A stretch of DNA of 64,000 nucleotides from Amphiscolops sp. MND2022 (lineage: Eukaryota): contig OZ076412.1 of the NCBI GenBank assembly GCA_964187785.1, positions 38,874,001 through 38,938,000 on the forward strand, read 5' to 3'. This document shows, piece after piece, positions 1 to 64,000 of this stretch. Every line of letters begins with the position of its first letter. Within the stretch, counting starts at the first letter, position 1. The notes under the pieces are model-generated. The model was not told where the DNA came from and did no database searches. It saw nothing but the letters and a program-made list of their open reading frames with translations. The position numbers were made by a program, and so were the translations under genes.

Positions 1-435
1 TAACTGCATAGTGGGTAGTTTCAATTTCGCGCTAGACATCGTCGGGTTGGCTGTGGAAGCTGATTGCACTGAGGCATCCAATGAGGTTTCCTCGAGTCGT
101 CTTCTCATTTGCTTGAGCAATTTTCGTACGTCGGTAGAATAGTCCGATGCAGCATCAACCTCGTTCTCTAGATCCACATCTTCCACTAGTTCTTCGATTT
201 GCTTGTTCTTCGATTCAATGTCTTTGAGCTTGAGGGTTATTGCTTCCTCCAAACGCTCAATCTCTTCTTTCTGTGATGTAGTCAAGGCATGACCTGGAAT
301 CCTGAGAAGGGCTTCCGAGGCTCTGGTGAGTCTTGTGATGACTCCTTTGTGCGCTGATCGCGACTTGTTGAGTCTAGTTAGCTGCTGTTCATCAGTGGTT
401 GATGAACCAGTTTGTGCGCTTTCTGGGCTTGACAT
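1..435 (-). CDS. gag: N-terminus of BEL/Pao-type Gag polyprotein (open off the left edge of the window)
   Basis: Not in the ORF track because it has no stop inside the window. ATG at 435 gives MSSPESAQ...RLNKSRSAHKGVITRL...LENEVDAASDYSTDV...SAKLKLPTMQL. This matches the BEL/Pao Gag pattern R..HKG.ITRL followed by coiled coil and then KLP.+.LP (DUF1759 start). It lies just downstream of a PBS. Confidence 0.8.
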   Translation of the reverse strand, partial: MSSPESAQTGSSTTDEQQLTRLNKSRSAHKGVITRLTRASEALLRIPGHALTTSQKEEIERLEEAITLKLKDIESKNKQIEELVEDVDLENEVDAASDYSTDVRKLLKQMRRRLEETSLDASVQSASTANPTMSSAKLKLPTMQL

Positions 436-505
436 CTTGAAAGGAGTGTCAAGTAATGTCACAGAGGACGAATTGATCTTCTTTTCCGGTTTCTGTATCC
501 CGGGT

Positions 506-518
506 GGTCGCGGCACCA
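506..518 (-). promoter_or_regulatory. Primer binding site (tRNA-His-like) of the BEL/Pao element
   Basis: Minus strand reads ...AATTTACA-T-TGGTGCCGCGACC, i.e. LTR-terminal CA, a 1-nt spacer, then TGGTGCCG(C)GAC, complementary to the 3' end of tRNA-His (TGGTGCCGTGAC). Confidence 0.75.
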
Positions 519-519
519 A

Positions 520-696
520 TGTAAATTGTGTATATTTCCCTTTGGAAATTCAATGTATATTTCCCTATGGAAATTCTCCCTGAATTCAATCTGATTCAAA
601 CGAGGTTTTTAACAGAAAGAGATTCAATTGATGCTAGAAGAACGGAATAATCAGAGTTGAAATGTGGGAACTAGCTAATCTGAATGGTTGAAAACA
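520..696 (-). repeat. 5' LTR of BEL/Pao element (outer boundary uncertain)
   Basis: Inner end is fixed by the CA at 520-521 next to the PBS. The nearest TGTT start on the minus strand is at 696, but the LTR could extend further. Confidence 0.45.
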
Positions 697-1588
697 AAAC
701 CAATGAATTTTACCGCACAAAGGTGTGAACAAAAATCAAACTTCATTCGTGAAACAATATGATTAGTTGCATGAACAGCATGGCAACGTGTCAGATAAAC
801 ATGTCTAGAATAAAATTGAACTAAATGAAATTTTGGCGTTAACAGCTTATGCAGCAAAAAGGGTGTGAACAAAAGCGTTTTGAGTTCAAGTTTGGGCTTT
901 TCCGGCAGTGAAAATCTCTTCATTGTGGCAGGTCTGTTGTCCTTACATGTAGGATATATGCGAAGCACCTGAAACAAAAAAAAACGATTATATTCTGAAG
1001 CATGAGGGATATCCTTGCTTCCAAAACAGTTAAAATGTTCGGCAGGAGTGTTGCTAAGCTGGCAATTTTGAAATGCTGTGCTCAAAACAACCAACGCAAA
1101 CCAGTTAGAAAGACACTGTTGTGCTTTTAAAACAGGTTTTCAAAAGATTCCAATAAATTTTAGAGAAATGATCCCATTTATTTACCAGCCCAAGTTTAAA
1201 CGACCTGAAATAGTTATATAAAGAAGAAAGCCATCGAGTAATCAATTTTCGTTTTGATCGAAATTGCAGGTTAAAATGCAATAGGTAGAAATTCCAAGGG
1301 ACGAAATGTCCTGTATCCGTTTTCAAGACTAGTTACTGATCATTGTTCGACACAGGATTTTAAATAGGTGCCATTGACTTATGTATTCAAAGAACGACCT
1401 CATTTATAAATGCTTGTACGTTTAAGTGAACCGCAAAATCAAATGAGTGGGCAAGATTCCCTTTGTTTTTCTTCGAAATTTTTTGGATGGATTTTTTCTC
1501 CAGAAATCTTGAAAAATTTTTTTAAACAGTTCTTTGTTCATACGCTTGGCGATGGCTTGGGCCGTTCACGCTTTGTTAGTCACCAACA

Positions 1589-1818
1589 TCAGCTAGGACC
1601 CTGACCTTGTTTCTCCGGAAAGTGTCGTTTTTTGCTATCACTCAGTTCCGGTGCCAGACTGGGTATTTCTGCATTCCCTTCCTTGGGACCGAATACACTA
1701 CTGGAGAAGGTATAGCAGTTGCTGAAATGTTTCGACTGCGGGTGAAGAAACACTTTCTTCGTGTCTTGTTCAACACAACACCGAGTGTCATACAGCTTGT
1801 ACCTCTCTTGGTCATCTC
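1589..1818 (-). CDS. Candidate host exon, weakly DEG/ENaC-like
   Basis: Acceptor TTTTTTGCAG at 1819-1828 is followed by an open frame (G)DDQERYKLYDTRCCVEQDTKKVFLHPQSKHFSNCYTFSS. This resembles the DEG/ENaC extracellular motif F.HP.YGNCYTFN. Confidence 0.3.
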
Positions 1819-2468
1819 CTGCAAAAAATCGTGGTTCATTTATAAATTTATTGAAAGACAACACATGATATCGTTTCGGTCACAAGTATGATGTTTAATG
1901 TCTCAAGTATGCCTTTTTTATACGAATGCTATTTTAGCACTTGAATGTCTGCAGTTTCAAGTAAGTTTTAGTTTTTTATACCACGTGCAACTTCAAAGCG
2001 GCTTTCTGAGCTTGTTCCCAAACTATAGAAAACAATGCACTGTTCTGAGTCAGAAATTGTTTTGAGAAACTTTCAACAGAGTATCAAATTCACCAGTGAA
2101 TGACCCTTATAATCAGAATGGCACCCTAACCATAAACAGTTTATTTAGATTATGCCATTTCAAATGTTTGACGTCGCCTTGGAGGTGGAAATGCAAATAG
2201 GAGGCATCTCGGGCGTTATAGAAAGCTTGGCTAGAGTTCGTAGAGTCTATGTTATTGTCTAACAAAGTTTTAGTTGTATTGACTAAATATAGATTTTTGA
2301 AACTACACTACAGGGTACCAAAAAGGTCTGTACACCAAGGTTTTTTTCAAGGAAAGCGAACAATAGAAATCATCAAAATTTATCAAATTTACTTCAACTA
2401 GTAATCAATAACAGTTCCGTTGGATTTCTTGACACGTGCAAGTGTTTTGGAATAGAATGGCACAAATT

Positions 2469-3332
2469 CTACACAAGATCGTGTTCGATACTGTTCCAAA
2501 GTTTATTGACTTGTTCCTCCAGGCTTTCACAATTCACAGTCTGTTTTCCGAGTCTTTTCTTCACCATTGAGCACATAATCTCAATGAAATTCAAGACAGG
2601 GCTGAAGGGAGGCCACTCCAAAACTTTCCAACCATGACGTCGGAAATATACTTCAACTTTGTAAGCTTTGTACACAGGGGTCTTATCGTGCAAGAAAATA
2701 AGTCCTGGAAAGTTCAATTTCTGGTCGAAAATAGTCAGAATTTTGGCGTAGTCTGTGCTTTTTATTCTGTCAGCGCACGTAACGAATTTTTCCGGACATC
2801 GAATCACACTGCACCCTTGAACAAGAGAGATTACCTATCAGCTACTGTTTTTCTGACACTTTCCCCACAATGTTCCCAATTATTCTTCCTAAAAACGCGC
2901 ACCACTTGGTCACTGGATGGATACCTGCACTCTAGTATCGTCAGTTGAAGCAACGTCTTGCCAGTAATTGAATGGCTTCTTCAACACTTTAACACACCAT
3001 TTTAGTCTTGCGCGTGTTGCTTTCCCGCTAGTTTCAGCTCTTTAGCAGCAAATCGGCTATAAACACCACATTTCTCAAAAATTTTTGTGACTGTACTTTT
3101 TCAAGTAGAATTTACCAGGGAAAAGTTGTTTACTTGACTTGAACTTTCTCCAAACGAATTTTTGTATTTTTAAGGACATCGCTGCTGACTTTTTTCTGAC
3201 TTTTTTGGACTTTATTTGTGGCCGTGCTGTGGGCTTTACATCATGGTAAGAATCGTAATAAAGTAACGTTTTTGTGCCATTTGTGGATTTGATCTGTTTT
3301 GATCTGAGAAAATGACCCGACGGGTTGACCAA
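2469..3332 (-). pseudogene. Degraded Tc1/mariner transposase
   Basis: Frameshifted segments retain RLKWCVKVLKKPFNYWQDVASTDD (cf. RL.WA...W..V.FSDE), FLHDKTPVY (cf. FQQDNAP.H) and VLEWPPFSPVLNFIE (cf. WP.QSPDLNPIE). ORF 3075-3332 resembles the HTH region. Confidence 0.75.
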
Positions 3333-3567
3333 TTTCTAGCTGAGAATCGAAAATGGAACTGAACAAAAAATAGAAAAACATTTAGCATAAACATTACACG
3401 CTCTAGATTCATCTGTAAATTTCAAGTGTACAGAACGTTTGATACCGCAGTGTATATCGAAAACAGATTTATTTTCATCAGCGTTTTCTTTTTTTTTGAT
3501 TACAAAAAAAGCGTCCAAGTCATAAAAAGATGAGTTTGAATAAACTTTTCTTGTTTTATTGAAGCTG

Positions 3568-4127
3568 TTTTTCGTCGGCGCCGTTGAAGAAAAGTGCCCG
3601 ACCCTTACAGTGGGTATTTTTTCAGGCGCGGAAGGTCCACCTTTTTCTTCACTTGTTCAAGAACTACGGATGTTCAGAACACTCGAAACCTCGGAACCTC
3701 GTCCGAAAACAAAAACAAAAGAAAACCGACATCCAGAACCTCGAAACCATACTTGGGATTCCCCTTTGACAATTTTATAGTTTTTAGCGTCAATTTTTTG
3801 AAACTATGAGACTTTCTTACCGAAACTTGTTTATCACACCAAAGGCTCCCACTTCAATTGTTTCAATAATCTGCACCAGAATGGATGTTGAAAAAGCCCG
3901 AAGGTTGTTCCCTTTTCAATTTTTTGACACAGCGACACTGTTCAAAAACCTCATTTTTCTATTTGTTCAAAATTTCTATATTCTCCAATGGCCCCCTTTC
4001 TTTTTGTTTCATAATTTGGAACAAACTGGGGTTTCAAAAACGCCAAAGGCTCCCCCTTTTTGCAATTTTGAAAATTTGCTCTTTTTGAGCCTTAGATAGA
4101 GCGTCGACTTTGGCCCTTCCCGATTTT
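3568..4127 (+). mobile_element. HINE/Helentron-like non-autonomous element copy
   Basis: 5' hairpin GTCGGCGC...AAAAGTGCCCGAC, internal repeats, and a 3' end GAGCCTTAGATAGAGCGTCGACTTTGGCCCTTCCCG. Confidence 0.6.
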
Positions 4128-4635
4128 TGATTTGTAAACTTAAGTCCAATATGAGTGGTCTCAAGCAACCATTAACTTCAAGTTGACCCGAATGTTGAGA
4201 TCGTTCTGGTGAAAACATCACCAGTCATTCCCCTTTGTAGTAAATCTGGATTAAGGGGGCGACGAGCCCCTCCCAAGAATTTAACTCTACTATCACAACG
4301 GATTTTTTGGTGGTTAAGGTTTCTGCATCGATGAATAGCGAGCGTGACTAGTTTTACCACCAAATGGCTCTTCGGCTCAGATTGCTGAGATGATGTGAAA
4401 ACTACTGAATGGCAAAGATATTTGTGAATAATTTGAAACTGTCAAACTCCACAATCTCCAGGAATCATCAAAACGCTCAGCGGTTCTGGCAACGACGTAT
4501 CAATTCCCATGTCCCGGACTTGTATAGATTATATTTCTAGCTCCCGGAGCTAGGACGACCACTTCGTTCAGCTAGATCAAATGCTTGCCTCCGTCGCGAG
4601 GCTCAACTTGTTTATAGGTCTTTAACTTGTTTGGG

Positions 4636-5115
4636 TTTTTAGTCGGCGCGTTTTCCTTTTGAGGAAAAGTGCCCGACTATTGCAGTGACTTTTTTCTTCA
4701 GACTACAATCCTCATACTTATCGGTCCACTTTTTAGAAAAAATCTTAAAACCACCTAAGGCCAAGTCCGGCCGAGGCAAACTTAGTCCAAAGGGTCCCCC
4801 TTTCATTTTTTTAATTTTTCAAGGAAACCTACAAAACCGGACGTGCCTAAAGGGTCCCCCTGTGGATTTTTTTCGGCACTGTGTGACTTTTTTATAAAGT
4901 TTTTAATGTCCCCAAAAGGTCCCCTTTCGAGTTTTTGATATTTTGCAACAGAATATATATTAATAAAGCCCAAAGGGTCCCCCCTTTTACATTTTTCGGC
5001 ACTATGCGACATCTTCTGAAAGAAAAAATCAAAAATTTCAAGTTTTTTTCCAAAAAAAGTTATGTGCTTTTTGAGCCTTAGATATATCGCCGACTTTAGA
5101 CATTCTCGTCTTGTT
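4636..5115 (+). mobile_element. HINE/Helentron-like element copy
   Basis: 5' TTTTTAGTCGGCGC...GAGGAAAAGTGCCCGACTA, several AAAGGGTCCCCC core repeats, 3' subTIR CGCCGACTT, stem-loop remnant and TTGTT. Confidence 0.7.
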
Positions 5116-7990
5116 TCAAGTATCTTGCGATTCGGACTTACAAATAGCATTTTTTTGTTGGGCGTTGGAATCCTGAATTTGCGTGCCTCTACAATCATGT
5201 TGACTGAACCAGTTGATGGCAACGCGACGCCACTGATTCTCCTTCAACTAAACATTGTTTACCGTCAACTGCAAGAAATTCCAGAATTGATCCGAAGTTC
5301 ACATTCGAAGATAATTCGGAACATAATAGCTATCTACCAGAGGAAAAGCGATTGATCAATGACCTTCAATTACATGGTCTACATTTTCCCTACACGTGAG
5401 GGGCACTCTTCTGTCATTATGAGTAAATTTCATTCCTAATACATTCGCCCAACTGAAATGCAGAAAATATCACGCACATGTATCAAGCTCCTTTTCCACT
5501 CAAAGTCAGGCGTCAATCTAGGTTCACCCTAATCTTCTCTCGTGACCTTGCAGCTTCACAGTGTCATCTAACATTCTTATATGCCGGATTATAGGGTCCT
5601 AGGGTTAACGGTCTAACAGTTACAAGATGTGCGTATAGTGTTTACTTAAAGCAGTTACCCCTGTGTGGGCAATAATTAAAATTCAATTCGCGCTAGCAGT
5701 CGACTACCTTAGTAGATGCGGTTCCTTTGATATATTACCGGATCAAGTGTCTTTTTTCTACCGGACCCAACTGCCTTAAAAAACGATACTACTCGCCACT
5801 TGACTGAAAAATGTAGCTTTCATGTATTTCTCTTAGGGTTGGTTTGTAAAGTATCATGAACAAGTTTCCTGTTCGTAGTGTCAACTGGTAAAATTATACA
5901 TAACACTCAAGGTATGTTTACATAGGATTGGTGCGCGCATCGTAGAGGTCCGAAATATCGCGCAATCGCCCTAATATGTTCGAGCCTATCGTTTGCAAGC
6001 ACATAGCGATTAATTGTGAGGCATCTTCAATGTTTCTTCTAATTGCTGGCGACGCAGTGGAGATACCATTTTGGGTGTTGCGTCGAAAGTCGCGTTAACA
6101 CTTCTAGTATAGGCATACCAAATTTCAGCGCGATCAAAAAGTGCTTCTCAAAACCGGGTGGTCTTTTTCTGCACATCTTTCGTTTTCGTACTGAATGGTG
6201 AATATTTGGACTGGAATCGCGAGTGAAATCATCCCAAGTGAATCTACTTGGCTCAAACAATCAATTTCGTTCTTCGTTTGCCCGTGACCTAACTTCAAAT
6301 TGAACAGTGTAAAAATTTCTGACCTTTTAAATGAAGTATCGTTACTGGTTATATCGGGTTGAAAGAATCAATGAACCAATTATTTGGCCTCCAGTTACCT
6401 CATATGATGACTTATTTTTTGTTCACAGATTGAGGACATTGTCTTAAATCGGACCTAATACGGGATCGGAATTGATGATCGGTACGGTACGCACATGTTT
6501 GTTTTCGTACGCAATTGTAAGCACTTTTTGTTGCTTGTTAGCATAAACTGTTATAAAATAACATGACACGTTTCCGAAAGAGGGACAAAATGAAGCAAAA
6601 AGTGTCAAGTTTTCCTCGTTTTCGAGCTTTTCGCGCAAGATCTCCGTTTATTGGCTACCTTCGAGCCTTGAAGTTTTGTCGTCGGTAAAACAGTTTGGGC
6701 CAAGCATACTTCTGTTTCAGCAGATTTGCCTCGAAAAGATTAGCCTTTGAATCTTATGACTGAAGTTTATTCGAGAAGACTTGAATTAATTTTTTCCCAT
6801 TTTGCTAATATTATGCATTCAACTTTTAAAAATTTCATTTCAGCAATCACCATGTCATTTCAGCAAAAAAATGTGCCAGATTTGATTTACAAAGCAAAAT
6901 TAAACAAAGAACACTTTCATAACACAAACAAATTCAAGTTACCTTTCTGGGTCATTTTAGTGCAAGTAAAGTAAGTTTTTAACTGAAGATAATATTAAAA
7001 GGAGCAACAAGGTTTTTGTCTGCTGTTTTTATAAAATGCTATGAGAAAAAAATAAACACAAAATTTTCAAGCTAGAAGTTGGTTAAACAGACAAGTCTTG
7101 ATGCATTACTCTCAGTGCTTAAGCCATACACTTGGCCATATCTGAAGTACGTTATGAACGTAATTAAGTTTCAAACTTCTATCAATCCAGATGCGCACAA
7201 TTCAAATTTTGAATGAGCTAATTCAAATATGTTCATCATTGGTTTTATGCCTAATATAAAAATTACTTTTCATATGATTTCTGAAAGAGCTATAAATTAC
7301 TGAATCTCTAGTTCTAATTGAAAACATGGTTTGCAGCAGCTTCAGTGGTTCAAGTTTTGCATCGCACAGAAGAGAAATAAGTTATCTAGAGTATCATATT
7401 TGATTGATCACAAGAAATTTTTTGATCAACAGTTTTTGATTGCTAATTAGCTCAAGCTGAAATTTCAATAGCTGATAATTAACTGATTTGATTACTAATA
7501 GAAACGTTATGGAGCTAAAAAAATGATTTACCTGCGTTTAAACTAAGCCCAAACCCTTTTGGATACTAGAGAATTAAACATTTCAACTATCATAAAATTG
7601 GTGCTGTCACTTGGCATGATGAACCGCCGTAAGTAAATGCTGAAAGTATAAAGAATAGGTAATCCGGATTGATTTGTCTACATATACAGCAAATTATATA
7701 CTTCCAGTCGAAATCGTCCAAGATTTTTTCAGATATTTTTTGTCAAAGTTTGATATAAAGAGCCGTTGAAAGACCCTGGAAAATTCTTTTTGAGATGCTA
7801 GTTTTGTAGCATCGAACAGAGATGAACCTCAAATGATTTTGAGTTTTTACAGTAATCATTCAAGAACCAGGAAACTTCAGAATTGTGTTCTTCAGTTTTG
7901 AACTGTTTGTTTTTTTTTCGTAGTCAAACTATTGAGGACACTGGAAGATGCCGGTTTTTTCACAAAGATATCGTAGAAGTTTACGTAAAA

Positions 7991-8526
7991 CGGCATAGCG
8001 ACAACTCATATCAAGCGACAACTCATATCAGGCGACAACTCATATCAATTCAAAAATGCGACAACTCATATCAAGCGACAACTCATATCAATTCAAAAAT
8101 GCGACAACTCATATCAAGCGATAACATATCAATCAGGAAAAAGTGACAACTCATATCAGGTTTGTCTATAGGTTACAAATACATGAATTGTAATAATACC
8201 TAATTGTAATACTTTATAATTAACTACAATTAGAAATTCCAAGGAATATTTGGACTTATTTTTCATCATTTTATGCGCTATACTCAAGATGATTTTCTCT
8301 GCAACCCTTTTGTATGAAGGTGTGATAAGAGAGTGATTATCCATGACACTGATATTTAGCATAAAATCTTGTTACTATTCAATTGTTTTTGATAATCATT
8401 CATCAATAAGTAATTTTCTCTAATATTCTAATTAATTATGCACATTAAATTTTCCTATGCAGATTTTGATTTTCTGATATGAGTTATCGCCTGATATGAG
8501 TTGTCGCTTGATATGAGTTGTCGCCG
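7991..8526. mobile_element. MITE with long inverted ends built from 17-bp units GCGACAACTCATATCA(A/G)
   Basis: Direct array at 7998-8160 and inverted array at 8475-8526. Both ends begin CGGC. The interior is AT-rich. Confidence 0.7.
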
Positions 8527-8615
8527 TACGCGTAAAACAACGCTGTGATTTTGCTCTTTGTGTATTTTCACCTTTTGTTTTAGGTAATTAATTATTCGAA
8601 CCTGTAAATTATCGT

Positions 8616-9049
8616 CAGTAACCGCAAAAATAGTTATTTAACTACAAATAACTATTTTAACTATTCTCTGATTGTCTAAAAATAACTACTTCAATTATTT
8701 CAACATCTTGAGGACATTAAAAAGCTATTTTTGGCACAGATGCAGAAAACAAATTTCAGGAAGTTTTGCGGAAAAATGAAGAATTGGACTATCTTCGCGA
8801 AAACAGTGAAAAGGTGCCTTATGCACCAACAACTAGTTGCGAAATTGAGAGACTGTTTAGTACAATGAAAGCTAAAGAGCTCAATTCACGCAATTTTACC
8901 TGTGAAAATTTGAAAAACTTGCTTTTTTGAGATTGAAATGATTAACTATTTTGACTTAATTTAACTATTTATTCAACTATTTTTACATTCAAAATTAACT
9001 ATTTAGTTAACTATAGCGAGGTTTAAAATAACTATTTTTGCGGTTCCTG
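8616..9049 (+). mobile_element. hAT internal-deletion derivative (434 bp)
   Basis: TIRs of about 25 bp CAG(T/G)AACCGCAAAAATAGTTATTT. Perfect 8-bp TSD ATTATCGT at 8608-8615 and 9050-9057. Confidence 0.9.
8742..8930 (+). pseudogene. hAT transposase C-terminal dimerisation-domain remnant
   Basis: Reads AENKFQEVLRKNEELDYLRENSEKVPYAPTTSCEIERLFSTMK...ENLKNLLF*, with the hAT S..+ER.FS motif intact. Confidence 0.8.
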
Positions 9050-9685
9050 ATTATCGTATACCAATACGACCGTGTTTTGAGTATTTAGGACTTAGTTGTT
9101 TTTATATTGTATATATCGGTATATACTCAATGAGAAAATCAACAACGGTAAACGAGACTTTTAATCAAAATAAACGTCTCAAAATTATTAGAACCCAAAT
9201 GAACCCTCAAGAAACAATTTCAACGAGTTTTTCCAAAGTTTCAGTCTGAATTTTGTTGCGACGGTAGGATGTTCGCAATACAGATAGACTAGACAGAAAA
9301 CAGTTCCACAGCTGCCAAGCGTGCCGGACATGCCAAAATATTAAGGAATGTATCCCACAGATCGGGAAAATCTCCCCGGGATACGTTGTGCATCAGTCGA
9401 CCAAATTTATTTTTGTTTCTACAGATTTTACCTGCAGCAGTTCCATTGTAATCTTGACGAATATCAACGGAATCGTGCTGAATTTTAACCAACATTTTAA
9501 TTCTAATTCTGTGAATGAGAATGGATATATCAAAAGGAGTACTGAATAAAATTGCTTCCTCTTATATGCTTTATTTTGCTGCATATCTTTCAAACTCCCA
9601 CTGTTTTGTTGGACCCATTCTATTTTTAGGGTCTATCGTTAACCAATGAAAAGTTAGCATACTCATTCTTTCTTTCGAAGCAGAT

Positions 9686-9880
9686 CCCAGTATTCGAAAC
9701 CATGGTATCCTTGCCAAGACCATGCCAAGTTGCTTGGTAGCCTTGCCAAGATTTTGCCTTGATCTTGCCATGATCTTGACAAGGATGCCATGGCCATGCA
9801 AGATCGTCCAAAGTCTAACCATGATCTTGGCAAGGAATGCCATGATTAACCATGTTCTTGCCACGGGTTCCATGGTAGCA
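9686..9880. mobile_element. Short palindromic MITE fragment (CTTGCCAAG-repeat family, CCCAG left end)
   Basis: Inverted ACCATGGTATCCTTGCCAAGACCATG / CATGTTCTTGCCACGGGTTCCATGGT. Same motif family as 40590-41457. Confidence 0.5.
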
Positions 9881-9931
9881 AACCCGCTTTTTGGTTACTC
9901 CCAGTTAGGATCCATGTTCCCGCTCGCCGCT

Positions 9932-10015
9932 TTAGACGTTATTGCCGTTTTGCATTTAGATATTATTCCTTAGACGTTATTGCCGTTTTGCATTTAGATA
10001 TTATTCCTTAGACGT
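9932..10015. repeat. 38-bp direct duplication of the TTAGACGTTATT motif family
   Basis: Unit starts at 9932, 9970 and 10008 (partial). The same motif forms the subterminal arrays of element 33880-34952. Confidence 0.7.
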
Positions 10016-12375
10016 TTTTGCATTGAACCTTTAGCTACTCATCTAAAAAACTCACTCAGATCAAAAACGTTTCAGTAAACTGTCCATATGGCTTTTTACG
10101 ACACACTTCCGTGTAGGTACTTGTATATACATGTAGTCTTGCCAATCCTTGTGTACTCGGTACTTGTTCGTGCATACACGAGAATTGTCTGATTCCAACA
10201 GGAGCGAAGGTGCAGCTTCAATTCGTCGAACGTTCAAATCGCCGAAAACTGAAAAGCTATTCAACTCGTCGAAAGAATTCCATATCAGCGATTATTTTCA
10301 TTTGGTTATATTTCGTGGCGATTAACATATTTGTTTTTTGACTCGGTCGCTTCGCTCCCTTCGCTCTCTTCGCCAAGTAGCAATATTGAGGCATAGCTTT
10401 GCTTCGCTCCTGCATTTAGGGCACTAGGAGTATGAGAACATAGCTGACTACGTTATCGTAATTTTGAATGCTCGAATATGATTGGCCGAAATCAATTCAT
10501 TCAATTACGTCATACCATGCTCGCTAAATTAATGCGTGTTCGACGAATTGAATGTTCGACAAATTGAAGGGTCCCCAGGACCGAAAACCATTCGAACGGT
10601 AAGCAAATTTAAAATGTACTTAAATATCCGTTCATCCATGCATTGAAAGGTTCAGTCCAAAGTTGAATACGTATTCGAGAAGAGCCCTGCAAAACGCGTA
10701 ATGAACCTGGGCAATATGACCAGGCGTGCACAATATTGCACTTATATTTATTGATACGGTACAATAAGTCATTTTATTCCTAAAACTACCCGATAAATAA
10801 TTGTAAGATTTGTCTTAAACAATAAATTATTATGTATTATTGGTCTTCAAAAATAGAACACATTCGAGATGACAGGGCGACCTTGACTTTCGCTGTGGGA
10901 AGTAAATATACTTGGCCGAACTATTTAATTGTTCGGTATATAATAATCTTATGGTATATATTACATAACAAATACATGTAAAACGAGCAGTTTGTTGGAA
11001 AGCATTAAGTTTTTCTTCTTCAAATGCACTACCTTCTGCTGACTAAACCAATTTGCTTTTGATATGACATGATTCAACATTGGAATTCTGGTAGACTGAT
11101 CAGAGATTCTGGTAAGATTCTGATAAGTAACCAGACTGATGAGATTCTGGTAGACTGTAAGAGATTGAAAACTGAGGGAAGAAATAGCTGACCACATATT
11201 TCATATAAGTAACGACGACAATAGAAAAAAGAATTCGCAGTTAAGAAAAATAATTTAATAAACTTATTCTAAAATGGAAATTCATAAAAAGACTCATTGT
11301 TCTGAAGCTATATTTAGCTAAACCATGGAACCAATTATACTTTCGACACTTCTAGTTTTACTGCCAAAAATGATTTCACTTTTCGATACAGTTCAAAGCC
11401 GTCCAAATCAGTCATGTCACTTGTCAATTTAGGAGTACAACTTTAAGTCAACTGTTTTTGCAGTCTAAAATTTAATTAGAGCTTTAATTTAATTAAAGCT
11501 TTTTTACAGCTGTGAAACTCTCAAATTGACAGCACTTTTTAATCTTAGTCATTGAAACTGTCATTTTTCAGTTAACATCAACCTACATACCAGTAGCTGC
11601 TAAAGTAAAAAAAACTCATCATCGTTGCATTCCAAATTACATTTGGTCTTTATGTTCACAAGAACTTAAATTTGCCAAATTCCGAAAATTGTTTCAAATT
11701 TTTCAAGATGAGCTGAGAGACTTTGGTCCTGAAAATTGGAAGAACGCTTGAAATGAAATACATCCGCAGAAGATTCTATAGTAAACGGTCGTTTAAGTCC
11801 ATGCGCTGTCGCCTGTAGAATTTTTGCTCATATTTGAAATTTCTTGAATGAATTAATGCTAACCAACGGCCAATGATTATGAAGCAAATTCGTAAAAGTA
11901 GCTTTAATTCCTTTATTCCGCTCGCAACCAATTCTGGAAGACCTAACCAAATGTAAAGCACCGGCTCTTTTCTGCCTAGCTTGTTTCCATTTCAGATCCA
12001 GACAAATATCTGGATAGATATATCTGGCTTTCCAGTCCCAAGAGACGTGAACAGAACTGACTGGCTTGAAAAACCGCTTCCAGACCAATTAAGAAGAGCT
12101 AATGATTCGACAAGCGTCTTTCTCAATTGACACTGGATTACACTTTTCTATTTTGCCAAAATATATTCACTTTTCAAAAACAGCGGCGGCTTCCTATAGA
12201 ATTTGATTATACATCGCTTTTTTGAGCCTACAAATATGCACGTATAATGTTTGAGAATGTCGCCTGTCTTGGTGTTTAACTGTAACAAGTAATATTGCAC
12301 ATATTGCATATTGCATTTCTTGGTGAGAGCACTTCTAGAGGTGAAATTTTAGGAACAGATTTAGTAGCAGTTGCA

Positions 12376-12502
12376 ATGAAATTGCTTTTATCTCCTCGTT
12401 TCTTATTTCTTATTTTCTGCAGCATTCAACATCTCTCTTGCAAGGCGCTCAACTTCATACCTGAAGACTATGACCGAGACTTGAGACCTAGCTTCATGGA
12501 TG
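12376..12502 (+). CDS. Candidate first coding exon of a Cys-loop ligand-gated ion channel subunit
   Basis: GCAATG start, signal-peptide-like MKLLLSPRFLFLIFCSIQHLSCKA, then NFIPEDYDRDLRPSFMD(G), matching the pLGIC motif YD...RP....G. A GTTAGT donor follows at 12503 (phase 1), near where GABA/glycine receptor genes carry an intron. Confidence 0.55.
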
Positions 12503-13069
12503 GTTAGTCTGTATCCATTTATTCCTCTCATAGTCCATGAAACACAAACCTTTTTCAACTTTTTTCAACCTTGTTATTTTTCAATGACAAATTCTTGGGT
12601 ATTATCAAAATAGTATTCAAAAGTGTGCTTATTTGTCTAAATCAACATAGATGCAAAAAGATGCTGTAGGAAAAAAAGTTTTTTTAAAAGAAAAAAATCT
12701 CTTTCAAAAACCTTGAAGTTGTAAAACAATGCGTTCAACGGAAATGTGTTTTTGCAAGTGTTTTTGAACAGTACAATCAATTTCCCGTGCTCGGAAATTA
12801 TATACCTTGATATCATATTTAAAAAAGTTCACGTGAAGTATTTTGAGATTAGATGAGGAATGGGGTATAGAATTCTTTATAATTGGACTAAAAACAACTT
12901 TCTACTCGTATGCTAAATAACAAGCTATGATATCTCATCGATCTTACAGACGGAACACGTGCCTTACGACTTATGTCGTTGTCTCAACGTACCAGATAAA
13001 GTTTTGATAACTATCGGATCTTGGAAGTTCAACTAAAATTGTTTAACAAGTTGATAACCAAGTTGATAA

Positions 13070-13175
13070 CCCAGGCTAACCAACAGGGCTCATTCTGAGC
13101 ATTCCATCCGTGATCATGACCCTTGCATGTCATTAGTTCCAATTTCATGGATAGTCGTGGATGATTTATCATAAC
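13070..13175 (+). mobile_element. Left-end fragment of the CCCAGG EnSpm-like MITE family
   Basis: CCCAGGCTAACC...TTCATGGAT resembles the TIR of 33412-35166. Confidence 0.45.
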
Positions 13176-13178
13176 ATG

Positions 13179-13899
13179 TTTTAATGTCTCCAAAAGGTCC
13201 CCTTCATTTTTTTTGAAATTTTGGAACAAGTTGGATGTTAAAAAACCCAAAGGTTTTTTTTACATTTTTCGGCACTATGAGATTGTTTCAAAATTGTCAT
13301 TTTCGTCTGAAATTAGACTTTTTCAATCCACCAATACATTCTCAATACTATCCAAATTTTAGAAGTTATATCTGACGTAAGGAGGTCGAGATTCGGAAAA
13401 GTTGCCATATATCCAATTTTTCAACGCTATATCCGAACTATGTTGCGTTGTAAAAAGGAGGAGGCGGAGGATCAAAAAACGCGCTCTCATTTGTCCCGGT
13501 ACGCTATATCCGACTTTTTGATGTTACAACCGCAATAAATTTCGTTTCACTTAAGAGAAAAGGGGTGTTTGAAATCTTTGCGCTATATCCGAATTATGAC
13601 CTTATATCCAAAGTAAGTTGAATTTTGTGAGGTTCGAAAGAATTGCGCTACATCCGAATTCAGACGTTATATCTGAAGTAAATTGCGTTCTGCTACGGAG
13701 GAGGCTGCGGTTCGAAAAAAGTGCTCCCATCTGACCCAGCACGCTATATCCAAACTTTTAAAGCGTTTTGCGAGCACTAAAGTCACGTTTTGGGTGTTTT
13801 GACACTTTTTTGAGTTTTCATGAAAAAAGTCCTGAGCATATTGTTTGCGTTTTTTTGTGCCTTAAGTGTACCGCCGACTTTAGACGTTCCCGTCTTGTT
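13179..13899 (+). mobile_element. HINE-like copy, 5'-truncated, with internal GCTATATCCGA repeats
   Basis: 3' end CCGCCGACTTTAGACGTTCCCGTCTTGTT. GCTATATCCGA-type motifs recur over about 13380-13760. Confidence 0.6.
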
Positions 13900-13902
13900 A
13901 CA

Positions 13903-14595
13903 CTTTTAGTGGATGGTTTTTGGAAGAAAAAGGCGCCAGACTCTTACAGTGGCAAGTTTTCAAATTTTTTTTGCAAGATAAAAATTTACGTTCTGAAAGT
14001 TCCACAAAGTGACGAAATCGAGGCTGAAGCTTCCATCCTTCAAGCGTCCTTCATTTTGGCATCACCAAGTTAATAGAAAAAGTAGAGAAAGTCCCCCTCT
14101 TGGTTGTTTTCGGCACTGTGCGGCTTTTGAATTTTTGGCTTTTGAATTTTTCATAGTTTTTACCGTATAAACGAAACCATTTGGGACAAAAGTGTCCCCT
14201 AAAGGTTTTTTGGCCCTATGCAACTTTCCATTTCAAATTTTCAATTTCTCACCGAAAGGCCCCCTTCATTTTTTAATGCTTTTGTTTGGATAAATACGTT
14301 TCAAGATCCTAAAAGGAACGTTTTTTCGTTTTCCGTCTGGTTTTTCGAGACTGTGCAACTTTTTGAAAAAAAAATTCGAAACAAATTTTCCCGATTTTGC
14401 TTTTTTTCATGTTTGCCGTTAGAGGAGCGTTTTCTTAGCTCGAAAAGTTACCTTGGGTATATTAGGCACTCGTAGATTTGTGAGAATTTCCTCAACTTAT
14501 TTTTCCTAACATATGTGCCCCGAGCATGTTTCAAAAACTTGGCGCTTTTTGAACGTTAAGTGGTACACTGACTTGAGACGTTCGTTTTTTCGTTC
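13903..14595 (+). mobile_element. Diverged HINE-like copy
   Basis: Degenerate 5' end (GAAAAAGGCGCCAGACTCTTACAGTG) and degenerate 3' end (CTGACTTGAGACGTTCG). Confidence 0.45.
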
Positions 14596-16638
14596 AACAT
14601 CGATGGAGCTAAAAAAAGTAGCTTTCTCAATCAAGAAAAATTATGAGAGTATTATGAAACATTTTGCATGATTCAATAATTTGGTTCAGGTAGTGAGGAT
14701 TTTCTATTTTCTTCTTTGGAAGTATTTAAAAGATTGCATTTGTGGAATCTTGTTGAGCGACTGTTTTCCTTCATAGTTTTCCTAACGTTTAATCGAAACT
14801 CAATCGAGGACCTGGAATAGTCAGACTGAATCAAACGGATCGTTCCGTGAGTTTTTCAAATGACGTGGATAAAACGCACACAGTGGAGGGTTACAAAAGA
14901 TATTGACTCTGCGTTTCAAAAAATGTTTTTTTTCAACGGGCAATTATCTTCAGCATTTTGGAACTAATTTTTGTATCATATATGACTTGAAAATTTGTTG
15001 TCCCCTATCAAAATTAAGACTCAAATAAAAGAAACGAGAACTATACAAACGATCACCCATCCCGTTCATTGAGGTATTCCACACCTACAACCCGTTGCAG
15101 TGATTTGCCCATCCATATAAAATGCTTTTGCATATCGATGCTACAATTGATGTTTCAAATGTCACCTTTTTGCCCTGAAGAGTCTTCAGTTGCCACATTT
15201 TAAAGCCTAACCATGACAACGACCAGTTTTTTCTTCAACGACCAAAACAACTGAGCTCACTCTTAATGGTGATCTAGAATTCTATGACCTATGGAATCAT
15301 GTAAAAGTTTCAAGCAGTTTCAACTTCTCAGGGAAAGCATCGGGAAGGTCCTCCTTTGATTTTTGTTTGAATCAGCTAGAAAATTGAGACCTTTGGCGTT
15401 TTTCCAAGATGGCAACGCAAAACGTGTGAAAGTGTTATACGAAGTTGAATGACAATGTTCGTCAATTTTCATCTCCCGATTTTAAAGAACTGAAACGTGT
15501 TCGAAAAAATTTTAAAATTGGTTTCAACTTGATTAAATTTTCACTCTCCTAGCAATTTCATAAAAGGTTAAATAACGAGGCTCGTTCTCATGAAGATTAC
15601 CGAAAAAAACAAAGGGAGTAGCGAAAGAAATTTTTCAAAGAATTGACGTTCTTATTGCAGTTTCTCCAGTCGACTTCAACTGTAAACTCAAGAACCTTTT
15701 ATGTCTGACCAAAGTGAGGAATATGGCCTCAAAGAGAGTCTTCAATTCAATAAAACGTTCGAATAACCCTCCAGTTTCACATAAATCAAGAGAAAGGGTT
15801 ACACTGAAAGAATGATGACGGGAAATGGTCACAATGTGATTTCGCTTCGAAAAGAGAGTAGTAATTTAATTAACCAACAATAGTATCGTTAATTTCTCCC
15901 GAATAATTTTCATATCCTTATTGAGCTGAATTGTTTTTTTCAGGGAATGGATTTCCGCATTTCTTTCCCAAACAAAGCCGATTAGAAAGAGTTTTAATCT
16001 GACAAAACTTTCGAAATGAAACCTGAGTGCGATTTTTAACAAAGAGTTTGCAAAGAGCTTAGGCTTGCCAAAACCACTTTTGCGTTTAGTTCTCAGAAGT
16101 TCTCTACTGAAGCATCAAATTTCATTGCGCTACAAAGGGGCAAATATTGATTGCTTTTCATCGCTTTCATTTTTTCTGGGTTGCCATTGTATCAGCTTCC
16201 AAAAAATCATTCCTGGGAAATTCTGAGGTGTCTTCAAAAATGGCATGCAAAAGCTGTAAAAACAAAACATTGGAAAATTATTCTCAGCACTGTTTTTCCC
16301 ATGAAAGTTTGCAATTTTGTTTTGTAATATTGTTGTACTCAAAATACACTACAGAATTCAACGACAAAAAAGTGTCAATGCATGTGTATTCATTGGTAAC
16401 TATTCAAAAGTGAGTTTTTTGAAAGGATCTTGAAATTCAAAATTGCCATTATGATTTATAATTCAATTTTGAATATTTTCTACAAGTTTTGAGCAATTTG
16501 TTGAATGTTTGTAGCTAAAATAGTTCTGAGCAGAAAAGATACCGGGCGGTTTGTTCTTGTAATCTACTCAAATTGTTAAATTACTCAAACAAAAAATAAC
16601 TGCCGTGAACGGCGCAAGTTGGTGCCCCGCTTGAGGTT

Positions 16639-17352
16639 AACAAGACGGGAACGTCTAAAGTCCGCGCTATATCTAAGGCTCAAAAAGCGCAGAGTTTTCT
16701 AAATATGCCCAGGATGTATTCATGAAAAGCTTTTTGAAAACACTTTCGAGACACCCAAAGTGTGCCTTTCATGCTGGATATGACTGGAAAATCACTTTTC
16801 CCGACTGGAAACAAAAAAAAATTTGAAATTTTTTTTGAAAAAAATTTTGAAATTTTTTTTGAAAAAAAGTTTTTGAAATTTTTTTTTGAAAAAAACTTCG
16901 AAAACGCCGCATAGTGCCGAAAAATGAAAAGGGGGGCCCTTTGGGATTCATTAACATACTTTCTGTTGCAAAATATCAAAAAAAATCCGAAGGGGGGACT
17001 CTTTTGAGACATTAAAAATTTTCGAAAAAAATTCGCACAGTGCCGAAAAAAAATTGAAAGGGGGACCCTTTGGAGTCTTCCGGTTTTGTAGGTTACGTAA
17101 AAAAGGTAAAAAACGAAAGGGGGGACCCTTTGCAGTAAGTTTGCATTGGTCGAACTTGGCCTGAGGGAACTTATCAGTTTCTGTAAAAAGTGGTACATAC
17201 GCGATGAGCTCTGTGGTCTGACGAAAAAAAAACAAAACCTGGCCACTGTAATAGTCGGGCTTTTTTCCTTAAAGGAAAAGGCGCCGACTAAAAACTACTC
17301 ACTGTAAGAGTCGGGCTTTTTTCCTTAAGGGAAAAGGCGCCGACTAAAAAAC
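16639..17352 (-). mobile_element. HINE-like copy with tandemly duplicated 5' hairpin
   Basis: 3' end on plus reads AACAAGACGGGAACGTCTAAAGTCCGCGCTATATCTAAGGCTC. Two copies of AGTCGGGCTTTTTTCCTTAA.GGAAAAGGCGCCGACTAAAA lie at about 17245-17296 and 17300-17352. Confidence 0.7.
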
Positions 17353-17442
17353 TATCCTGCAGATTTCTTCGATTCGCAAATTTCAGGGGCTGTTTATGTG
17401 ACCAGACAGACGCTTGTGGCAACTACGTAATGTGTTAGCACA

Positions 17443-17697
17443 CTAACCATATTTTGATGGAAATAGCTCTTCGTTGTTCAAAATTTTCTCCAGATTCTTC
17501 ATGGAGTTCTCAATCAATGCTCTTGCGTCGACAGCTCCAGAATTCTTTGACGTGATCTTCTTGCCAGTTCTTTCATCTAACATTGTCCACGTTCTGTGGA
17601 CAAAAGATGAATGAGCGCAATGATCATAGATAGCGCTAAAAATTTGAGATGCGCGTTTGACTTCCACCCTCATGTTTGTTATAACAACCTTTGTCAA
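17443..17697 (-). pseudogene. Possible P-element/THAP9-type transposase fragment
   Basis: NMRVEVKRASQIFS resembles the P-transposase motif KM.V..A.Q+FS. No other motif was recovered. Confidence 0.3.
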
Positions 17698-17944
17698 ATC
17701 ATGAAGAATGACTCAACACCGGTGAAAAATCTCAAGTTTTAAAATGTTTTCAGATAGAAAAAAGTCCTTTTAGGCTCACAGAGTCGTCTCTTCGAATACT
17801 TTCCGGACGATATATAATACTCCTTGGGAAAAAATCCCCAGCTGCGAGATTAATTCTTTCCTATTTGAAGCATAGGTGAAAAATAATAGTTATGAGCATC
17901 TTACACATTGTGAGAGCCTGAGAGTATTGGGAATGGCCCAAACA

Positions 17945-18370
17945 AACAAACCGGGAATGGCCCAAATCGGCACCCCGCTCTAGGTTCAAACAGAACACAA
18001 CGTTCTGAATATGCTAAAAGGACACTTCTGTGAAAATATTTATCAAATTAACAGTGCCAAAAAAATCCGAAAGGTACACATGAGATTCGAAAACCGCTTT
18101 TCCCTTTGAAAAAAATTCGAAATATTTTACATCTGAAAAAAATCTCACAGTGCCAATGACCCCAAAAGGAAACCCTTGAAGTTCGCAAAACGTTTTATTT
18201 CCACAATTATTGAGAAAAGTCTCATCTGTCCCAAGGACAAAAAACAACCAAAGAGGTCAACTTTAAGCCTTGGAAAATGATTTTCCTGACAGAAAACCTC
18301 TGACATATTTTCCTGACAGAAAATTAAAATTTGTATGAAATCTCTTTGCTCGCAAAACGCTTTATGTTTG
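17945..18370 (-). mobile_element. HINE-like copy (variant 3' end), interrupted
   Basis: 3' end on plus reads AAACAAACCGGGAATGGCCCAAATCGGCACC. Confidence 0.5.
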
Positions 18371-18371
18371 T

Positions 18372-18753
18372 TAACAAGCCGGGAACGGCATAAGTCGGTG
18401 CCGTATCTAAGGCTCAAAAATAGCAAAAGGACATGAAAGTGTAAAAAACTCAAAGTATCAAACTCACAAAAAGAGTATCAAACTCACGAAAAATCCAAAC
18501 GACCGAACTGGCGCGCTAAAAAAGGGGACCTTTTCCGATTTTTTTAACATCTATTGTTGCAAAACATCAAAAAATTGAAGGGGGACCCTTTTGGGAAATT
18601 ATTTTCCGAAAAACGTCTCACAATGCCAAAAAATTGAAAGGGCGACCCTTTTGGATTTTTCAACATCTTTTCTGTCACCAAGTTTTAAAAAAAGATTGAA
18701 AAAAAGAGTCACTATAATAGTCACGTTTCACTTCATGAAGCGCCGACTAAAAA
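18372..18753 (-). mobile_element. HINE-like copy
   Basis: 3' end AACAAGCCGGGAACGGCATAAGTCGGTGCCGTATCTAAGGCTC; 5' end GCGCCGACTAAAAA. Confidence 0.65.
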
Positions 18754-18850
18754 TGGAGGAAAGGGGCTTATGTAAAAAATGAAAGAACGTTGCATGGTAC
18801 CGGAAAATCGAAGAGGGACTCTTTGGTTTGTCCTTCAGCTTTGCATACAT

Positions 18851-19608
18851 AAACAAGCTGAGAACGGCCGACGTCGGCGCCACGTTCATGGTTCGAAAAA
18901 GTAAAGTTTTTTACATATCCAAAAGTGCACTTTTTTGAATTTCATCAAGTTCACAGTGCCAAAGTATACCGCAAGGAAAACCAATTTTTTCCCCAACTGG
19001 AGACAACAAAACTTCTCAAAAAATTAAAAATTGAGGAATTTTTTTGCGAAACTTTTCGAGAATATTTTTATGAAGTCTCTGGTAGTCAGTCGCATAGTGG
19101 CGAAAACCCTAAGGAGTCCACTATGCTCGTAAATTTTTCGTTTCTGGTGAAATTTGATTGGGCGTTTTGAGAAAAACAAATTGGAAAAAAGTCGCATGGA
19201 AAAGACTCCTCTTTCAGAAAAATTCGGATATAGCGTGCTGAGAAAGGGGGCGTCAGGCTTCTTGAAAATCCAGTTTGATGCTAATTATCAAACAATTGAA
19301 GGGCGGACTCAATGGAGAAAATGAAAAGTTTTCGAAAACAAACGAAAAATGAGAATTTGGAACAGTCTCATAGTGTCGAAAAATGTAATAGGGGACCTTT
19401 TAGGATTTTTTAAACATCCATTCTGTTGTAAAATATAAAAAAGTTGAAAGGAACCTTTTGAGACGCTAAAAACCTTTGAAAAAGAAGTCTCAAGCTGAAA
19501 TAACAAGCACAAAAAAATTTTGGTCAAGTGCGAGTTTCGAACCCAAACGCTCGTGCTTCTCAGGTTCCGTCACCAGGCCTGAAAATGTGCGTTAACTGCT
19601 AGGCCAAA
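18851..19608 (-). mobile_element. HINE-like copy carrying a tRNA-like A/B-box segment
   Basis: 3' end AAACAAGCTGAGAACGGCCGACGTCGGCGCC. The minus strand at 19525-19608 has TGGCCTAGCAGTTAA (A box) and GGTTCGAAAC (B box). Confidence 0.5.
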
Positions 19609-21520
19609 AAACCTTATAGAATTTTTGAAAATTTATAAAACTGGACGCTTCAGAGTGATTGACGAAAAAAATTGCCACAGTAAGTGACCTACAAAAAAGT
19701 TTCGTAGAGGTCGAAAAAGCCGAACGGGATCCTTTTGGTCTCATCAAGTTTTGCAAACAAGAAAATCGTAAAACTTGATCGACAAAAGCAATGTGAGGGT
19801 TCGCGTCCCTTGAAAAAACAACTACTTTAGTTTGCACTTTGCAAAAAACTTGTTCATCTCCCCACAAAATGAAAGAAACCGCACAAACCTTCAAAGAGAT
19901 AAGCAACCATGGCTTTTAGAAGTTTCAAAAAGCTCCGTTGAAATTCCAAATGCAGCGGTATTTCCGTCTTGCGAAGTTATAGGTCGGTTTTGTTGTTCTG
20001 AAGAAACTACTACCGTTATAGTGAGTTCAAGCATTTTTCTTGCATCTTTTCTGTAAAGTTGCAGTTTTTCTTATGACCAAAAGATTAGACAGAAACGTCG
20101 GAACCTGCACGAATTTTCTAAGAGATTGATGATCTCGTAAAAGTGTAAGATCTGCACTGGCTCTTGAAGATTGTCTGAAAAGACTTATTCTTTCACGATA
20201 TATTCAATATTTTCAATTTCCGAAAGAATTTGACTCACAATTGTGAGTGAAGACTGTAAGTAGTGAATAAACGCACAGTGAATTTCCGATTTTCATCCAT
20301 CATTTGGAAAAACTGTCCGATCTACAAGATTATTTCAAGACAAAGCCAAGTTATGAAGGTGTTGGTCAGGGGAGATTTCAGTCACAGCAATAGACGTTTT
20401 GTCAGTTACAGCAATCACGTTCTACTTCTTTTGAAAAACACTCGTTTTGCAGTCAATTCCACAAGTTGAAAAGTGGAATCGACTGAACGCCAAAGTGGAA
20501 TTGGCTGCGAGCCAAAATGGAATCCACTGTAAGCCAAAGTGAAATCCACTGTAATTTTCAGCGAATTTCGCTGAAAGTTGAAATAAGCTGTCGCAATTGG
20601 TTTAATTCAGTTGGCAGTGAAAAGCAGTGGATTCCGAAGCACGCATTTTTGTACATTAGCTAGATATGTTAGTGGAATCCAAAACAGGCAACAGCGGAAT
20701 CCATTGAAAATCAGTGAAATACATGTTTAATATTAATAATACGTCAGTGGATTTCGGCGACTTACTAGCACAAATGTGTGCTTACCCACCTATAGCACTG
20801 TAATGCTCGCAAGGTCGCAATCGACCATGGTGTAAATTTTGGCTGTCCTCAGAAATTGTATCGATAGTTTTTCTGCAACAGAAACTTCAAAAATGATATT
20901 TTCAAGAGAGCAAATTGTTTTAGTCGAAAAGAGGCATTCATTTAATTTAATCCAAATAACTTGAAAATATCTGAATCGAAGGAACCAGAAGCCCTGCAAG
21001 TTTTTGTGTAACATGTGTTTCAAAATTTTTAATGTTTAAGATAGAGACTTTTCCATGATTCTTATATTTGGACCTGCGAAGTAACTTATAATTGTTTTGG
21101 TTGGATGTGCTAATGCTGACACTAAATTGAACTCTTACGTAATTGGATAGATAATCAGTGAATTCATTGTTTCTAGTCTGGTTCCGCTTCAAAAACTTGT
21201 CAATTTCGCTTGGTCAACCCGAACCTGTACTTTGTCAATGTTTAAAAGTTCCTGAATCTTACATAATTTATCTTTGAAAAAAGAGTCTTGTTGGCATCTT
21301 GCTTTTACCTCGCATTAATATAATAACGTAGACAGTTCATCGGTCTCTTTAGGCGTTTGTTGATTGGTTGAACGTGGAAAGTAGGTATAGAGTTTTCAGA
21401 AAAAAAATAACGTGACATTGACCCATTTGCACTGAAGGTAGTTTGAATTTTTGTGATGCATATCTGGCTGTTTCCCCATGTTTACCGCGAGCCTTGCGCG
21501 AAACTCCTTTGTGCCTTCGC

Positions 21521-22082
21521 TTTTAGTCGACGTTGTCGAAGAAAAAGCACAACTCTTACAGTCGCTAGTTTTTTCGTCAGTGCAACGCAATCGGTCCACT
21601 TTTTGTGCAAAATGCACTTTTACCGTAATTTTTTAATACTTCATTTTGAACGTATCCAAAGCATGTGACATGAATTAAAACACCATTCCAAAGCAGAAGG
21701 GTCCCCTTTTCCACTTTTGTTGACACTATAAGACTTCGTCTTTTTTCGGCTTCTTGTTACTTTTTTTCGAATATATTTTTCGATGTCTCCAAAGGGTCCC
21801 CTTGAATTGTTTGATATTTGCAACAGAATGGATGTTCAAAAACCTCGAAGGGTCGTCCCCCCTTTCAGTTTTTTGGCAGTATTAGGCCGTTCAAAGTTTT
21901 GAATTTTTATTTTATTCGAAATTTTTTTTTAAAGCCCAAAGAGTCCCTCCTTCAGTTTTTTCTATTTTTTGCAACAGAATGGAGTTTCAAAAAGCCCAAA
22001 GTATCCCCCTTTTATAATTTCAAAAACTTTGGGCTTGTGAGCCTTAGATATAGCGCCAAATTTGGCCGTTCCCGGCTTGTTT
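21521..22082 (+). mobile_element. HINE-like copy
   Basis: Degenerate 5' hairpin, AAAGGGTCCCC repeats, and 3' GAGCCTTAGATATAGCGCCAAATTTGGCCGTTCCCGGCTTGTT. Confidence 0.7.
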
Positions 22083-24764
22083 CTTTTTCACTTTTTTGTT
22101 TCTGCTGTCACGGTAGAGTTTTAATTTTTTTCTTGGATTGGGGAGTTGGGGAAATTAATTTTATTTTTCTTCTTCTTCCTCCAGTTTTTGGAATTTTTAC
22201 CTTGGTCTCAAAAAATTTCCGAAATTTGTTTTTTTTTCCATTTTGACAAGTTTTCAGCAAATCTAGTAAGCAAGTTTTTGACAGATTTTTAGAAAGTTCG
22301 GTCTTTAAAAAAACCGTATGGAAGCAAAACTCTCGTCGATCACTTTCAACTTTAGTCCGAGACCAGAAGTGAAAAAAACAGTTCAAACTGGTCAAATTGA
22401 GGTTTTAATTTGATTTTTCTAGCAGCTTATAGCATGGCCATTCTAGTTTATCAATTCACGTTTAAGCGTTTCATGAGCTGGTTTGACCGTAGCAGGACAA
22501 TGACCTATGGTTCTATTGACTTTAGAGCCATAAAGTAGAATTGATTTTTTAAAAACAAAAATTGTTTGTAATTGTTTTTCGATGGAAAAGAACAAAAGAA
22601 CGATGAACTAAAATTTTGACCTTTTTTCCGAAAACAATACTGAATGACAGCAGAAGCCAAAAAGGTATTTTTTGCGCAGATAAAAAGGATGTGGTTTGAA
22701 CTTTGGAAGAATATTGAGCAAGAGGACGCCAAAAAATGTTTTAGTATGATAGTTTGAGAAAAAGGGATTCCGGTGTACAAACACAAGTAGTTGACGATTC
22801 ATTCTTAGTATCTTGTTTCTTCAGGATTTGATTGCATGACATCAGTTTATGATTTATTTCGATTCCAATTTCATTGTATACAGACCTTAGAAAGTTTGAA
22901 GTGCAAAACTCACAGGCGGTGAATTGCATGGGATTTGATTGGTGTACATTCGTGCTTTGCGAACTGGGGTATCTCGAAGGTTCTGAATACTTTATAACTT
23001 TGAACCTAAAACAGTTCATTGTGAAAATTTTTACGGAGACTAGATCCCCTAACTTTTTAAAGGGTCAAGCGATTAACTAAGCTCATGTTTCTTTTCCGAG
23101 AAAAGACATAAAAAATTTCTATCTACCAAGTCAATAAAAATCAAACTTTTTCGATGTCAGTCCTCTTTTGGTTCAATTCCTGCAGTATCCAATGATTAAT
23201 TTCGGCAGCCTAAAAGTGGAAGTGCCTGGGGTGTTTTTGCCTCAGTAAAATTTGGTTCTAAAATTGAAGTTAATTATGCATATCATCTATCTGCCCACGA
23301 TGACTTTACGAAGCCTCTGTCTCAAAACGTTTTTGCGGGTGAGCAGCACCTAATAAAAACGCGTGATCAAAAAGTTCCGGTGAAAGCGCCGTTGGGATTC
23401 ACACTGCTGCATTTACGGACATTTTTCATAGGATTGATTCACCCAGCCACAAAAATGTTTGCTTATGTGCTCAGGTGTCAGAGATTTGCAAGTATCTTAA
23501 GTGAAATTAGCAGCCAATCGAATCTTCTAAGACGATATTTCCCATTTGTCTTCTAGCATTAAGTTGCATTTTCCATTGAAGATTGATTTTTTGTGAAAGA
23601 ATCTTGAGTTCTGTTTTTCTAAAATTGACTGTTTATACACCCCATTCAAGTTTTAATATTCAGACTCAGAGTTACATAAAACATGCAAGTTACCAGGAAA
23701 TTTCAATTGAAACATGTCATAGCAGTGGAAATTCAGAAGATTCGTTGCAAGTTTTTGCACGTCATCTTGCAGAATAACGCATTATCATGGAAGATTCTGA
23801 ACAGAAAACCTGACCTGCTCTTGCCAAAAATCTCTAAAAGTTCAACTAGGTAGGGAGTAAGAACCCACGTATGAATGCCCGCGTTTTTCAGAACGAAAGC
23901 TCTGTCAGAGTAAAGAGTAAAAAAGAAATGGCATCTGTTTTTGATTTGATTTTGACAGGTTATTGATTCAATAATGGATTTGGTAGATAAGAAATCAGGA
24001 TGAAAAATTATGGAGCTTCGAGAACTGCTTTAAAACAATCGGAAATTTTTTGAAGATAGTGCATTTTCCCATTTTCTTGTCGTGTTTGAAACCTTCAATG
24101 GGTCTTCTAGAAGTTGAAAATCTCTGTACGTGACTTTTAAAGTGCTTAAAACCATTATAAAAAACTTTATGGAACTTTTGACCGCTAATGAGCAAAGGTC
24201 ACCATCGATCATTGGAGGACAATTTTCTTTCATCTGATTAAAAAGAGTCACTCACAACTTCAGAATAAATTTTCAAAGCCACTTTAATCATCATTCTCTT
24301 GCCTTTGAGCTTTCTGCAGAAGGCTCGAAAACAGCATCAGGCTGTTAAAGTTTGATATCTCATTAATTTTAGGCATTATTTTTAATCCAAAGCCGGTTTT
24401 TCTCAGAAAAAGTTTGATGACTTGGGCTGTAGAATTTGATGAAATTTTGAGGATCCAGTGAAAGCTCCAGAAGATTAAAAATTTGATATGGTATCTCCCC
24501 ACAACAGATATTAAAAGCAATAAAAGTCTGAACTTCGATAAGGTGCCTTTTAGCTTAAGGTTTTTGAACAGCCCGTGTAGACGAAAGCAATCAATTTTGA
24601 TGCAAATCTGGCAAAATTATTTCCAGTATGAGTTTTTTAATTGCCCCGATACAGGAAAACAGGAGCCGGAAATACTTTCACGAGTGATTAAAAAATATTC
24701 AACCAAGTTACCATCAAAGGCCAACTGCCACTTTCAATTTACCAATGCTGATAATTAGATTGAA

Positions 24765-25170
24765 AACAAGCTGGGAATGGTCCAAGTTGGCGCCGCGTTC
24801 AAGGTTCAGAAAGAGCAACGTATTCTGAATACGTGAAGGAGCACTATTTGAGAAGTTTTATGAGCTATACGGCGCCAAAAATACTCGAAACAGAAAAAAA
24901 CAATCAGGAAAAATCTCATTGTGCCGAAAAACTCAAAAGAAGACCATATATATTAGAAATACTTTTTGCCAGAAATTGAAGGGAGGCTTAGGTAAAAAAA
25001 ATTCTGAAAAAAGTAGCACAGTGCCGTAGAGACTACCAAAGAGAGGACTTTTTAGTCTTCACTCTACCTTTGCAAGCATAAAGAGCTTGATGTAGCGCGG
25101 GACTCGAACCCAAGTACTCTTGCTTTTCAAGCTTGGTCACCACGCCCGGAAATCGCCGTTAACCACATCG
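24765..25170 (-). mobile_element. HINE-like variant with tRNA-like A/B-box segment
   Basis: 3' end AACAAGCTGGGAATGGTCCAAGTTGGCGCC. Minus strand TGGTTAACGGCG...GGGTTCGAGTCCC at 25090-25170 is homologous to 19525-19608. Confidence 0.5.
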
Positions 25171-26899
25171 AAACGTTTGAATTTCATTTTTTTTCTGAAG
25201 TAATGTGAATCTCGCTTTTAGCCAACTTCGCCTTCCATGTTTTGTCGATTTTGTAAAATATTTTCTCAATCTACAAAAGGGTTCTTGTTTCGATTTTTGT
25301 GAAGTTCTATACTAAAACTATAGTTTAAAGAAGCAATTTGTAGCCACAGGGTTCACCCTTCCAGTTTTTGGAACAGTCAGGTTTTGAGAAATTTTGCAGA
25401 AACAGTTCATCGACGATATCAAGGTACATTGCGATTTCAAGTTTTAAGTGCCTACTTATGTAATTCCCGGCTTGTTTGAATAAATTTAGTGTTTCTCGAA
25501 ATACGGTCCAACCCTTTCGATTATTCTAGAATATTGACAGGTGGCTTTAGAGAGAGTTAATTCTTTAAGTTTATATATTTATCATTAGATCTTAAAATCT
25601 CTTGGCTTGCCAAGTTTTCTCTGCTTGTTTTCCGTTCATTCGCTCGAATAAAAATAAAAAGTAGCGGTGCCACTGCCGTCACAGTGTTTGTTCTTCTTCG
25701 ACAAAGGGAAACTTGAACTAAATTTCAAATATTTTTCAAATCTTGCCTGTTTTTTTTTTCAGGCTTGGGCGTTCCACAACTGTAAATAGACTTTAATCTT
25801 CCAATTTATGCCGCTTTCAAATTAAAGTCTCTCCTAAACTCAACCTTTTGTTGGAGCTTTACTCTGAGAACGCCCCTCTTTATTGGCTCTTGTTTTCTAT
25901 CAAAACTCAAAACTCTAGCTAATTCACTCCTGAAGGAATCGCTTTTTCTCTTGCGTACTTTTTGGGTTGTCTTATTCCTGCAAAAATTTATCTAGATTAT
26001 TCTTCTCTTATTTCCCAAAATATTACTTTGTTTTGACAGGTGGCAGATTTCAGCCATGTTTTAGTTAGGGCAAAACCGTACAGCCCAAAGATATTGTGAC
26101 GTCAGAAATCATGGCACTGTAGAAGTGAGATTCTCCCGATGTTCTGGTAGATGCTGTACGCAAAAAGCCTATAAAATTTTGTGAAACTATATTTTTGGCC
26201 GTAAAATTGCTCTGGCGTGAAAGAAAAACGCCATTTGGGCATTTATGACTTTCCAGAAACGGTGCGAATTTTTTTGAAAGATTCAATGGAAAAGTAAAAG
26301 TCAACTAGAATCTAAAGTCTCCTTTACGGATGAAAATAATCTCTCACAAATAGTCTTGACTCTGAATCTACACCGAGAAAACATTGCGATCAAGCTTTGG
26401 GTGAGGAACTTTGCATTGCTTTGGAAACTCATTTTTATTGCATTTTGCCTCGTATTGTATACAAACAATTGGTTTTTTGTTCTTTGAAGAGAAAGAACAC
26501 TTTCGAACTAGAGTTAGCGTTAATATTTGATGCGTAAAAGGTGATGAAAAAAATTCAGAAGATAGCACTACAGCTGGATTTTGAAGTTCATTTCAAATAA
26601 TAGATCCTCAAGATCTCAAGAGTGTGTCTTGACTTTAGAAATGTTGATTATAAATACATGTAATTCACGAAATTGAATATGCAATGGCCTTCTGATATTG
26701 TTGATTCTTCTGATTTTCAGTAATGTTGCTTCCCTGTGGATCCTGAAGATCAGATTCGAAATATCACATTCTTGTTGTTCGGTCACTTCCGTGTGATTTG
26801 AAAAAAACTACGAAAATTAATTATTATAGTCGGTCTATAATTCCTGCATGGCTGTGCCAAAATGAACCAGCGTGACAATGGTACTGTGGTTTTTCGGAC

Positions 26900-27548
26900 A
26901 CAGTGCTTGTTTGGATAAATGCTCTTCCAAGTATTCCGCTGAGAAATGGAATATTATCAATTTTTAGGACAACTTCCTGAAAATTAATGAGATCCGAAAC
27001 GTTTTCTTTGCTTGCCTGGCTTCTTCGCTCGCTTGACTGATTAGCGCTAAATTTTATTACATATTAGAAATTAACGTCCAATTCAATTACTGATACGGGC
27101 AACTTGAGAAAAGTTTTTTAAACTCATCTCAAAATTTTTGAAAATAGGATTCTTTTCTCTTTTTTTGAAGAAAGAATTGTTACGGCTATCGGAGTGTTTT
27201 TAAAAGTAGTCGCTTTTGATTTTATAGGAGTCGAAGACGATACAGGATGAGTATTATCCGTTTCAGAATCGAGTTCTTCTAAGTTTCGGAGAATTATTGG
27301 TTTGTTTTAGCAATGGGAGCTATAAGTTACAACATTTCGTTTTGGTATTCAGCTAAGATTTTTGTTAGATCAAACATTATCTCCTGTCTAAATGACGTTT
27401 TGATTTCGTCTATGTTCTCAGCTTGCATTTTACCAAATTTGCTTGGGCCTGCTACGGGCTTCTCAGTTTGACTTTTTTCAGCTACAGAAGCTTCAAAATC
27501 CCCTGATACTAGTTCAGCTACAGCGTTTTTTTGGCTTCTAGTTGTCAT
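26900..27548 (-). pseudogene. Degraded gag-like ORF of a second LTR-retrotransposon family
   Basis: MTTRSQKNAVAELVSG...EIMFDLTKILAEYQNEML is followed by frameshifted DSETDNTHPVSSSTPIKSK. A further segment resembles the GKSEKFELFEDLF motif of the intact gag at 50075. Confidence 0.5.
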
Positions 27549-29049
27549 TTTTGAGTTGAAAAGACGGGAATCTCTTGAATTTATGAATTCCTCAAAGAAT
27601 TGGAATTTTGTTTTAACGTTAAGTTAACGGAGAGTATATGTTTAGAAAACAATAAACTATCGATTAAAATTTACGTGTTCGTTTTACATTCATTTACTTT
27701 CCCAGCGTAATTTGTTCCTCACCAAAAAAATCCTAAGGATCGTGAAAATCGGGTTTGTTCTCTAAAAAGCTCTAATGATTCATTTCATTTGAGTCCGGCG
27801 TCAAAAATAAGGCATCGAAATTCCTATTTACGTCGCATTTGTTGAAATCATAATATGTTCAATCTAGTGCGCTTCCTGTTGGAACGTCAAAATGGCGGTA
27901 AAACAAGGGTCCGCTTAACATTTTCATTGACGAACTCCAGCCGACATGAACAATTAGTCAATTTCTAAGTTGGAAGTCCGAGTCCTCAAGACAAAGTCAT
28001 GACTAGCAAAAACAGCGACGCAACTAGAATGGAGAGAATAATTTTGAATATGAAAATATCCCAATATTGTTGAGAGAGGAATAAACGATGCTAAGCAATT
28101 TTACAGAATCTACATGATCTGGATAGATGTAGTTCAAATGCTACGTTTCCCTAACGGAGACGAGCCAAACAACATAAATAGGAGAACCCAGTATTTCAAA
28201 TACTGAGTTCCCTCAACGGAACTCCCTCAAACGACACGAAATACAAATTTCATGAGTAACATTACTATCATCGCAATCCGTAGTTGAAAAATAACGGCAA
28301 ATTTCAATCCTGACAACTGTAAACGATAACTAAAACAATACTGCATTCACTGAACTCGCCATTCCTTCACTGAAAACGGAGATCCTGCATTGCATCTTGC
28401 ATCATTTACTAAGTTGTGTTTTATAACCAAAGTAAAATACTCAATCCTAATTTCATAGGAGACTCTACGCAACGCAAGATAAACGTAAAATCAAGCTCAA
28501 CATCGTAGTATGAAACAAGAAAATTTTGAGATTGTGCTTGTGACTGCATGATTCTTCCCTACAGTACAGCTTTTGTCAGTACTGTTATCGAGTATATGTT
28601 ATTATGATTTATGTATTATGGTATATGTCCTTATGGTATGTTATTTAGAATTTTCCGCTCATATTTCATATGGGAAAGGAAAATATTTAAATCAAACGGG
28701 TTTTTTTTACAAAATTTGCCAAGAATTATTGTTTACGTAATATGAAGAAGTACATTCACAGAATTCAACTGACATAAATTTAGTTCCATGGGATATGTAT
28801 TTGTATAGATTTTTGGACTTAAAACGATTTTGTTGCTCAAATGATTTGGGGCGGAAATCATCCCGCTGGTCCGCGGGCGTCTTGTTGAATAAATTCTTTT
28901 CAAAACTTGCCTAAAGCTTAATCTTCGTGGTTACAATTGTACAGTCGCTCCGTAGCGTCTTCGTACGTAGTAAGATTAGATATAGCTGAGCAGCAGTTGT
29001 GGCAGAAATCGCGGAGTGCGTAGGAGTGCCAATTCATTCTCTTAGCTCG

Positions 29050-29467
29050 TGACGTCACAATAAATTATTTTTATTGGGTTGAGCGCAAATAACTCAACTA
29101 AGGGACGACGCTATTGGTCCATAAAAGTAGAATCAACGGTTAGTAGTCCTTTTGAGTGACGCTGCCATAATGTTGTAGTTATTTGCTTAAATTGCTTGAT
29201 TTATTGCTTGTTTAAGTCTGACAATTTTGTTAGTACTTGAAAACAATCCATAGTACTTTCTGTATATTTCTTCATCTCAGATTGTATGAGCTCCGTTGGG
29301 ATCACGGAGTTTAATATTGTTTCCCACGTTTCTTTTTAGGGTGGAGAAGAACGAATTTTCCTTCTGAATTTTCGACTCTGTTTTGGTATTTAGATTAGAA
29401 TGAAAATTCTAATAGACGAAACCGGAAGTAAAAATTGATTAGGCGTAAAAAGTTTTAGACCGGAAGT
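29050..29467. promoter_or_regulatory. Candidate promoter/enhancer motif cluster
   Basis: Perfect CRE TGACGTCA at 29050-29057, reverse CCAAT motifs, and two Ets sites CCGGAAGT at 29422 and 29460. Confidence 0.3.
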
Positions 29468-32165
29468 TTCAGTTGGATCTAATTTCTTCCTTTAAAATAT
29501 CCTGTTGTCCTTACGTCAACTTTTGTGATCCAGAAGATTTCTTTCATTTTATTTAGCTGTACTGTAAGTAGAGTTTGATAGACTAACATTTTAGTAGTTT
29601 CTTCTGTGCCCGAGTTCTCTAGTAAACTTAAGGATGCTTTCTTGGCAGGTGAAACACCGACCGTGAGCTGGTCGTGACAAAAATGACAATCCCACTTTGA
29701 GATCCAAGTTGAGTCCCTCAATAATTTTTGGGGTATAGAATCAAAGGACCATGTTTTTTATTTCCCTGAACACTCAAACAACTTTATGCTCGAAAAATCT
29801 TGGGCGATCGAAATGAACTGATATTGCTATTAATACTTACAGGATTGAATCTTAGAGTTGTTTCGACACTTGCGGCAAAAATTGAGGCACAACACGTTTT
29901 GATGTTTTGCACAAGAAAGCAAAAATCCACCCCTGGAACAAGCTAAAATTTTATGTAAATTTTATGTAATTTCGAACCCAAATTTTCTCAGTCATAAATA
30001 AAATTCAGCAATTTTTAAACGTGGATGAATATAAAAGATAAACTTATGTCGACATCATTTATTTTATTTGACCAAAATTTCAGCGCAAACGATGTCGACA
30101 TAATGATATTTCAACCTTGTTTTCTATCCCCCACGCAGCCGCTTGAGGGGATAAGAAACATGGTAGGAATGAAATAATTCAAAGGTCGATCTCACTGTCT
30201 CACCATTCAATTTCCATGAATTCACAGCTTTTTTTCTGTTGGTGCGTTCTGTTGGGTTCTGTGCTTAGCAAGGGCTGACACATTCTTATGTTGATAAGTA
30301 ATTGGATGTCGCTATCATAGATTTAAACACATTTTCAAATGTATTTGGACTGAAATTCAACGGAATCCACAAAAACCAACGATAGTATCTATTGGCTAGC
30401 ATATTTGTTGAATGTGTTATTTTGATTACGGCGAAATCAATTGATTCAGACCCTAGGTGGTATTCGAAAATTTTTTGAACGGTCATTCACAAACAAAAAG
30501 CAGTACATCTTCTTCTTTCAATACTTCGCTCTTTTGCAACTATGTAGATGTTATACGGTTCATACCGAATTGACTGAATTCGCACATCAATCAAACAGAA
30601 CTCTGTTTACAAACAATAGAATACTACGACAGACAACCCTCGATCTTAGATAACCTTTTTGTTCATACGTATCATTGGTTAAAGAAAAGACTCTTTGTAA
30701 CAAAATCTCTTTTCATCAAATCAACTATCAGAATATAACAATGGAAAATAGACATATTCTTCTAGTAGGTTCTCCCTTTTCAATTTTCCAGTAGAGTGGA
30801 AAATCTTAAACGAGGGGCAATCAATTAAGATTTTCCGAACTTGTAGATGCTTGAGGGGTATTTCACGTGATTCATAAATTGAAGCCTAATCGCCTATTGC
30901 TATTGACTACATTTATAGTCTCGACCAACTGAGACGAGGAATTCTTCAACTTCTACACCCACAAAAAATATCCGGAATTATTGCTCCAAGTCCAAGAGAA
31001 TAGTGAATGTTCTCAACTCAAAAACTGTTTTTAAGACATGCATCTCCTCTAAACTGCAAAGTTTTTAGCATCATCTCACAATTATCTCCCAGCTCAGAAA
31101 AACAGTTTTCCATAGTGCACAACGCAAACGGCTTTTCTATATATCGAGGCAAAACCATTAAAATCTGTATTCTATGAAATATGAAAAATTTCAATTACCG
31201 GTACCATGACCCAAAAATAGCAGAGGGAATCCGACTCTAGTATACATGCGATATGAGCCATTCTGAGAGCCATTAATAGCAGATGTTAATGTCAGGTCCG
31301 TCTTAAGGATGGTCCAATCTTGTGACCTTTGTTAACACACGATTCAAAATGAATGCTACAGCTCCGTTCAGTCTGAGATGTTACTATAGTCAAATGACAA
31401 TTCAATCTACAAGTCTATTCATAAAATCAAGCAAAGAACAATAATAGCAGCGGAGAAAAATTACTTGCCATTGCCACGCCGAGTTCTAGGACAAGCTGAA
31501 CAAGAAGTTTTTGAGCACAAAAGAGGAAGATAGAGTGATAGCAAATACAAGAATATCCATGTCACATCTTGATGGAAAGAAAAATGTTAGATTTCTATGT
31601 TTATCGGACTTTACAAAATATTCGATTCGCTTTTAAGATTTTCATGATTATAATCAAATATGTTGGAAACTGGACCAATTTGAAACACAAAACGTTTCCA
31701 AAGATTACACACGAGTTTTTCAATACCATACTTTTTAGTGGAAAATATTACACAAATTTACAAGTTTAAAGCTTTGAGCATTACTGCCTTAAAAGATTTC
31801 CTATCAGATGCATACATGGTAAAAGATTTATTTGTACGGCTGTTTGATAAGACTAGCAACTAGGAAATGTTCGTTGGCTATTCCCCAAGCTAGCAAGTCT
31901 CATTGTCTAAGGAGCATGTAACCCGATTTCACACAGAAATTAAATGTCGAAACCGATTGCATGTGTTAACTGATGAATTGTGAAATCTTGAAAATGCTGC
32001 GATTTTGTCTTCAGTGTCCATACATTTTTGTTGAATCAGATTCGAGATCCAATATTATGTAAATAGCTGAGACAACAGATGCTGGTCACCCATAAAAAAC
32101 GGTACAGGAAAACGGCTTTCACAGTTTTTTGTTGACTTTTGGGAAAGTTTTTTAATGGTCTCCAC

Positions 32166-32480
32166 CCCAGTGCAAACATTCTTTAAAATCCTATCCAAGA
32201 TTCTTGCATATTCGAGAAACCTTCGGTAAAAAGTGTAGAGCTCTAAGAACATGTACGGTCTTGCCAAGAGTTTCAAACAAACACTTTCTTTGTTCAACCA
32301 AAAAAAGTTTAAGCAAAAAAAGTCTCGGGAAAGTTCAAGAGGTATCAAGAATTCGCAAAGTATTCCAAGGGGTTCAAGACGTAAAGGGACTTTGTAAGAA
32401 ATGTCAATATCTTGGCAAACATTTCAAAATAATCCACCGGGATGACTCCTCAGAGTTTGGAATCATGGCCAAACATGAAA
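32166..32480 (+). mobile_element. Fragment of the CTTGCCAAG MITE family
   Basis: Starts CCCAGTG, with internal TCTTGCCAAGA and TCTTGGCAAA motifs. No right TIR was seen. Confidence 0.45.
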
Positions 32481-33879
32481 AAAGTAACTGCTAGTTCTCA
32501 AAGTTGGCATGTTTGATTTGGTAGACGTTTTGAATCTAAAACAGCTTGACTTAGATATACACGCGTTCGTCCGAATGAAGAGTTTTTCCAACTTGTAGAT
32601 AAAGTTTCACTTTCTTCATTATTGTGCCAAACAGGGAGATCTTTGGTATGTCTAGTGGATTGATTTGAATTCTTCAAGCGCACACCCACACTATCACGTT
32701 GTGCTCTTACTCTGATTTCTCAACCATTCATCTGATGTAATAAGCGCTTCTCAAACAACACGCTGAAGATTACTCTAGATTGCCGTTTATAACATGACTG
32801 GAAAAATTGCATTAAGATAGCAATAAGTTTGACGAGGTCTAATCTGTATGTCAGAATAGAAAGAAGACATTACGAAATCTGAAAAACTTCACAATTTAAG
32901 ATTGCCGCAAACATTTCGTTAAAACTTCAAAGCAGATAGTAAGCGGAGATAAAATTCGATTGCAAAATGAAAAATATAGTGCCTGAATGCTTGGGGAATA
33001 GTTTTTGAAAATCATGATGAAAGTTGTTGGCAACTTTGCCGATGCTCCTGGTAATTAATGTTAGTTTTCATTCAGATAACATTCGCAGCCTAATAACACT
33101 CGCGTTGGTTTAAACCATGCATTACTCGCTAATTTTGCTGCTATTACCCCCTCATATATTCAAGATGTGTATTACTTGGTGACCATTCTTAGCGAGGACG
33201 CCTATACAATAGTTCATGAAATGATTAAATTGTACAAGGAGAATAATGCAGTACTAACGTATATGTAATTAAACGTTTGAAATGAATGCGGAAATCAGAC
33301 TACCACATACTGCATTACAGTAATGATATTGCAACTGTGGAGTAATGTATATTACTTAGTCACATTTGTGATTCATTAACCAGTATGACTCTTATTTTGT
33401 GGTGTAGTAAACCCAGGTTAACCATCATGGCTAATTCATGGATATTCATCCATGATTCATCCATGATTTATGGATCGCCATGTCATGAATCATTCCATGA
33501 TCTGGAAAGATATTCATGATTCATGGATGATTCATGGATGGAAACCCATGATTCATGGATGGAAACCCATGATTCATGGATTAAATCCCCGACGCCGAGG
33601 ATGATCATCGATGCAAATTAATGCGAAGGCCCAGTTTTTGAACTGGCCGTTGAACTGGATACACCAGATTCGATGAATTATGAAAAGAATAGTACCATAA
33701 AATCTAGTTTTTGGATTGATAAATTACGGAAACACCCTCAAAAATGATGAAAACGCCTAAAAAGAGCACAAATTAAGCGGATATCATGGGATTTGACATC
33801 TATCGAAACAAACAAGTCAAATAAACCTCAGTTTTATGAGAACCGACACTCACAGAAAATTTTGCCTAGGCTAAATTAG

Positions 33880-34952
33880 CGGGGAACAGGAATAACGTCT
33901 AAGGAATAACGTCTAAAAGTCCACCGGGAATAACGTCTAAAGGAATAACATCTAAATCTGAAATGAACGGGAATAACGTCTAAAAAAACGGGAATAACGT
34001 CTAAAAAGTGGAATAACGTCTAAAAAGCGGAATAACGTCTAAAAAAAGGAATAACGTCTAAAACTGACATACGTTTAAAATGTCAAAAAACGATGAAAAT
34101 ACGTCTGAAAAACGGGAATAACGTCTAAAATTGGCAAAAACGTCTAAAATGTCAAAAAATCTTCAAAATACGTGGCAGTGGGAAGAACGTCTGAGGAATA
34201 ACATCTAAATACAAAATGGGAATAACGTCTAAAATAAATCATATGAGACAAGCGTCTAAAGTTTTAGACGTTATTCGCTTCGAAAAAATCTTTCTGAAAA
34301 CGAAAATATCAAAATGTGGGGCATATGCGGTGTATGCACGCTCGCCCTCACCGTCGCAAAGACCAGCTCCCACTACGATCGCTTCGCGATCTCCGTTCCC
34401 GCTAGGTCTTTGCTCCTGTTCGACCTCGCTTAGCAAGATGGGAACATAAGCGGCCCCAAGGGGCCGCGGGGCACTAGAAGGAATGGGGACATATCCGAGG
34501 CACGTTTTATATTTTATATCACTTTTTAGTTTTAGATCTTGAACGATTTATTTTTTTTCAATTTAATTTGTTTTTCTCGTTTCTCAGTCGTATTTCGATG
34601 AATTTCGGATATCTTGGGCGTTTTTCTGGATTTTTTACGTTATTCCTTTTTTCGGACGTATTTGCATAGTTTTTTGATATTTTGGACGTTTTTTTTCGAT
34701 TTAGGAACAAATACCCATCAGACACATTGACTTTTGCTCGTATTCCGTGGCCTTCGATTATTTCATAGTTCATTCCTGAAAACTAGAGCAAGGGAAGGAA
34801 TTTTTCAGCACGAGGAACAATATTTCAAAATTGAGAATAACATCTAAAAACGGGAATAACGTCTAAATCTTTGGACGTTATTCCCGAAAAATGAGTAAAA
34901 TTTAGACGTTATTCCTTTAGACGTTATTCCTTAGACGTTATTCCCGCCCCTA
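33880..34952. mobile_element. Nested MITE with inverted GGAATAACGTCTAA arrays (probably hAT)
   Basis: Direct arrays on the left and inverted arrays on the right. Candidate 8-bp TSD TAAATTAG at 33872-33879 and 34953-34960. Right end reads TAGGGGCGGG on the minus strand. Confidence 0.6.
34309..34477 (+). mobile_element. Possible mini-Helitron
   Basis: A|TC start, perfect GC hairpin GCGGCCCC-AA-GGGGCCGC at 34450-34467, then CTAG at 34474-34477. The following base is A rather than the canonical T. Confidence 0.4.
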
Positions 34953-35786
34953 TAAATTAGCTAAATTAGCTAATTCGAACATTTGAACGAATTTTTCAAC
35001 ATAGCAAATCATGGATGAATCATGGATGACAGTCATGGATGAAAATCCATGAAGCGTCACTCTGCCATGGATCATCGATGTTTTCCCATGAATAAGTAGG
35101 TAATGTTTTGAAAAATCCATGATCATAGATGAATATTCATGAATTAGCCATGATGGTCAACCTGGGAAGATTTGACTTTGCGAAATAACAAGTTGTTTTT
35201 TTGAAATACGACTTACACTGCATAACATAAGGAACTAGTTTTCGGCAAAAGCTAGTATACAAGTACAAATCATGTGACGTAAATAACAGTACAGCTATGT
35301 TCTTTACCAATCAGAAAACATATGTCTCATTCAAGATTCGGTCCAGATTTATTATGTCATGTACAGTTTTTTCAAAACTAACTGATGATATAACCAGGCG
35401 TTTTTCTAGTAGTTACATAATAATGATGTAATGATGATCCTCTAAAAATTGATGCAATGTGAGAGCAAGAAAACACAACCTCCTCCAATCATCAACGAAA
35501 AAAACACACAAAAACTACAATTTTGCCTTTTCAACACTGCGCATTTTCCTTCAATACTTTTAAACATTCAATTTCATTTTGTCGACTTTACATTATGTTT
35601 GACTTCTTGAACGTTGACTTCAACTCCATATCAGTTCCCGTATCTCTATCTTATTTCAAAAACTTTTGCATCAAAATATCATTTCAGTCCTGGGAAACAA
35701 AAGAAATAGAAAATCATGAACGGGGCTTTCACCTCCATTAGAATGAGAGATGAGAGCTTTAGAAGCAGAAGCGTCAAACAATAATG

Positions 35787-36175
35787 GGACTAGTATTGAA
35801 ACACTTAGTAACTTTGAAAATGTTCGTTCATATAGTGACAGAGGAGCAAGCTCAAACGAACGTGGACTAGTATTGAAACACTTAGTAACTTTGAAAATGT
35901 TCGTTCATATAGTGACAGAGGAGCAAGCTCAAACGAACGTGGACTAGTATTGAAACACTTAGTAACTTTGAAAATGTTCGTTCATATAGTGACAGAGGAG
36001 CAAGCTCAAACGAACGTGGACTAGTATTGAAACACTTAGTAACTTTGAAAATGTTCGTTCATATAGTGACAGAGGAGCAAGCTCAAACGAACGTGGACTA
36101 GTATTGAAACACTTAGTAACTTTGAAAATGTTCGTTCATATAGTGACAGAGGAGCAAGCTCAAACGAACGTGGAC
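35787..36175. repeat. Perfect 77-bp tandem repeat, 5 copies
   Basis: Units start at 35787, 35864, 35941, 36018 and 36095 and are identical by eye. A 4-bp GGAC microhomology closes the array at 36172-36175. Confidence 0.95.
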
Positions 36176-39100
36176 AAAGTGAGAGTGATGTACAAGCATT
36201 GATGCAAAGGCTGACCGATGATAGAACAAACAATGTCAGAAATGAGACAAGAAACGAATGAATAGCTATATTTAATGATACAAGAAATGAAGAGTAACAA
36301 AAGAACACAATCAGTTTCAACCAGGAAGACTTATGAACAAACTACATAAAAAGAAACGACCAATCTTGTGAAAATTGGGAACGTTGAGGTATACGCCTCT
36401 AATATGGATAATCAGAAAACTGAATACAGAATGTTCCTTTGCTGCCTTCTGAATTAAGTGAACTATGTGGATAATGGAGAATTTCATTCATATGACATAG
36501 TGATTTGACACAGTGTATTTGATTCAGTGATAATAATTGAGGAACGTACAGGTGAGGATTATCACAATGACATGTTTCTTAACAGTTTTCTGAATCTTTC
36601 TAAATGGCTCAATCGCCGACATTCTCATCTCTTTGTGCAGATTTGAAGTTTTTGCGATTTGTGATTGTTTTGTGCTAGATCATATAGTTTTCCTCCAAAA
36701 AAACAATAACTGTCCCAGTGCCACTGCGGCGCTTCATTCGAATTTCAGCTTCAGACAAACAACGAAAAAGTATTTTTGAAATATGTATCTGAAATTAAAT
36801 AATATTTCAGGCAAAAATTGCGCAAGATTTTTCTCGATCGATAAATATACGTTGAGTCGAAAATTTATTTATTCATGAGCTTTGATCAATGAATTTGTTT
36901 TGATCCAACAAATTATTGACTCATCGTCTTTTATCTCGTCGACTTCAATCATTCCAACTGAGAGGCTTCGTGAAATCAAAAAAAGTCCAAAATTGAATCA
37001 ATTTGAGAATGAAGAGTATTCCAGATGTCTGTGGCGCTACTAATATTGGTAAAGTCTGTATCCTTGAAAGCATTGCAATAATTGTATGCGCAGTCTTGGT
37101 GAGTTCAAAAAATTTCTGAATTAACAGTGTAAACAATCGAAACATCAATAAAGTCAAGATGAACTGAAAAAATTGTCAACAATTTGTTCTGAAAGGGAAG
37201 ATGCTGATTGTGCAAAAAATGGAGTCTCGAGTGATCACAATGTAAAACCGAAAACTATTTGGAAGTGAACAGTATTCAGGTGCCAAAATCTGCGGCGTTC
37301 ACTTGGTAATCACTTCGGAATACCTTTAGTTCTGATTTTCAACTTTTCAAGTAGTTTTTTGGTGTTCAAACGTCATTTCTAATTGAAGATAAGATCAAAA
37401 AATGAGCCAGGAGGAACCATTTTCATCTTTCCAACTTTGAAGTCATTGACGTCTTTGAAAACCTACATAAATATATTTGGTCATGCTGGTTAGCTGCGAG
37501 TTTGTTGACAAAATCAATTCTGAGAAGTCTCGAAGGTGCCGCAGGGCAAATAATCAAACAAGTCTAGCTAGAAACATACATACCATAATTCAAGCGAAAT
37601 ACTGCAATCAAAAATGCATGAAAAGGGGCCCATACTTCATATATTGATCTCATCAAGTATTTTTTCCACTCAACAAAACGAAATAACTTCGCACCGGAAT
37701 TTCTTGTCGCTTGTTTTTGTTGGTAATACAGTTTTTCGAAACAACATCCAAAGATGCAGATACACGTTTCTAAAGTATTCACATTTTCATGAAAGTATTC
37801 CCAGTTCTTGTTTCAACTTGGCTGAAAATGATCATGACTTTGCCACTGCTTCTTTTCAGCATGAATTCCCGATATCGCCATTCGAGGATAGTTTTTCATG
37901 AGGTTTGTGAATTTCAGTGGTTATTCCAGAGTTTAGACGCATTTTCTTGAATTTTAGTCATTAATCCAGTCTTTAGAATTTATTTCACTTTTCGGCGAGC
38001 CTGAATAACGGTTCCACTCGGTCTTTCTCGTTTTACCGTTTCTCCACACCAAGAATTTTCCACATTTTCCCCTTAAAATCTGATTTTGCGATTCAGCAAC
38101 TTCATAGTTGCTAATTACTACTATATTCCTATTTATTTTGAGACTTTTCACAGTAACTTTTCCTAGCAAAGAAATTCAACTGTTCAATTCAGACCACTGA
38201 TTACACTTTCTTAGAAAAGAACCGTGCGAGTTGTTGCTTCGCATTTCATAAATTCCAAACAATGTAGAAGTAACAATTACATAACCTTTTCAAGCATATA
38301 TTCAACAACATTCAGAGAGTTAACGTCTCAGTATTTGGGTTGGGAGTTGAGTCCGTTATGGTTACAATTTGTGTTCAACAAAGCTCACACGAGAATATTT
38401 TTTGTAGAGAAAGACGGATTAGCACGGATTTAAGAAATTCGGTGAAGAAAACGAAGCTATTTTCTCATTACATTGGGTATTTTGGTCACATGAGTTTCGT
38501 CAGTGTCATAGCCATGAGATCAACGAAAAATCAAAACCAAAAGAAAGGCGGTAAAAGATTTGCATTACAGTGCATCTGCAAGCTTTTTCTGAGCGTTTTG
38601 CGGAAATCAGGACACGAAATCGCGGAAACCGAGACGCGTGCACTGAATGCATTCCCCTTTGATGTCGACTGCCTTAGCCAGTGGATGGAAGATCCGCCAG
38701 TGGATGTTTTCTGGACTTTTCTAGTTCGAAGATTTGCCATTGGAACCATGTAGGAAGACTTTTTTGAATACGATTTGCTCAACTTTATCATGTTCCAATA
38801 GTCAACTTAATCATGTTCCTTAACAAAGTAGAGAAATGATTAGTACTTACACTGGTTGAAAATTTTTCTGATAATATTTCTTATGGGGCTTTGATTTTAA
38901 GTTTTCCATTGCTGTAAAAAACTTTATTTTTAGTTGGCGCTTGTGACAAAAGTGTCGGACTCTTACAATGGTGGCTAGTTTTTTCCTTTTTTGTCTGACC
39001 ACGAAGCTCACTCTGTATATACCACTTTTTGGTGTTGAGGTTAATCGGCTTAGTGGGAACCCAGCAGTCCCTGTTTCAGCCTGCAATTTTTTTGTGCTTT

Positions 39101-40589
39101 TGCAGTTCACTGAAGAGAACGTGGAGGTTCGAAAAGATATGCTTTTGGTGAACTTCTAAAATTGTTGCATACTTGCTGAAAGTCAGCATGTTTAATCCAA
39201 CCTTGTTAGCTATCAAGACTTTTCAATTATCAATCTTAGATAAAAATCCGGATGAGGAATAAAGTTAATAGCATTCATGTGTTTGCTTCAAGACAACGTG
39301 AATTTAGGTAAATAATTTAATTGGATAATTGATGAAAATGAATCATAATGAAGGTTATTCTGGGTCATAATTTTTCCTGACAATAATTCTCATTTTTTTG
39401 CTGAAAAGTCAATGGCGAGTCTTTTTGCTGTAATATGGACTTTTAGGAGCACGCTTAAGTTTCTGCATTTCGGTTTTCAGTCAGAATTTCTTCAAAAACT
39501 TATCGTTTCTGGAATCCTTTTCAAATGTCTGTGTTTAATGTGCCAGGGTCAAAACTTGTAAAGGTTTCATACTTCAATTTTATACTCGATACTGTCAAAA
39601 AATTCACCATATATGTATACATATAAAACTTTATTCGTAGGAGAAACGAGACTGCAGAGTGATGAGAACTGCTGACTCCTATAAAGTGCAAATTGAACAT
39701 AATTCCAATCTACAATCATTGCAAGTGCAAAAAATTGAACTGTATTTCATTGCAGTATTCAACTATTCTTATATTGGGAACCAGCAAAACACGTTTGTTA
39801 AAGTTTTTTGGCCAATTGTCTCTTCAGATAAGAAACATCATTTAAAAAACTTTTTTCGAAAAATACTTTTATAGAGATGTAAAAAAATGATTATATCCAA
39901 AATAGTCTGAGATATTGATGACGCCATTGAGATGTAATGTTTTTTTTCTGTAATTTGCAAACTAGCATTGTAGCATTACTTCGCAGGAACTTTTTCCAAC
40001 AGTTGTCCACGTTGCACATTACCGCGTGAATTTTCTTCAAGGTCAAGACTTGAAAGACCTGCTAAATTATGCATAAATCGAACTAATCGATTGATTCCTG
40101 CAAATAATACACTTCATTGAATCCTTCAGACCATATCTTCATTACCACCGTTTTTGATGTATAATGAATACATAAGTGCAAATTTGCGGATTGAATTTTC
40201 CTAGAATTCCGTTCAAAATAAAATGAAAGCTCGAAACAACCAAACGCTTAAGGTCAGAGACGTCGGAATGCGTCTCATCTTCCACGCTTTTACTATTGAA
40301 CTCCTCTTGTTCTGATGAAAACTTCATTATTTCCGCCCATATATTTCCATATGGGAAAGAAAAATTACTAACTCAAAAGTTTGCCATATTCCAATTTTCT
40401 TCTATCCAAATTGAAGGGTAGAATTCAACTGACATAAACTTAGTTTCGAGCATAATGTATTCAGAGACGTTTGGAACTTATTTGATTGACACCAAATTTA
40501 ATTTGAGAAAAAACAATAACTTCGGAAATTTGCCAATTTTCAAGTTTTTGATGCACTTTTTGTACAGTTTTCAAACAATTTCGTGGTTT

Positions 40590-41457
40590 CCCAGTGTAAC
40601 ATATCTTGAAACTCTTGCCAAGAATCTTACAATTTCCTAAAACACTTGGTAAGAATCTTGACAAGATTATTACCAAGAGCGCCAAGAATATGTACGATCT
40701 TGCAAGATCTTGCCAAGAACTTCAAGAAAAATACCTGTGTTTTTAAACTGAAAAACGCACAAAAAGGGTTTCTGGTACAAAAAAAATCCTCTCGGGAAAA
40801 TCCAAGAATCTTGTCAAGAAATCCAAGAAAATCCAAGAAATGCCAAGAATCTTGGCAAGAAATCCGGGAAAACCCAAGAATAGGCGGGAAAAAGTAAGAG
40901 TTTAACGGATGATCATGAATGAAATTGCATGAAAAGATGTTAACTTTCATTTATTTTGGTAAAAGTAAAGCTGTTAAGCACCACTTAAATGGAGAATTGG
41001 TGAACTGAAATTGGTACGTATACTGTATCATACTACAGTTCTAAAAAAGACGATATGTCAATTGGTACCAAACTTTGTTTCGTATTATTACAACGTTATC
41101 AATCTGATTTAACAATTTGGCTCCAAAATACTTTTGGAAAATTTCCCTGATTTCATTTTTGATATGTTTCCATATTTCAGCTGCAAATTTTATTATTAAC
41201 AAAATTTGTTCCATGTGAACGCTCCTGGTTGGTGTTTGATGAAATGCATAAATTATTACAGACATAAATAAAATGCTAAATGCAGTTTTAACCTCCCGGA
41301 ATTCTTGACAAGTATCTTGCCAAATTCTTGTCAAGATTTCAAGTTTTTTTTATCTGTCCAAGATAATTCAAGATCTTATCAAGGTTTTCAGGAGGTAACG
41401 GGAATTTGCGGGAAAATTCAAGATCTTGGCAAGAGTTTCAAGATATTTTTCAGTGGG
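40590..41457. mobile_element. EnSpm/CMC-type MITE (CTTGCCAAG family)
   Basis: TIR of about 38 bp CCCA(G/C)TG.AA.ATATCTTGAAACTCTTGCCAAGA, 2-bp TSD TT, and internal CCAAGAA repeats. Confidence 0.75.
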
Positions 41458-41952
41458 TTAAAATGTCCAAAAAGTTCCGTCACGCCAAAAACAATCAGGC
41501 ATCAAGGATGATTTTTTTTCGGGAGAAATTTGAAAAGTTTGAAAAGTGTCTCAAAAGGACTACAAAATATGTAAAAGGTAACAAAAAGTTACAATTTTCA
41601 AACTTTTTGCCATGCCATTTTTTTGACTCTCCATAATTTTCGTGCGTTAAGTATCCAAAAAGTTTCAGACGAAAATACCAGCTGTCAAAGATGCTTTGTT
41701 GAAAAAAACCTGAAAAGTTCGGTTAAAGAAGTTTCCAAAAATGGCCCCAATTTTACAAACTTTGGCGTTTTGTGGACGTATTTCGAACATCTTTCGTGTT
41801 AGAATATTGAAAATAATCCAATGTGAAAAAAACACCTATCCAAAAGGGGACGAACATTTTTCTGAGAATAAAACTGAATAGTTTTGATTGAAAAGTGCAC
41901 GAAATTTACCGCAACCTGGGAATGTCAAGTTTTTTCTTCCATTTCCTGACGT

Positions 41953-42159
41953 TGTTGTTGTATTTCTAACTAATACTAGGAAAAGAACAGGGTTTTCTAA
42001 AATTATATCTCTTCTATACTCAAGCGTATGCTATGTAACGAATAACATAAAGTGATGTATCAGTTTTACACCTAATTTTTGTAAACAATACGGCAGGTAT
42101 GTCTATGACCGAAGTTTGGTAAAGGTCAGTTTCTTGATTGACGGATGAACCGTATAACA
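41953..42159 (-). repeat. 3' LTR of a truncated LTR retrotransposon (about 207 bp)
   Basis: Starts TGTTAT directly after a polypurine tract and ends ...AAATACAACAACA, giving TGTT/AACA termini. Confidence 0.6.
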
Positions 42160-42176
42160 TTCCCTCTTCTCTCTCT
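42160..42176 (-). promoter_or_regulatory. Polypurine tract
   Basis: AGAGAGAGAAGAGGGAA (17 purines) immediately precedes TG on the minus strand. Confidence 0.8.
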
Positions 42177-42319
42177 GGGGTTCTTCAGAAGCTGGCTGAC
42201 GTGGTGGGTAACGTCATGTTGCAGGGCAAGAAGTCTTGAGGCTTTTGTATGTCTCCCGGTATTGTCTTTGGTGTGCCTTTTGTTCGATTCTAAAGATGAC
42301 CTGTGACACAACAAGTTTT

Positions 42320-42739
42320 TCATACCCAGAAATTTCTTTTATAGTATATGCTACCGTATCTATTCGGTCTATTTGTATTTCGGTGTGACCGCCTATGATT
42401 ATTTTCTGTATTCTCACCCTGAGGCATTTCTCCGTTTGTGTGGATTTGTATTGCGTCATTTTCGGGGTCTGTCCGTATCGGGGCATATCGTCCTCTTCTT
42501 TCCGATGTGTCGTAAGTTTTTCCGGCTTCTTCCGGCATCTCTTCTTCATCATCATCGTCATCATCTTCGTCTTCCGTTTCAGTCTCGGTTTGCTTTTTGT
42601 TTTGTACTAATCGTAGTTTTTCATTTAGGATGTCCCTTAGGATTTCATCCCATTTTCCGTATTTGCCGTCAAGTCCTCGTAGGCAGTGTCGGGTCTTCGG
42701 TGTTATTTCGGCAGAGACTGTGGGGGCCGATTCAAGTTT
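42320..42739 (-). pseudogene. Integrase C-terminal tail of an LTR retrotransposon
   Basis: Open frame with an acidic tract, ending RRSHRNTNRPNRYGSIYYKRNFWV*, the typical RRS.R...P.RY pol tail. The PPT and LTR follow. Confidence 0.65.
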
Positions 42740-45700
42740 TTATACAGTTTAATAAAATTTTTGTGGCTCTAAAAATCCAGAAAATTGAACGAGGAAAAAT
42801 TGGTAATCAGGACGCGTTTTTGAAAAAACATTGGAAAGGTTTATTGGAAGGGTGCCTCGAATTAACCACCAAAAATGACGAAACAAACCGTCATCTGGTA
42901 CGCTTTTACAACGAACAGTTTGGAGTTCATGGATAAAAAGGTCAAAAAGGACCCCTAAAAAGACGAACGGTGGCTGATCAATTTCTAAAGGTTAGAATAT
43001 CAAGAGAGTTTTTAAATGAGACAAACTATACAACATGTGTTTCAGAAGAGAATTTTGATCTTTGTTCAAAATACACAAATGTCTATTTAAAAAACTGTCT
43101 ATTTAAAAACTCTATTTAAAAACTTTAAATACACAATGACTATTTAAAAAAAGTTTTCAAGAGTCAACCGTTTGAAGCAATATATGTATTTTTCGCCTGA
43201 GTATAAAAGACTGCATCTTTCAAAAACAAAGCTTCTTTGATTTTGGAGGCCTTTCAACAGTGCAAGCAACAGCTAATCTTTCAGAAAGCTTTTATCTGCA
43301 CAAACCTAGCAAAAATGTCTTTTTTGTAACTTCGATGCAAGTTTTGTTCAACTTCTTGTTATTATGGTGAGTATCACTACTCACTGTGTCCAGAACATAT
43401 TTGATTATCTAAGCAACGTCTCCAGGACAAAAGCGTAATAGGGGAAATCTTCAAAATGGCCCGAAAAGCATAAAAACCTGCAAAACGTGCAATATTCTAG
43501 AATTGAGTGGCTGTTTTTGTACCGTTTTTAGACATTTTGGTAGTTTACAAATCCATTGAATCCGAGGCGTGCAAAACAATTATCTAGCATAATATCAAAA
43601 CAAAAAAGTTTAGCTTTTCAAAGAAGAAGCCTCGAAAAGCCAACAAGCTACCTTTTCTCCAATTTCTGAAGTTTTATAGAAGTTTCTGACATTTTGCGAT
43701 CTTCTAGTGAGCACGAACAATGACAGCGTTCAAACGAGGTACAAACAAGACGCCCGCTGATCAGCGAAATATTTTCCGCCCCAAAATGTTCTACAACTAA
43801 ATAAATTTGAGGCTCAAGAACAGCCAATGCACTATAAAAACGCAAAGAAGTTCGTAGAGAGGAAAATTTTGATTCATCTTCAAAGGAAGGAAACCCCTAA
43901 TTTATAATTTCTTCAATAGCTGGCCACTTTTCGTTTTTTTCGGCACTATGCGACTTACCCAGAAAGTTTTCTGTAAAAGAAATAGGTTTCCCGAGTCTTG
44001 AGGGTGACTTATTTGTTACTTTTGATCATATGGAACTGACGAGGTTTCTTCTTGATCGTGGACTTTACCTCATTTCAGTCTTTCGACTCTGTGCGTCTCT
44101 CCGAAACTTGCATTTGGTCAAAGAGTACCCCCTTGTTTCATAGTTATTTCGGATTGAGAAAAGTAGTTTTGTGAGCTGAAACTCGTTTCGCCAGCATAGA
44201 ATTTTACCGGAAAAATATCAAAAAAATGGATTTTTTTGTGATTCCTGTTGGGCAAAAAGTGATTTTTTAGTCTCAGGCGTATTTCTTGAGGTAATGTTTG
44301 GCACTGAGAAAATGTAAAAGCTTGAAAAAAGGTCCTTTGCAAATTTAAGAAAGTTGAGCGATCACCGTTTGTTATATTATTGCACATAGTTCCACCAGAA
44401 ATGTCAAAAATTGAAATTAAATTTGACAAATTTGGGGTCAATTTGGCGTACTTTTCTACCAGGAATATACAGATGTCTCTTCAAAATTAGGCCTCCTGGA
44501 CACCGAGTTTAGCTGTTGTTGAATGTTTACACCATTCTAACCCACGAAGTAGCTCGAAACATGTTCCTTTGGAAGGTGTACTCCATTTGTAGTGATTTTG
44601 CTTGGAGGTTGTTGAATATTGAATATCGGATAAATGAGGTCGAAATTTACGTTTTCAAGCAAAGTTTTCGAAAAATGGGCAAAAAAACTTGTCTGATTTC
44701 ATCTTGAAACACTACCGGTAGCTACACGTTTCAATCCGGAGCCTATGGTATTTCTGATTTTGGGAAAGGGTTCAAAACGGGACAATGTTGTCGAAAATAA
44801 AAAGAATGTTTGGAAATTTTGACACAATTGTTGTAAACTTGATGAACTTCATCCCACTTTATTTCCAATTACGTTTTGAATACCTTATTGGTTCAACGCT
44901 CAGGTCTGTGGAAGTTGTATTCTTTAGAAACTTTCGTGGATGGAACAAAAAGTGGGATTAGTTTGTCAAACAACGTGCTTTTTTGTTGTCTTATGGATTT
45001 TTGGGCGTTTGAGGCCTTTTCCAACAAACAAATGCAGTTATCTCTTCAAAATTGCTTACTGGAGATATCCGGACTAGTGAATGTTTTTTAAACCATTTTA
45101 TGCAAGGAAGTAGCCCAAAAATGGTACAAAAAACTACTTAAAATTGTAAAAAAAAATAAAAGTTCTCAGTTTTTCGAATATTTGGGTGATTCTGAGGAAA
45201 CTTTCTACCATAAATTAGGCATTTTTTTGGAAAACGTGCTTCGGACCTAGTTTCATCATCTGGAGTTTTTCGAAGCTTTTATTTTACCAAAATTTTCCAA
45301 TCTCAAATAAAACTGAAAATGACTCAACATCTTCTCAACATGGGAAAACTGATGATATTTCTCTAATTTATAGAAAAAGCCCAAACAAGAACTAAAAACT
45401 TCCATGCTTCTTGCTTCTTTTAACAATTTTCGCTTGTTTTAGGAAATTTTATGGAGTTCAAAAACAAAGAGTCTAGCTGCTTAACTTGATTTTTGGAAAC
45501 TTCCGAAATGTTCAACAATGAAAGTCCTAGCTATCCAGCTTCTTTGAAGGGATAATTGCAGAAAGACTTTGATGGAAAAGTACCTCAGATTAACGTCGAA
45601 GTAGTCAAAATAAAAGTTTTTTCAAAGTTTCAAAGTTTTTTCCGAAGTTACTCCTACTTTTGTACAATTTTAGTGAGGCACATTATCTACATTATCAAAT

Positions 45701-48236
45701 TCAGTTCGAAGACGAAAGAATTAGCTATCTAGTACGCATGTTCAAAGAGAAATCTGCAGTTTCTTGATACGAACGCAGTCCCAAAATCAATGCAAAAAAC
45801 CAAAAGATTCAAAAATGATCTTTTTTGACACTTTACTTACAGTTTCCGAACAGTTTTTGGAGTTTTTCGTAGGTTGGATCATCAAGTGATCTCAACGTCC
45901 AAGAAATAGTCAACTCAGTTGGTTTTTTGAACAAATGAAATGAAAAGTTTTTTTCGAGAAGTTCCTCAAAAAGACAACAAAAACCGAAAATCCTTAATGT
46001 TTTCAAATATCATACCATTTGCTGTCAACTTTTGTTAGATTCTGAACGTTCTCGTAAGTTAGAATATCCGCCAAGCTCAGCGATGGAACATTTAGCTATC
46101 AATACGGTTGTCAATCGAACAATTCGAAGAAGTAAGTTTTTTCCCATTTTCGACATTTTTGGGCCAATTATAATCAATATTTTGACTACCAAAATTTTTA
46201 ATTATCAAAGTTTTAAAACAAAGGAAGGCTTGAACTGTATTAAAAGACTACAAAAGTTTCTTTTTTTGACCCTAGTACCTCTTTTATAAAATGTCTAGGC
46301 GTTTGTTAAACTTAACATTCTACAGGGTATAGAAACACTTCTGATGGCTACCCAGCAGTTTTTGAAGTGAGAAACTTCTTCTTCAATTGATAAAATACCT
46401 CCATGACCCAAAATTTTAACCACTTTTTCTGAGGTATTTTTACTCTTTTCTGAAGGGTTGATAAGCAATGCCATCAGGTATTTAGTGTTTTTCTGGGATT
46501 GAGAAATAGTGTTTTCAATCAAAGTTGGTCAATAGAAACCAAAGTTTCATGAGGACCTTAGGTAGTGGTTCGAGCATTAGGCCTATTGTTGAGTTTCGAG
46601 CAAACTCTTAATCCCTGGCTCGGTGATATGATATTAAAAAGTAGAGTGCAAATGACGGAGAAAACAAATTTAAAAAGTAACCACGGTTTTCGTACTTTTG
46701 TGACTCAGACTGAATCACCTCGAAACCGCTCCTTTATGTCAACCGTCGGACAAGTATAATAACATACTGTAGCTTGCTTGGAAGAGATAACATCCGGAAA
46801 CTTTTTGACGTCAAAAGTCAAAAATAGGTTATTCCCAGATCCCGAAAGTATCGGGATTTGATATTTTTCAACTTCCGAATTTTTTGGCGTCTGGATTACG
46901 GTTTTTGGAAATTTACGTTGATATTATTATCCACAGAGTTCAACAACAAAACAATTACGTACTAGAATGCGCTCAAACTAATTTTTTATCCGAAATGGGA
47001 TAATATAAATTGGAAAGTGTCAAAAATTTCAACTTTCATAGCATTTTCACTGTTCATTGGCTGCTCCCGAGCTTTGAATTTATGCCGTTGCTGGAACAAG
47101 CCGTTTCTGGCTTGGGATCCGCATAGCCTGGAAAACCACTGTTGAATAACTTTGAATTCACAAAACTTCCGATTCAACTCGTGAGAAGCACGAGGTTTGA
47201 CGACTTGAGCTTTTGGAAGTAGCAATAGGGATATCCTTGGTCTCTCTAACTTTTCAAACCGTAACTAATTGTCGTAACGTTGCTTTTAATGGCTACAAAC
47301 AGAGTGATAATTACGAAATTTCCGCAGCAAAAATTGTACTTAAAAATTCTTGATTCGTTTCATCAGAGTCGTTTTCCCCAGAAATGCCAAAAACATGCGT
47401 TTCTCTGATTCTTTCATCTGTTCATTTTGTGAGTGATCGTTTTTTTTCAAGTTACATTTTTTTTTACTTTTGATCATTTTTCTCTCCGATTTTCATTCAT
47501 GAATGGAATCCAATCATTTCAATTCAAGGTAAACTAGAACTTTGTTTTAGTCTAAGAACTTCAAAGTTGTGAACATTTTCTTATCCGTTTTTCTTCTTAG
47601 GAACCCAGTCTGCATCAAAAGCAGTAGATTGTGTGGACAAACTTCAATGTAATCAATAACAATTACGAGCTTTTCAGGTCAAAGAAACCGAAGGTTTCTG
47701 AAGTTCCTCAAATTAAGTTCTGAAATGTTAAAAGCGCGAAATTCATTTTGTGGAGTAATTCATATTTTTACATCAAAAACTAACATTTATAAAATTTTGA
47801 ATTTTCTAAATCAATTGTGTTCTCAAGCACTTGAGCAAATCTAATCACCCTAGTTACTATTACTTGAGGTATTTGGGACAATTGACAACGTTCAGTAACG
47901 TTTACTCTCTTTGAAAATATCGATGACTAAAGTATTTCAGGTGACTAAGTTTTTTTAACGAATCGCGCTTTCAAAAAACAGAAAATTGTAGCGAACTGGG
48001 CATTTTAAAGCAATCTTGGGCAGGAAAAAATTTTTGATTAGTCTTAATTTTTAGCAAAAAGGAAAAATGAAAGCAGATCTTTTCTTGAGATAAATGTTTT
48101 TAGAGGAGTAACTGAAGAATGTCGAGAAGCTACGATTCGTTAAAAAATTGGCACACTTCAAAATTCGAACGTAGAATTACTTTTGAAATGAACATATATT
48201 TTGTTCCATTAAAAAATCTAACCTCGTGAACCACCT

Positions 48237-48655
48237 GTTTTTAGTCGGCAAATTTTGAGAAATGTGCCCGACTAATTTAGTGACTAGTTTCAAAATTTTT
48301 TTTCTCAAGACCGCAGAATGTATGCGAATGGTCCAATTTTCAACAGACATTTTTCTCGAGAGTAGCTAAAACTTGCCAAGTAGACGGCCATCAGATCGAT
48401 GACTGCTGAGGACTAAACATTTTTGTTCGTAAACCTTGACGTATCAAAGGGTCCCTCTTTTGAGTTTTCTCGGTCGGTGCAACTTTTTCCGATTTTTTTT
48501 GCACCAATTTAGATATTTTCTGATCTTTTCGAGTATTTTTGGTCACTCTAAAAGTTATGACCATTTCCTAAAAACCACTCTGGGCATGCATTTGTATGAG
48601 ACTTGCGCTTTTCGAGCTTTAAATGGGGCGTCGACTATGGACGGCCACGTCTTGT
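48237..48655 (+). mobile_element. HINE-like copy adjacent to the Gypsy insertion
   Basis: 5' TTTTTAGTCGGC...AATGTGCCCGACTAA; 3' GCGTCGACTATGGACG-GCCA-CGTCTTGT. Confidence 0.55.
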
Positions 48656-48702
48656 AAATATATTTAAAAAACAAAGGTGGTTCACTAAATTAGAGTGAAA
48701 AG

Positions 48703-49966
48703 TGTCGCAGGCTGCCGCCTGTGATGGTACAAGGATCACTACTACCGCAGAAGGACAGGAAATAGCGGCCGGAACTCTACCAATATATTAGAGGTAAACA
48801 TTAAAAACACAAACTTCGCTATTATTTTTTTAGTCTACAAGTTGTACCTGTTATCGTTGCGAATTTTACACTTAGTATATAGTTTGTTGATATTAGTCCG
48901 TTAATGCCAACATTTGAAAATTCAGATGCTGTATTGATAATTGTAAGAGCTAGAAGTGCAGTATGAACACGCTGTTATAGCAATAGATAGGCAGCTAGAA
49001 AGCGTAAAGGAAACGAGTTCAAGTGAACGTAACTCCAATTCCGGAGACGTCACTTGAGCTCAACCTGTTAGCCAATCATATTCATCCATTTGAGTAATAG
49101 TAGTGCTGTATTTAATTAATGGCCGGTTTAGGCCATATGCCGGAATTTCACCTTTATCTATTGGCGCTTTAGTCAAACGGCCGGTTCCGACCTTAATGTT
49201 CAGATGAAAGAATATTAATGCAAGCACTGTTGTGTTTCGTTTAATAGTAGTCTAATCACGTTGCTGTACTAATTAAACGTTCATTTTAGCTAATTGGCGC
49301 TTTATTTTATCCATTCCAATATTAGGCCGAATAAGGCCATTTGCCTGACTTCTATCCTCTGTTGCTGTGACCAATTGGACAGTGGCCGGTTGAGGCCCCT
49401 TTTCAATACTATTATTCAGATGCTAATTACAATCATTTAGTGTACTTTAAATGTCATGTATAATTACAAGTACGTCGTAAAGACTCATGTAACTTTTGAA
49501 TTTAATTGGTGTAATCAATACCAATGTATGATGTTGCTACCAATATTAGTCCAAAGGACATGTCTGACCATATGTACTAGTTGACACGTGGAATCTGTGT
49601 GCATATTATATAAAGGAAAATATGTGCTGTTACATGTAACATTGCTGTATACAGGTTGATCTAGCCTGCTAACGGGGCACGTGCCGACACGAGATTGTCA
49701 GCATTTCTGAAATATTAGCGGCGTAAACATTTTAATCGATGCTATTTGATGTACCGTGTGCCTTTTGAATACTTGTTATAGTTGTCAAAACAGGAATTTG
49801 ATCGGCCGCGTGACCTTACGATCACGATTCGGCGGCACTTTGATGCTTGCATAGTCGAGTTAAGTCAGGTGCTTTCGGAATGTGTTTGTATCATTCTTTG
49901 GCTGTTTGCATCATGTTTATCCCGCCCAAGGAAGTATATATAGGGGCAACTTCCTTTGGGTGGACA
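48703..49966 (+). repeat. 5' LTR (identity proven only to 49432; right end tentative)
   Basis: Starts TGTCGCAGG and matches 63271-64000 over 730 nt with 3 substitutions. TATATAAA at 49607-49614. The candidate GACA end at 49963-49966 would give TGTC/GACA termini. Confidence 0.7.
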
Positions 49967-50074
49967 CAATTTTGTTTTGCTCCTAATATTCAGTTGATAA
50001 CACTTTCTCGTTAACAATCACCAATTCTGTTTTCCGGTTTTAATAATTTAACTATTCAACCCGGTTTAGTCTTA

Positions 50075-51769
50075 ATGCCTACTACTAGAAAACAAAAGAA
50101 GGCAAGGAAATCTAGAGGATTAGAGATTCTCTCTGACATTGAAAACCTTGACATAATGTTAGGTGAAAATCACTTCAATGACATGAGGAGAGACGAAAGT
50201 CTCGATGGAACTTCCATTAGAAGGCAGGAAAGTGTTACAAGCAACAACTTAGAGAATGAGGAAATGAATCTCCATTCTGATCATAGAAATCCCGAAACTG
50301 GGACTAGTGCCGGTTACGACCGAATCACAGCGAGTATAGATTCTCAAGCTGAGATCAATAAGTTATCGTGTGAACTAAACTCTAGAGTATCTAGGGAGAT
50401 GGATGAGATGATGAACAACGTTAGTTCTCAAATCCAGAGAGCCATAAGTGATGCCATCAATAACCAAGTTTTGCCACAAATTCAAAACGTTATTATGGCC
50501 GGTTCAGGACAAGAGACTAGAAGGGGATGGGAGAGATCCGACGAGAGACCGGAAAGTTATTCCGAAGTTCAGTATAACGCGAAAACTAAAACCACCCTCA
50601 ATAATGAACACGGTGATAGAATACATCGTAATGTTCATGACATGGTGACAGGAGACAACGAATCTCCAAATCAAGTTCCTGAGTTTCTCACAGTACGAAT
50701 CTCATCCAGAAATCATCTCGACAGGTCCTTCGAGGACATCAACCTCGACACGACGATCCCAGCACAAGAGAGAATCGCTACGGCTGCTGACTCCGACCCC
50801 ATCACCCGACTGGCAGACGTCTTGACTACAATGCAAAATAGACCGACAGCCCAACAACTCACCATACGCCCAGTCAACTCAAATACCATGACATTCGATG
50901 GCAAAAGTGAGAAATTCGAGCTGTTCGAAGACCTATTTCACACTATGATCAAGATGCAGCCAGAAATGACTGAGCAAATGAAGATCAATCACTTCCACTC
51001 TTTATTGAGGAAAAATGCTCTCCAGACGTTCAGAAATATCAGCTCAAGCAACCGACAAACTCTAGAGGACGTATTAGTCATCTTTAGACGGAAATACGTC
51101 AAGCCCGAGTCACAGGCGACTGCCAAACATAAATGGCACCGTCTAGTCTTCGATCCCAATACGATGAAGCTGCCTGATTTTCTCGAAGAATTGAACCAGG
51201 GAGCCGAGAAGGCGTTTGGCGATCATGCACAGAAAATGATTGACAGCTTGCTCTACGCAAAGCTGCCACCTAAGTTGAAGCGATCTGTCAACATGGCCAG
51301 ATTAGAAAATGGCTCATATGATGAAATTGTTGCTCATTTGGAGAGAGAGTTGGAACTCAATGCCCTTGAGGAATCAGATGACCTACCAATGGCCACAATG
51401 ACCTCCTCATCTAAAAAACCTAAAACTCCTCTGTCCACAGGGCAACTGTCCGATATCACTTGCAATTACTGCAAGGAAAAGGGCCACATGGTCAAGGACT
51501 GCGAAAAACTGAAAAAGAAAAAAGAAAAAGATGCCCAACAAGGCAAGTCGACACAGAAGAAAACATATCCGGAGTGTGGCACTTGTGGGAAAAAGAACCA
51601 CCCGGAGGAGAGATGTTGGCAAGGTGCTGGTGCACATCTTAAACCCAAACGCACTAGACATGATGACTCAACTGAAAATAAGCCCAATCCAAAGGCTCAG
51701 AAACCTCAGACCAAACCGACATCATCGAGCTCCCAATCCTCATATCCTAATGATGAGTCAAAAAACTAA
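50075..51769 (+). CDS. gag: Gag (564 aa)
   Basis: Capsid-like FDGKSEKFELFEDLF region and two CCHC knuckles, CNYCKEKGHMVKDC and CGTCGKKNHPEERC. Confidence 0.9.
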   Translation: MPTTRKQKKARKSRGLEILSDIENLDIMLGENHFNDMRRDESLDGTSIRRQESVTSNNLENEEMNLHSDHRNPETGTSAGYDRITASIDSQAEINKLSCELNSRVSREMDEMMNNVSSQIQRAISDAINNQVLPQIQNVIMAGSGQETRRGWERSDERPESYSEVQYNAKTKTTLNNEHGDRIHRNVHDMVTGDNESPNQVPEFLTVRISSRNHLDRSFEDINLDTTIPAQERIATAADSDPITRLADVLTTMQNRPTAQQLTIRPVNSNTMTFDGKSEKFELFEDLFHTMIKMQPEMTEQMKINHFHSLLRKNALQTFRNISSSNRQTLEDVLVIFRRKYVKPESQATAKHKWHRLVFDPNTMKLPDFLEELNQGAEKAFGDHAQKMIDSLLYAKLPPKLKRSVNMARLENGSYDEIVAHLERELELNALEESDDLPMATMTSSSKKPKTPLSTGQLSDITCNYCKEKGHMVKDCEKLKKKKEKDAQQGKSTQKKTYPECGTCGKKNHPEERCWQGAGAHLKPKRTRHDDSTENKPNPKAQKPQTKPTSSSSQSSYPNDESKN

Positions 51770-53703
51770 CTTCGCCACGACTCCAATATAACGAATTAAT
51801 ATCTGTCCGACAATACATCAGATCGGACCCTCCAAAGCAAACCTTCCACCAATACAATCAGCAATTGATGGGCTATCCCTCTGTTGTCTGGCAGCAGCAG
51901 ATGGAAAAAGCTACCATCATCACCTACAATAACACCCATTTATTCCAGAAACCAATTCCTGTTTGGGACACTGATTACACCACTACCTTCACCACCCGCT
52001 TCAGGCCCATTCCCCTAATCGATAATTACAATCCAACATACATCGACCCAGACTACGGCAGAAGAGATCCCTATTGGGACACCGAGCTTTACAACCAAGA
52101 TTCACTGCAATTTCAATATGTCCTGGACGATATTGACTATTATAACAGAACAGTCCACGAGAACCCCCCAATTACCCATAACAAGAAAACACGAGCACTA
52201 ATCGAAAACTGGCAAATGAATGATGGTACAAACCACCCAGTGTTCCCAAACCCATTGGGGACCGAGAACCCTGAAAACAGTGGTGAATCCACGCCACAAT
52301 CATTATTAGATGAAAAACAATTCCAAAATGTACTCATCACCAGAGATGGTGAACCAGACTGTATACCCCTGTCAACCAACATCAACCTCAAATGCAAGAA
52401 ACGCATGCTTTATTTCCCAATGGACTTTGGGGAATTGACCATTGATGGATTAACAGACACTGGAGCACTGTCCAGTGCAATCCCTGAAATGGACCTCCGG
52501 AAAATCCGCCTTCTATCTCCACAATCTGTTATCCGAGAAGGTCCGCCTCCGAACTTCCAAATCATGGTCGCTAATGGGCAACTGGAAACTCCTAAGAGTA
52601 CCATCGAGCTCAAATTCGAAGTTGGTGACATTGAGTTCCATGAAATCTTTATAGTAATGGAACATTTGACAGGACCAATCATTGGACTAATGTTCCTTCA
52701 GAGAAATCATACAGTGCTGGACATGAGACAAGGGATACTGAATTTCCCCTTCTTTTCAATGCAGCTCAAAACGGCTGACCATAAGTACTCAAATGTATTA
52801 GAACCAATTCTCAACCCTATTGAGATAACAATTCCACCAAATGATAAAGTCCTGATTAGAACCAATTCCCTACTCTACCCTGAGAATGCTGTCACTGGAA
52901 TTTTGCAACCGAGCGACCTTCTACATGAGGAAGGCGACATCACATTTTGCCCAGCTTTGGTCACTCTGAATGACGGCAATATATTGATACCAGTGAACAA
53001 TTTCACAGACCACCCTTATAAACTCAAAAAGGGACTACATATTGCCAATTTCTCTGTCATGACGCCAGAACAGATGAAGTATGTCAAACCGGTAGACCCG
53101 GCATCAACCTGGCACCTTTTGCAGAATGACCAGGAGCAAGCAGCCCATTATGTCAGCAGTCTCATCAAAACCAATAGAAATCCACAAAACTCCAAAAATT
53201 ATTGGTTCCCAACTCCAGAAAACCCTGGAAATCCTGAGGAACACACACCTATACAAAAACGAATCCTACGCGAGTTACAGGCCTTACAGGACCTGGAGAC
53301 ACTCGACCCCACCACAGATGCAGAATCATGTGCAAAATTCTTAGAACACTTCGACTGGAAAGATTCCACCCTTACTCCTGAAGAAAAGGAGAAAATTGAG
53401 GAATTGTTAGTGGAATTCCATGACATCTTTGCACGACACCGATTTGATATAGGCATGAACGAGGAATTCAAAGTGAAACTGACACCTAAGGACGATTCCC
53501 CAGCCTATAGTCAAAGCCTTCCAGCTCCTATCAATTTGAAGGAGGACATCTTAGTCGAATTAGCCATGTTACACAAATATGGCATCATCACCACCCTACC
53601 GTTCTCAAAATATGCGAGTCCAATATTTGCACAGAAGAAACCAAACGGGAAACTCCGACTCTTGGTTGACTTGAAAAAAAATCAACAACCTCATCTCAAA
53701 TGA
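51757..53703 (+). CDS. pol: Pol part 1: spacer, aspartic protease, dUTPase-like beta region, RT start
   Basis: DTG at 52456, then YASPIFAQKKPNGKLRLLVDL. The frame is broken by an A8 run at 53674-53681. Confidence 0.9.
   Translation, partial: VKKLTSPRLQYNELISVRQYIRSDPPKQTFHQYNQQLMGYPSVVWQQQMEKATIITYNNTHLFQKPIPVWDTDYTTTFTTRFRPIPLIDNYNPTYIDPDYGRRDPYWDTELYNQDSLQFQYVLDDIDYYNRTVHENPPITHNKKTRALIENWQMNDGTNHPVFPNPLGTENPENSGESTPQSLLDEKQFQNVLITRDGEPDCIPLSTNINLKCKKRMLYFPMDFGELTIDGLTDTGALSSAIPEMDLRKIRLLSPQSVIREGPPPNFQIMVANGQLETPKSTIELKFEVGDIEFHEIFIVMEHLTGPIIGLMFLQRNHTVLDMRQGILNFPFFSMQLKTADHKYSNVLEPILNPIEITIPPNDKVLIRTNSLLYPENAVTGILQPSDLLHEEGDITFCPALVTLNDGNILIPVNNFTDHPYKLKKGLHIANFSVMTPEQMKYVKPVDPASTWHLLQNDQEQAAHYVSSLIKTNRNPQNSKNYWFPTPENPGNPEEHTPIQKRILRELQALQDLETLDPTTDAESCAKFLEHFDWKDSTLTPEEKEKIEELLVEFHDIFARHRFDIGMNEEFKVKLTPKDDSPAYSQSLPAPINLKEDILVELAMLHKYGIITTLPFSKYASPIFAQKKPNGKLRLLVDLKKNQQPHLK
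51760..51766 (+). promoter_or_regulatory. -1 ribosomal frameshift slippery site A-AAA-AAC
   Basis: The heptamer is in gag phase immediately before the gag TAA. The pol frame is -1 relative to gag and opens only at 51757. Confidence 0.8.
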
Positions 53704-56700
53704 TTATATCAACAACAATCATCCCGTCAGTACACTAGTTGATGCCGCACAACACTTGGCAGGCAAAAAACTGTTCTGTAAATTAGACTGTTCGCAGGCA
53801 TACCACTGCCTACCAATGGCCGACCAACGCTCAATCGAAATGTTGGCTTTCAATTTTGCCAGTCGCACATTCGCTTACCGACGCTTGGCACAAGGCCTTA
53901 GTCGGTCACTATCCGCATTCTCGAGTTTCATGAGGGAATACCTCGACAAAGTCATTAAAGCGGATCAGTGTGCCCAGTATGTGGATGATATCGGCATCGC
54001 AGCCAATGATGTCGACCACCTCATGACGAACCTGAGAGCCACGTTCAAATGCATTCAGGAAGCAGGCCTTAAGTTGACAATGCACAAATGTCACTTCGGT
54101 GCAAAAGAAATTGATTTTCTCGGACGGAATATTACCCCACAAGGCGTCAAACCTCAGAAACAGAACGTGCAAAACTTTCTGGAAAAGACCAAATTCCCGA
54201 AGTCGAAAAAGGCTTTACAGCGCTATTTGGGATTCCTAAACTATTACAGGAATTATGTCCCAAGACTCTCTGAACGCCTTGCTCCATTCTACAAGATGCT
54301 CAAAAGTGACGAAAAGGTCCTAGTATCGAAAGAACTAGTCCAACAATTCGAAGAAATCAATAGAGCACTAGACAAATGTTGCGACCTGGCCCTACAACAG
54401 CCCATTCCGAACAAACAAATAGCACTAATGACTGATGCAAGTTTTGGTGCAGCCGGGTACGCGGTCCTAATTGAGGACGACCCAAGTCAGAAATTTACAC
54501 CACTCAGAAAATCGTATGCACCGGTCGCATATGGATCAAAAACTTTCACCCCAGCACAGATCAAGATGTCAATTTATGCCAAGGAATTCCTTGCAATTTA
54601 TTTTGCATTCAAAGAATTCGGACGTATCTTCTGGGGTGCGCCGAAACCGGTCATCATCCTTACGGACAACAAAGCTGTCACGAGATTTTTCCAAACGAAA
54701 ATAATACCCCCAGCCCTGTGGAACGCGTGTGATTATGTCATTCAGTTCAATTTTGTCATAGCACACATCCCAGGGGCACAAAATACAGCCGCCGACTATT
54801 TGTCCCGATTGGAAGCAGATCCAAAGGACAAATTGGTGATGAAAATTCGTGAAGATGTACAAACACTACCAATCGAAATCAACGTCCAATCCGCAGGTGT
54901 GACGCAAGAAGAACAAATCTTCTACACCAATGACGACGACGAGACAGAGGAACAGTATTGGGCAAGAAAAGAAGCAATTAGGAAAAATCCAACAACTGAT
55001 GAGCCCACTGTTACTATACAAACTCTGTCAACAAATCTGGTCAAGCAACACCCCGATATACAAGTCCGATTGAGGAGAACGAACCAGATCATTATCGAGC
55101 AATCCAAGGATGCGGTACTACAACAATTGAAAGCAAAACTGCTTCATGAAGAGTATTCAGAAAATCTACTACACCAGGATGCCCGATATAGATATTACGC
55201 AAACAATCTGGAACGAATTGTACTAAAGGACGAAATCCTGACAAGGCAATATTTCGATGAAACAGGGAATGTTAAATACCATCAAATTCTACTCCCGCAA
55301 CATTTACTCCAGGAATTGCTCCAATCCCTTCACGGGACAGCGCATAAACATCCTGGGATTTCAAAAATGCTGCAGGAAATTCGACAGAGGTATTACTACC
55401 CTAACATGGCTAAACATGTCAAAAAGTGGGTAGAAGGGTGCGAACACTGTGCCAGAGACAAAAGAGTCCCTAACGCAACGATCACACCTGAGCTGCTCAA
55501 CTTGCCCGAATGGGACCTCGGACCTGAAGACGCCATGCAAATAGACCTATTGCCGAATCTTCCCCCAAGTGGTGGGTATGAAAACGTCTTAACAGCAATT
55601 GATGTATTCTCCAGATATTTGTTCGCCTATCCCCTTACGGACACATCAGCGATCAATGTAGCAAAAGCGCTCATTGACATCATGACTAAACACTCATATC
55701 TACCAACGCCTCTTATCACTGATAAAGGTACTGCATTTACTTCTACAATTATTGCGGAGGTTACGCAAATTTTGGGCATCACACTCAAATGTGCAACGAC
55801 AAAACACCCGCAGACAATTGGGAAATTGGAGCGAACTCATGCCTCATTGAAAACAAATCTCAAAATGGCATGTGGGGAATATCGCCGACAGTGGCACAAA
55901 TACTTGCCATTAGCAGTACTGAATCATAATACTAGTTATCACGCCAGCATCGGTTGTGAACCGACGAAAGTATTCCATGGAAGAATTCCAGTTAATATCT
56001 TGGATCACAAACTTGGAAATAATCCAAATGAGCAGATCAACCCCACAACCGAATTTGCTGATGAAATCCAAAACCGGACAAAAATCCTAATTGACAAAAC
56101 GAAGCAGAACATTATGCAGTCGTATATCAAGTACAAAGAATATTACGACCGCAAAGCAAAAGCTGCTCCATTGAAGGAGAATGATTACTGTTTCGTCTTA
56201 CAGCCGAAAGCGAATCATCAGGGATCAAAAATTCCATTCCGCGATTACCGTTGGGTTGGACCATTTGTAGTCCAAAAAGTTTTGCCAAATGAAAACTATA
56301 TAGTACGACGGATCAATACGAACAAAACTCAAATTTTGCATCGCATTCGCCTTAAGAAGTTCGTCCCCAATCAACCGCTTGAGGATAATTTCCGAGAACA
56401 ACGTCTGCAGCCAGACGAAGAAATTGTCATTCCGCAAGATGACCTATACGTCATAGCGTGGGAAACAGATTTTGGGCAGCTAGTTACACGAGACAACGAG
56501 CCCATTCCGACTAGCGTGCCGAATGGCGAACAACCGAATGCGGCACAACCGAATACAAGTGACGCACACGAGAATGAAGTGGATTATGTAATCACGAGTG
56601 ATGAATCAAATCTTGCCGATCGTGCGTCGCATAGCCGGAATGAACGATTAATTGATGACGTCACTACAAGAAATGAAGCTAGTGAACAGTCTAGAAATGA

Positions 56701-56974
56701 AGAACCTGATTGGCCGAATCCGGCCATTTCCCCAAAAAGCCATGAAAAATCCTTGCCGGATACGGCAGACAGCCTTAGAGATAAAGAAATTTCCCCCGAT
56801 GAAAATTTTAGAACTGAAATCGATGCACAAAATTCTCCAAAAAGGGGGAATGATATTATCGTGCCCGAAATATCTGAAAACGATGCTAGAAATGAAAGTC
56901 TGAGACCTAGAGGAGGGAAATATAACCTCAGGCCTAACCCTAACCCAAACTACTCAGAAGACTTCAGATACTAA
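53682..56974 (+). CDS. pol: Pol part 2: RT, RNase H, integrase
   Basis: KLDCSQAY, YVDD (53978-53989), TDAS / KEFLA / TDNK / AADYLSR, integrase HHCC (H-GTAH-KH-PG...CEHC), D-D-E core (QIDLL, ITDKG, KLER) and the GPF motif. Confidence 0.95.
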
Positions 56975-57203
56975 GTATTGAATTTTCCCGGAAATGGGAA
57001 TTCTTTTCTTTTATCTTTGTTTTAAGCCCCTCTGAGAATTTCTTTTGAATAAATACTGGGGCATTTCAAAGGATCCCATACAAAAAGGGAATAAATAAGG
57101 GATCAAGACATCAAGAAATCAAAAGAAACAAATGGAAATGAATAAAACATAACAGAAATAAACAAAGTTTACAGAAATAGTGTACATAAATACATTTGTA
57201 CAC

Positions 57204-58517
57204 TTAAAGGTTAGAAGAACCAGGAGTGAGTTCCCGAGTAACAGAAGAGGCCCTCGACCTCGATGAGCTTCTCTCCATACGCCTTCGTTTAGTGTCACTG
57301 GGAGGCTGAACAGCAGGCGCGTCCCCCATGATGGATACATTTGGATTGTCCAGTCCTCTTACCCGCTCAGCAGAATCAGAAGAGACAGTGCGATAGGTTG
57401 AAACCAGAGACTTGAAGATCTTACCCCGCCCAAAGACATCAACGTGGGTCCATGGATCGTACTCAGGTGAGAAAGCTGATCGCCCGAAGGAAGCAGCCAG
57501 TAGCGAAAAATCACTGAGTTTCTGGTCAGTAACGCAATAAGCAAGGGACTCTGGTACTCCGGACAAATAACTCTGTACAGGCAAAACAACGTCAGTGGAC
57601 CGACTTTGGAAGCCTGTTGTGTTAAGAGTCCCCATAGTGACAATGGGGCAACCAGGACTGCAGGAGGTGGCACAGAGACAACATAGTTTGAACAGATGCA
57701 CTAAATGAACGCGGTTCTGCATATACTCGAGAGACATGAGGAAATCGATTAAGTCCCGGAAATGTTGAGTGATATCGAAATCAGGAGCATAATTGCCATG
57801 CAGGTGGTCGAGTAGTCCAACATACTCGTCACGACAAGCAGACTCATTGGAAGATGTCACCCATGAGCGGAGAAGGAAGGTACTGTAGAGAACGTCGAAA
57901 TGACGGAGCGCCACTACTGTAGGCCTTCTGAGCATAATGAAAGGGTCAAAAGCAGCGAGCCCTTTAACGATGTTTGAGCTTAGCCCAGCTTGTCGGAGGA
58001 CTTCGCCAATCAGGTACTGCAGGTATGCTTGCCCATCTCGGACGAACTCAGCCTTCATTGTTGAAGCGGTCTTTTGGACGAGTGACTTGTCCACTTTCTT
58101 CCCCGAATGGATGCCCTCTGCTTTCAATTTACAGGCTCGGGCCACCTTGTTCGTCATTTGGAGTCGGGTCAGGAACTCCTCCACAGGCATAAACGCTCCC
58201 TCTGTAATCTGGAACCCTAGCAGGAGAAACCACGAATTCTCGAGGGGGATTGTGTCAGAGTTGTAACAGCGGAAACACAATTTATAGATATAACGGGATA
58301 CCTCACCACAGAGGTAAAAGGAAGAATCGCGCCGCCGCTGCAAGTTGATGACGAAACTGGAAGTGTCTGAAACAAGGAAATGGTCTGTTCCGGCCCCAAA
58401 GAAAAGCCTTAAAAAATTCACCGTAGAACACGTACAATCGCTGATTAGGTGGTAAAAGAACCCCTGTTTGACAAGGAAGAACTCATCACAAATGAGGGAC
58501 CACTCGAAACGTTGAAC
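57204..58517 (-). CDS. Antisense cargo gene, exon 4 (possibly split by a 93-nt in-frame intron at 58209-58301): hAT transposase C-terminal half
   Basis: Acceptor TTTTTTGTTCCAG, phase 0. Contains EFVRDGQAYLQYLIGEVLRQAGLSSNIVKGLAAFDP and HLVHLFKLCCLCATSCSP, matching hAT F...C..FY...I.KR.P....+...L..+DP and the C-terminal dimerisation helix. Confidence 0.75.
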   Translation of the reverse strand, partial: VQRFEWSLICDEFFLVKQGFFYHLISDCTCSTVNFLRLFFGAGTDHFLVSDTSSFVINLQRRRDSSFYLCGEVSRYIYKLCFRCYNSDTIPLENSWFLLLGFQITEGAFMPVEEFLTRLQMTNKVARACKLKAEGIHSGKKVDKSLVQKTASTMKAEFVRDGQAYLQYLIGEVLRQAGLSSNIVKGLAAFDPFIMLRRPTVVALRHFDVLYSTFLLRSWVTSSNESACRDEYVGLLDHLHGNYAPDFDITQHFRDLIDFLMSLEYMQNRVHLVHLFKLCCLCATSCSPGCPIVTMGTLNTTGFQSRSTDVVLPVQSYLSGVPESLAYCVTDQKLSDFSLLAASFGRSAFSPEYDPWTHVDVFGRGKIFKSLVSTYRTVSSDSAERVRGLDNPNVSIMGDAPAVQPPSDTKRRRMERSSSRSRASSVTRELTPGSSNL

Positions 58518-58627
58518 CTGGAACAAAAAACGGAGGAAGTGACACCTATTACCAACCCTATCACGCTCGACAAGCTGGTTATGGTGATTACAATTTTGCT
58601 GAAGAAGGAACTTGGCACATAACTCAC

Positions 58628-58762
58628 CCTTGTCCTAACCCCCTGTCCTTGCTGCTGGGGAACGCGAGAAGTCAAGTAAGTCGTGATCGACTTCCACTCA
58701 TCTATGAGTTCCTGGCAAAGTGTGGGGAGAGATTGGAGATCTAATCTGCAACTGGAAATGGC
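58628..58762 (-). CDS. Antisense cargo gene, exon 3 (45 codons)
   Basis: Acceptor ACTTTCTCTTTTAG, donor GTGAGT, both phase 0. CRLDLQSLPTLCQELIDEWKSITTYL resembles hAT TRWLSL...V.R+LE.W..L..YF. Confidence 0.75.
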
Positions 58763-58858
58763 CTAAAAGAGAAAGTATGGTGGTAAATATTACGCAGATG
58801 TACAATCCTCGGATTCCCTCCCTATTTAGATTTCACCAAATATTTGAAAGTCACTAAC

Positions 58859-59344
58859 TCGAACTAGTTCAGGACTCCTTTGTACCCAATCTTCGCGGAG
58901 AGAACTGCCTAGGGAAATCACGAGGCCTTTGAGCACGGAGAAGAAATCAATATGGCCAGAAACACTGTAGCTGAGTTTATGCATCAGGTGAGGCAGGTCC
59001 AGCTGACTGAAGCGAAAACAGCTTTGCACGGCCCTGGTAGTGGTCGGCATTTCATCTATGGTCCGGAGCAGTTCAGCGGGACAGCCCGAACAGGCAACTA
59101 TATCTGCCTTGGTAGAGACCACTGAGAACAGTCGGGCTAGGGACCCCAGTTCGCCCACTAAGTCTGAAGACGGTAGTCCACTTCTGCACACTGTCACTCT
59201 GCAGAGTTCCCAACCCTTCCAGAATCGTAGGGACATGAACCTGCTGGTCCCACTGTCTTCGAACTCCAGGCCAAAGCATTGTTCCGAGGCTACGTGCTCA
59301 GCAAGGTTCTGTAAGGCGCAATTGAAGAAATGTTGGAAAATCGC
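58859..59344 (-). CDS. Antisense cargo gene, exon 2 (162 codons)
   Basis: Acceptor TTTCCCATTTCAG, donor GTTAGT, phase 0. CFGLEFEDSGTSRFMSLRFW resembles hAT FSL..DESTD...QL.+.VRY, and DLPHLMH resembles C.CH.LH. Confidence 0.75.
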
Positions 59345-59573
59345 CTGAAATGGGAAACACTATGTGAAATCGGATTCGAATTGCCAATCGGAGGACACTT
59401 AAGACTGGACGGGAATACAACGAGATTAGTGCACGTACAAGGGGACTTATATACAGATGTAGATACTACAACACTCTTGTCAAACCATAGAAAATGAAAC
59501 ACGGTTCGTGGGAGGAAGAAAACCCCTGGGTTTACGCCCTAAAGTTTGTATTACTGCTATCTCTAATACTTAC

Positions 59574-61514
59574 AGTCACTCTCTCTTCCCCCCAGTCAAA
59601 GTCGCAGAGTGCAGCTTGATAATCGGTGAATGAGCTGATCATTGCCCACATTCTCCTGAGGACTGACAGGTCGCCGTGTTTGGGGATGTACTCTCCAATC
59701 AGACACAGCTGTGTTCGGGCTCGCGACTCGGGAGTAACTAAAGGGGCAGTTCGGCCTCGGATGAAATCGTCATAAAACGGGAAACGCTCCCCGATGTCGA
59801 CCAGTTCTTTGTGGATGAACTTCGGCAGTTCCCGCGCCAACTCAATTTTACTGAGGATTTTCCCATTACGGCCTCTGACCCGGTGCTGAATCGTCCCGCT
59901 CACAGGGTCGACACTCCTGAGGTGCTCATACCTCCACCTCTGATCCCGTCGCAGATGCTTTTCAGTCCGGTGGTGTCGGAGGATCTCAAGAGGACCTTTG
60001 GACTTAATTGAAAAGTTCTTCTTACACATATGGCACCAGACCATATGTGGGTTATGAATAGGGTCAGCGGGACCGGAAATGAAGGATCTGGTCCACCCTA
60101 TTTTGGTGAAGAACTCCTCGCGCATGGGCACACCCCTTTGGGACTGTCGTTTGGGTTTTGGGGATTTCTTGGCTCGAGTGTTTCGCCTTGACTTGCCACT
60201 CAGGGTCTGCTCCCTGACTTCAGATAAGGTAGCATCCTGACTACTAGGGTCTGTGTCTTGGCCCCTTAGGTCGTCACTTACAGCCATAGTAGCGGTTTCA
60301 GCCCAAGTGTGGCTTGAGACAGGTTTATACGATGCTGAGATCAATGCCATTTCTCCTGCGCTGTCACTCTCACCAGAAAACGACGAATCACCTGTCTCGG
60401 CATGACGTTGGGTGTCTTGGTCGTCCGATTCTCCAGACGTGAACGTCCCGGCTTCGGCATCGCTAGAATCACTTTCAGCTTGTCTGAAGGGAGTCGCGGC
60501 TCGGGCTCTCGAACGGAAGGTATCAGTCCGTGATGGCAACGCAGTTGGTCTACCTCTAACGGCATCTAGGTTCATCTGTTCCATGTTGGTATGGGACATC
60601 CTGAGAGTCTCATCGGTTAATACCCGCAGCAAATGATAAATCTGCGGCTCAGTGAAGGCTACTGTCGGGTGTCCTCGGGGAAGGTTGAAGGCCTTCTCCT
60701 CCAAGAAATAAGTCTTGAGGATAGCTCGTGACCTCCCAGACAATTCAGGCAACTGGTCATCTAGTCCCCTGGAAGTGGAAGCAATAGGGTCCTGGTGATG
60801 TGTGGTAACCGGTCCAGACTCGTCACCCGCCTCAGTTCCCGATTCGCCAATGCCGGGAATGTGTCCATACAATGCCGTTTTTCCCAGGCTGCTGGTTTCT
60901 TCCGAGGTTTTCTCCCCTTCACTCAGATCGGCTAAAAAACGGACTTTGGGTTCATTACCTTGTAAGGCAGGCACTTCATACACGGAAGAGGTATTATCAT
61001 CTTCGGATTGGGGAGCAGTCCTAGATTGGTCACCCTGGGCTTCCTCTGCCGCTGTCAACAATTCAGGATACTGTGAAGCAGAAGAAGTTGCGATTACTAG
61101 CGCAGATTCCAAAGCTGTCAGGCTCAAGTGGGATTCGTCTGTTCCTCCAACGGGGATTGGGGTGCTTGCTCCTCTAGGTATCAGGACCGCCTGATCCGTC
61201 TGCCCTTCAAGGACGTCTGGGGTCGTTAACTCTCCTTCTTCTCCGACCGTGGCTTGGTTATCTTGGCCTGCTCCTTGTTTGGATACCAGGTGCTGTACCA
61301 TGGCGTCAGCATAAGAATTAACGTCAACCTCACTAGTGGCGCTTTGTGGAGAATAAAAGGCACTGGCCGAGGCAAGGACTTCAGGAATAACATCTCTGGT
61401 CATGGGAGGTCGCGTCTGAGAAGGATCTGCAGGCAATGTCTGATCTTCAGGTGGATAATTCTCTAAACAAAAAGAGATGAAATTTGGCGGTGAGCTTCCT
61501 TGAAAGAAATCCAT
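59574..61514 (-). CDS. Antisense cargo gene, exon 1 (647 codons): acidic disordered region, basic NLS-like patch, BED-type zinc finger
   Basis: AAAATGG start context. WCHMCKKNFSIKSKGPLEILRHHRTEKH is a C2H2/BED-type finger. Perfect GTAAGT donor at 59573-59568. Confidence 0.85.
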
Positions 61515-62573
61515 TTTACCGCATTAGAAATCTCCCGGAAGTACTTGTGAAATTGAATGAAACATGTTGTCACGTGTTTGACTTTGGAAACAGGAAGCAA
61601 TCAGTGAACAGGATTTAACTCTGATCAAGTTGAAACCTTAGTTCAAAATAAATCTGAAACCAACCTGGATTAGAAGACATCCTGCTGTAGGAAATTGCCT
61701 TTTGGAGTCAGTCCCAATCTGGGCGGAATAGCCAAGACACAAGATCGAGATTGGCGGAGGAAATGGGTAGTCTCGGACGAAGCCTGGAAGAGGGGTCTAC
61801 CAGCGCAGTTGAAGGCTCGGAAGTGCGTACGAAGACTCAATAAATAAGGAATTGGATACGGAGGAATCAGGAAATAAATGGAATTGGAGTAATATGGAAT
61901 TGAAATAAAATTGAAAGATTGGAGTTCGTGGCTGAAGATTACTACCAGACTAATATTATGGATTATCTACATATTTATTATGTACATGAAGTCTGCCAGC
62001 GAAGTGTACAAAAACTTTGTTCTTTACAGCTTATTTAGTTAGAGGCCAGTTATGGCCGTTTGCCCTGTCTTGTTTTGCCGTTTCGTTCAGTTGTCTTAGT
62101 TACCTTTTAGTTAGAATTTTCGCCATCTTGGATTACTTGGATTTATTATTTTCGCCATTTTTATTATTTAATTTTGCAATTTATCGAAGCTTAAAGCTGA
62201 TTGGCTGAAGCCATTTTGAAAGAATTCCGCGTCGCGTGCCGTTAATCGCTCTCAGGCAAACTGTTTATTACCCACTTGAAACGGGTGAAGATAATATTTA
62301 CAACTCAAGCGTCATTAACACCACCTCTCAGAGTGATGGTGCTGATAGGGGGTAAACACTGAGTTATCGAAGGATGCCTACTAATTATAAAATTCCATTC
62401 AGGAATGTTTACGTCGGTTCAGGGCGATTTACCGATAACTCGACCGCCAAAAACGAATTGCCGGGAAAAGGCCCGAGTCGACTAAAATTTTGAGTTGGTA
62501 AATTCATTCCACTTTGAAATCTCACTCAAGCTAGTTAATTTTCCCAATCAGCAAAATTGCTAAGAAACTCATA
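61515..62573. promoter_or_regulatory. Candidate internal bidirectional promoter between divergent cargo genes
   Basis: 1.06-kb non-coding gap between head-to-head ATGs, with Ets CCGGAAGT at 61535-61542 and CCAAT boxes in both orientations (GATTGG near 62199, CCAATC near 62545). Confidence 0.45.
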
Positions 62574-63359
62574 ATGCAGAGGTATAACCTAACTAAAAAG
62601 CTCTTTGATCTTGAAGAAGACTCAGAAAGTTCAGTGGATTCAGTTATCTACATCTCAAGTGACAGTGAGAATGAAATCTCAAGCTCCTGGGACTCAGACT
62701 GGTCCACGGATACAGAAGAGATCATAGAAAGAATAGAACGAGAGGTGAAAGCAGCTCCAATCCCTATAGCGAGACGCGGGATGACGACGGAAGATTTAGA
62801 TGACGAGATGACAGCGGGACCAAGCAGTGCATGGCCTGTTCCTCCCTCTACCCCTAAACTGGGATTCGAGTATTTTAACAAGGAAATGTGCTTGGCCCCA
62901 TCGAAAAAACAAAGAAAATCAAAAGTCGAGCTCTGTGCAACTGTATTACCCGTTCTGGAGTCCCCACAGTCTCCTCCCGACCATGAAAGAGGACCGAGCA
63001 TTGACACCCCTCTTGCGCAGTCAACCTCTGGATCTTTCTATGCGTCCTATCATGTGCAAAATATCGAGCCTTACCAGGATGAGAGCCAAAATTTGCACAC
63101 AGGCTGTATGGTATGTGGCAAGTCGAGAGATCAAATAAAAGCAGAAAAGGTGAACTGGTACATGCAAAGATCGACACCTAGCAGTGAGCCCGCTTATATT
63201 ACCGCTCTACGACGAGAGGCTTATGAAAATGGCTTGAACGCAGGAAGCTTACTTTTCCTAACACCCGCAGTGTCGCAGGCTGCCGCCTGTGATGGTACAA
63301 GGATCACTACTACCGCAGAAGGACAGGAAATAGCGGCCGGAACTCTACCAATATATTAG
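62574..63359 (+). CDS. Accessory ORF (261 aa) of unknown function, overlapping the 3' LTR
   Basis: ATAATG start, acidic Ser-rich N-terminus with VIYISSDSE, basic KKQRK and CMVC. The last 28 codons and the stop lie inside the LTR. Confidence 0.75.
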   Translation: MQRYNLTKKLFDLEEDSESSVDSVIYISSDSENEISSSWDSDWSTDTEEIIERIEREVKAAPIPIARRGMTTEDLDDEMTAGPSSAWPVPPSTPKLGFEYFNKEMCLAPSKKQRKSKVELCATVLPVLESPQSPPDHERGPSIDTPLAQSTSGSFYASYHVQNIEPYQDESQNLHTGCMVCGKSRDQIKAEKVNWYMQRSTPSSEPAYITALRREAYENGLNAGSLLFLTPAVSQAAACDGTRITTTAEGQEIAAGTLPIY

Positions 63360-64000
63360 AGGTAAACATTAAAAACACAAACTTCGCTATTAGTTTTTTA
63401 GTCTACAAGTTGTACCTGTTATCGTTGCGAATTTTACACTTAGTATATAGTTTGTTGATATTAGTCCGTTAATGCCAACATTTGAAAATTCAGATGCTGT
63501 ATTGATAATTGTAAGAGCTAGAAGTGCAGTATGAACACGCTGTTATAGCAATAGATAGGCAGCTAGAAAGCGTAAAGGAAACGAGTTCAAGTGAACGTAA
63601 CTCCAATTCCGGAGACGTCACTTGAGCTCAACCTGTTAGCCAATCATATTCATCCATTTGAGTAATAGTAGTGCTGTATTTAATTAATGGCCGGTTTAGG
63701 CCATATGCCGGAATTTCACCTTTATCTATTGGCGCTTTAGTCAAACGGCCGGTTCCGGCCTTAATGTTCAGATGAAAGAATATTAATGCAAGCACTGTTG
63801 TGTTTCGTTTAATAGTAGTCTAATCACGTTGCTGTACTAATTAAACGTTCATTTTAGCTAATTGGCGCTTTATTTTATCCATTCCAATATTAGGCCGAAT
63901 AAGGCCATTTGCCTGACTTCTATCCTCTGTTGCTGTGACCAATTGGACAGTGGCCAGTTGAGGCCCCTTTTCAATACTATTATTCAGATGCTAATTACAA
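63271..64000 (+). repeat. 3' LTR (truncated by window edge)
   Basis: Near-identical to 48703-49432, differing at 63393, 63758 and 63956. Confidence 0.95.

Follow-up and report, generated by a model that had tools for sequence, protein, structure and literature searches.

Antisense accessory ORFs are known from several plant Ty3/Gypsy retrotransposons, namely TRP28/Transposase_28 in Retand, gene23 in Grande, and their counterpart in RIRE2, according to the available portions of PMC7264820 and PMC11963269. Those portions also describe the Grande antisense ORF as having its own promoter and a nuclear product, report TRP28 in 97% of Retand clusters with predicted DNA binding, and treat it as an open question where the antisense accessory genes of LTR retrotransposons come from and what they do. 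No donor has been identified for the plant ORFs, and their dissimilarity to other transposable elements argues against an origin as nested elements (reviewed in PMC7264820). Extra ORFs with ubiquitin- and apoptosis-related domains are reported for the giant Ty3 elements Burro and Ogre in the accessible part of PMC6431247, in which whole-word searches for "hAT" and "antisense" each gave 0 occurrences. Outside the retrotransposons, the available part of PMC6719617 describes VANC of Arabidopsis VANDAL as a transposon accessory protein that is sequence-specific for its own family, with an effect shown by experiment. A search of titles and abstract openings, with subscription papers, Repbase, and genome-paper supplements largely outside its reach, found no LTR element described as carrying a gene of hAT origin.

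The gene described here (the cargo gene) lies in a 64,000-nucleotide stretch of the genome of Amphiscolops sp. MND2022 (the window), within a complete Ty3/Gypsy element of 16,508 bp (48703-65210 in window numbering). The carrier is a Ty3/Gypsy LTR retrotransposon by its LTRs, target-site duplication, primer-binding site, and domain order. Its LTRs are 1,940 bp long, run TG..CA, and are 99.4% identical to each other (12 mismatches over 1,942 nt). The 5' LTR (48703..50642, plus strand) is preceded by AAAAG at 48698-48702, and the 3' LTR, whose part inside the window is 63271..64000 (plus strand), runs on to 65210 and is followed by the second copy of AAAAG. Directly 3' of the 5' LTR is a sequence resembling a primer-binding site, TGGTGACAGG (50643..50652, plus strand), which begins with TGG and whose role is suggested by its position; the bases upstream of the 3' LTR start at 63271, read by eye in the window copy alone, are not purine-rich. 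A gag frame with a zinc knuckle (50075..51769, plus strand; DUF1759 at E 1.8e-5 and zf-CCHC at E 0.003, both below the cut-off) has its first 568 nt inside the 5' LTR. It is followed by pol (51757..56974, plus strand) with protease, RT, RNase H, and integrase (RVT_1 6e-20, RT_RNaseH 1e-14, rve 9e-11), so that Pfam recovers the Ty3/Gypsy order of gag and then PR-RT-RH-IN. In the window copy pol occupies two frames with a break near 53,690, and it ends in a GKYNLRPN tail. The antisense cargo gene comes next, between pol and the 3' LTR, bearing out the initial annotation's placement of it inside a class I element. Last is a 274-aa sense frame (62535..63359, plus strand) that reaches into the 3' LTR, for which a Pfam search returned no match.

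The initial annotation had proposed four exons encoding 1291 aa, or 1260 aa with an optional intron. The four minus-strand segments (61514-59574, 59344-58859, 58762-58628, and 58517-57204) do have GT..AG ends and sum to 1,291 codons, but a fourth intron was missed: the last segment contains a 69-nt phase-1 intron (58367..58435, minus strand) that in the window copy is in frame and stop-free by chance. When the window was aligned with 29 other copies, 12 of them displayed, the GT and CAG of this intron were kept in all 12, with 1-nt indels inside, and it showed raised divergence and indels across copies, as did introns 1-3. A distant copy, L073, has each of the four introns at the same position, and there intron 4 is 493 nt long and in phase 1. 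Because of these indels between kept splice signals and the 493-nt version in L073, we infer, by comparing copies, a five-exon gene that encodes 1,268 aa. The optional intron could not be sustained, since both 93-nt GT..AG candidates (58309-58217 and 58301-58209) fall in coding sequence kept as protein in 22/22 aligned copies, and the GT at 58301 is missing in 2/13 displayed rows. All predicted exons are on the minus strand. Exon 1 (59574..61514, 647 aa) would encode a low-complexity N-terminal extension of about 460 aa, a basic patch, a BED-type finger, and a helical segment ending in ..EERVT; exon 2 (58859..59344, 162 aa), judging by residues mapped by eye, what may be the N-terminal half of a core resembling RNase H; exon 3 (58628..58762, 45 aa) an R-L..SL..EW segment at the position expected for RW; exon 4 (58436..58517) 27 codons and one base; and exon 5 (57204..58366) a helical region resembling an insertion domain, LAAFDP, the LFKL segment, and a basic KRRR tail.

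A search of the genome (1.07 Gb in 1,929 contigs) with the last cargo segment gave 8,704 first-look candidates, a number of candidates and not of copies, and the 96 that were scored were 61-100% identical. Pol lies tail-to-tail with the cargo gene in 65/69 loci, comprising 30/30 loci with 1.5-kb flanks (the window copy included), 18/19 10-kb loci, and 17/20 further loci chosen for diversity; this measures pol beside cargo among cargo loci and not the share of Ty3 copies that have cargo. Judged by these loci, and as far as sequence goes, the cargo gene fits the class of antisense accessory ORFs (aORF-3R). The four loci without a full pol are three belonging to a second kind of element (L073-L075, below) and L032, a degraded copy in which cargo is present with no pol within the 4.6 kb read.

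Protein identity between cargo subfamilies is down to 36-48%, and exon 5 identity among copies falls as low as 36%. The 162 columns of exon 2 are gap-free in an alignment of 10 copies (36-90% identity), and the finger region of 10 aligned copies is 45-91% identical. A hand count over codons 1-67 of exon 2, window against copy L046, gave 28 silent differences and 7 residue differences. This is the reverse of the neutral expectation and thus evidence of purifying selection; the gene appears fixed and selected throughout this Ty3 clade. A profile search with a limit of E 0.001 retrieved 548 library proteins; of 150 listed, the 50 aligned were 26-60% identical, and ten that were looked up all came from ENA. 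Since two of these ten are only 26-41% identical to the genome's best scored copies, other species probably have members of the family as well. Word-indexed protein searches, a weak method, found no longer relatives, and a metagenome scan yielded 100 pattern matches with 0 confirmed. The Ty3 clade with cargo has thousands of candidate copies in this genome and probably relatives elsewhere.

Turning to ancestry, the initial annotation had called the product a full-length hAT derivative with a BED finger, and the hAT-like motifs it quoted are present in the window in the order given. The description is probably right, with several weak signals in agreement and none significant by itself; the catalytic residues have apparently been lost, so the product would be a derivative and not a transposase. 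The finger (59955..60095, minus strand; C494-x2-C497 ... H514-x5-H520, with Trp/Phe upstream) has four zinc ligands that are invariant in 10/10 aligned copies. It matched the BED finger of Ac-type hATs from the same genome at E 0.099 (hhalign), and Pfam zf-BED weakly, at E 0.72 in 2/10 copies. The best local profile matches fell at homologous hAT places (the finger, the strand before the first Asp, and the RF..LDP helix), none of them significant alone. A model of the helical C-terminal half (1-277) gave a weak, colinear alignment with Hermes 8EDG (368-609), likewise not significant alone, which at 164 residues was the longest among the 50 rows listed. Of the four Atlas rows displayed for exon 5, three were hAT-type clusters (0.88-0.89), including a PF05699 cluster at 0.89. 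Foldseek against PDB and BFVD and a second aligner, whose rows did not include Hermes, returned no match, and a Pfam search of 55 cargo family members gave no hit, to the C-terminal hAT domain PF05699 or otherwise. Genome searches for DUF4371 and zf-C17orf113 came back empty, as did their controls. In two profile comparisons of cargo with resident hATs the matches fell at the wrong places and lent no support, and a structure model from a shallow alignment (pLDDT 37.6) was of no use. Intact hAT transposase frames are present in the host genome; a by-eye search for a closer donor among its sixteen weaker PF05699 loci found none that stood out. That the gene is instead a BED-like or C2H2 finger gene resembling hATs by chance would agree with the lack of any significant sequence, profile, or fold match to any family, and with Pfam's best finger matches being to other zinc-finger families. 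We consider this unlikely, as the protein resembles hATs in four separate places whose order and spacing are as expected, and as the Atlas rows for exon 5 point to the hAT type.

As mapped, the DDE catalytic triad, the CxxH, and the RW of hATs were not found in the cargo protein. Mapped by eye, exon 2 has an invariant Glu674 (10/10 copies) where hATs have the first Asp, and Ser where the second catalytic Asp is expected. The LFKL segment of exon 5 lacks the conserved Glu of ERxFS, there is no conserved Glu in the C-terminal segment, and the same mapping places no conserved acidic residue at the positions of the second Asp or final Glu. The RW motif reads R-L in the window and K-F in L073, with Trp absent in exon 3. 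The "DLPH" quoted in the initial annotation is not a conserved CxxH, its His being variable (R/K/T/A/Q); the His three residues on is invariant in 10/10 copies, without the Cys. The invariance of that His and of Glu674, together with the invariant exon 5 residues D140, D204, and D258 (exon-5 alignment numbering), could point to an enzyme with a remodelled active site, a nuclease or recombinase used by the element. We regard this as very improbable given the missing acidic residues at the other two catalytic positions, the missing Cys and Trp, and the absence of TIRs on which such an enzyme might act. Taken jointly, hAT ancestry and loss of catalysis seem to us likely.

No TIRs were found around the gene, as the initial annotation had stated, and inverted matches of 56801-57300 to 61401-62700 do not exceed 11 nt; nor was an 8-bp TSD of a hAT, the flanks being Ty3 sequence in 65/69 loci. 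The conclusion drawn from this, capture rather than insertion, is not supported: the subfamilies are so diverged that there was time enough for TIRs to erode, and their absence is therefore little informative. RNA-level capture tends to yield a sense, intronless frame, whereas introns carried antisense outlast reverse transcription, as they are not spliced out of the sense genomic RNA. An antisense gene with four introns therefore fits an old nested insertion at the DNA level, which we infer to be its origin. A retroelement can, by carrying a gene antisense, keep its introns indefinitely.

The cargo gene was also found in a second vehicle. At L073-L075 the cargo is a distantly related copy and only the tail of pol lies beside it. 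Flank comparison revealed a left end shared by many copies; in L073 this left repeat had been a candidate LTR and was rejected as such, an inverted copy at the other end, 37.6 kb away, identifying it as a TIR. At least 8 copies of this element are 97-99% identical over two searched stretches to the right of the cargo. Both TIRs were found in 5/5 copies read at both ends, 35.3-37.6 kb apart, with a perfect 2-bp TSD in 4/5 and an extra C in the other. The TIRs start with CCC and are accompanied by subterminal repeats. In one copy the transposase frame is open over 654 aa and matches DUF1258 above the cut-off and Transposase_21 and DUF4218 below it; the frame is broken in the C1 copy. A 2-bp TSD and CCC ends are traits of CMC-EnSpm/Mirage, and partly on these family traits we place the element as CMC-EnSpm/Mirage-like, with L074 and L075 assigned without their right ends.

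Among the frames listed, exon 5 is open in 4 of the 5 copies, and L073 has an open frame in each of the five cargo exons. Exon 5 of L073 is 72% identical to that of the Ty3 copy L077, and the two are homologous at the DNA level across a frameshifted pol tail, the adjoining spacer, and on into the cargo. This homology, including as it does the frameshifted pol tail, gives the direction of transfer of the same gene as Ty3 to TIR element. L074 and L073 share just 69% identity in exon 5, and the frames listed for L074 include none for exon 1. Recent copies of the TIR element could carry the cargo passively. No integrase motif was found beside the cargo in this element, only the decayed pol tail. 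This bears on a further explanation, in which a hAT-derived cofactor of Ty3 integration would tether the pre-integration complex to chromatin or import it into the nucleus. The cargo always adjoins integrase in Ty3 copies, it has basic patches and a zinc finger, and nuclear import has been proposed as one of the roles that antisense ORFs play in plant elements (PMC7264820), but a gene that stays open where no integrase was found makes a cofactor role improbable.

A gene that is under selection, encodes a zinc finger and basic patches but no longer a catalytic site, and persists whether or not integrase accompanies it would most simply be a DNA-binding helper of its carrier, acting as activator or anti-silencer. 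This is our best explanation, although we are evenly divided on whether it is correct. An ancestral Ty3/Gypsy element would long ago have received a hAT DNA transposon in antisense orientation between its pol and 3' LTR, after which the transposon's ends, in the account that follows, are meant: its ends would have eroded and its catalytic residues been lost while the gene was retained. Read from its own promoter, with introns that would survive reverse transcription because the antisense gene leaves them in the genomic RNA, it would yield a nuclear, zinc-finger, probably oligomeric DNA-binding protein. This protein may recognise sequences of the carrier and promote its expression or protect it against silencing, in the manner of VANC in VANDAL. 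Later, a giant EnSpm-like transposon would have taken in a Ty3 element from a single subfamily, and of its genes would have retained the helper but not pol. The presence of the gene in two kinds of element suggests that it helps whichever mobile element carries it. Benefit to any carrier would also fit an action on the host or on rival elements that makes the carrier difficult to lose, as a dominant-negative repressor of active hATs or as half of a toxin-antidote or drive system with the sense ORF, homologues of which adjoin the cargo head-to-head in 18/19 loci; intact resident hAT frames would offer a target. Such an action also seems improbable, given that the cargo is too distant from the tested resident hATs to align and that a benefit in trans among thousands of candidate copies would be a public good, with no selection per subfamily.

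Returning to the helper reading, a bolder and quite tentative extension is that a catalytically dead hAT transposase was domesticated by transposons of other kinds and not by the host, becoming a portable module for self-protection or self-activation and passing from class II (hAT) to class I (the Ty3 clade) and back to class II (the 36-kb EnSpm-like element). If true, the cargo would represent an anti-silencing factor encoded by animal transposons, and the expansion of the Ty3 clade might be partly due to it.

With hAT transposases (Hermes; Tip100/P52rIPK-type; Buster/FAM200-type) the cargo shares a probable BED-type finger and the order and spacing of segments, and its helical C-terminal half aligns weakly but colinearly with Hermes; it differs in its mapped catalytic motifs, in lacking TIRs and an 8-bp TSD, in its long low-complexity extension, and in moving within other elements. 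The TIR element resembles CMC-EnSpm/Mirage in its CCC-starting TIRs, subterminal repeats, 2-bp TSD, and DUF1258/Transposase_21/DUF4218 transposase, but it is 35-38 kb long and holds a Ty3 remnant with an intact cargo gene. Like Burro and Ogre, the carrier is a large Ty3 element with extra ORFs, whereas the domains reported for those differ from the cargo's. VANC is likewise an accessory gene kept by a transposon and serves as a functional model, with no homology claimed; it belongs to plant DNA transposons and is experimentally shown, whereas the cargo is known from sequence alone. The closest known kind remains the antisense accessory ORFs of plant Ty3 elements (Retand, Grande, RIRE2), which share the cargo's position, orientation, family-wide presence, and conservation. 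New here are the animal host, a length of 1,268 aa with four introns, an apparently near-complete hAT transposase frame and with it a donor that was probably a hAT, and the gene's passage into a giant DNA transposon. Compared with the plant ORFs, this case thus offers a probable donor, a recognisable module with predicted DNA binding, clear selection, and a natural experiment in which the same gene is kept in a second, unrelated vehicle, so that the role of accessory genes for their element becomes testable.

The cargo gene is also carried by a family of giant TIR transposons, one copy of which spans G000:C1:35414739-35452362 (read as stretches L109, L073, L110, L113, and L114), with other copies of the family on contigs C9, C10, C3, and C2. 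Members are 35-38 kb long, have a 2-bp TSD and an EnSpm-like transposase, and contain, besides the cargo gene, nested repeats and further unannotated ORFs, such as those at L110:2937-3641 and L113:7295-7714. The TIR element also includes a tandem repeat whose translation resembles the pol tail (..RVSDLS..) of the Ty3 subfamily represented by L076 and L077. This repeat is amplified at several TIR-element sites (L073:1-4300, L074:2800-4300, L113:2300-4000, and L114:4400-5300) and is a candidate binding motif of the cargo protein.

Elsewhere in the genome, cargo matches are spaced approximately 14 kb apart at C12:39856977-39886739, C9:14580513-14623146, and C11:10229396-10271196, a spacing that suggests tandem element arrays with LTRs in common. 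At L032:1-4600, the cargo copy is degraded, and its 3' side holds unrelated ORFs in place of pol. The genome additionally holds intact Ac-type hAT transposase frames of 597-697 aa and one frameshifted Tip100/P52rIPK-type frame (L063-L067 and L070). The window has further repeats at 7998-8524, 33412-35166, and 35710-36252: inverted repeats resembling MITEs, along with a 77-bp tandem array.

Head-to-head with the cargo gene, a plus-strand ORF (window 62535-63359) overlaps the 3' LTR; it is kept in 18 of 19 loci and retrieved no Pfam match. No purine-rich tract was seen upstream of the 3' LTR at window 63245-63270 when this one copy was inspected by eye. Because the gag frame begins within the 5' LTR (568 nt shared, window 50075-50642), each LTR contains the gag N-terminus. 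Another copy of this 5' LTR plus its left flank, at 100% identity, is found at G000:C4:30482627-30484527, reflecting either a segmental duplication or an assembly duplicate. Within pol, the protease-RT interval has an additional beta-rich stretch (window 52800-53070), which had no match in Pfam and which we take to be reminiscent of a dUTPase-like fold.
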